From contig JAFZPK010000125.1 in the NCBI GenBank assembly GCA_017552515.1, positions 1-36,035 of the forward strand: 36,035 bases of DNA, read 5' to 3'. The position numbers and the translations under genes were made by a program. Below the pieces are notes generated by a model, which saw nothing but the letters and a program-made list of their open reading frames with translations, was not told where the DNA came from and ran no database searches. The DNA comes from Deltaproteobacteria bacterium (GTDB lineage: Bacteria > Desulfobacterota > Desulfuromonadia > Desulfuromonadales > JAAYDE01). Below, piece by piece: positions 1 to 36,035 of the stretch (position 1 is its first letter; each line of letters begins with the position of its first letter).

Positions 1-48
1 AAGGCTGTATAATGTGGCCGGCAGACCAAATAAGGAGTAGATACGATT

Positions 49-1449
49 ATGACGTGCATCATCCCGGTTATCCTCTGCGGCGGCAGCGGTACACGCCTCT
101 GGCCCCTTTCGCGTGAGAACTATCCCAAGCAGTTCGTGGACATGGGCGGGGGCAGAACGCTCTTTGGTGACACGCTTGAGCGTGCGCTGCAGGTGGACGG
201 TGCTGCAGATCCTGTCGTTGTGTGCAATGAGGCACACCGCTTCTATGTAGCCGCCGAACTTTACAAACGCGGTGTGAAGGCCACGGTGCTGCTTGAGCCC
301 GAGGGGCGCAACACGGCACCGGCACTGGCCATGGCCGCCTTTGCCGCACTTGAACGGAACAGGGAGGCGCTTCTGCTCGCTCTGCCGTCTGACCACGCCC
401 TTGGTGATGTCCCGGTTTTTTTACAGGGCGTGAAAGAGGCTTCGGCCATTGCCTCGCAGGGTTATATCGTGACCTTTGGCATCAGACCCACAGGACCGGA
501 GACTGGTTTCGGCTACATAGAGCAGGGTGAAGGATTCCATGTGGCACGCTTCGTGGAAAAACCCGACAGGCAAAAAGCCGAGGCCATGCTTGCCTCTGGC
601 GGCCACTACTGGAACAGCGGCATGTTTGTCATGCCCGCACAGCTCTATATGGACGAACTCAAGACCCACGCGGTCGCAATGTTTACCCAATGTACCCGGG
701 CCTGGGCGGGCAGGGAGGCGGACGGGGCCTTTATTCGTCCCATGAAGGATGACTTCCTGCAATGTTCTTCGGATTCCATCGACTACGCGGTCATGGAACA
801 CACCAGCAGGGCCGCCGTGGTCCCTCTTGATCTTGCCTGGAGTGATCTCGGCTCCTGGGAAGCATTTTACGAAGCCGGCAAAAAGGACGCACAGGGCAAT
901 GTGACCAAGGGAGATGTGTTGCTGGAAGATGCCACTGGCTGCTACTGCAATGCCAGAAGCCGGTTGCTTGCCTGTATCGGTATGCGTGACATGCTGGTGG
1001 TGGAGACGCAGGATGCCGTGCTTGTGGCACCGAGAAAGGCTGCCCAGCGCGTTAAGGAAGTGGCCCTGCGTCTGCGTAATGAGGGCCGCAAGGAGTACAG
1101 GGAGCCCCCCCTGGTCTATCGGCCCTGGGGCAGCTACGAAATACTGGTGCAGGGGGAGCGCTTTCAGGTGAAGCGCATTGTGGTGCATCCAGGTGAGCAG
1201 CTCTCACTGCAGATGCACTACCACAGGGCAGAGCATTGGGTCGTGGTGAGCGGCACGGCAGAGGTGACCAAGGGGGAGGAGACCCGCCTCTATACCGAGA
1301 ACCAGTCCACCTACATTCCCGTGGGCACGAAGCATATGCTCAAGAATCCCGGGCTGATACCGCTTGTGCTCATTGAGATACAGTCAGGCACGTATCTGGG
1401 CGAGGATGACATCGTGCGCTTTGCCGATATGTACGGAAGAAAGGAATAA
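49..1449 (+). CDS. manC: bifunctional mannose-1-phosphate guanylyltransferase / mannose-6-phosphate isomerase
   Basis: 466-aa ORF. N-terminal nucleotidyltransferase motif 'PVILCGGSGTRLWPLSR'. C-terminal cupin motif 'QMHYHRAEHWVVVSG'. aaggag lies upstream of the ATG. Confidence 0.9.
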   Translation: MTCIIPVILCGGSGTRLWPLSRENYPKQFVDMGGGRTLFGDTLERALQVDGAADPVVVCNEAHRFYVAAELYKRGVKATVLLEPEGRNTAPALAMAAFAALERNREALLLALPSDHALGDVPVFLQGVKEASAIASQGYIVTFGIRPTGPETGFGYIEQGEGFHVARFVEKPDRQKAEAMLASGGHYWNSGMFVMPAQLYMDELKTHAVAMFTQCTRAWAGREADGAFIRPMKDDFLQCSSDSIDYAVMEHTSRAAVVPLDLAWSDLGSWEAFYEAGKKDAQGNVTKGDVLLEDATGCYCNARSRLLACIGMRDMLVVETQDAVLVAPRKAAQRVKEVALRLRNEGRKEYREPPLVYRPWGSYEILVQGERFQVKRIVVHPGEQLSLQMHYHRAEHWVVVSGTAEVTKGEETRLYTENQSTYIPVGTKHMLKNPGLIPLVLIEIQSGTYLGEDDIVRFADMYGRKE

Positions 1450-1503
1450 TGTTTTCTGAGGTGCTTTCCTGCAAAACGAAGGAATCGTGCGCCGGACTTC
1501 AAG

Positions 1504-1526
1504 GCCAGGATTGCCCTGGCTGTTTT
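1504..1526 (+). terminator. weak intrinsic terminator after manC
   Basis: gccagg-attgc-cctggc hairpin followed by tgttttg. Confidence 0.35.
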
Positions 1527-1587
1527 GAGCAGCAGCAAAACCGAGGCCAAATTGTCTTGACCAAACACCCGCTCTAAGGAAAACCGC

Positions 1588-3741
1588 ATGCCCATATTTT
1601 CAAAAACCAGACAACTCCTCCAGATAGCACGCTTTTGCGCTCAGAAGGCCGCCAATCCAAGAAAGCTGGGCCACTACTGTTCCAAGTGCGCCGGCATCGT
1701 TCGCGAGCGTGGCTTAAAGGGCCTTTTGCAGACCCTGCAGTACAGATCGGCGGGACGCGCAGGCTGTTATACGCAGCCCCGGCCCCATATCCCCCTGCCG
1801 GCCTGCACTATTGAGGCTCCGCTCCCGCATCCGGAACTGCCGAGTTTTGAAAGCATAACGGTGTCCATCATCATCCCTGTCTACAATCAGTACAGGGTCA
1901 CACGCAGTTGCCTGGACTCCATCATACGTCACACAAAAGACGTATCCTATGAAGTTATTCTGGCCGATGACAATTCCTCCGATCAGACGAGGGATATTGC
2001 CGACGTTGTCAAAAACCTCATCGTTGTCAAAAATCCCGCTGACCGTGGTTTTCTGAATAATTGTAACCATGCGGCCAAACACGCCCGCGGTACCTATGTG
2101 CTCTTCCTGAATAACGACACCATCGTCACGGATGGGTGGCTTCCGGAGCTAGTCAGAACCATGAAGGCCGATCCGCAAATTGGTCTCGTGGGACCGAAAT
2201 TCCTGGCGGACACCGGGGCCGTCATGGAGGCCGGCGGCATTGTCTTCCGTGACGCCTCTGCCTGGAACTATGGTCGCGGCATGCACCCGGAGATGCCGGG
2301 CGTCTGTTATCCAAGGGAAGTGGACTACATCAGCGGTGCCTGCATACTGTTGAAAACGGCACTCTGGAACGAGCTTGGCGGTTTTGATGCAACATTCGCC
2401 CCCTGTTACTATGAAGATACTGACCTGGCCTTCAGAGTACGCTATGAGAAGGACCTCAAGGTCCTCTATCAGCCAAAATCCGTTATCTACCACATGGAAG
2501 GCGTGAGCAACGGTACAAACGAAAGCACGGGTTTCAAACGTTACCAGGTCGTCAACCGCGAAAAGTTTTACCAAAAGTGGCGCACACAGCTCCATCAATG
2601 TCATACCAGAGGCGCAGACGAACTCTTTCTGGCCAAGGATCACGCAAAAACACGCAGGACAATGCTTGTCATCGACTACGGTCTTCTTTCCTACGCCGAA
2701 GACACGGGGTCCCGCTCCACCTTCCAGTACCTGCGCTATTTTGCGGGCAAGGGCTACAATACCAAGTTTCTTCCCAACGATCCTACCGTGAACAGAAAAT
2801 ATCTGCAGTCCCACTGCGACCTGGGGGTGGAGGTTGTGGAAAGCGAAGACCTGCACCAGTGGTTTGTGGACAACGGCCGCCACATTGACTTTGCCTATGT
2901 GAACAGGCCTGACGTTTGCGACGCCTACCTTGGGCTTCTCCATAAGTACAGCAATGCCACGGTGATCTATCAGGGACATGATCTGCACCATCTGCGCGAG
3001 TACCGCGAAGACATGTTGAAGCATCTGCCCAATGCGGAAAAGAAAATGCAGGCTCGCAAGGCATTCGAGCTTGGCGTGTGTGAGCGGGCCGACGTGGCCT
3101 GCTACTTTTCGGACACGGAAGTGCGGCTCGTCAATGCGGAAAGCCATGCCAATGCCGTGAAAGTACCCCTCTTCATCCTCAAGGCAGCGGGCATGCAAAA
3201 GTACCAGTACACACCAGAGAGCCGTAATGATATCGCCTTTGTGGGAGGCTACAACCATCCTCCCAACGTGGACGGTGCCCAATGGTTCATTGAAGAAATC
3301 TTGCCCCACTGCCCCGGTATCAAATTCTACGTTGTGGGCAGCAACCCGCCGAAAAGCCTGTGCAAGCTTGCTTCAGAAAACGTCATCGTCACGGGTACCA
3401 TCTCCGAAGAAGCGTTGGAGAATATCTACGCCAGCATCAGGCTTGCCGTTGTGCCCCTGCGTTACGGGGCAGGTGTCAAAGGGAAGATTATTGAGGCCAT
3501 ATACCACAAGGTGCCTGTGGTCACCACGACCATAGGCATTGAGGGAATTGACAACGGTTCGGGACTTGTTACCGTGGCAGACGAGCCGGCAGACTTCGCC
3601 AGGGAAACCGTACGTCTCTACAACGACGCCCAACTGCTTCTGGAAAAATCGCGTCTCTCGGAGACTTTCATCCGCGAACATTTCTCGGACACAGCCGTGA
3701 ACACGGCTCTTGGCCCTTATATGCCGGAATTGCTGCAGTAG
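1588..3741 (+). CDS. two-domain glycosyltransferase (GT2 domain followed by a GT1/GT4-like domain)
   Basis: 717 aa. GT2 signature 'VSIIIPVYNQ...ILADDNSSDQT...FLNNDT...YYEDTDLAFR'. The C-terminal third reads 'GTISEEALENIYASIRLAVVPLRYGAGVKGKIIEAIYHKVPVVTT', typical of GT-B retaining transferases. SD aaggaaa upstream. Confidence 0.75.
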   Translation: MPIFSKTRQLLQIARFCAQKAANPRKLGHYCSKCAGIVRERGLKGLLQTLQYRSAGRAGCYTQPRPHIPLPACTIEAPLPHPELPSFESITVSIIIPVYNQYRVTRSCLDSIIRHTKDVSYEVILADDNSSDQTRDIADVVKNLIVVKNPADRGFLNNCNHAAKHARGTYVLFLNNDTIVTDGWLPELVRTMKADPQIGLVGPKFLADTGAVMEAGGIVFRDASAWNYGRGMHPEMPGVCYPREVDYISGACILLKTALWNELGGFDATFAPCYYEDTDLAFRVRYEKDLKVLYQPKSVIYHMEGVSNGTNESTGFKRYQVVNREKFYQKWRTQLHQCHTRGADELFLAKDHAKTRRTMLVIDYGLLSYAEDTGSRSTFQYLRYFAGKGYNTKFLPNDPTVNRKYLQSHCDLGVEVVESEDLHQWFVDNGRHIDFAYVNRPDVCDAYLGLLHKYSNATVIYQGHDLHHLREYREDMLKHLPNAEKKMQARKAFELGVCERADVACYFSDTEVRLVNAESHANAVKVPLFILKAAGMQKYQYTPESRNDIAFVGGYNHPPNVDGAQWFIEEILPHCPGIKFYVVGSNPPKSLCKLASENVIVTGTISEEALENIYASIRLAVVPLRYGAGVKGKIIEAIYHKVPVVTTTIGIEGIDNGSGLVTVADEPADFARETVRLYNDAQLLLEKSRLSETFIREHFSDTAVNTALGPYMPELLQ

Positions 3742-3812
3742 ATTCATGCCCGGTTTGACCGTTTGGGGCATACGGTGATCCCGTTTAACGAGATCTGTCA
3801 GTGAAGAGTTCT

Positions 3813-4223
3813 TTACTGCTCCAGGTACGTTTTTATGCTTTCCCGGAAAGCGTTCACCTGTTCCTCTGTGTACTTTTTACCAGACTGGCTCTTTCCCCAA
3901 ACCACGCCGGGCCAGTACGGATCGGATTTCCAGCGTCCAATCACATGCATGTGCAGTTGGGGAACCATGTTGCCGATGAGGCCCAGATTGATTTTGTCGC
4001 AGTGCTGTTCGGTTTTCAGGCAGGAGGACAGCCTCTGGGTGAGCAATGCCAGTTTTTGCCGTGTTTCCTCTGGCAGTTCATGCCATTCGGTCAGGTTCGT
4101 TTCCGGAACCAGTATGAACCAGCGGACATGGGCATCACGGTGCAGGAGAACCCATATATCGTGCCATGTGCCCAAAATGTGGCAATCTTCCCGCAAGGTG
4201 CTGTGCAGCGAAAAACCGTTCAT
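3813..4223 (-). CDS. HIT (histidine triad) family hydrolase
   Basis: 136 aa with the triad 'PQLHMHVIGR'. The SD gaggac overlaps the stop of the upstream acyltransferase, so the two genes form an operon. Confidence 0.8.
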   Translation of the reverse strand: MNGFSLHSTLREDCHILGTWHDIWVLLHRDAHVRWFILVPETNLTEWHELPEETRQKLALLTQRLSSCLKTEQHCDKINLGLIGNMVPQLHMHVIGRWKSDPYWPGVVWGKSQSGKKYTEEQVNAFRESIKTYLEQ

Positions 4224-4232
4224 TCTTTGTCC

Positions 4233-5180
4233 TCAATAGCTTCGCCACCGGCGATGGACCCAAAACCACTGTATGGGATTATGGCGCACCGCCTGTTCAA
4301 TACTGGCGGTCAGCAGTTCGGTATTGCGGCGGATGGCTTCCTCTCCGGGTTCGTTTTTGAGCATGATGGGCGGCTCGACCCGCACCTCGTATCGAAAGTC
4401 GGGCGTTCGCCATGAGTAGACGGGGAGGATTGGAATCTGTTGCCGCATGGCAATCTTGGCGATTATTGGGGTAGTCCAGGCCTGCCGGCCGAAAAAGGTG
4501 ACCGGTACCGCCTCTTTGCGGGCCGTATGCTGATCCAGCAAAACAGCCACTCCGCGGCCCTCTGCCAGCGACCGCAGAATCTTTCGCGCCCCCTTGTGAC
4601 TGTCCAGCACCTGTCCACCATAGGCTTCCCGCAATCTGGTGATGAAGCGGTCGACCCACGGATTCTTTACCCTGCGGGCGACGACATCCAGCGGAAAACC
4701 GAACTGCGGGAAGAGAAAACCGCCGCTTTCCCAGTAACCCATATGGCCGGTCATGACCAGTACGCCGCGACGCAGGCCGTAGGCTTCCTCCACGTGCTCC
4801 CAACCGGTGAAGGAAAAATATCGTTCCACATCTTCCTTCCCATGGAACAGATCCACCCGCAGCAGTTCCACCGCGCTGATGCCCAAATGCTGGAACACGG
4901 CCCGCACATCCTGACGGATCTGTTGGTCTGAACGTTCGGGAAAAGCCTGCCGCAGATTGTCCTGCGCTGTCTTGCGCTGCTTGACCATGACCTTTTCGGC
5001 CAATCCGCCCAATGCGCGTCCTGTGGCGAGCGCGTGGGGGCGGGGAAGATGGCGGAAAAATGCTGCCGCGCCCCGGAACAGCGCGTATTCTACCGCATAA
5101 ACCGCCAGTTTGAAGATGCCTGGAGGATCAGCGGCTGCCGCGCTGCCGGCAGCAGGACGAAAAGGGAGGCGAAATTTCAT
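4233..5180 (-). CDS. lysophospholipid / lipid A (LpxL-HtrB family) acyltransferase
   Basis: 315 aa. HX4E motif 'TGHMGYWE', 'VLLDQH', and the C-terminal 'QWFWVHRRWR' typical of lauroyl/myristoyl acyltransferases. Confidence 0.8.
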   Translation of the reverse strand: MKFRLPFRPAAGSAAAADPPGIFKLAVYAVEYALFRGAAAFFRHLPRPHALATGRALGGLAEKVMVKQRKTAQDNLRQAFPERSDQQIRQDVRAVFQHLGISAVELLRVDLFHGKEDVERYFSFTGWEHVEEAYGLRRGVLVMTGHMGYWESGGFLFPQFGFPLDVVARRVKNPWVDRFITRLREAYGGQVLDSHKGARKILRSLAEGRGVAVLLDQHTARKEAVPVTFFGRQAWTTPIIAKIAMRQQIPILPVYSWRTPDFRYEVRVEPPIMLKNEPGEEAIRRNTELLTASIEQAVRHNPIQWFWVHRRWRSY

Positions 5181-5350
5181 GTTGTCAAAAATTTCCCCGG
5201 GCGTTCAAAGTTCAGGACGGATGGCCTTCTATTGCTAGATCTGGACAAAGTAGATTCCCGCCATGATGACTACGGTAGTGAAGGCGATTTTGATGAAACG
5301 CCACATGTTTGCCTCTTCTCCTCGAAAAGTTGAGAGTTGGAATTGACGGA

Positions 5351-7066
5351 TTATTCGTCGTTATCATTGTCCGGTGCAGCATCCGGTGCCTTGCCGGCCG
5401 CAAGCTCCCGCAACACATTGCGGCGGATTTTGCCGGAATGGGTTTTGGGCAATTCTTCCACGAATTCTATCTGCCGCGGATACTTGTACGGCGCGGTAAT
5501 CTTCTTGACGTGGTTCTGAATGTCAACGCCCAGCTTTTCGGAAGGAACAATGCCGGGCTTCAGAACGACGTATGCCTTGATAACGATGCCGCGAATGGCA
5601 TCCGGAACGCCGACCACCGCCGCTTCCTTGACGTCCTTGTGGGTGAGCAGGGCGCTTTCCACCTCGAACGGGCTGATGCGGTAACCGGAACTCTTGATAA
5701 CGTCGTCGTCGCGGCCGACAAACCAGTAGTAGCCATCCTCATCGCGGTAGGCCTTGTCGCCCGTGTAGTAGCAGTTGTTGGCAAACGCTTTTTGGGTGGC
5801 CGCGTCATCGTCATCGTAGTATTTCACCAGGCCCACCGGACGGGGATCCAGGCGAACGGCTATTCTCCCCTGTTCATTGTCACCCACCGGATTGCCCTGC
5901 TCGTCGTGCAGTTCGATATGCCATCCCGGAGATGGGCGGCCCATGGAGCCGGGCTTGATGCGGGCTCCCGGGAAGTTGGCGATCATGCAGCAGGTTTCCG
6001 TCTGGCCGTATCCTTCGTGAATGTCGAGGCCGGTTCCCTCTTTCCAGACGCGCATGGTTTCCGGATTGAGCGGCTCGCCCGCCGAGCAGCAGTGACGCAG
6101 GCTCCGCAGATCGAAACGTTTCAGATCCGCCAGCACCAGCATCCGGTACACGGTGGGAGGGGCGCAGAACACGGAAACCTCGTAGCGTTCAATGAGTGGC
6201 AAAATCTCGGTTGGCACAAATTTGCCTCGGATATCATAGACGAACAGACAGGCTCCTTCGATCCATTGGCCGAAGATTTTTCCCCAGGCGCATTTGGCCC
6301 ATCCGGTGTCGGTCAGGGAGAGGTGCAGATCGTCGGAGCGGGTATCCTGCCAGAAGCGGGCGGTCACCTGATGCCCCAGCGGATAACTGTAGTCGTGCAG
6401 GGCCATTTTGGGTTCGCTGGTGGTGCCGGAGGTGAAGTAGATCAGCATCGGATCCGTGGAACGGGTACGGATACGCTCGAACGAGCTGACCGTGTCACGG
6501 GACACCGGGGCGGGCAGCAGCAGTTCCTTCTGGTAGTTGAACCAGCCCTTACGATCGCCGGAAACCAGGCAGCGCACTCCGAGGGTCGGGCAGTCATTGG
6601 CCACCGCGTCGATCTTCGGGGCGTTTTCCTCGTCGGTGATCACCATTTTGAAACGTCCCGCCCGGATGCGGTACAGAAGGTCGTTGGAGGTCAGCAGGGT
6701 CGGTACCGGGCAGACGATGGCGCCCAGCTTGAACAGGGCCAGCATGAAGATCCACCATTCCGGAATGCGGTGCAGCATGATGAGGACCCGGGTTCCCGGC
6801 TGGATGCTGTACTTCAGGAAGATGTTGGCGGCTTCGTTGGAGGCATTGCGGAAATCGCGGAACGTCAGTTTTCTTTCGTTGCCCTGCTGATCAACCCAGA
6901 TCATGGCAAGCTTGTTGCGGTCGTATTCGGCCCATTTGTCCACGACATCATAGGCGAAGTTGTAGTATTCCGGCGGTTCTATGGAAAAATCTTCACAGGT
7001 TTTTTCATAGTTTCTGATATTGCCCCGTTTGCAATAGAGATTGATGGCACTGTTTCTTTGGATCAT
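5351..7066 (-). CDS. AMP-forming acyl-CoA synthetase (medium-chain/ACSM-like)
   Basis: AMP-binding motif 'YFTSGTTSEPK', plus 'GYGQTE', 'YYTGDKAYRDEDGYYWFVGRDDDVIK' and the C-terminal 'SGKIRR'. The ORF is open to 7171, but only the ATG at 7066 has a spaced SD (ggag + 7 nt). Confidence 0.85.
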   Translation of the reverse strand: MIQRNSAINLYCKRGNIRNYEKTCEDFSIEPPEYYNFAYDVVDKWAEYDRNKLAMIWVDQQGNERKLTFRDFRNASNEAANIFLKYSIQPGTRVLIMLHRIPEWWIFMLALFKLGAIVCPVPTLLTSNDLLYRIRAGRFKMVITDEENAPKIDAVANDCPTLGVRCLVSGDRKGWFNYQKELLLPAPVSRDTVSSFERIRTRSTDPMLIYFTSGTTSEPKMALHDYSYPLGHQVTARFWQDTRSDDLHLSLTDTGWAKCAWGKIFGQWIEGACLFVYDIRGKFVPTEILPLIERYEVSVFCAPPTVYRMLVLADLKRFDLRSLRHCCSAGEPLNPETMRVWKEGTGLDIHEGYGQTETCCMIANFPGARIKPGSMGRPSPGWHIELHDEQGNPVGDNEQGRIAVRLDPRPVGLVKYYDDDDAATQKAFANNCYYTGDKAYRDEDGYYWFVGRDDDVIKSSGYRISPFEVESALLTHKDVKEAAVVGVPDAIRGIVIKAYVVLKPGIVPSEKLGVDIQNHVKKITAPYKYPRQIEFVEELPKTHSGKIRRNVLRELAAGKAPDAAPDNDNDE

Positions 7067-7300
7067 GCTTGCGCTCCGCAAAGTGGTTTTCTTTTGCTGT
7101 ACATGGGAAAATGCCGCCCCGTCACAGGAAGATGACGATTTTGACATGCTCCCGTCGAAAACCCCAAACATATAGAAATATCTTTCTTATGGCAAACAAA
7201 AAGACCGGGCGTAGTGCGGGATGCGATTTTTGCCCGAAGCAGTACCTCCGGCAGGGGCATGAAAAGCGTCCATCGGGAGGGCCCGTTCTGCTTTAAGCGG

Positions 7301-7330
7301 TTGCCAGCTCAGGAGTTCTTTCACTATAAT
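7301..7330 (+). promoter_or_regulatory. candidate sigma70 promoter for the protease gene
   Basis: TTGCCA (7301-7306), an 18-nt spacer, then a perfect TATAAT (7325-7330). Confidence 0.45.
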
Positions 7331-7457
7331 GTACTATTTGGAGAGTTGGGTTTGCCGGAAACTTTCGAAAGCCGTGTTGTCTTTGTGCTGTAAGGCGGAT
7401 TTTTCCTGGCAGACGTGCGGCTCTTGCGCCCATCCATTTTCAGGAAATGATACAACT

Positions 7458-9548
7458 ATGAAAGCACCTGTCCAGATCCTTGTCTCGGCTCTGACCGCCT
7501 TTTTCCTTGTGGTTTCCACACTTGCCGCCGCGCCGGCATCCGACAACGACGAAGAACGGACGAGAATTTTGAGCCGTGTTCTGTGGCAACAGTTGACCCG
7601 TCTGCATTTCGTCCGGAAAAATTTTAACGACCAACTGTCCCGCGAGGCCTTTGGGCTCTTTCTTGAGCAGGTTGACGGCCAGAAACGTTTTCTGACCGAG
7701 CCGGATGTCCAGGAGCTGCGGCGTTATGAAACGCGTATTGATGACGAAATGTTGACGGGGCGGATTAATCTGCCGGAAGTTTGTGCGCAGCTCATGCGTG
7801 CCCGGGTGGAAAAAGTGGAGAAAATGGTGGAGGAACTGCTGAAAGGTGGTTTCCACCCAGGCCAGGACGAGGAGCTGGAAACCGATCCGCAGAAGCGGTT
7901 GTTCTGCGCCAACGACCAGGAGCTGAAGGAGCGCTGGCGCCTGCTGCTGAAGTACAGCATTCTGCTCAACTACGTCAATCTTGCCAAGGAGAAGAAGGAT
8001 GAGCAGGCTTTGGCGGGCGAGAAGCTGGATCCGGTGCTGTGGTCGGCCGCCCTGGAACAGACCAGGAAAAGCTGCCGCAGCATGTTTTCGCGCATGAAGA
8101 AGCAGGATATGCATGCCTTCCGGGTGTCCTACCTGAACGCGGTCACCCGGGCCTTCGATCCCCATACCAGCTACATGGATCCCAGTACCGAGGAAGAATT
8201 CGGCATCAGCATGAAGGGCTCGCTGGAAGGCATTGGCGCCAGCTTGCGCGAGGATGACAGCTACATCAAGGTGGTCGAGATTATTCCGGGCAGCGCCGCG
8301 GCCCGTCAGGGGCAGCTGGCCAAGGAGGATATCATCCTGAAGGTCGCGCAGGAAACCGGGGAGCCGGTGGATCTCTCGGAGATGCGGCTTCAGGATGCGG
8401 TCAAGCTGATTCGCGGCCCCAAGGGAACGGAGGTGCGGCTGTTTGTGAGGAAACCAAACGGCGACATGGTGACGATTCCGATAGTGCGCGACGTGGTCAA
8501 CATTGAGGAAACCTTCGTCAAGGGGGCGTTGCTGCATGAGAACCGCCCGGAGAACCGCTCTTTCGGCTATATCAAGATTCCGTCGTTCTACCGGGATCTG
8601 AGCGCTTCCGGTTTCGGCCGCGATGGGCGCAACGTTTCGGATGATTTCCATGCCGCCCTGGAGGATCTGAAACAGAAGGGGATGGAAGGGCTGATAGTGG
8701 ATCTGCGCGATAACGGCGGCGGAGCCCTGCAGGACACGATCAACATTACCGGCATGTTCATTGAAGGTGGACCGGTCGTGCAGATCAAGGACTACCGGGG
8801 CCTGATACGTCCGATGTACTCTTTTGAGGAAGAGGCGGAATTCACCGGGCCGGTGGTCGTTCTGGTCAACAAATTCAGCGCCTCGGCTTCCGAGATCCTG
8901 GCGGCGGCCCTTCAGGATTACGGGCGCGCGATCATCATTGGCGGCGATCATACGCACGGCAAGGGAACCGTACAGACGCTTATCGATCTGGATCAGAACG
9001 TGTTGACCCGCAATGTGGCCCGGTACGGCCCCTTTGGCGCCCTCAAGCTCACCGTCCAGAAATTTTACCGCATTAACGGTGATTCCACCCAGTACCGTGG
9101 CGTCATTCCCGACATCATCCTGCCGGATCGATTGTCACCGCTGGAAACCGGCGAACGTTATATGAAATATTCCCTTCCCTGGGACCGCATTGAACCGGTG
9201 TCGTATACCCAGTGGTCGCTGCGGCCCAACCTCGGGGAACTGCAGCGGGAAAGCCTGGCGCGGGTGCGCAAGAGCACGGCTTTTGCCGCCATTTCCAAGG
9301 AGATCTCCCTGGAAAAGGAGAAGATCGCCAACACGAGGCGTTCGCTGAACCTGAAGACAATGCTGAAAGAGATGAAAGAAGTGGAGCAGCTGGAAAAGGA
9401 ACCGGTACCCTGCTATGACTACACCGTGCAGGAGACCGGAACCGCCGATACGCAGCGGGAGGAAAAACAGCGTTTGCCCTATCAGCTGGTGCGGGATCCC
9501 TACGTTCAGGAAGCCTTCTTTGTTTTGGAAAGCCTGACGGCTCCATGA
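7458..9548 (+). CDS. prc: tail-specific (C-terminal processing) protease, S41 family
   Basis: The start was chosen at 'MKAPVQILVSALTAFFLVVSTLAAAPA', which is a signal peptide. PDZ region present. S41 core 'LRDNGGGAL', 'VVLVNKFSASASEILAAALQDYGRAIIIG', 'THGKGTVQT'. Confidence 0.85.
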   Translation: MKAPVQILVSALTAFFLVVSTLAAAPASDNDEERTRILSRVLWQQLTRLHFVRKNFNDQLSREAFGLFLEQVDGQKRFLTEPDVQELRRYETRIDDEMLTGRINLPEVCAQLMRARVEKVEKMVEELLKGGFHPGQDEELETDPQKRLFCANDQELKERWRLLLKYSILLNYVNLAKEKKDEQALAGEKLDPVLWSAALEQTRKSCRSMFSRMKKQDMHAFRVSYLNAVTRAFDPHTSYMDPSTEEEFGISMKGSLEGIGASLREDDSYIKVVEIIPGSAAARQGQLAKEDIILKVAQETGEPVDLSEMRLQDAVKLIRGPKGTEVRLFVRKPNGDMVTIPIVRDVVNIEETFVKGALLHENRPENRSFGYIKIPSFYRDLSASGFGRDGRNVSDDFHAALEDLKQKGMEGLIVDLRDNGGGALQDTINITGMFIEGGPVVQIKDYRGLIRPMYSFEEEAEFTGPVVVLVNKFSASASEILAAALQDYGRAIIIGGDHTHGKGTVQTLIDLDQNVLTRNVARYGPFGALKLTVQKFYRINGDSTQYRGVIPDIILPDRLSPLETGERYMKYSLPWDRIEPVSYTQWSLRPNLGELQRESLARVRKSTAFAAISKEISLEKEKIANTRRSLNLKTMLKEMKEVEQLEKEPVPCYDYTVQETGTADTQREEKQRLPYQLVRDPYVQEAFFVLESLTAP

Positions 9549-10198
9549 GCCCTTTGCGGCGGGCGCAGGAACCGGCGCAGCTGGTGGTTTTCGCGGCACA
9601 AAACGATTTTCTTGATTCCGGGCGCGAAGCTCTGTGCCGGGCCCTGTTGCCGCCGGAAAAGCTGGAAGCTGTCTTGCGCTACCGGCGGGAACGTGACCGG
9701 CGGCAGCGGCTGCTGGCGCGCCTTTTGCTGGCTCTGGCGCTGCGCCGTCTGGAGGGCTGGCCGGAGCGTCTTGCTCTGGAGCGCCTGGGGCATGAGGCAG
9801 CCGGGCGTCCCTACGTGAGGGGCTGCTCCTGGCGGATCAGTTTCACTCATGCCGGCGAGTGGGTGGTCTGCGCCCTGGGCAAGGCGGTGGGGGAAATCGG
9901 GGTGGATGTGGAACGCATTCGCCCGCTGGACCTGTGGGATTTCCGCCAGATTTTTTCCGCGCGGGAATGGCGGGCCATTCTGGATGCCCCATCGTCCGAA
10001 CGGGAACTCCTTCGCTACTGGACCCTCAAGGAGGCGGTGCTGAAAACGCGCGGCCTGGGGCTGTTGGCAACAGAAGACGAGATCCGCGCGGCGGGTTCCG
10101 GCGCCGAAATCTGGATGCATCTGCCGCTTGCGCCCGGTTACTGGCTGACGGTTGCGGCGCAACGGCCCTGGCGGAAACTCCAGCTGGAAAAGCTCTAA
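9545..10198 (+). CDS. 4'-phosphopantetheinyl transferase, Sfp/EntD type
   Basis: 217 aa with 'FTHAGEWVVCAL...GVDVE' and 'WTLKEAVLKTRGLG'. The ATG overlaps the prc stop (ATGA). Confidence 0.8.
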   Translation: MSPLRRAQEPAQLVVFAAQNDFLDSGREALCRALLPPEKLEAVLRYRRERDRRQRLLARLLLALALRRLEGWPERLALERLGHEAAGRPYVRGCSWRISFTHAGEWVVCALGKAVGEIGVDVERIRPLDLWDFRQIFSAREWRAILDAPSSERELLRYWTLKEAVLKTRGLGLLATEDEIRAAGSGAEIWMHLPLAPGYWLTVAAQRPWRKLQLEKL

Positions 10199-10249
10199 GC
10201 TTCAAAATTTCTTTTTGCCTCGGTACAACTCCTCCCAGCCTTTTCCCTT

Positions 10250-12316
10250 CTAGCTTTCCATGATCTTTTGCAGTTCTTCATCGGGAATCGCAACAATGGC
10301 CCGGACCACATCTTCCGCGAAGGTGCCGCTCTCGGAGGCCATGCGCTGCTTGGCCTCGGCCACGGTCATCGGCGTGCGGTGGGCGCGCTGGCCGGTCATC
10401 GCGCAGAAGACGTTGGCGGCAAACAGGATGCGGGCTTCCGGGAGCATCTCGTCCGGCGTCAGCGGCTTGAGATCCATTGCGGCGCTGTCCAGGACAACAT
10501 GCCCGCCCATCTGGTAGACCACGTCGGCCACCGGCAGCTCGCTCCGGTTGTAGGTAAAGCGGATGCCTTCCAGAAACTGATGGGCATAATAGGGTGCCAT
10601 CCGGACGGTTCTGCGCTCCTCGTCGGTGAAGACGCGCGAGCTGAGCATCAGTTCACGGGGAACAAACAGCTTGCCGATCTGCGAAAGCATGGAGGCCAGC
10701 CGCAGGGTTTCGGCGCTCTTCTCGTCCAGATTCATCTCCTGGACAAGCCGCTGCGCCAGCATTTCAAGATGGCGGGAGCGTCCCTGCAGATAATTGTTTT
10801 CCGGGCCATCCAGCGCGCATTCGATGCAGTGTACCAGTCCGGCCACGCAGCTGAGCTGCCGTTGCCGTTCCTCCTCCGCCTTGCGCATGAAGTCGTCCGT
10901 AATGTCCTTGAAAATGGCGACGCAGTCGCTGGGGGAACTTTTATCTTTGCTGCCATAGAGGGAGTGGAAGGGGAAGACATCCATCTGCAGCAGCCGTTCC
11001 TCGCCGTTGGGGGCGTCAATCCACACTTCCGAGCTGTGCTTTTCCGTGGCCATCGCCTCGTTCACATGTTTCAAGATGTCGGCCTGGCTGCTGTACTTGT
11101 TGACGAAGGCGTCGAAGGCCGGATTGCTCATGGTGAGCGTCTTGCCGCCCTTGATGAGCGCGATGCCGGCTTTTATGGAGGAGTTGACGCTTTCCAGCAC
11201 CTGTTTCTGGTCGTTGATGGTGGTGTAGAGCTTTCTGAAGTGGTTGCCGATCGTGCCGCCGCAGATCAGCCCCAGGAGCAGGGCGATCCCCAGGTCGCCC
11301 AGAATGCCCAGCGTATAGATCTTGCGCTTTTGAGCGTGTTTCCACTGGTCGGTGATCGCCGTGGATTTTTCCATGAAGAGATGCCAGCCGAGTTCCGGGA
11401 ATTTTTCACCCACCGACCATGCGTCATGTTTGGGCGTAATCAGGGAAGGACGTCTGGCAAAGGCGGTCATGCTTCCGATCTTCTCCATGGAGTGGCTGTG
11501 CAGAACGGGCTGCCCGTTTTCCAGATGGACAACCTGTTTGTCGGCCGTGCGGGTATCGACGAGCAGTCCCGGAAGAAATGTCCTGTCTTTCACCTTGCTG
11601 CTGGAGAGGAAGATCCGTATCGGCTCGTCAAGCGGCAGGGAAACCACCAGATAGCCCATGATGGCGCCGGACTCGTTGCTCAGGGCCTGGTACATCGGCT
11701 CCACCGCGGTGACGGCAAGATTTCCTTCCGCCGACATGGATATCGGGCTGAAGATGGTATGACGCTGGGCCGCGGCTTCCCTGATGAGGGCGGCGATATC
11801 GTCCGTTGCGGCTGGTGTTTCCTTTGGCGCGATCAGCGGAAGCGCGTTGAGGTCATAGATGGCCGCAGACTGCCATCCGCGGATGTTGACCGTGTCCTTG
11901 AGCAGGCCGGCAAGATAGTCAAGCTCCATGGTTACGGATTGCAGGGGATGCTCGTCGTTGTCGATCACCTCCTGGGAAATGACCGTTTGCCGCTCTTCCG
12001 GCGAGAGACGGGTGAAGTCCGTCAGGAACAGCTGAAAGGCTTCCGCGCGGCTGACGTGGCGGATCTGATCCTTGATCTTGCTCTCCCAGGCATGAACAGC
12101 TTCCGCCGCGCCGCTGATCCACGCCTGTTCAACCTCGCGCTGCTCGTTGAGCATCTCCTGCTCCGCAAGCCGCAGATGTGTCCGGCAGAAGATGCTGATG
12201 CCCATGCCTGCTATGATGAAAATGAGCAGGGCGGTGATCAGGATGACTTTCTTGGCGGTGTGATACTTCACTTCCATCGTGTTCTTTGCTTTTTCACGAG
12301 TTTGCAGGTCGCTCAT
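10250..12316 (-). CDS. LapD-like transmembrane receptor: TM, ~290-aa periplasmic domain, TM, PAS-like segment, degenerate HD-GYP domain
   Basis: 688 aa. Hydrophobic helices at about residues 23-44 and 335-358. The C-terminus resembles HD-GYP by eye, but 'LHDIGK' is 'LSQIGK', the HHE motif is absent and the GYP motif is absent. SD ggagagga upstream. The antisense 731-aa ORF is low-complexity. Confidence 0.6.
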   Translation of the reverse strand: MSDLQTREKAKNTMEVKYHTAKKVILITALLIFIIAGMGISIFCRTHLRLAEQEMLNEQREVEQAWISGAAEAVHAWESKIKDQIRHVSRAEAFQLFLTDFTRLSPEERQTVISQEVIDNDEHPLQSVTMELDYLAGLLKDTVNIRGWQSAAIYDLNALPLIAPKETPAATDDIAALIREAAAQRHTIFSPISMSAEGNLAVTAVEPMYQALSNESGAIMGYLVVSLPLDEPIRIFLSSSKVKDRTFLPGLLVDTRTADKQVVHLENGQPVLHSHSMEKIGSMTAFARRPSLITPKHDAWSVGEKFPELGWHLFMEKSTAITDQWKHAQKRKIYTLGILGDLGIALLLGLICGGTIGNHFRKLYTTINDQKQVLESVNSSIKAGIALIKGGKTLTMSNPAFDAFVNKYSSQADILKHVNEAMATEKHSSEVWIDAPNGEERLLQMDVFPFHSLYGSKDKSSPSDCVAIFKDITDDFMRKAEEERQRQLSCVAGLVHCIECALDGPENNYLQGRSRHLEMLAQRLVQEMNLDEKSAETLRLASMLSQIGKLFVPRELMLSSRVFTDEERRTVRMAPYYAHQFLEGIRFTYNRSELPVADVVYQMGGHVVLDSAAMDLKPLTPDEMLPEARILFAANVFCAMTGQRAHRTPMTVAEAKQRMASESGTFAEDVVRAIVAIPDEELQKIMES

Positions 12317-12413
12317 CCAAGTCCTCTCCGGTTGGGATTTCTGTCAGCCTTCATTTTTCGAAAAGTCCGGGGCGCCGGAACCGGCACGTATGCTGTTACG
12401 TGCATTTGTCTCT

Positions 12414-13046
12414 TCACAGCCGGGGACGAACCGGGATATGCGCCCAGCGATGCTCCTCGTTGACAGAAAAGTGAAGGGTGTAGCTGTGCAGAAAGGTGTG
12501 CTCCACAATGGCATCGCTCAGGTTGTCCATGAAATAGGCGGTGCCGTCCATATAGACAATAAGCGTGGCGTGGGCGATATCACGGATCGGATCCCTCATG
12601 ACGCCAATCCGCATTTGGGAGATGGGAAAACCCAGCGCCTTCAGCGTAAAATATTTGGTGATGGCGTAATCTTCACAATCGCCGGAGTTCTTGACGAATT
12701 CGTAGGGAGCCTCCCAGTAGTCGTCCCTGCCCCAGACAGACCGATCGGAGCGGTAGGGCTTGCCATTCCAGTACGAATGCACGAAGCGCAGCAGCTCCTT
12801 CCCCTGCATGTGGCTGGCCCGGTCGCGGAAGGTATCCCAGGAGATTTTCTCCTTGCCGTTGAACATGTAGCCGGGTTTGAAGATGGGCTGCCTCATGTTG
12901 CGCTGCATCGTCGCGATCCACACCGGAAGACTGGACAGCGGGCGCTTAAATTCAATCATGCCCATCAGCTTGACGTAGTTGGCGGCCTGGGCCCCGGTTA
13001 TGCCCGCAACAAGGAGGATTATGCAGAAAAAAATACGCGCATGCAC
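12414..13046 (-). CDS. periplasmic transglutaminase-like cysteine protease (BTLCP, LapG-like)
   Basis: 210 aa with a GTG start and SD ggagaagga. Signal peptide '...VAGITGAQA|AN'. Motifs 'SGDCEDYAITKY', 'IAHATLIVY' and 'FMDNL' fit a Cys-His-Asp triad. Confidence 0.8.
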   Translation of the reverse strand: MHARIFFCIILLVAGITGAQAANYVKLMGMIEFKRPLSSLPVWIATMQRNMRQPIFKPGYMFNGKEKISWDTFRDRASHMQGKELLRFVHSYWNGKPYRSDRSVWGRDDYWEAPYEFVKNSGDCEDYAITKYFTLKALGFPISQMRIGVMRDPIRDIAHATLIVYMDGTAYFMDNLSDAIVEHTFLHSYTLHFSVNEEHRWAHIPVRPRL

Positions 13047-13273
13047 CGTTTTTCCTTCTCCGGAAATGTTTTGTATGGCGATGAGAACAGAAAGATTTTT
13101 TCTTGATTATGGAAAAAGTACCATCAGATTTTACGTTTGTGAATTCTGAAAAAAACTTTTGACATTTCGCAAAAAGAGTATTAAGTTAGTTCTGCCTAAC
13201 AATAGAAGGCAATATTGCTGAGCGGAAGTCATGCACGTTGCCAATCATTGAGGTGCTTGAACTTTTATTCCAA

Positions 13274-13390
13274 CAGCCTGCAACCCCCACGCAGGGTATT
13301 TTTCTTTCTCCTTGGCGGGCTTGCCGTCCTGCCGGGCTCTTCCCCAGGAGCGAACTTCAGGAACGGCAGCGACGGCGAGCCCGGTTTTTT
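13274..13390 (+). ncRNA. candidate small RNA / terminator module 1
   Basis: A 5-bp hairpin (cctgc...gcagg) is followed by gggtattt..ctcc. Then comes a 19-bp GC-rich hairpin (13316-13334 / 13364-13383) followed by T6. No coding gene lies upstream on this strand. A possible TTGACA-17-TAAGTT promoter sits at 13159-13187. Confidence 0.35.
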
Positions 13391-13457
13391 GAAAATACCG
13401 TGCGCCGGGGAAAAATTTGAGGAATCGCTTCCCACCCCAAAAGACGGTTCTCTCTCA

Positions 13458-13556
13458 CAGCCTGCAGAAGGCAGGGTATTTCTCCTTGAGGGGGGTCTGC
13501 CGCTCCGTACGTTCTCAAAGGATGGTCTTCCTTGCGGCGGCGGCAGACCCCATTTT
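13458..13556 (+). ncRNA. candidate small RNA / terminator module 2 (homologue of module 1)
   Basis: It has the same 'cagcctgca-loop-gcagggtattt-ctccttg' head. A perfect 12-bp hairpin (13492-13503 / 13540-13551) is followed by T4. Confidence 0.3.
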
Positions 13557-13610
13557 CCGCAAAATCCGGTCAAAAGTGACTGCTCCCCTTTGTTGAACAA
13601 CTGTCAGCCC

Positions 13611-13847
13611 TTACATTATCAACAGCGCGACCAGCAGAATCGCGGCAAGGGCGGACACGAAACCGTGCAGCGCGCACAATACCTTCCACCCTCGCTTCAG
13701 GGCGGCCAATGCGGCCATCCCAAAGAAAAGGCATCCGCACACCGCCGCGCACAACAGGAGAGGTTCCTGCCTGGTCAGCAGGAGTATGGCCAGGACATAG
13801 GCGTAAGACCCTGTTCCCAAAAGGGAAATTAAGAGCGGAATGAACAT
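13611..13847 (-). CDS. small hydrophobic membrane protein (78 aa, about 3 TM)
   Basis: 'MFIPLLISLLGTGSYAYVLAILLL...' begins 5 nt after the stop of the upstream gene. No clear SD, so the call is tentative. Confidence 0.45.
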   Translation of the reverse strand: MFIPLLISLLGTGSYAYVLAILLLTRQEPLLLCAAVCGCLFFGMAALAALKRGWKVLCALHGFVSALAAILLVALLIM

Positions 13848-13852
13848 GATGG

Positions 13853-14500
13853 TCAACGCGCCGTGGTTTTCATGGAGAGAATGGCCCAGGTGTCCTTGCC
13901 GTTCCACCTGCAGGGCCTGGCGGTAGCCTCGAAGGTGCAGGGCCGATCCTCCCTGTCATCGGCGTTGTAAATGTCGCCGGTCATGCGGATGATACCGTCC
14001 TCCTGCATCGCCTGCTTCACCTCGGCATGGTACACGGCCTCGCCGTCCGCTCCCTCGAAGTGATAGAGCTTGCCGTCGAAGTAATAGGGCGGGTCGGATT
14101 GATCGACACTGCGGTGCGTCAGATCGATGTTAAAGTACTTCTTGACGCTTTCCGCCACGGATTTGGCATCAATGACCAGCGAGCCGTGTTCGCAGTCCTT
14201 GACCGGGCATTGCCTGATCTGGCTTTGGTAGTTGTTAAGGTAGTTGTGCCAGATGCCGAAGCGGATCAGGTCCGGGTTCGACGGGTCGCCGCCCAGGTGC
14301 AGGACGTCATCATCCCCGCCTTTTTGAACGTCAAAGTTCATGAATCCGAGCTCGGTGAAGTTGCTGAGGAATGTACTCATCAGCTTGAGCTGCGCCTGGG
14401 AAAAACCGGCCGCCTGGTCGGCTTCCGCCGGGTTTTGCACGGAACAGATCCCCAACGCCAAACAGAACAGCAAGACTTTTCCCCAGAAGTATTTTCTCAT
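13853..14500 (-). CDS. exported hypothetical protein
   Basis: 215 aa. Signal peptide 'MRKYFWGKVLLFCLALGICSVQNPAEA'. SD gaggggga upstream. No family recognised. Confidence 0.65.
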   Translation of the reverse strand: MRKYFWGKVLLFCLALGICSVQNPAEADQAAGFSQAQLKLMSTFLSNFTELGFMNFDVQKGGDDDVLHLGGDPSNPDLIRFGIWHNYLNNYQSQIRQCPVKDCEHGSLVIDAKSVAESVKKYFNIDLTHRSVDQSDPPYYFDGKLYHFEGADGEAVYHAEVKQAMQEDGIIRMTGDIYNADDREDRPCTFEATARPCRWNGKDTWAILSMKTTAR

Positions 14501-14646
14501 TGCCCAATCCCCCTCTCAATTGAGGAACACGCGTTCCATGTTGAAAAACGCCCTTTTGAAATACTATAGTGGACATAAATAGTCGATCTTTAAAGCACCT
14601 TTGAATCTTTTACTGGCTGGCTGCCATGCGAAGAAGGAGAGAGACA

Positions 14647-15153
14647 ATGGCCAAATTCCCCGTGTTCCTGTTCCTCATGCTCTGCCTTGCCATATCTGTT
14701 CCCCGCGCCGAAGAAATCGCGGTAGATCCAGCGGCTCCCACCTATCATAATGCCCGTTTCGGCTTCTCTCTTTCCTGGACGCCGGGGAACTACACGGTGT
14801 CCGAGGCCGAGAACGGCGATGGCATCACCGTCACCGACGGCAAGGGCCTCACCATGCTGGCCTATGCCGCTCTTGATCCGAGAGTTGGTGACGTGACCCG
14901 CGAAGACTTTTTTGCCCGGGCCAACCGTAAAAAGGCCGCATACAGACGCGTCAACCGGCAGGAGGGGTGGTATGTTCTTTCCTATGTGGAGAACGGCAAC
15001 ATTGTCTACATCAAGCAATTCTATCATGAGGACCACTGGCCCACACTGCGTTTCGAATATCCGCAGTCCATGAAGCAGCAGTACGACCAGTTGGTCACAA
15101 AGGCGGTATCCACATTCCAGCCTTTCTTGTGCGATGGAGAATGTCTGCCGTGA
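14647..15153 (+). CDS. exported hypothetical protein
   Basis: 168 aa starting at 'MAKFPVFLFLMLCLAISVPRAEE'. A strong SD (aaggagag) lies 5 nt upstream. No family recognised. Confidence 0.65.
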   Translation: MAKFPVFLFLMLCLAISVPRAEEIAVDPAAPTYHNARFGFSLSWTPGNYTVSEAENGDGITVTDGKGLTMLAYAALDPRVGDVTREDFFARANRKKAAYRRVNRQEGWYVLSYVENGNIVYIKQFYHEDHWPTLRFEYPQSMKQQYDQLVTKAVSTFQPFLCDGECLP

Positions 15154-15302
15154 AGAATGAACGGGAGATGAAAAGGGCAGCCTAAAGCGGTGGTTTCCAA
15201 TGCGATTTTGCCGGGCCTGTTCCCGGCTGCTGTACAAAATGGGCCTGCTTTGTTTACGACAGGCGGATTTTTGTAAACTTTAGGGGAAAAAAGGAGAGTG
15301 CC

Positions 15303-15896
15303 ATGCCCGACTTCGTCAACATGACTTCTGTTGAAGCGCTCAGATACGCAAAACAGGAGAGCGGAAAAACCGCGGAAGAAATAGCCGACGTGCGGGATCA
15401 GCACCTCCGTGGTCAGCAGGTATCTCCGGCTGGAGAACAACTACAGCCCCAGCCTGGAAATCCTTCCCAAACTGTGCGCGGCAATTGGGAAATACCCTCA
15501 TCCTTGACTGGCTTACGGCCCAGACAGGCAAGAAAACCCATATTGAGCCCGCGAAGAGCAGGGCCGAAGTATTTACCTCCGTTTCAAGGGCAATGGTCGC
15601 ACTCGGCGAAGTCAGCAAGATTCTTATCGCGACGGACGGCTGCGGCATTAACTCCGATAGGGCAAAGGACATCCGGGGGGCTATCGAGGAAGTAAAAAAA
15701 GCCTGCGAACTTGCGGTCCATCCAATCGTCACCATCGGTTCGGTGCGGGAAGCGCTGAATCTGAGCGCAAGCACGGCCCGTCGGAGCATTTAACGATCTT
15801 ATAGACATGGGCATTCTGCAAGAAACTACCCGTCAGGCGAGAAACCGTGTTTTCGCGTATGAGGCGTATCTGTCCATTCTGCGCAAAGGCACGTAA
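15303..15896 (+). pseudogene. frameshifted phage CII/XRE-type regulator joined to a Fic-family C-terminal remnant
   Basis: Frame 0 gives 'MTSVEALRYAKQESGKTAEEIADV'. Frame +1 gives the HTH 'GISTSVVSRYLRLENNYSPSLEILPKLCAA'. Frame +2 gives 'LGNTLILDWLTAQTGKK...SRAMVALGEVSKIL...'. After another shift near 15780 the reading is 'FNDLIDMGILQETTRQARNRVFAYEAYLSILRKGT*', which resembles the wHTH tail of Fic proteins. Confidence 0.5.
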
Positions 15897-15906
15897 GGGA
15901 GAAAAA

Positions 15907-15960
15907 ACAATGCCCTGCAAAGTTCCCAAAGCCTTGCGGGACATTGTTTTTCTTTTTTTT
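15907..15960 (+). terminator. intrinsic terminator hairpin (left copy of an 18-nt repeat)
   Basis: acaatgccctgcaa / ttgcgggacattgt stem followed by a long T tract. Confidence 0.6.
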
Positions 15961-16097
15961 CACATCATTGAAAGAAGCATTCTATTTCTGAATGGCTACC
16001 GTCATTCGTCCCCTATCACAGATGGGAGCTTAACAGCACAACATTGTTCAAAGATCCATCCCATCTCCGAATGACTGGGCGAATTTAAAAACTAAAA

Positions 16098-16176
16098 AAC
16101 TAAATTTATAGTTGACACCAAAAAACTAATTTTGTAGATATATGTCTTGACAGCAACACGATTGCCGCCCTATGAA
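16098..16176 (+). promoter_or_regulatory. ArsR-gene promoter region with two operator-like inverted repeats
   Basis: P1 is TTGACA (16112-17), 17 nt, TAGATA (16135-40). P2 is TTGACA (16147-52), 18 nt, TATGAA (16171-76). The inverted repeats are AACTA-N6-TAGTT (16098-16113) and AACTA-N6-TAGAT (16124-16139). Confidence 0.4.
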
Positions 16177-16184
16177 TCGCAGAC

Positions 16185-16520
16185 ATGAACAGACATTATC
16201 TCACCAACATGCCTTCGGAATGGGACAAGATCGCGCAGATCTTTGCGGCACTGGGTGACGAAACCCGCCAAAAGATCCTGCTGCTGTTTGAGCCGGGGGA
16301 ATCCATCAGCCGCAAGACCATCAGCGAGCTTTTACCGCTGAGCCAGACGGCGGTGGCGCATCACCTGACCACGCTGGTACGCACCGGACTGCTGATTCCT
16401 GCTCGGCACGGCAAGGAGATCTATTACACACTGGATCTGGAACGGTTGATCGATGCACTGGACCAGGTTCGCATTTACGCCGCGGACATGTTGGAGAAAA
16501 CAAAGGAACTGTCCTCCTGA
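16185..16520 (+). CDS. ArsR/SmtB-family winged-helix transcriptional regulator (no cysteines)
   Basis: 111 aa with 'FAALGDETRQKILLLF...ISELLPLSQTAVAHHLTTLVRTGLL...GKEIYYTL'. No SD, so the mRNA may be leaderless from P2. Confidence 0.85.
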   Translation: MNRHYLTNMPSEWDKIAQIFAALGDETRQKILLLFEPGESISRKTISELLPLSQTAVAHHLTTLVRTGLLIPARHGKEIYYTLDLERLIDALDQVRIYAADMLEKTKELSS

Positions 16521-16560
16521 ATTTTCCTCCCGCACGCACCGCGCCACAAGGAGGAAGGTA

Positions 16561-17193
16561 ATGAAGAGAATATTCGCCATTGCATTGATGTTGTTTATTG
16601 GAACCACATCTATCTCCGGTGAGGCTACTGCCAAAATCGCGGTTGGCAGTATCATTGAAAGTGCCACATTAGCAGTCAAGGAAGCAGCAAGTGCTGTTGG
16701 AGATGCAGCTGCCGTTGCAGGCAAAACAGTGTTTTCTGCAGGAGGGAAAGTAGTAAGTGCTGTTGAAGATGCAGCTATAGCTGCAGGAAAAGTAGCGATT
16801 GATGTAGGAGAGAAATCAGCAAGTGCCGTTGGAGATGTAGCTGTTACTGCAGGAAAAGCAGTGTTTTCTGTAGGTGAAGAGGCAGTAAGCACTATTAAAG
16901 GTGCAGTTGTTATTGCAGGCAAAGCAGCGATTCCTGCAGTAAGTGCTGTTAGAAATGCAGCTGCTGTTACAGAAACTTTTGTAAAAAAATATAAGACTCC
17001 TATTACAATATTTGCTTCTTTGATTGTACCAGAGTCCATGACCAAGGTTAAGCTTTTAGGAGATGCAGCTGTCGTTACAGGCACTTTTGTAAAAAAATAT
17101 GAGGCTCCTATTATAAAATTGGCTTCTTTGATTATACCAGAGCATATGACCGAGGTTAAGTTTTTGATTAATTTGTTAAGCTCATTGTCGTGA
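16561..17193 (+). CDS. exported Ala/Val/Gly/Lys-rich repeat protein (11/22-residue periodicity)
   Basis: 210 aa. Strong SD aggaggaagg. Signal peptide 'MKRIFAIALMLFIGTTSISGEATA|K'. Four 22-aa repeats and two 36-aa repeats. Visibly AT-rich relative to the host. Confidence 0.7.
   Translation: MKRIFAIALMLFIGTTSISGEATAKIAVGSIIESATLAVKEAASAVGDAAAVAGKTVFSAGGKVVSAVEDAAIAAGKVAIDVGEKSASAVGDVAVTAGKAVFSVGEEAVSTIKGAVVIAGKAAIPAVSAVRNAAAVTETFVKKYKTPITIFASLIVPESMTKVKLLGDAAVVTGTFVKKYEAPIIKLASLIIPEHMTEVKFLINLLSSLS
16699..16962 (+). repeat. 4 x 66-bp in-frame tandem repeat
   Basis: The units encode GDAAAVAGKTVFSAGGKVVSAV / EDAAIAAGKVAIDVGEKSASAV / GDVAVTAGKAVFSVGEEAVSTI / KGAVVIAGKAAIPAVSAVRNAA. Confidence 0.8.
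16957..17172 (+). repeat. 2 x 108-bp in-frame tandem repeat
   Basis: The unit gcagctg(c/t)(t/c)gttaca..ttttgtaaaaaaatat.. starts at 16957 and again at 17065. The units encode AAAVTETFVKKYKTPITIFASLIVPESMTKVKLLGD / AAVVTGTFVKKYEAPIIKLASLIIPEHMTEVKFLIN. Confidence 0.8.
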
Positions 17194-17301
17194 TGTAGTT
17201 CTGTTTTGTGCGAGAGTATAATAAATTTTTTGTAAACCAGTAGGCAAGTATATGCCTCTTGGATTGATGTTGATAGACTCGATTCAGGAGGCATTTTTTT
17301 T

Positions 17302-17556
17302 ATGACAAAACAAAGGAAACTAACACCAAAGAGAAGGGAACTGCTCAAGGAACTGCTACTGCCCGTTGTTGAAGGATATTCTGTTAAGCAAGTATATTCC
17401 TTTAACGGAGATGGTCGATAACAACGGGCAGGAACAGTTAAAAACAAGTCAGCTGTTTCCAGATATATTCGGGAAGCCCTTGAAGATGGTGTCATCAAGC
17501 TTTTCGACTCGGAAGCTCCAAAGAGCCAAATGAAGTATATGCCATTCTGGGTCTGA
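17302..17556 (+). pseudogene. small HTH-like gene interrupted by an in-frame TAA
   Basis: AGGAGG SD, then ATG at 17302. Reads 'MTKQRKLTPKRRELLKELLLPVVEGYSVKQVYSFNGDGR*QRAGTVKNKSAVSRYIREALEDGVIKLF...', with the TAA at 17419-17421. Confidence 0.4.
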
Positions 17557-17567
17557 TAGAGTTGGCA

Positions 17568-17760
17568 GCTATTGACAACAGCGTGGTAGATTCATCGCTT
17601 ATTGCATTCAACCTCTTGATTTCATGCAATTTCTTCCTATTGACGGGCTATTGATGACAATGTGGCAGACTTGTCGTTCATAATATTTAACAATTTGATT
17701 TTATACAACTTTTTATCTATTGATGGGCTATTGATGGCAGGTTGCGGGACATCCTCTTCG
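17568..17760 (+). repeat. tandem ~80-bp direct repeats (2 full units plus 1 diverged), iteron-like
   Basis: Units start at 17568, 17647 and 17727. Each begins GCTATTGA(T)GRCA and ends CTATTGAYGG, which gives paired CTATTGA motifs 12 bp apart at the unit junctions. Confidence 0.7.
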
Positions 17761-17935
17761 ACTGCCTGATTGGGCATGGGGCACTTGAGAAACTTATCAC
17801 GCCGGTTGAAACATCATCCGCAGGGTGCGAGACCGGCGCAACATTCTTCACTGTACTGATGGGCGGTTGGGAGGAATCGCGCCGGGAGTTTATCGGGAAC
17901 AGTGCGTTGACGGTGCCGAATTTGGGTATTTAAAG

Positions 17936-18030
17936 CCTTCCCCTATGGTGAGGGGAAGGTGTCCCGAAGGGACGGATGAGGTGAAATCTGGTCTCCGACC
18001 TCTCCTGCCCCTTCGGGGCACTGCATTTTT
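17936..18030 (+). other. GC-rich triple-hairpin element ending in a terminator-like stem and T tract
   Basis: ccttcccc-tatggtga-ggggaagg (17936-59), gtccc-gaa-gggac (17961-73) and tgcccc-ttc-ggggca (18006-20), followed by ctgcattttt. Confidence 0.4.
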
Positions 18031-18072
18031 CTGCGGGCATCGGATTTCATCCCATGTCCTTGAAAAAGCCTC

Positions 18073-18135
18073 CCAAGGAGAAGGCAAACTGCTCCTGCCT
18101 GTTGTTAAAAGACATTCTGTTAAGTGAGTATATTT
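18073..18135 (+). repeat. degenerate second copy of the 5' part of the 17302 gene
   Basis: ccaaggagaaggcaaactgctcctgcctgttgttaaaagacattctgttaagtgagtatattt compares with 17326-17399 ccaaagagaagggaactgctc..ctgcccgttgttgaaggatattctgttaagcaagtatattc. Confidence 0.6.
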
Positions 18136-18313
18136 ACTCCATTTCCCAATTATCCTGGCTGCTTGAGGGCCTTGGGCAGGAGACAAGCGCTGGACAAGAG
18201 GCCGAAAAGTGTTGTCGTATTGCTGCGAAAGTGCACATCAGGGGGAGAGAAAAGTGTCTGATGGAGTCCTGGCCCAGTCTGTGGGCGAAAGGTGGCGATG
18301 GGGCTCCATTGTG

Positions 18314-18377
18314 TTGACTTCTGTCGTCTTCTTCCCCATACTCCGAATTTCCGTTACATGTAACAGAATTTCGGAGT
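18314..18377 (+). promoter_or_regulatory. candidate promoter plus 38-bp near-perfect palindrome upstream of the ATPase gene
   Basis: TTGACT (18314-19), 17 nt, CATACT (18337-42). The palindrome actccgaatttccgttaca|tgtaacagaatttcggagt spans 18340-18377 (17 of 19 arm positions pair) and covers the ggag SD. Confidence 0.45.
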
Positions 18378-18383
18378 AGGCCT

Positions 18384-19634
18384 ATGGACATTCTCCGCCC
18401 CATCTATCTGGAAAGACTGATACAACGCCGGGACAACGGCATGGCCAAGGTCATCACCGGTATCCGGCGCTGCGGCAAGTCGTATCTGCTCTTCAACATC
18501 TTCCGGCGGCATTTGCTGGAGGCGGGCGTGCCCAAAGAACGTATCGTAGGCGTCGATCTGGACGGCATCGAAAATGAAGGGCTGCGCGAGCCGCACCGGC
18601 TGTACAGCCACATCAGGGAGCGGCTCGCGGGCAATCCCGGTTACGTACTCATCGACGAAATCCAGTATGTGGAGCGTTTTGCCGACGTGGTCAACGGGCT
18701 CATGCGCCTGCCCGGCGTGGATGTGTACATCACTGGCAGCAATTCGCGCTTCCTTTCCACCGACATCCTCACCGAGTTTCGCGGACGCGGCGACGAGGTG
18801 CGGGTGCGGCCCCTCAGTTTCGCCGAGTACCTGCCCGCCCACGGCGGCACCCCGCAGGCGGCCTGGAAGGACTACTACACCTTCGGCGGCCTGCCGCTCA
18901 CGCTTTCCCGGCCCGACGACACGGCCCGCATGGAATATCTGGCCAGTCTTTTCGATACAGTGTACCTGCGCGACATCTGCGACCGCAACCGCCTGCGGCA
19001 TCTGGACGAACTGAACGCTTTGACGGACATCCTCGCCTCGGCCGCCGGTTCCCTCACCAGCCCGCACCGCATCGAAAACACCTTCAAAAGCCGGCAGCGT
19101 AAGGCGGTCAGCGACAAGACCATTACCGCCTGGATCGACTTTCTTGCCGACGCCTTCCTGCTGGAAGGGGCCCGGCAGTACGACGTGCGCGGCCGCCGCC
19201 ACATCGACTCTCCCCGCAAGTACTATTTCACCGACACGGGTTTGCGCAACGCCCGCCTGGGCTTCCGCGAGCAGGACGAGAACCACCTGATGGAAACCGT
19301 GATTTACAATGAGTTGCGGGCGCGCGGCTATGCGGTGGACGTGGGCATGATCGAGGCCACGGAAGCGAACGGTGACGGCAAGCGCGGCAGGCAGCGTTTG
19401 GAGGTGGATTTCGTGGCGCGGCGGGGCAATGACCAGTGCTACATCCAGTCGGCCTTCGCCCTTCCAACCGATGCCAAGGCGGAACAGGAGTACCGCCCGC
19501 TCAGGAAGATCCGGGACGCCTTCCGCAAGTTTGTCATCGTGCGGGACGACATCAAGGCCAAACGCGACGCAGACGGCATTGTAACCCTGGGGCTTTGGGA
19601 TTTTTTGCTGGATCGGGACAGTCTGGCCCGGTAA
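18384..19634 (+). CDS. AAA+ ATPase of the AAA_14 / DUF4143 type
   Basis: 416 aa. Walker A 'TGIRRCGKSYLL', Walker B 'YVLIDEIQYV', 'YITGSNSRFLS', and a C-terminal nuclease-like region 'EVDFVARRG'. Confidence 0.85.
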   Translation: MDILRPIYLERLIQRRDNGMAKVITGIRRCGKSYLLFNIFRRHLLEAGVPKERIVGVDLDGIENEGLREPHRLYSHIRERLAGNPGYVLIDEIQYVERFADVVNGLMRLPGVDVYITGSNSRFLSTDILTEFRGRGDEVRVRPLSFAEYLPAHGGTPQAAWKDYYTFGGLPLTLSRPDDTARMEYLASLFDTVYLRDICDRNRLRHLDELNALTDILASAAGSLTSPHRIENTFKSRQRKAVSDKTITAWIDFLADAFLLEGARQYDVRGRRHIDSPRKYYFTDTGLRNARLGFREQDENHLMETVIYNELRARGYAVDVGMIEATEANGDGKRGRQRLEVDFVARRGNDQCYIQSAFALPTDAKAEQEYRPLRKIRDAFRKFVIVRDDIKAKRDADGIVTLGLWDFLLDRDSLAR

Positions 19635-19671
19635 CAGGCTCCGCAGCCGGAATTTTAAAATGGCAGGAAAA

Positions 19672-19721
19672 ACAATGCCCTGCAAGCTTTTGGCACTATG
19701 CAGGGCATTGTGAAATTTTTT
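19672..19721. terminator. bidirectional terminator (right copy of the 18-nt repeat)
   Basis: A 13-bp stem acaatgccctgca / tgcagggcattgt. T tracts follow on both strands, serving the ATPase gene (+) and tRNA-Ser (-). Confidence 0.65.
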
Positions 19722-19723
19722 AA

Positions 19724-19811
19724 TGGCGGAGAGGGAGGGATTCGAACCCCCGGTACCTGACGGTACAATTGCTTTCGAGGCAATCACCTTCAACCACTCG
19801 GACACCTCTCC
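19724..19811 (-). tRNA. tRNA-Ser (anticodon CGA)
   Basis: The reverse complement folds as acceptor GGAGAGG/CCTCTCC and anticodon stem ATTGC/GCAAT with loop CTCGAAA. It has a long variable arm GTACC-GTCA-GGTAC, a T loop GGTTCGAATCC, and an encoded CCA. Confidence 0.9.
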
Positions 19812-19825
19812 GCGGATCGTTTCGC

Positions 19826-20308
19826 TTAAGTAACAGCTTTTTTACGCTCGCGCAAGGAAAAGAAAAAACCGCTCAGCAGATTTCCGCACAGTTCGTCCAG
19901 AACGCCTTCCGTGACCTCCACACGATGGTTGAAGTGCGGATCCGCGGAGAAGTTGTGGACGGAACCGGCCGCGCCCGCGCGCGGATCCCGGCAGCCGAAC
20001 ACCAGGCGCGGAATGCGCGCCAGAATGATGGCCCCCATGCACATGGTGCAGGGCTCCAGCGTGACGTACAGCGTGCAGTCGCACAGCCGCCAGGAGCCCA
20101 AAGCCGCGGCGGCGGCCTGAATGGCGGTCAACTCCGCGTGGGCGGTGGGATCCTGCGCGGTTTCGCGCCGGTTGCCGCCGCGCGCGATGATCACTCCATC
20201 GTGGACGATGACCGCGCCCACCGGCACTTCGTCAAGCAGCGCCGCGCGGCGCGCCTCCCGCAGCGCTTCCAGCATGAAAAGCTGATCGGTGCTAAACTGT
20301 TGTTCCAT
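19826..20308 (-). CDS. tadA: tRNA-specific adenosine deaminase
   Basis: 160 aa with 'PVGAVIV', 'HAELTAI' and '[12 protein letters not shown]' (the CDA zinc motif). It is the 3' end of a spurious 964-aa ORF. Confidence 0.9.
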
Positions 20309-20560
20309 GAAACGTTTTTCTTCCTTGGCACTTTTCAGGATTGCATCCGCGCTAGGATATCCCGGATAATAAATATCTTTCCCTTTTGGAAAAACCGAAA
20401 GCAAGGGCCCAGGCTGTTTTTGAACCGTTGGAGACGAGCATACAAACCGCGAGCGCGCTTCGCAAGTCTCTGTAAAGAGCGGGTCGGCGGCCATGCCTGT
20501 TTCGGGCGGAGATACCTTTCGCGCCTTGCGCTTTTGCGCTGTTCTTGAGATGGAGTTGCC

Positions 20561-22651
20561 ATGACCAGTGAAAAGAGTCCTGACGATATCGTTTCGATGC
20601 CGGTTTTCACCACCGAAGACGAGGCCTTGCCGGCGCAGCTGTGTCCGGGCGCCGTGCTGCTGCGGAAAATTCTCATCGGGGAGCGGATGTGGCGGGTGAC
20701 CATCGCGGCCGCCGATCGGCGCGGCCTGCTTTCGGTTCTGGCCGGTCTGTTCACCGCAACTGGTGTCGATATCCGGCGCGCCCGGCTGACCACCCGCCGG
20801 GAACTGCGCGCCGTCCTCGACCTGTTCGAGGTGAGCCTGCCGGAAACGATCACGGAGACCGCCGTCTTCTGGAACGAATTCGAGGAGGAGCTGCGCGAAC
20901 TGCTGCGCCTGGAGGCGCCCGCCGCCCGCCTGCGCCTGATCGATCGTATCTGCAGCGCCATGCATGACCGCCCGCATCCCGAACATCCGCTTTTGCCGGT
21001 GGCCATCCGCTTCGACAATGAGGCCGCGCCGGATCTGACCGCCCTGCATATCCGCTACGAAGACACCCAGGGCTTTCTGTTTTCCTTCGCCAACGCGCTG
21101 AGCATGCTCGAGATCAATATCGAAAACGCCGAGATCCGCACCGACGGCACCACGGTTCGCGACACCTTCTGGATCCAGGACACGCAGCGCCGCAAGATCG
21201 ACGATCCGGGCAAGCTCATGCAGATTCGTGCCGCCTGCGCGCTTATCAAGCAGTTTACCCACATGCTGCCCCTGTCCGCCGATCCCGGGCAGGCGCTGCG
21301 CCAGTTTGGCGATCTGGTGCGGCAGGTGCTGTTCCAGCGGGAATGGGCCGGCGATCTGGGCGGCATCAGCTCGCAGCGGGCGCTCAATACGCTGGCGACC
21401 GTCATGGGCGTCAGCCGTTTTTTGTGGGAAGATTTTCTGCGGATGCAGCATGAAAATCTCTTTCCGCTGCTTTCGGACAAAAACGCGCTGGAGCAGAGTT
21501 TCAGCCGGAACGATTTTGCCGCCGCGCTGGACGAGGAGTTGAAAAGCGCCGGAAACTATGACGAACGGGCGCAGATCCTCAACAACTTTAAGGACCGCCA
21601 CATGTTCCGCGTCGATTTGCAGCACATTACCGGCCGGATTGGCGATATCTGCTTTTCGTCGGAGCTGAGCGATCTGGCCGATGTGGTGGTGGAGCGCATG
21701 GCGTGGCTCTGTTACGAACATCTTTCCGGCCAGTGCGGTGAACCACGCCTGGAGGACGGCCGGCCCTGCCGCTGGGCGGTGCTGGCGGCGGGAAAGACCG
21801 GAGGGCGCGAGATGGGTTTCGCCTCCGACATCGAGCTGATCTTCGTCTACGAGGGCGCGGGAACGTGTGCGGGCGATCCGGCGCTGGACAACGGCCGCTT
21901 TTTCGAGAAGCTGGCCCGCCTGTTCGTGCATGATTTGAAGGCGCGGCGGGAGGGCATTTTCCATGTCGATATGCAGCTGCGCCCGCATGGCGCCAGGGGA
22001 CCGCTGGCGACCTCGCTTGAGGCTTTTGCCCGCTACTATGCGCCGTCTGGAGGGGCGGCGCAGTTCGAACGCATGGCGCTGGTGCGCCTGCGGCCGGTAG
22101 CCGGTGGTGCGGAGCTGGCCAAAGAGGTGATGGCCCTGCGCGACGCCTTCGTCTACAGCGGAGCGCCTCTGGATATCGGCGAGATTCGCCGTCTGCGCGC
22201 GCGCCAGCTTGCGGAATCCGTGACGCCCGGCGCCATCAATGTCAAATACGGGGCGGGCGGCCTGGTCGATCTGGAATATTTCATTCAGGCCCTGCAGATC
22301 CGCTATGGGCACGAGCTTCCGGAACTGCGGGTGACCAACACCGCCGTGGCGCTGAACCGGCTGCAGCAGGCCGGTATCGTCGGCGAGGAACTTGCCGAGC
22401 GCGTTCGCCGTGTTTACCGCTGCCTGCGGCGCCTGATCGACGCGCTGCGAGTGGTGCGCGGCAATGCCCGTGATCTTGCGGTTCCTCCGGCGGATTCCTC
22501 CGATTTCGGCTACCTGGCGCGGCGCCTGGGCTATACTCCGGAGGAACTGACGGCCGAACTTGACTGGAGCATGCGCTGCTGTGAAAGCCTGTGGCAGGAG
22601 AAGGAGCTCCTGACCGGCGGGCCGCGCACGGCGCCGGATGAGGCGGATTGA
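20561..22651 (+). CDS. GlnE-family nucleotidyltransferase (glutamine synthetase adenylyltransferase-like) with two N-terminal ACT-like domains
   Basis: 696 aa with 'AAGKTGGREMGFASDIELIFVYE', 'VDMQLRPHGARGPLATSLEAF' and 'FERMALVRLRPVAG'. N-terminal ACT-like segments are 'VTIAAADRRGLLSVLAGLFTATGVDIRRARL' and 'LHIRYEDTQGFLFSFANALSMLEINIENAEI'. Confidence 0.75.
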   Translation: MTSEKSPDDIVSMPVFTTEDEALPAQLCPGAVLLRKILIGERMWRVTIAAADRRGLLSVLAGLFTATGVDIRRARLTTRRELRAVLDLFEVSLPETITETAVFWNEFEEELRELLRLEAPAARLRLIDRICSAMHDRPHPEHPLLPVAIRFDNEAAPDLTALHIRYEDTQGFLFSFANALSMLEINIENAEIRTDGTTVRDTFWIQDTQRRKIDDPGKLMQIRAACALIKQFTHMLPLSADPGQALRQFGDLVRQVLFQREWAGDLGGISSQRALNTLATVMGVSRFLWEDFLRMQHENLFPLLSDKNALEQSFSRNDFAAALDEELKSAGNYDERAQILNNFKDRHMFRVDLQHITGRIGDICFSSELSDLADVVVERMAWLCYEHLSGQCGEPRLEDGRPCRWAVLAAGKTGGREMGFASDIELIFVYEGAGTCAGDPALDNGRFFEKLARLFVHDLKARREGIFHVDMQLRPHGARGPLATSLEAFARYYAPSGGAAQFERMALVRLRPVAGGAELAKEVMALRDAFVYSGAPLDIGEIRRLRARQLAESVTPGAINVKYGAGGLVDLEYFIQALQIRYGHELPELRVTNTAVALNRLQQAGIVGEELAERVRRVYRCLRRLIDALRVVRGNARDLAVPPADSSDFGYLARRLGYTPEELTAELDWSMRCCESLWQEKELLTGGPRTAPDEAD

Positions 22652-22802
22652 AAATGAGGGCGGAAGGAGCCCGGTTTGCCGGGGATCGGTGGAATTGTGT
22701 GGAACAGTGGTTGACAACATCGTGATTTTATGAATGAATTACAAATTTGCTCCGATGCGCTACAGATCGGAAAATGATTTTCATCAAGGAGAGAGAAGAA
22801 CA

Positions 22803-23186
22803 ATGGTAGAGCTTGATTTTTCCAAGACGGCTGACGGACTGATCCCCGCGATTGCCCAGGATTGGCAGACGGGCGAAGTGCTGATGCTTGCCTACATCAA
22901 CCGGGATTCCTGGGAGAAGACCCTGGCCACCGGCAAGGCCACCTACTGGAGCCGTTCGCGCAAGAAGTTCTGGGTCAAGGGCGAGGAATCCGGAAATATC
23001 CAGAAGATTAAGGAAATTCTGGTGGACTGCGATCTGGATACGGTCATTTTCAAGGTGGAGCAGGTGGGGGGAGCTGCGTGCCACGAAGGCTACCACAGCT
23101 GCTTTTTCCGGAAGCTGGAAGATGGCGCGCTGCGTATTGTCGGCGAACGGGTCTTCGATCCGGCGGAAGTCTATAAAAAACATTGA
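22803..23186 (+). CDS. hisI: phosphoribosyl-AMP cyclohydrolase
   Basis: 127 aa with 'LIPAIAQD...[11 protein letters not shown]', '[18 protein letters not shown]' and 'DCDLDT...[10 protein letters not shown]'. SD aaggagag upstream. Confidence 0.9.
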
Positions 23187-23236
23187 AAACCTTTTTTGCA
23201 TGAAATGTGCGTTTTGTTTCAAGAGGGAGAAAAACC

Positions 23237-24112
23237 ATGAGTGTGCTGCGTTTGGGATTGCCCAAAGGGAGTCTGGAAAATACCACGTTCGAGCTGTTTG
23301 CCAAGGCGGGCTACAAGATTGAGGGCGCGTCGCGCTCCTACTATCCGACCATCAACGATCCTGAAATCGAGTGTGTCTTGCTGCGCGCCCAGGAGATGGC
23401 CCGTTATGTTGAAGAGGGGATTCTGGATGCCGGTCTGACCGGTCTGGACTGGATTCAGGAAAACAATGCAGATGTCGTGGAAGTGGCGGAGCTGATCTAT
23501 GGCAAGGTGGGACGCAACCCCCTGCGCTGGGTGGTGGCGGTCCCCCAGGATTCGCCGATTCAGTCGCCTGCCGATCTGCAGGGCAAGCGAATTGCCACGG
23601 AGGCGGTGGGAATGACCAAACGCTATCTGGCCTCGCACAATGTGGAGGCGACGGTGGAGTTCAGCTGGGGCGCAACCGAGGTCAAACCGCCGTATCTGGC
23701 CGACGCCATTGTGGAGATCACCGAAACCGGCTCCTCCCTGCGTGCCAACAACCTGAGGATCGTGGATACCGTCTGCACCACGACCACCCGTTTCATCGCC
23801 AACAAGGAGGCCTGGAAGGACAGCTTCAAACGGCGCAAGGTCGAGCGGCTGGCGATGATGCTGCAGGGTGTGCTGGCGGCGGAGAAGAAGGTCGCCCTGA
23901 TGCTCAACATCAAGAAGGACAACCTGGAGAAGGTGCTTTCCCTGCTGCCGGCGCTGCACAAGCCGACCATCTCGTCGCTGGCCGACGATCCCAACTGGTT
24001 TGCGGTCATGACGATTGTGGACAAGGACATGATCCGGGACATCATCCCCGATTTGATCGCCGTGGGCGCGGAAGGACTGGTGGAGTACACGCTCAACAAG
24101 ATCTTCTTCTGA
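23237..24112 (+). CDS. hisG: ATP phosphoribosyltransferase, long form
   Basis: 291 aa with 'LRLGLPKGSL', 'RAQEMARYVEEGILDAGLTGLDW' and 'EITETGSSLRANNL'. Confidence 0.9.
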   Translation: MSVLRLGLPKGSLENTTFELFAKAGYKIEGASRSYYPTINDPEIECVLLRAQEMARYVEEGILDAGLTGLDWIQENNADVVEVAELIYGKVGRNPLRWVVAVPQDSPIQSPADLQGKRIATEAVGMTKRYLASHNVEATVEFSWGATEVKPPYLADAIVEITETGSSLRANNLRIVDTVCTTTTRFIANKEAWKDSFKRRKVERLAMMLQGVLAAEKKVALMLNIKKDNLEKVLSLLPALHKPTISSLADDPNWFAVMTIVDKDMIRDIIPDLIAVGAEGLVEYTLNKIFF

Positions 24113-24121
24113 GAATGCAAA

Positions 24122-24144
24122 AGAGGCGCAAAGGATGCGCCTCT
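24122..24144 (-). terminator. hairpin probably terminating the minus-strand two-component operon
   Basis: A 9-bp stem agaggcgca/tgcgcctct. The T-rich tail is present only on the minus strand. Confidence 0.4.
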
Positions 24145-24162
24145 GAAGGAAAGCCGATTTTT

Positions 24163-24204
24163 GCGGGATGCTTCTTTCCGGGAAGCATCCCGCTGTTTTT
24201 TTTT
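24163..24204 (+). terminator. intrinsic terminator of hisG
   Basis: A perfect 12-bp stem gcgggatgcttc/gaagcatcccgc followed by T9. The T tract overlaps the stop codon of the convergent response-regulator gene. Confidence 0.8.
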
Positions 24205-24905
24205 CAGTTTTCGCCGTTTTCGAAACGGTATCCCTTGCCGCGTACCGTCAGGAAGAATTCCGGATGAGCCGGATCGGCTTCGAAGTACTTGCGCAGCCGG
24301 GCGATAAAGTTGTCCGGCGCGCGGGTTTCGGTATCCGGCGCGAGGTTCCAGACGGACTCCAGCAGTTCCCCCCGATCCAGGACTTCCCCCGCCTTGCTGA
24401 AAAAGATGCGCAGGATCCGGACTTCCATTTCGGTCAGCTCAATTTCGCCCTGCGGTGTCATTGCCTTCTGTTCCTGCAGGTTGACCGTGTGCGGGCCGAA
24501 ACGGTAGATCGTGCCGGGCAGGGGACGGTACCAGGTGGAACGCTCCAGAATGCGCCGGACCCGCAGCAGGAATTCCGCCAGCGAAAAGGGTTTGGTGAGG
24601 TAGTCGTCGGCACCGTGCTTGAGACCGGCCACGCGGTGCGTTTCGTCACCCAGGGCGGTCAGGATCAGAATCGGCAGGCGATCGTCGCGTTTCCGGGCGC
24701 TGCGGCAGATGTCGAGCCCGCTCATGTCGGGGAGCATCAGATCGAGGATCAGCAGCGCGAAGTCCTGCGTTTCCAGCGCATTCAGTGCCTCCTGCCCGGT
24801 TGGGGCGTGGGTGACGCTGTAGCCTTCCTGTTCCAGGTTGAAGGTCAGGCCCTGCGCGATATGCTCCTCGTCTTCCACCAGCAGTATCGAATATTTTCCG
24901 TCCAT
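24204..24905 (-). CDS. OmpR/PhoB-family response regulator
   Basis: 233 aa with 'ILLVEDEEHI', 'LLILDLMLPDMSG', 'DDYLTKPF' and the winged helix 'LTVRGKGYRF'. SD aggggg upstream. Confidence 0.9.
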   Translation of the reverse strand: MDGKYSILLVEDEEHIAQGLTFNLEQEGYSVTHAPTGQEALNALETQDFALLILDLMLPDMSGLDICRSARKRDDRLPILILTALGDETHRVAGLKHGADDYLTKPFSLAEFLLRVRRILERSTWYRPLPGTIYRFGPHTVNLQEQKAMTPQGEIELTEMEVRILRIFFSKAGEVLDRGELLESVWNLAPDTETRAPDNFIARLRKYFEADPAHPEFFLTVRGKGYRFENGEN

Positions 24906-24927
24906 TAGCGTGCCCCCTGTTGTTGGT

Positions 24928-25872
24928 TCAGGCGCAGCGCGGCAGCAGAATGTGGAAGGTGCTGCCCTGGCCTTCACCCGCGCTTTCCGCCCAGATTTTC
25001 CCCCGTTGCCGCCGCACCAGCAGCTGGACGATGAACAGGCCGAGACCGGTGCCGTGGATGCCGTCGCCCGTCTTGCGCACCCGGTAGAACATGCGGAAGA
25101 TCTTCTTCAGATCCTGGGAGGACAGTCCGCGCCCCTTGTCTTTCAGCCGCAAATGGCACCATTTGCCCTCGCGCCGCAGGGTGACCGTAAGCGCCGGCGG
25201 ACCTTGCGCGTAGAGGATGGCGTTTTCCACGAGATTGCGGAAAATCAGTCGCAGGGATTCCGGATCCAGCTGCGCTGCCAGATCCGCGTCTATTGATGTG
25301 GAGAGCTCTCCGGGGAAATGCCCGGCGGCCTCCCGGAAGTATTCCGTGGTCAGAGCGGAGAGATCACAGCGGCGCAGGGCCAGCGGAAAACGCTGGAACT
25401 CCATGCGGTTGGCAGCCAGCAGGTTGTTGATGAGCGAGTCCAGCCGGCTGCTTTCCGCCAGCATGATGTCCAACGATTTGGCGAACTGTTCCGGTGGAGG
25501 CTGACGCAGCTGCAGGGTTTCCAGATGCAGACGGATGGAGGCCACCGGAGATTTCAGCTCGTGGCTGACCTGGGCGATGAAGGATTTCTGTTCCCGCAGC
25601 AGCGCGGACTGGCGTGACCAGTACAGGAAGATGGCGTAGACACCCGCCAAAATAGCCAGAAGCAGCACCAGCCCTTCCGCCATGACTATCCAGCTAAGGC
25701 CGCTTTTGTCTACCAGTTCCGGCCAGTAGCGGGTGGCGATCTCCTGCAGGCGCTTGTGACCGCCCAAAAACCAGGTCATCCAGACCCAGACCACCAGGAA
25801 CCATGCCAGCTGGACAACAATGAAGATGACCAGAGGGTGAAAGGCCTTTTTGAGTATCCTCGGGATATGCAT
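24928..25872 (-). CDS. sensor histidine kinase (two TM, minimal periplasmic loop)
   Basis: H-box 'FIAQVSHELKSPV', N-box 'FRNLVENAILY' and G-boxes 'DKGRGL' and 'GTGLGLFIV'. SD ggagag upstream. Confidence 0.85.
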   Translation of the reverse strand: MHIPRILKKAFHPLVIFIVVQLAWFLVVWVWMTWFLGGHKRLQEIATRYWPELVDKSGLSWIVMAEGLVLLLAILAGVYAIFLYWSRQSALLREQKSFIAQVSHELKSPVASIRLHLETLQLRQPPPEQFAKSLDIMLAESSRLDSLINNLLAANRMEFQRFPLALRRCDLSALTTEYFREAAGHFPGELSTSIDADLAAQLDPESLRLIFRNLVENAILYAQGPPALTVTLRREGKWCHLRLKDKGRGLSSQDLKKIFRMFYRVRKTGDGIHGTGLGLFIVQLLVRRQRGKIWAESAGEGQGSTFHILLPRCA

Positions 25873-26006
25873 TTCTAACTCTCCAGATTGACTTGCATTT
25901 TTACACAACTATTACAAACGGCAAAAATGAATTTTGCTAAACTTATAAAAAGATTTATAACCCTTTTAATTTACTGAATAATTTTTTTATTTATGCGAGG
26001 ACGCTT

Positions 26007-27077
26007 ATGTTTGCGGGATTGACGATTGGCCGGTATCGGGTTCCGTATCCGTTGCTGCAGGGCGGAATGGGGGTGCGCATTTCCGGTGGGCGTTTGGCCG
26101 GGAATGTGGCGCGCTGCGGCGGTATAGGCGTGGTGGCTTCCGCGGGATTGGGGCTGGATCTCCCCACCTACAACGGCGGCAACTTTTTCGAGTCGGACGC
26201 GCTGGCCTTGAAGGAGGAACTGCGCAAAGCCCGCGCCATTGCGCCCGAAGGCGTTATTGGCGTCAACTGCATGGTGGCGGTCAGCGACTATGACACCAAC
26301 GTGCGGGCCGCGTGCGAAGGCGGCGCGAATCTCATTGTCTGCGGGGCCGGTCTGCCGCTTTCCCTGCCGAAACTGGTGAAGGACTATCCCGAGGTGGCGA
26401 TTGTTCCCATCGTGTCGTCGGTCAAGGCGATAGAGTTGATCTGCCGTAAATGGGAGCGTCATGAACGTCTGCCGGACGCGGTGGTCGTGGAGGATCCGGA
26501 GACGGCGGGCGGCCATCTGGGCGAGCATTTCGAAGACATCGGCACCGGCAAGTACGATCAGTATGGCACGGTGCGCGGCGTCAAAGCGTGGCTGCGCGAA
26601 TTTGCCGGGCATGACATTCCGGTGATTGCCGCAGGCGGCATCTGGGATCGCGGTGATGTGCTGCATGCGCTTTCGGAAGGCGCCGATGGCGTGCAGATGG
26701 CAAGCCGCTTTGTCTGCACCGAGGAGTGTGACGCCGACGCTGCCTACAAACAGGCCTATCTTGACTGCACCAAGGAACAGATCGGCCTGATCATGAGTCC
26801 GGTAGGGCTGCCGGGCCGGGCGATTTTGAACAACATTCCCTATATTGAACAGTACGATGCCCAGCGCGGCTTCATCTGCCCCTGCCGTTGCCTGAAGAGA
26901 TGCGTGTACCGGGAAACCGGTACCCACTACTGCATTGTGCATTCGCTTAACCGCGCGCAGCAGGGCGATGTGAAGACCGGCCTGATCTTCTGCGGAAGCA
27001 ACGCCTGGCGCTCGGATCATATTGGCACCGTGCGGGAAATTTTTGACGAGCTGTTTGCGGACGAAAAAACGGCGTGA
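26007..27077 (+). CDS. nitronate monooxygenase / NAD(P)H-flavin oxidoreductase family (NMO/FabK-like)
   Basis: 356 aa with 'YPLLQGGMGVRISGGRLAGNVARCGGIGVV', 'AAGGIWDRGD' and 'GADGVQMASRF'. Confidence 0.8.
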   Translation: MFAGLTIGRYRVPYPLLQGGMGVRISGGRLAGNVARCGGIGVVASAGLGLDLPTYNGGNFFESDALALKEELRKARAIAPEGVIGVNCMVAVSDYDTNVRAACEGGANLIVCGAGLPLSLPKLVKDYPEVAIVPIVSSVKAIELICRKWERHERLPDAVVVEDPETAGGHLGEHFEDIGTGKYDQYGTVRGVKAWLREFAGHDIPVIAAGGIWDRGDVLHALSEGADGVQMASRFVCTEECDADAAYKQAYLDCTKEQIGLIMSPVGLPGRAILNNIPYIEQYDAQRGFICPCRCLKRCVYRETGTHYCIVHSLNRAQQGDVKTGLIFCGSNAWRSDHIGTVREIFDELFADEKTA

Positions 27078-27101
27078 TTTGACGAATATTCCGGAAAAAA
27101 G

Positions 27102-27138
27102 GCGGTTGGCGGGCGAAGACCCGCAAACCGCTTTTTTT
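27102..27138 (+). terminator. intrinsic terminator
   Basis: A long imperfect GC hairpin gcggttggcggg...cccgcaaaccgc followed by T7. Confidence 0.7.
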
Positions 27139-27206
27139 GTCGTTTTTTGCCGGATTTTTCTGTTTTATATTCGCACTGTGACACAATTCCGGAAGGAGAA
27201 GAAAGC

Positions 27207-27998
27207 ATGAAAGTGGCCCTGGCGCAGATTGAGGCAATCGCGGGCGATATTGAAGGCAACGTGGCAAAAATCGCGGACTGCGCCGGACGTGCCGCCGCCT
27301 GTGGATGCGGCGCGGTGCTGTTTCCCGAACTGAGCGATACCGGTTACGATCTGGATGTGGTTCGCAGGAGCGCAAGTGTGTGGCCGCAGGGCGCGGTGGC
27401 GGAGCGTCTGGGCGATGTTGCCCGCAGGGAACGTATCTTTGTGCTTGCGGGCGTTGCGGAACGGTGCGGAGAAAATCTCTACAACGCCTGTATGGTGCTG
27501 AATCCCGAAGGCGCCCTTGTGGCCCGTTACCGCAAAAGCCATCTCTTCACGCTCACAGATGAGGCACAGTGTTTTACACACGGGGAAGGTGTGTGCGTAG
27601 TGCCCATCGGGGACCGCCTCTGGGGGCTTTCCATCTGTTACGATCTGCGTTTTCCGGAACTCTACCGCATGTTGGCGTTAAAGCATGGCGTGCAGGTTCT
27701 GGCCGAATGTTCGGCCTGGCCCAGGGTCCGTCTTGCCCACTGGGATGTGCTGACCCGGGCGCGCGCCGTGGAAAATCAGGCGTGGATGCTGGCCGTCAAC
27801 CAGGTGGGCGGGAGCGGAGCGGGGGCGCATGCCTTTGGCGGGCACAGCCGTGTTATTGACCCCTGGGGGCAGGTGGTGGCGGAGGCGTCTGCGGAGGAGG
27901 AACTGCTGGTGGCGGAGATCGAGCCGGCGCTGGTGGCGCAGTGCCGTCAGAAGATTCCGGCGCTGCGCGATGCCCGTCCGGAGCTTTGGCATTGGTAG
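27207..27998 (+). CDS. carbon-nitrogen hydrolase (nitrilase superfamily / omega-amidase-like)
   Basis: 263 aa with 'MKVALAQI', 'VLFPELSDTGY', 'YRKSHLF' and 'GLSICYDLRFPELYR' (the E-K-C triad context). SD ggaaggag upstream. Confidence 0.85.
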   Translation: MKVALAQIEAIAGDIEGNVAKIADCAGRAAACGCGAVLFPELSDTGYDLDVVRRSASVWPQGAVAERLGDVARRERIFVLAGVAERCGENLYNACMVLNPEGALVARYRKSHLFTLTDEAQCFTHGEGVCVVPIGDRLWGLSICYDLRFPELYRMLALKHGVQVLAECSAWPRVRLAHWDVLTRARAVENQAWMLAVNQVGGSGAGAHAFGGHSRVIDPWGQVVAEASAEEELLVAEIEPALVAQCRQKIPALRDARPELWHW

Positions 27999-28083
27999 GA
28001 AACGCCGCCCGGAGACGGGAGCGGTCATTGCCTTTTTCGGGAAAAGCACGAATTTTTGAAGAGACGTTTGGAGAAGGGCGGGC

Positions 28084-28818
28084 ATGACGGAGCGGCTTGA
28101 CAAATTGCTGGTGGCGCGGGGGCTTGCCGGTTCGAGGGAACGTGCGCACGCGCTGATTCTGGCCGGGCGGGTGCTGGTGGCGGATCAGGTCTGCGACAAG
28201 GCGGGCACACGCTTTGCGGAAGATGTGTCCCTGCGGCTCAAAGGGGAGGACATTCCCTTTGTGTCGCGCGGCGGGCTCAAATTGGAAGGGGCCTTGGAAG
28301 CCTTTCAGGTGGATGTGACGGGGAAAGTCGCCCTGGATGTTGGAGCCTCGACCGGCGGCTTCACCGACTGCCTGTTGCAGCATGGAGCGGCCCGGGTGTT
28401 TGCGGTGGATGTCGGGTACGGGCAGCTGGCGTGGAAGCTGCGTACCGATCCGCGGGTTGTGGTGCTGGAACGGACCAATATCTGCGCTGTGACGTCCGAA
28501 ATGCTGGGTACTGCGCCCGATATCGCGGTTATCGATTGCTCGTTTACGTCGCTTGTGCGTGTCGCCCCTCCGACGCTGGCCCTGCTGGCTCCCCGGGCCG
28601 ATGTCATCGCGCTCATCAAACCCCAGTTCGAGGTGGGTAAAGGGAAGGTTGGCAAGGGAGGCATTGTCCGTGATCCTGCCTTGCGCGCGCAGGTGGTGGA
28701 GGACATCCGCCAGGCTGCGCTCCAGTGGGGCTGCGATATCCGCGGCGTTATCGAAAGCCCGATTACCGGTGTCAAGGGCAACGTGGAATATCTTATCCAC
28801 CTTGGATATGCAAAATAA
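28084..28818 (+). CDS. tlyA: TlyA-family rRNA 2'-O-methyltransferase
   Basis: S4 domain 'RLDKLLVARGLAGSRERAHALI', 'VSRGGLKLEGAL' and the SAM motif 'ALDVGASTGGFTDCLL'. Confidence 0.85.
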   Translation: MTERLDKLLVARGLAGSRERAHALILAGRVLVADQVCDKAGTRFAEDVSLRLKGEDIPFVSRGGLKLEGALEAFQVDVTGKVALDVGASTGGFTDCLLQHGAARVFAVDVGYGQLAWKLRTDPRVVVLERTNICAVTSEMLGTAPDIAVIDCSFTSLVRVAPPTLALLAPRADVIALIKPQFEVGKGKVGKGGIVRDPALRAQVVEDIRQAALQWGCDIRGVIESPITGVKGNVEYLIHLGYAK

Positions 28819-28966
28819 ACTTGCAGTACCTTGCCGGGGAAATAAAATATAAATGTGGATTCCTTTCTGTACCCGGTTTGACAGACGGCCAATGAGGGAA
28901 GAAGGAAAGATTTTTCCCTCCATGGCGCGCAAGGGATAAAACGACTTTCTGGAAAGGAGCATGCTT

Positions 28967-29317
28967 ATGGCGAAAGAAGAGTGTCTGTTCTGCAAAATCA
29001 TTTCCGGCGAGATTCCCGCGCCACCGGTCTATGAGGATGAGCAGGTGGTCGTGATCCGGGATATTTCCCCGCAGGCGCCGCATCATTTTCTCGTGCTGCC
29101 GCGGGAGCACATCGTGTCGGCTTTGAATCTTGAGGAACGCCACGATGCGCTGGTAGGCCATGTATTCCGGGTGGCCGCACGCCTGGCCCGGGAACAGGGC
29201 TTTGCCGACAGCGGTTTCCGGATTGTCAACAACTGCGGGCGGGATGGCGGCCAGACGGTGGGACATATCCATTTTCATCTGCTGGGCGGCCGGTCGCTGG
29301 AGTGGCCACCAGGTTAG
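28967..29317 (+). CDS. histidine triad nucleotide-binding protein (HinT-like)
   Basis: 'CLFCKIISGEIP' and 'GQTVGHIHFHLLGG'. The ATG at 28967 is better spaced from aaggag than the one at 28961. Confidence 0.85.
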   Translation: MAKEECLFCKIISGEIPAPPVYEDEQVVVIRDISPQAPHHFLVLPREHIVSALNLEERHDALVGHVFRVAARLAREQGFADSGFRIVNNCGRDGGQTVGHIHFHLLGGRSLEWPPG

Positions 29318-29395
29318 CAGAAGGGATTTCCATCCGTCCTGAAGGGATGCTTTGACAGAGGAGCGGGTGGTTTCATATGGGTAAAGAACAAATTT

Positions 29396-30895
29396 ATGGC
29401 TGATCCGAATGTAAATGAAAGCGTGCGGCAGCAGCACCTGATAGACGAGACTTTGGAACTGCTGGTGACCTATTATGGCGGGGTCCTGAGCGAGGAAGAA
29501 CTCGATCAGAAGATGAATTTGCTGCTGCATGCCATTGATGTCGCCCGCCGCTCCCATGACGGCCAGTTCCGCCGTTCCGGCGAACCCTACATCTTTCATC
29601 CACTGCGGGTTGCGCATCTGGCGGCGCGCAACTGGATGGATTTCGATTCCATCTGCGCCGCCATGCTGCACGACGTGGTGGAAGACACGCCGGTGACACT
29701 GGCCGAGATTGAAAAAGATTTCGGCTACAAAATCGCGTTTCTGATCAATGGGCTGACCAAGGCGGACGATGAGCACTTGAGCCGCGAGGCGCTGCGCAAT
29801 CAGACCTACCGCCGCCAGTTGCTGACCGCCATCGAGGATGTGCGGGCACTCTGTTTGAAGTTTTGGGACCGCATCGACAATCTGCAGACCATCAAAGCGC
29901 TGGCGCCGGAAAAGCAGCGGCTTATCGCCGAGGAAACCGAGCGGATCTATGTGCCGCTGGCCTTGCGGCTCGGCATGGGCTATGTGGCCTCCGAGCTGGA
30001 TGCGCTTTCTCTGGCGGTGCTTGAGCCCGATTCCTATGAGGAGTATCAGAAGACGCTGGCCTCTCTGCGCGTGACGATGCAGCCGTGGCTGCGCCAGATC
30101 CGGGGGCGCATCATCAACACTTTGGAAAGCTACAAACTAAGCGTTCATGTCAACGATCGCTGGCGTTCGTTTTCGCTGCTGGCCGCTCGCGCCGTTCATC
30201 GGGGCTTCCCCAAGCTGTATACCATGGAGATCGATGTGGGACGGACGATGGACGCCTATGTGGCGCTGGGGCTGCTGCATGGCATGTTCCCACCCATTCC
30301 GGGCAAACTTGAGGATCATCTGACGGTTCCCTCTCCACACGGCTATCAGGCTCTGCACACCACGGTCCAGGCGGATCAGTACCGGATGCGGGTGGAGATC
30401 ACCACGCACAAGCTGGCCCGCTTCAATCGTTCCGGTGTGCTGGCGCCCGGTTTCGATTTTCACGAGGCGCGTTTTCAGGAACTGGTCAAGACCCTTTTGG
30501 AAGGGAATGCCTCGGTGGTCGATGTCGAACGTTTGCGTCTGGCCACCAGCAATGTCCGGGTCTACACGCCGACCGGCGCGGATCGGGTACTTCCCGAGGG
30601 GAGCAGCGTGCTTGATTTCGCCTTTGAAATTCATGAGGAGCTTGGTTTGCACGCGCAGTACGGCATGGTTAACGGCAAGCATCGCGGGCTTGATTTTCAT
30701 CTGATGGATGGCGATCAGGTGGAGATTATCCGCAGCGCGGAACCGGAGGTGCGTTCCAAGTGGCTGGAATGGGCGATAACGTCCAAGGCTTTAAACAGCA
30801 TTCGCCGTTATCTGCGAAACCATCCGGCGGAAAAACCGGTGCCTGCGAAAACCGCGCCGGAAGGCGCGGAGAAATCCGCCGGAGGAGACGCATGA
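29396..30895 (+). CDS. short RelA/SpoT homologue (HD hydrolase, synthetase-like domain, TGS domain)
   Basis: HD motifs 'YIFHPLRVAHL' and 'AAMLHDVVEDT'. Synthetase-like 'HGYQALHTT'. TGS 'VRVYTPTGADRVLPEGSSVLDFAFEIH'. No ACT/RRM tail. Confidence 0.8.
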   Translation: MADPNVNESVRQQHLIDETLELLVTYYGGVLSEEELDQKMNLLLHAIDVARRSHDGQFRRSGEPYIFHPLRVAHLAARNWMDFDSICAAMLHDVVEDTPVTLAEIEKDFGYKIAFLINGLTKADDEHLSREALRNQTYRRQLLTAIEDVRALCLKFWDRIDNLQTIKALAPEKQRLIAEETERIYVPLALRLGMGYVASELDALSLAVLEPDSYEEYQKTLASLRVTMQPWLRQIRGRIINTLESYKLSVHVNDRWRSFSLLAARAVHRGFPKLYTMEIDVGRTMDAYVALGLLHGMFPPIPGKLEDHLTVPSPHGYQALHTTVQADQYRMRVEITTHKLARFNRSGVLAPGFDFHEARFQELVKTLLEGNASVVDVERLRLATSNVRVYTPTGADRVLPEGSSVLDFAFEIHEELGLHAQYGMVNGKHRGLDFHLMDGDQVEIIRSAEPEVRSKWLEWAITSKALNSIRRYLRNHPAEKPVPAKTAPEGAEKSAGGDA

Positions 30896-31896
30896 AGCGG
30901 AGTGTCCTTTTCGCCGTGCTTTGCGCTCTGTGCGGCCTGGCCTTCTGTGTGGCCAACCTGTTTGGCGCCAATCTGCTCTGCGTGACCGAGGGCTGCACGA
31001 TTTATCACGGGTACCGGGTTTTCGGGCTGAATCTCTACGCCCTGGGCGCCGTTGGTTTTCTGGCAATGCTGGTGCTGGTGCCGTTGTGCGCCCTGCTTGA
31101 GGAAGCGGGCTTCGACCGCAGTCCGAGAGAGGGCTGGTGGTCGTATCGGAGGATGCTGGCGCTGCTGGCGGTGACGATCGTCTGCGGTTTGCTGATAGAG
31201 ATGGCGCTTCTGGCCTACCAGTGGCTGTTCTGGGCCTGTTCCAGCTGCCTGGTGGCTGCTCTGCTCTTTGGATTGACGGTGCTGCTGGCGATGTTTTCCT
31301 TTCGGGAACTGCGGCGGGCGCCCCTGTGGTGTCTGGGCGGCCTGTGGCTGATACTTGCCGCTTATGTCACACTGGTGGTGGCGCGCGAGGCGCTGCTGCA
31401 TCCCTGGAGCCTGACCGGCACTTCCGGAACGGCGCAGGTGTACTTCTCCCCGACCTGTCCCAGTTGCCGGGAGGTGGTGCTGGAACTCCTGGACAAGGTT
31501 CCGGAACCTGAAAAAAGGATAGCCTTCATCCCGATAAGCAAGAATGCCGAAGATGATCGGCGTCTGGCGGCGGTGCTTCCCCTGCTGCGGCAGGGAGGTG
31601 AGGCCGCAACGGTGTTGCGCGGTCTGTTCGAAGCTCCGGCGTCCGGGGATGTGAAACTTGCTCTGTCGGATCGGTTGCGGCTCTGGATCAACAAGAGCAC
31701 ATTGGCCTCCCGGGGGTTCACGAAGGTGCCCCAGATTCTCTCTTCCGCGCCGATTCTGGTGACGGCTCCTTCGGAAGTCGCAGGATCTCCCTCGTTTCCG
31801 CCCGTGCCGTCCGGTAACACCTGCCTTCCGGTGGAAGACGGCGACTGCGAAGATCGTTCGGGAGGTGCTTTTCCTGCGGAGGGTGTGGAACGCTGA
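30892..31896 (+). CDS. VKOR-like membrane oxidoreductase fused to a thioredoxin-like domain
   Basis: 334 aa. Loop Cys pair 'CVTEGC', in-membrane 'CSSC', and C-terminal 'YFSPTCPSCREV'. SD ggaggag upstream. The ATG overlaps the RSH stop (ATGA). Confidence 0.7.
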   Translation: MKRSVLFAVLCALCGLAFCVANLFGANLLCVTEGCTIYHGYRVFGLNLYALGAVGFLAMLVLVPLCALLEEAGFDRSPREGWWSYRRMLALLAVTIVCGLLIEMALLAYQWLFWACSSCLVAALLFGLTVLLAMFSFRELRRAPLWCLGGLWLILAAYVTLVVAREALLHPWSLTGTSGTAQVYFSPTCPSCREVVLELLDKVPEPEKRIAFIPISKNAEDDRRLAAVLPLLRQGGEAATVLRGLFEAPASGDVKLALSDRLRLWINKSTLASRGFTKVPQILSSAPILVTAPSEVAGSPSFPPVPSGNTCLPVEDGDCEDRSGGAFPAEGVER

Positions 31897-32008
31897 TATT
31901 TTTTCCGGGAATTTGACGCTCTGGAGAATTGATGGTTTGCGGATTCAAATGGAATCAGGCTGATAGCGAGTATCGACCTGATTTCTTTGTATATGGGGGA
32001 TTTATTTT

Positions 32009-33496
32009 ATGGGGAGCGCAATACTCTTTGCGGATTTGAAAATTTCCGGGCCTTTGCTGCGGGCGGTGGGTGATCTGGGCTATGTGGAACCGACGCCTAT
32101 TCAGCTTGAGGCAATTCCGGTGTTGTTGGCCGGGCGGGATTTGATAGGGCAGGCCCAAACCGGCACCGGCAAGACCGCGGCCTTTGCGTTGCCATTGCTG
32201 ATGCGGGTGGAGGCGGATCTGGGCGTTCCGCAGGTACTGGTACTGGCGCCGACCCGGGAGCTGGCGCTTCAGGTGGGCGGGGCCTTTCAGGATTATGCAA
32301 AGTATCTGGATGCCCTGCATGTGCTGACCATCTATGGTGGTCAGGCATACGGGCCACAGCTGCGCGGTCTGCGGCAGGGTGCGCAGATTGTGGTGGGGAC
32401 GCCAGGACGACTCATTGATCATCTGGAACGGGGCGCCCTGCGTCTTGACGCCTTGCGCACCCTTGTGCTGGACGAGGGCGACGAGATGCTGCGCATGGGC
32501 TTTATCGAGGATGTGGAAAAGATTCTGGCCGCTGCTCCCCCCAATTGTCAGAAGGCTTTGTTTTCCGCCACGATGCCGGCGCCAATTCGGGAAATCGCCT
32601 GGCGGCATCTGCATGATCCGGTGGAGATTCGTATTGCGTCCAAGACCGCAACGGTGGAGACGATCAGCCAGTACTACATTCTTCTGAAGGAGGAGCAGAA
32701 GCCCGAAGCTCTTTTGCGCCTGCTGGAGATGGAGGAGCAGCCGGCAGCGCTGATCTTCACCCGCACCAAGGCCGCGACGGTGGAGGTGGCAGAACATCTG
32801 CGCAAGGCGGGTTTTCTGTCTGCGGCGCTTAACGGCGACATGAGCCAGGAACTGCGGGAAAGCGCCATAACGCGCCTTCGCAGCGGCGAACTGAATATCG
32901 TGGTCGCGACCGATGTGGCGGCGCGCGGACTGGACGTGGAGCGCATCGGACTGGTGATTAACTATGACATACCTCTGGATGTGGAGCCCTATGTCCACCG
33001 GATCGGCAGGACCGGCCGCGCGGGGAGGAGCGGCAAGGCGTTTTTGTTTGTGACGCCGGGCGAAAGACGCTACCTGAAGATCATAGAACGGGTTACCGGC
33101 CAGCGCATTGAGGAGACGCGGGTGCCGCAGTCTTCGGATTTGGAGCGTAAGCGCACAGAACGTTTCCGGGCGCGGCTTGAGCAGTTGATGGCGCAAAAGG
33201 ATCTGAGCTTTTACCGCGCCACCTGTGAACGTCTGACCGAAGAAACCGGCCTGCTGCCGGAAGAGTTGGCCCCGGCTTTACTCTACATGGCGCAGGGTAC
33301 AAGGCCCCTGCGAGTGCCCAAAGGAGTCTTTGATCGGGCGCCTGTTCCGCCTCCTGCGCGCCCCAGAAGGAAGGTCCATCCTCCTCAAATGCAGAAGACA
33401 CAGGTAAACCGGAAAAAGGCCCACGGCTTCAAGGGGCAGGAAAGAAAGAAGGCTCCTTCTCACGGGCGATCGTCCAGGCCTGAGAGGGGCAAATGA
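32009..33496 (+). CDS. DEAD-box ATP-dependent RNA helicase
   Basis: Q motif 'PTPIQ', 'AQTGTGKT', 'PTRELA', 'TPGRL', motif II 'DEGD', 'SAT', 'ARGLD' and 'HRIGRTGRAG'. The C-terminal tail is basic. Confidence 0.9.
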   Translation: MGSAILFADLKISGPLLRAVGDLGYVEPTPIQLEAIPVLLAGRDLIGQAQTGTGKTAAFALPLLMRVEADLGVPQVLVLAPTRELALQVGGAFQDYAKYLDALHVLTIYGGQAYGPQLRGLRQGAQIVVGTPGRLIDHLERGALRLDALRTLVLDEGDEMLRMGFIEDVEKILAAAPPNCQKALFSATMPAPIREIAWRHLHDPVEIRIASKTATVETISQYYILLKEEQKPEALLRLLEMEEQPAALIFTRTKAATVEVAEHLRKAGFLSAALNGDMSQELRESAITRLRSGELNIVVATDVAARGLDVERIGLVINYDIPLDVEPYVHRIGRTGRAGRSGKAFLFVTPGERRYLKIIERVTGQRIEETRVPQSSDLERKRTERFRARLEQLMAQKDLSFYRATCERLTEETGLLPEELAPALLYMAQGTRPLRVPKGVFDRAPVPPPARPRRKVHPPQMQKTQVNRKKAHGFKGQERKKAPSHGRSSRPERGK

Positions 33497-34089
33497 GACT
33501 TTTCCCCTTTTTTCAGGATATTGAGGGCAAGAACTTCCTGGTGCTTGGAGGCGGTGCTGTGGCCGCGGAAAAGGTCAAGCGGCTGCAGGCCTTTACCGAT
33601 CGGATCGTGGTGATCGCCGAAAGGAGCGAGATTCTCGGTGTCAAGGTGCTGCGAAGGCCGTTTGAAGAGGCGGATCTTGCGCTGGCGGATTACTGCGTCT
33701 GCGCAACGGACGATGCGGAGCTGAATGCGCGTGTTGCCGGCCTGTGCGCCGAGCGTGGCATTCCGGTCAATGTTGTTGACAATCCGGCGCTGTGCGGTTT
33801 TGTGTTTCCCGCCCTGGTCAAACGCGGCGATCTGGTAATCGGCATCACGACGGCAGGCAAGAGTCCGGCCTATGCTTCCCTGCTGCGGGAGCAGATCGAA
33901 GCAATGCTTCCGGAAGGTGTTGAGACGGTACTTGAGCGTTTGGGCGGGATGCGCCGGTATGTGCAGCGGCGGGTGCCGGATCAGGCCAAAAGAAGAAGAA
34001 TCTGTCATTTGCTTCTGGACGCGCTTCTGGAAACACGGGGGGAGGCGGCGGAAGAGGTTTTGCTTGGGATTGTGGAGGACAATGAATAG
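33493..34089 (+). CDS. sirC: precorrin-2 dehydrogenase / sirohydrochlorin ferrochelatase (siroheme synthase N-terminal type)
   Basis: 198 aa with Rossmann 'FLVLGGGAVAAEK', 'GIPVNVVDNP' and 'ITTAGKSPAYA'. It overlaps the helicase stop. Confidence 0.8.
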   Translation: MRLFPFFQDIEGKNFLVLGGGAVAAEKVKRLQAFTDRIVVIAERSEILGVKVLRRPFEEADLALADYCVCATDDAELNARVAGLCAERGIPVNVVDNPALCGFVFPALVKRGDLVIGITTAGKSPAYASLLREQIEAMLPEGVETVLERLGGMRRYVQRRVPDQAKRRRICHLLLDALLETRGEAAEEVLLGIVEDNE

Positions 34090-34936
34090 GCTGCGGATTG
34101 CCACACGCGGATCCCGGCTTGCGTTGGCACAGACGAAAATCGTGGCGGACAAACTGACGGCTTTGGGCATTGCGAGCGAACCCCTTGTTGTGCTGACCAA
34201 AGGGGATCGCGATACACAGTCACCGCTGCCTGCAATCGGCGGGAACGGCCTTTTTGTCCGCGGCATCGAGGAGGCGCTTCTGTCGGGGCAGGCGGATATC
34301 GCCGTACACAGCGCCAAGGATCTGCCCTACGATCTGGCGGAGGGACTGCTGATCGGCGGCATTCCGCAGGCGCAGGACCCAAGGGAACGGTTGCTGACGC
34401 GGCGGGAACAACTGCCGCCCGGGCCGCGCATCGGTACTGACAGCCCCCGCAGGCGGGAGGCATTTCGCCGTCTCTGTCCGGATGTGTTTTTTTGTTCTCT
34501 GCGGGGAAATGTGCCGACGCGTGTGGAGAAACTCCGCCGGGGGGAATACGACGGCATCCTTCTGGCCCAGGTTGGTCTTCTTCGTCTGGGGCTGGATCTT
34601 TCGGGACTGCATGGACGGGTGCTGGAAATTGAAGAGCTGCTGCCCGCGCCCTGCCAGGGTATTTTGGCCGTGGAATGCCGGGCACAGGACACGAAGACGC
34701 GGGAACTTCTTGAGCGCATAACGGATCCGCTGGCCGCGCGGCGCTTTGCCGTTGAACGCTCTCTGTTTTGCGGGATGCGGGCCGGCTGCTCGGCGGCGGT
34801 CGGCGCCTATGCCGAAATTCGCGGCGATCGGCTCAGGGTTTATGGCTGCTTTGAGGGGAAATATGCCCGGGCGCAAGGCGCGTTTGCGGACTACAGGAGC
34901 CTCTGCGATGAGGTTAGAGACAGGATCTGGTGCTGA
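34082..34936 (+). CDS. hemC: hydroxymethylbilane synthase (porphobilinogen deaminase)
   Basis: 'LRIATRGSRLALAQT', 'GLFVRGIEEALLSGQADIAVHSAKDLP' and 'LRGNVPTRVEKL'. It overlaps sirC by 8 nt. Confidence 0.9.
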   Translation: MNRLRIATRGSRLALAQTKIVADKLTALGIASEPLVVLTKGDRDTQSPLPAIGGNGLFVRGIEEALLSGQADIAVHSAKDLPYDLAEGLLIGGIPQAQDPRERLLTRREQLPPGPRIGTDSPRRREAFRRLCPDVFFCSLRGNVPTRVEKLRRGEYDGILLAQVGLLRLGLDLSGLHGRVLEIEELLPAPCQGILAVECRAQDTKTRELLERITDPLAARRFAVERSLFCGMRAGCSAAVGAYAEIRGDRLRVYGCFEGKYARAQGAFADYRSLCDEVRDRIWC

Positions 34937-35792
34937 AAAACGAGGCTGTGTGCTGCTGGTCGGCGCCGGTCCGGGGCGCGGCGCTCTGACGCTGCGGGGC
35001 TTGCAGGCGATTCGGCGGGCGGACGTAATCTGCCATGACGATCTGATAGATCATGCCCTGCTTTCGTATGCGCCGCCTTCCTGCGAGATTGTTGCGGTGG
35101 GCAAGCGCCATGGCAGGCACAGCATGGAGCAGCAGGAGATCACGCGGCTGCTCATTTGCAAGGCCCGGGAAGGCCGCGTCGTGGTGCGCCTGAAGGGGGG
35201 CGACAGTTTTGTCTTCGGACGTGGCAGCGAGGAGGTATTGGCGCTTCGTGAAAACGGCATTGCCTACGAGGTGATTCCCGGGGTGAGTTCCGCGATCGCG
35301 GTACCGGAGGTTTTGGGCATTCCGGTAACGCACCGAGGCATGGCCGCGGCCTTTACGGTGGTGACCGGCCACGGGGCGGATGGCCGGAGTCTTGACTATG
35401 CGGCTCTGGCGCGGATGCCGGGCACGCTGATCTTTCTCATGGGGATGCATCATATCGGTGAGATAACCCGGCACCTCATAATGCACGGAAAGGCTCCGCG
35501 GACGCCCGCGGCCGTGTTGTGCCGGGGAATGATGGATGGAGCAAGGCGGATCGACGGTCCGCTGGAGCATATCGCCGCCCTGGCCCAGGACGCGCCGACG
35601 CCGGGGATTCTGCTTGTCGGCGAGGTGGCTGCCCTGCATATGGAGAAGACGCTGCAGCGGCCGCTGGAAGAATTTTGCGGCGATGTGTTCGGCAATCGTT
35701 TCAGCGGGAAATGGTCCCCCCAGCATGGCGAGCTTCGTCTGCGCAAGCGGCCAAAGGGAGTGCCCTTTTACCGGCGGTACCGGAGAGCTTGA
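34908..35792 (+). CDS. cobA: uroporphyrinogen-III C-methyltransferase (SUMT), stand-alone
   Basis: 'VLLVGAGPGRGALTLRGLQAIRRADVICHD', 'VVRLKGGDSFVFGRGSEE' and 'VIPGVSSAIAVP'. The start is at 34908, or alternatively a GTG at 34950. Confidence 0.85.
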   Translation: MRLETGSGAEKRGCVLLVGAGPGRGALTLRGLQAIRRADVICHDDLIDHALLSYAPPSCEIVAVGKRHGRHSMEQQEITRLLICKAREGRVVVRLKGGDSFVFGRGSEEVLALRENGIAYEVIPGVSSAIAVPEVLGIPVTHRGMAAAFTVVTGHGADGRSLDYAALARMPGTLIFLMGMHHIGEITRHLIMHGKAPRTPAAVLCRGMMDGARRIDGPLEHIAALAQDAPTPGILLVGEVAALHMEKTLQRPLEEFCGDVFGNRFSGKWSPQHGELRLRKRPKGVPFYRRYRRA

Positions 35793-35849
35793 GCCTGACA
35801 GGGTGCCTGCCGGGGGGGGAATCTTTGGAAAGAATTTTATGCTTTTGAG

Positions 35850-35879
35850 GCTGCATGTGGTTTCGTATGCAGCTTTTTT
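35850..35879 (+). terminator. intrinsic terminator of cobA
   Basis: gctgcat-N10-atgcagc followed by T6. Confidence 0.7.
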
Positions 35880-35924
35880 CATTGTTTTGCGGTGGTCTTG
35901 GATACCGTTTTTTGAAGAACAGGC

Positions 35925-35970
35925 AGAAAAAAACAAGGCCTCACAAGAGTTTTGAAATCTTGCGAGGCCT
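35925..35970 (-). terminator. terminator downstream of tRNA-Phe
   Basis: A 13-bp stem aggcctcacaaga/tcttgcgaggcct with one mismatch. On the minus strand it is followed by tgtttttttc. Confidence 0.6.
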
Positions 35971-35985
35971 TTTGGAAAACTTGGA

Positions 35986-36035
35986 TGGTGCCCAGGGACG
36001 GAATCGAACCATCGACACGAGGATTTTCAGTCCTC
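35986..36035 (-). tRNA. tRNA-Phe (anticodon GAA), 3' portion; truncated by the window edge
   Basis: The reverse complement reads GAGGA-CTGAAAA-TCCTC (anticodon arm), GATGG-TTCGATT-CCGTC (T arm), then CCTGGGC-A-CCA. Confidence 0.8.

Follow-up and report, generated by a model that had tools for sequence, protein, structure and literature searches.

A divergent protease-receptor pair related to DvhG/DvhD, with a fully degenerate HD-GYP domain, in a deltaproteobacterium

What controls an exported cysteine protease when the membrane receptor encoded beside it carries an HD-GYP domain stripped of its catalytic residues? The question is raised by two neighbouring genes in the window, the whole 36-kb stretch of deltaproteobacterial DNA analysed here. 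The original prediction read them as an inside-out switch of the Lap type, with a dead HD-GYP domain in place of the GGDEF-EAL module as the cytoplasmic receptor. This reading gained support from our comparison, as the window proteins are homologous to DvhG and DvhD (DVU1019 and DVU1020) of Desulfovibrio (Nitratidesulfovibrio) vulgaris Hildenborough, for which such a switch has been shown experimentally (PNAS 2024, PMC10990149; Nat Commun 2026, PMC13090378). There, the inactive HD-GYP domain of DvhD, with SQ in place of HD, binds c-di-GMP, and the LapG-like protease DvhG is under the control of the dCache domain in the periplasm (PMC10990149, PMC13090378). The window pair is probably a divergent module of this DvhG/DvhD type, the Desulfovibrionales counterpart of LapG/LapD. 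The idea of the switch is not new, since DvhG/DvhD had been described in 2024 and 2026 with respect to its architecture, ligand, structures and phylogenetic spread.

The predicted coordinates, strands and lengths of both reading frames, as well as the gap between them, were the same when rechecked on the sequence, and the features of the locus are collected in Table 1. The spacer contains a ribosome-binding site, GGAGAGGA, 6 nt ahead of the receptor ATG, and no same-strand terminator was found in it, the terminator scan yielding only + strand hairpins at chance level. On these two grounds, the protease and receptor genes are probably co-transcribed. Promoter and terminator scans near the pair gave hits at chance level, and an Rfam scan of the same region returned no riboswitch and no other RNA family or element. 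In comparison with the sister contig L059, conservation is lower in the spacer than in the coding sequence on either side. Against the 87%-identical sister contig, all of the receptor domains are under purifying selection, with dN/dS values of 0.24-0.31, which shows, by sequence comparison, that the receptor gene is maintained. In this comparison, conservation of the receptor is highest in the HD-GYP region (95% amino-acid identity, dN/dS 0.24). A decaying pseudogene was ruled out by the intact reading frames and the dN/dS of about 0.3.

Table 1. Coordinates of the locus and of the receptor positions discussed in the text
Feature	Position	Strand	Details
BTLCP protease gene	12414..13046	(-)	210 aa, GTG start
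Signal peptide	nt 12984-13046	(-)	protease residues 1-21
Spacer between protease and receptor genes	12317..12413	(-)	97 nt
Receptor gene	10250..12316	(-)	688 aa
Receptor TM1	12185..12250	(-)	residues ~23-44; Kyte-Doolittle
Receptor periplasmic domain	11315..12184	(-)	residues ~45-334; predicted, homologous to DvhD dCache
Receptor TM2	11243..11314	(-)	residues ~335-358; hydrophobicity
Shortened cytoplasmic PAS domain	10883..11224	(-)	residues ~365-478; PAS_4 and 9rc0 alignment
Stalk helix and fully degenerate HD-GYP domain	10253..10882	(-)	residues 479-688
His of GHS	R513		window receptor vs 5z7c
HD	S545-Q546		window receptor vs 5z7c
Third His	Ala; Pro if the alignment is shifted by one column		window receptor vs 5z7c
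HH	M603-G604		window receptor vs 5z7c
Glu of HHE	G605		window receptor vs 5z7c
Last Asp	N635		window receptor vs 5z7c
GYP	M-D-L		window receptor vs 5z7c
Predicted c-di-GMP contact equivalents	Y509, P553, F563, R568, M640, R644, H646, R647, E662		window receptor, alignment

The upstream gene encodes a protein of the BTLCP family. Its N-terminal 21 residues form a hydrophobic stretch ending in AQA|AN, as expected of the signal peptide that had been proposed, and it matches Pfam Peptidase_C93 (PF06035) with 60.4 bits against a cut-off of 27. The LapG structures 4fgo and 4u65 in the PDB were retrieved with E-values of 4.9e-17 and 3.1e-15, respectively, with the motifs aligned, so that the Cys, His and Asp motifs of the original prediction hold: D123-C124-E125, H159 and D174 line up with the conserved positions of both structures. 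The Cys-His-Asp triad thus consists of C124, H159 and D174, and the catalytic Cys is flanked by the predicted calcium-binding Asp and Glu residues. Across the 56 aligned BTLCPs of the family, D-C-E-D never varies; the catalytic His and Asp occur in 55, the one exception being a sequence with a gap in the alignment. The NCBIfam LapG equivalog model (NF045674) gave 77.1 bits, below its cut-off of 320, and the protein is therefore classed as a LapG-like protease rather than the gammaproteobacterial LapG equivalog. The likeness to the LapG/LapD systems of Pseudomonas fluorescens and Legionella pneumophila (4u65, 4fgo) would be one of logic, a periplasmic BTLCP protease under inside-out control by a degenerate c-di-GMP-turnover domain, and one of descent in the protease, where the cores are homologous, with E-values of about 1e-15 to 1e-17, and share the triad and calcium motif.

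The predicted layout of the receptor, consisting of a TM helix, a periplasmic region of about 290 residues, a second TM helix and a PAS-like segment, agrees with both the hydrophobicity and the profile and alignment evidence. The two hydrophobic segments span residues 18-48 (Kyte-Doolittle mean 2.79) and 332-357. The PAS_4 match is weak (21.6 bits, under the cut-off), and residues ~365-478 align with the PAS part of DvhD in 9rc0; the domain lacks segments of 15 and 14 residues that are found in Desulfovibrio homologues. No LapD_MoxY_N, Cache, HAMP, GGDEF or EAL profile matched the receptor at E <= 1. A family profile that includes the window protein matched the periplasmic domain of DvhD (PDB 9rc2_A) with an E-value of 3.7e-21 over profile positions 63-320, and we accordingly predict from homology that the periplasmic domain is a dCache domain related to that of DvhD. 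With phmmer, the window periplasmic region alone retrieved nothing relevant from the PDB and did not reach 9rc2. The AF2 model of the receptor, built from an eight-sequence alignment, is mediocre (pLDDT 60, and below 50 for residues 231-323), and Foldseek placed 9rc2 at rank 43 for the periplasmic domain, with a target TM-score of 0.40; because the model is poor in this lobe, the structural evidence for a dCache fold is weak. The periplasmic region had been described as about twice as long as that of LapD; the length stands, and is accounted for by the predicted dCache fold rather than by an enlarged LapD_MoxY_N domain.

Unlike the protease, the receptor is unrelated to LapD, as it lacks LapD_MoxY_N, HAMP, GGDEF and EAL. 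Membership in the LapD family was rejected, since no LapD domain was detected at E <= 1 and only HD_5 and the weak PAS_4 were matched. W148 had been singled out as a lone Trp comparable to the LapG-binding Trp of LapD, and this analogy did not survive. Six Trp residues lie between TM1 and TM2 (66, 77, 148, 300, 311 and 325), and the column of W148 is occupied by Phe in DvhD and Leu in six relatives. W148 belongs to a family-conserved helix of the periplasmic domain (residues 126-146) ending in R146-x-W148. The Trp pocket of DvhG is reported to be occluded (PMC10990149, PMC13090378). A Trp-hook mechanism was dismissed on the basis of this occlusion and the lack of conservation in DvhD, and the conserved Trp hook of LapD is not expected in the window receptor.

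The homology to DvhD extends over the cytoplasmic half of the protein. The window receptor matches 9rc0_A in phmmer over residues 365-676 (E 1e-20) and 9rbz with 5e-18, and the family profile reaches 9rc0 (4e-61), 9rbz (2.7e-50) and the dCache chain 9rc2 (3.7e-21). In Foldseek, the best five matches of the receptor model are DvhD chains, 9rbz being found with an E-value of 3.5e-10 and target TM-scores of 0.75-0.78. The gene order, BTLCP then receptor, is the same in the two systems, as is the succession of TM, dCache, TM, PAS and metal-free HD-GYP in the receptor, and the D-C-E, His and Asp motifs are shared by the proteases, DvhG being set beside the window protease by its published description. 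On the other hand, the receptors are only 23-30% identical, the PAS domain of the window receptor is shortened, 97 nt separate the window genes, and the window protease has a cleavable signal peptide and lacks the linker of about 180 residues, while DvhG has a TM anchor. Signal peptides are reported in most DvhG orthologues (PMC10990149, PMC13090378). A compact protease is one of three traits that distinguish this copy, the other two being the extent of the HD-GYP degeneracy and the lack of a neighbouring T1SS or adhesin, the last of which it shares with many relatives. A search with the DvhD 9rc0 chain gave matches of at most 59% identity, many of them short or partial.

The HD-GYP domain itself is recognized by Pfam HD_5 (PF13487) at residues 508-665, with 75.6 bits against a cut-off of 27.2. 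We scored its degeneracy by alignment to the active phosphodiesterase V-cGAP3 (5z7c), and none of the eight metal ligands and none of the three GYP residues is retained. The original prediction was right about GRS, SQ for HD and the missing GYP; its reading of HHE as YQM was off by two residues, the aligned triplet being M-G-G. The changes of HD to SQ, of the first His of HH to Met and of the last Asp to Asn are common to DvhD and every family member that has the region, with Cys instead of Ser in four loci and Thr instead of Asn in one. DvhD keeps H527, H588, E614 and G-Y-P, all of which are lost in the window receptor. By alignment, with H527 changed to Arg, E614 to Gly and the GYP motif lost, the latter has the most degenerate HD-GYP domain of the family. 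Its GYP loop holds an insertion, and a five-residue insertion, TYNRS, lies just before it.

As neither the metal ligands nor the GYP motif has survived, the window protein is predicted to be a receptor rather than an enzyme. The fold is still shared with the active HD-GYP phosphodiesterases PmGH (4mcw), PA4781 (4r8z) and V-cGAP3, with E-values of 1e-6 to 1e-5 in Foldseek and of 1e-11 to 1e-26 by profile. In another reading, the protein is an active phosphodiesterase that neighbours a BTLCP gene by chance; this would fit with the HD_5 threshold being passed and with the JGI annotation of a relative as 'c-di-GMP phosphodiesterase class II'. However, DvhD retains more of the ligands and yet showed no hydrolysis with any metal tested (PMC10990149, PMC13090378), and a BTLCP gene adjoins the receptor gene in 55 of 55 loci. 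With the ligands all gone, we give this reading practically no credence and reject it.

The c-di-GMP site has fared differently, and most of the ligand contacts are retained at a putative binding site. Six are the same as in DvhD, namely Y509 (Y523), P553 (P567), M640 (M646), R644 (R650), R647 (R653) and E662 (E668). Conservative changes are seen at F563 (L577), R568 (K582) and H646 (Y652). Y621 is lost to Met or Asp, K520 to Ala and R569 to Glu. Mutations of P567, M646, R650 and Y652/R653 impair stabilization of DvhD by c-di-GMP (PMC10990149, PMC13090378); the window equivalents are P553, M640, R644 and H646/R647, and the P, M, R and R at these columns are nearly invariant across 58 sequences. 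Y621, the GYP Tyr, contacts the phosphate in DvhD, and Y652 stacks on the base (PMC10990149, PMC13090378). The GYP Tyr is also missing in most Desulfovibrio homologues, and is therefore not essential to the family. The original prediction left the ligand unknown, whether c-di-GMP, another nucleotide or none; for the homologue DvhD it is known to be c-di-GMP (Kd about 0.1-0.3 uM), 3'3'-cGAMP being bound more weakly at about 0.5 uM (PMC10990149, PMC13090378).

The losses in the site raise an alternative within the same family, that this lineage's HD-GYP domain is blind to c-di-GMP and serves another nucleotide, such as 3'3'-cGAMP, or dimerization only, with dCache or PAS in control of a switch that works outside-in or independently of any ligand. 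Missing both here and in a sub-clade of eight rumen loci (L041, L042, L045 and L047-L051) are H527, E614 and the Pro of G-x-P; in the same set, the stacking position Y652 holds His, Asn or Thr, and the eight rumen loci have Arg in place of E668, a guanine-specificity contact. The GYP Tyr is missing, DvhD too accommodates 3'3'-cGAMP, and dCache domains normally bind extracytoplasmic ligands. Against these points, the window receptor keeps E662, Y509, M640, R644, R647 and P553, among them the residues at which mutation affects DvhD most, the absence of the GYP Tyr from most Desulfovibrio homologues deprives that loss of weight, and the HD-GYP domain is the part best conserved against the sister contig. 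We thus regard a receptor blind to c-di-GMP as unlikely.

The association of the two genes is strict. Of the related Desulfovibrionaceae loci, every one of the 55 that extend far enough has a BTLCP gene directly upstream of the receptor gene on the same strand, as do L059 and L060, so that the original prediction passes its own test of recurrent adjacency. The surroundings are variable. T1SS genes (OEP/ABC/MFP) lie beside the pair in 16 of these loci and are absent from at least 14 with full 10-kb flanks on both sides. Neither a T1SS nor a giant adhesin was found among the scanned window ORFs of at least 150 aa, as had been noted before, the scan having left out five ORFs of this size, most of which overlap annotated genes on the opposite strand. 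In the synteny search, only the two genes were syntenic with any other locus, and no third conserved gene emerged. Unlike DvhG/DvhD, the window pair thus has no adjoining T1SS or DvhA-like adhesin; it does not take the operon form of regulators, T1SS and adhesin, which is not required for the two-gene module.

An orphan module of this kind could have been re-targeted, the protease processing some other periplasmic or envelope substrate. This would suit a window free of T1SS and adhesin genes, the synteny confined to two genes, and the relatives whose full flanks carry no T1SS genes. However, Lap-type adhesins are often encoded apart from their regulators, and DVU1545, the second substrate in D. 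vulgaris, is unlinked to the regulator genes (PMC10990149, PMC13090378). The catalytic and calcium sites are invariant, the docking surface of the retention domain is reported to be conserved across Desulfovibrionales (PMC10990149, PMC13090378), and a T1SS adjoins the pair in sixteen relatives. Re-targeting is accordingly judged very unlikely.

The eight rumen Desulfovibrionaceae MAG loci resemble the window pair in several respects. They share the GRS and MGG signature and the Y523 and K582-to-R states, and they too are orphan pairs with no T1SS within 10 kb. They differ in lacking the whole PAS domain (window residues 360-478), in having Arg at the E668 column, and in being only 33-38% identical to the window receptor. 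The window and its rumen relatives might together represent a derived DvhD lineage that no longer senses c-di-GMP, responds to another ligand or to none, and directs its BTLCP protease to a non-adhesin substrate, an unlikely proposal in our estimation. The marks of such a lineage are the GRS/MGG signature, the loss of GYP, the shortened or deleted PAS domain and the lack of a linked T1SS.

We return to the preferred reading, a divergent DvhG/DvhD-type module that responds to c-di-GMP. From the D. vulgaris work we infer its nucleotide binding, inside-out signalling, protease restraint and substrate. The 210-aa protein would be exported by its signal peptide and act in the periplasm as a calcium-dependent BTLCP cysteine protease, consistent with the inactivity of the DvhG mutants D316A/E318A and C317A (PMC10990149, PMC13090378). 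The 688-aa protein would be a dimeric receptor of the inner membrane, binding a cyclic dinucleotide, most probably c-di-GMP, in its dead HD-GYP domain through the conserved Arg, Met, Pro and aromatic contacts and with no metal ion involved. The bound nucleotide would splay the stalk helices, and the signal would travel from the stalk by way of PAS and the TM helices into the periplasm, where the dCache domain would then restrain the protease. When the nucleotide level drops, the freed protease would clip the N-terminal retention module of a surface adhesin secreted by a T1SS, and the adhesin would leave the cell; the adhesin and T1SS of this genome would be encoded outside the window. Several observations speak against the model, namely the 36-kb window devoid of T1SS and adhesin genes, the loss of more of the site than in DvhD (GYP Tyr, Y652 to His, H527 and E614), the GYP-loop insertion with the preceding TYNRS, the 23-30% identity to DvhD, and the failure of the window periplasmic domain alone to match 9rc2, together with the poor model of that lobe.

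As a discovery, the pair is of small value, and its useful part is comparative. Gut and rumen Desulfovibrionaceae commonly carry orphan two-gene modules without a T1SS linked to them, and the proteins are still annotated as 'hypothetical' or 'phosphodiesterase' in databases, an annotation that could be corrected. If the derived-lineage proposal were true, the DvhDG family would contain a second functional type. The comparative interest lies in the most degenerate HD-GYP domain of the family still being under purifying selection, and the positions that survive in this copy (S/Q, M, N, P567, the L577-like residue, M646, R650 and R653) narrow the minimal site of a metal-free c-di-GMP receptor.

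Both genes of the original prediction are real and lie where it had placed them. A ribosome-binding site (GGAGAAGG) precedes the start codon of the protease gene, and the hydrophobic N-terminus of the product, ending in AQA|AN, confirms the proposed signal peptide. The protein scored 60.4 bits against the Pfam Peptidase_C93/BTLCP profile (cut-off, 27), and in an alignment with the solved LapG structures 4fgo and 4u65, D123-C124-E125, H159 and D174 match the conserved motifs, as had been read from the sequence for Cys, His and Asp. The D-C-E-D motif is unvarying in 56 of 56 aligned BTLCPs; 55 of them also show the catalytic His and Asp, and the remaining one has an alignment gap.

Positions of the receptor-protease pair and of other features in the window
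Feature	Position	Strand	Details
Prc tail-specific protease (S41 with PDZ) and 4'-phosphopantetheinyl transferase	7329-10198	+	
Window receptor	10250-12316	-	688 aa
Window protease	12414-13046	-	210 aa, GTG start
Upstream ORF	13853-14500	-	215 aa
Upstream ORF	14626-15153	+	175 aa
ORF	16332-17498	-	388 aa
AAA_14 + DUF4143 ATPase	18384-19634	+	matches PADLOC candidate defence family PDC-S01, E 1.5e-114
tRNA-Ser(cga)	19724-19811		
ORF with deaminase domain	19826-22720	-	964 aa
GlnE/GlnD-type nucleotidyltransferase ORF	20561-22651	+	
Partial tRNA	35989-36035	-	cut by window end; Rfam 29.8 bits

The receptor has hydrophobic segments at residues 18-48 and 332-357. In profile searches, it matched the HD-GYP-type HD_5 profile with 75.6 bits and a PAS profile weakly, and none of the LapD_MoxY_N, Cache, HAMP, GGDEF and EAL profiles matched it. 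As compared to the active V-cGAP3 (5z7c), all of the metal-ligand positions are replaced (R513, S545-Q546, Ala/Pro, M603-G604, G605 and N635) and M-D-L stands at the GYP position, bearing out the claim of a fully degenerate HD-GYP domain. The triplet aligned with HHE is M-G-G, and not Y-Q-M as first proposed. Despite its HD_5 match, the receptor, with every metal ligand replaced, is exceedingly improbable as an active phosphodiesterase.

The same architecture has already been characterised in D. vulgaris Hildenborough, where DVU1020 (DvhD) adjoins the gene of a LapG-like protease, DvhG (DVU1019). DvhD, with an HD-GYP domain predicted to be inactive, has a Kd of 322 nM for c-di-GMP, and its restraint of DvhG depends on that nucleotide (Karbelkar et al., PNAS 2024, PMC10990149). 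Font et al. (Nat Commun 2026, PMC13090378) reported that HD is changed to SQ and HH to MN in DvhD, with metal absent and no hydrolysis, gave its contact residues and proposed an inside-out mechanism via stalk splaying; the DvhDG system was found in other Desulfovibrionales, with signal peptides on most DvhG orthologues. A phmmer search with the window receptor reached the DvhD chains 9rc0 (1e-20) and 9rbz (5e-18), and profile A1, an alignment of the window receptor and seven homologues, gave E-values of 4e-61 for 9rc0, 2.7e-50 for 9rbz and 3.7e-21 for the dCache chain 9rc2. The best five Foldseek matches of an AF2 model of the receptor, which is poor in the periplasmic region, were all chains of DvhD, and the highest target TM-score among them was 0.78. 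The window sequence alone did not reach 9rc2, and the periplasmic match rests on profile A1. Judged from these comparisons, the window receptor is homologous to DvhD over its full length, the periplasmic part by profile. The proposed Lap-like pairing of a LapG-type protease with a dead HD-GYP receptor is thus supported, but the interpretation is already published: the pair is a divergent member of the DvhG/DvhD kind.

A scan of GTDB species genomes yielded 56 loci. All except L058, a Solirubrobacterales locus whose HD-GYP is unrelated, belong to Desulfovibrio, Bilophila, Mailhella, other Desulfovibrionaceae, or MAGs labelled only Deltaproteobacteria, Proteobacteria or bacterium. The anticipated recurrent adjacency was found: in 55/55 loci with upstream sequence, and also in the sister contig (L059) and in L060, the receptor gene directly follows a BTLCP gene of the same strand. 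When 1.84 billion representatives were searched exhaustively, 57 proteins passed E <= 1e-30, and full-length relatives of ~690 aa numbered well over 100; a single one is close (87% identity), the next being at <=41%. The close relatives, from MAGs, are labelled 'hypothetical protein [Deltaproteobacteria bacterium]'. OEP/ABC/MFP T1SS genes also adjoin the pair in 16 loci and are absent from at least 14 loci having full 10-kb flanks; 'orphan' pairs such as the window's are therefore common. No window gene beyond the pair is syntenic with any locus. That such an orphan module has been re-targeted is decidedly improbable.

The Prc and phosphopantetheinyl transferase genes converge on the receptor gene, an arrangement seen also in the sister contig and in no other locus. 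Just upstream of the protease gene, the 215- and 175-aa proteins have hydrophobic, signal-peptide-like N-termini; they matched nothing in Pfam, PADLOC or PHROGs and stand beside the pair in no related locus.

W148 had been taken for a lone Trp analogous to that of LapD, but six Trp lie between TM1 and TM2. No periplasmic helix is more conserved than that of residues 126-146 (motif L-x-Y-[LM]-x-x-L-L-K-D), at the end of which W148 lies; from predicted secondary structure, this helix is probably the α1' segment put at the DvhG interface by the DvhD authors' AlphaFold 3 model. The W148 column holds Trp in 51/58 sequences and Leu in six, while DvhD has Phe. Because of this variation, and because DvhG reportedly has its LapD-type Trp pocket occluded (PMC13090378), a LapD-like Trp hook at W148 is not supported.

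Column tables group the window receptor with eight rumen Desulfovibrionaceae MAG loci. Whereas DvhD retains H527, H588, E614 and GYP, this 'GRS' sub-clade has Arg for H527, Gly for E614 and no Pro of G-x-P, beyond the family-wide SQ, M and N, and its Y652 column holds His, Asn or Thr. The PAS domain (window residues 360-478) is wholly missing in the seven rumen proteins examined (all but L051), TM2 running almost straight into the HD-GYP stalk; in the window receptor it is kept and shortened. These losses bear on the main rival explanation, that the extra-degenerate lineage changed or lost its nucleotide ligand, as do the contacts that remain. P567, M646, R650 and R653 of DvhD, whose mutation impaired c-di-GMP-dependent stabilisation and dimerisation (PMC13090378), are nearly invariant family-wide (P553, M640, R644 and R647 in the window); in the window, Y523 and E668 are unchanged, and Phe for L577 and Arg for K582 are conservative replacements. 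Comparison with the 87% sister contig gives a dN/dS of 0.29 overall and of 0.24 for the stalk plus HD-GYP part, which is 95% identical, indicating that the degenerate domain is kept by selection. We consider a changed or lost ligand unlikely, and a functionally distinct sub-clade more doubtful still; re-targeting and phosphodiesterase activity are both less likely than the ligand change.

All eight rumen loci (L041, L042, L045, L047-L051) are orphan pairs without T1SS and carry Arg at the guanine-specificity position E668. Relative to the sister gene (L059 230-2293), dS is 0.41-0.47 in the N-terminal/periplasmic half and 0.11-0.14 from TM2 to the C-terminus, which hints at recombination inside the receptor gene or unlike constraint on its halves.

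Elsewhere in the window, the ATPase gene lies in a low-GC stretch (45-50% vs ~58% elsewhere) adjoining tRNA-Ser(cga), which together may be a small integrated island. The 388-aa ORF, in the lowest-GC part (~45%), had no match in Pfam, PADLOC or PHROGs. In the 964-aa ORF, a deaminase (TadA-like) domain takes up just the final ~150 residues; the ORF overlaps the nucleotidyltransferase ORF and is probably an artefact of high GC surrounding a short tadA gene beside the tRNA.

For the window pair itself, the analysis shows homology, conserved sites, gene adjacency and selection, and the published DvhDG model is its best-supported reading; nucleotide binding, signalling and substrate would follow by analogy. 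The signal-peptide protease would act in the periplasm, restrained by the dCache domain, while the metal-free HD-GYP domain would bind c-di-GMP and the conformational change, relayed by the PAS domain and then the TM helices, would reach the dCache domain. A fall in c-di-GMP would then release the protease to clip the retention module of a T1SS adhesin, presumably encoded elsewhere in the genome.
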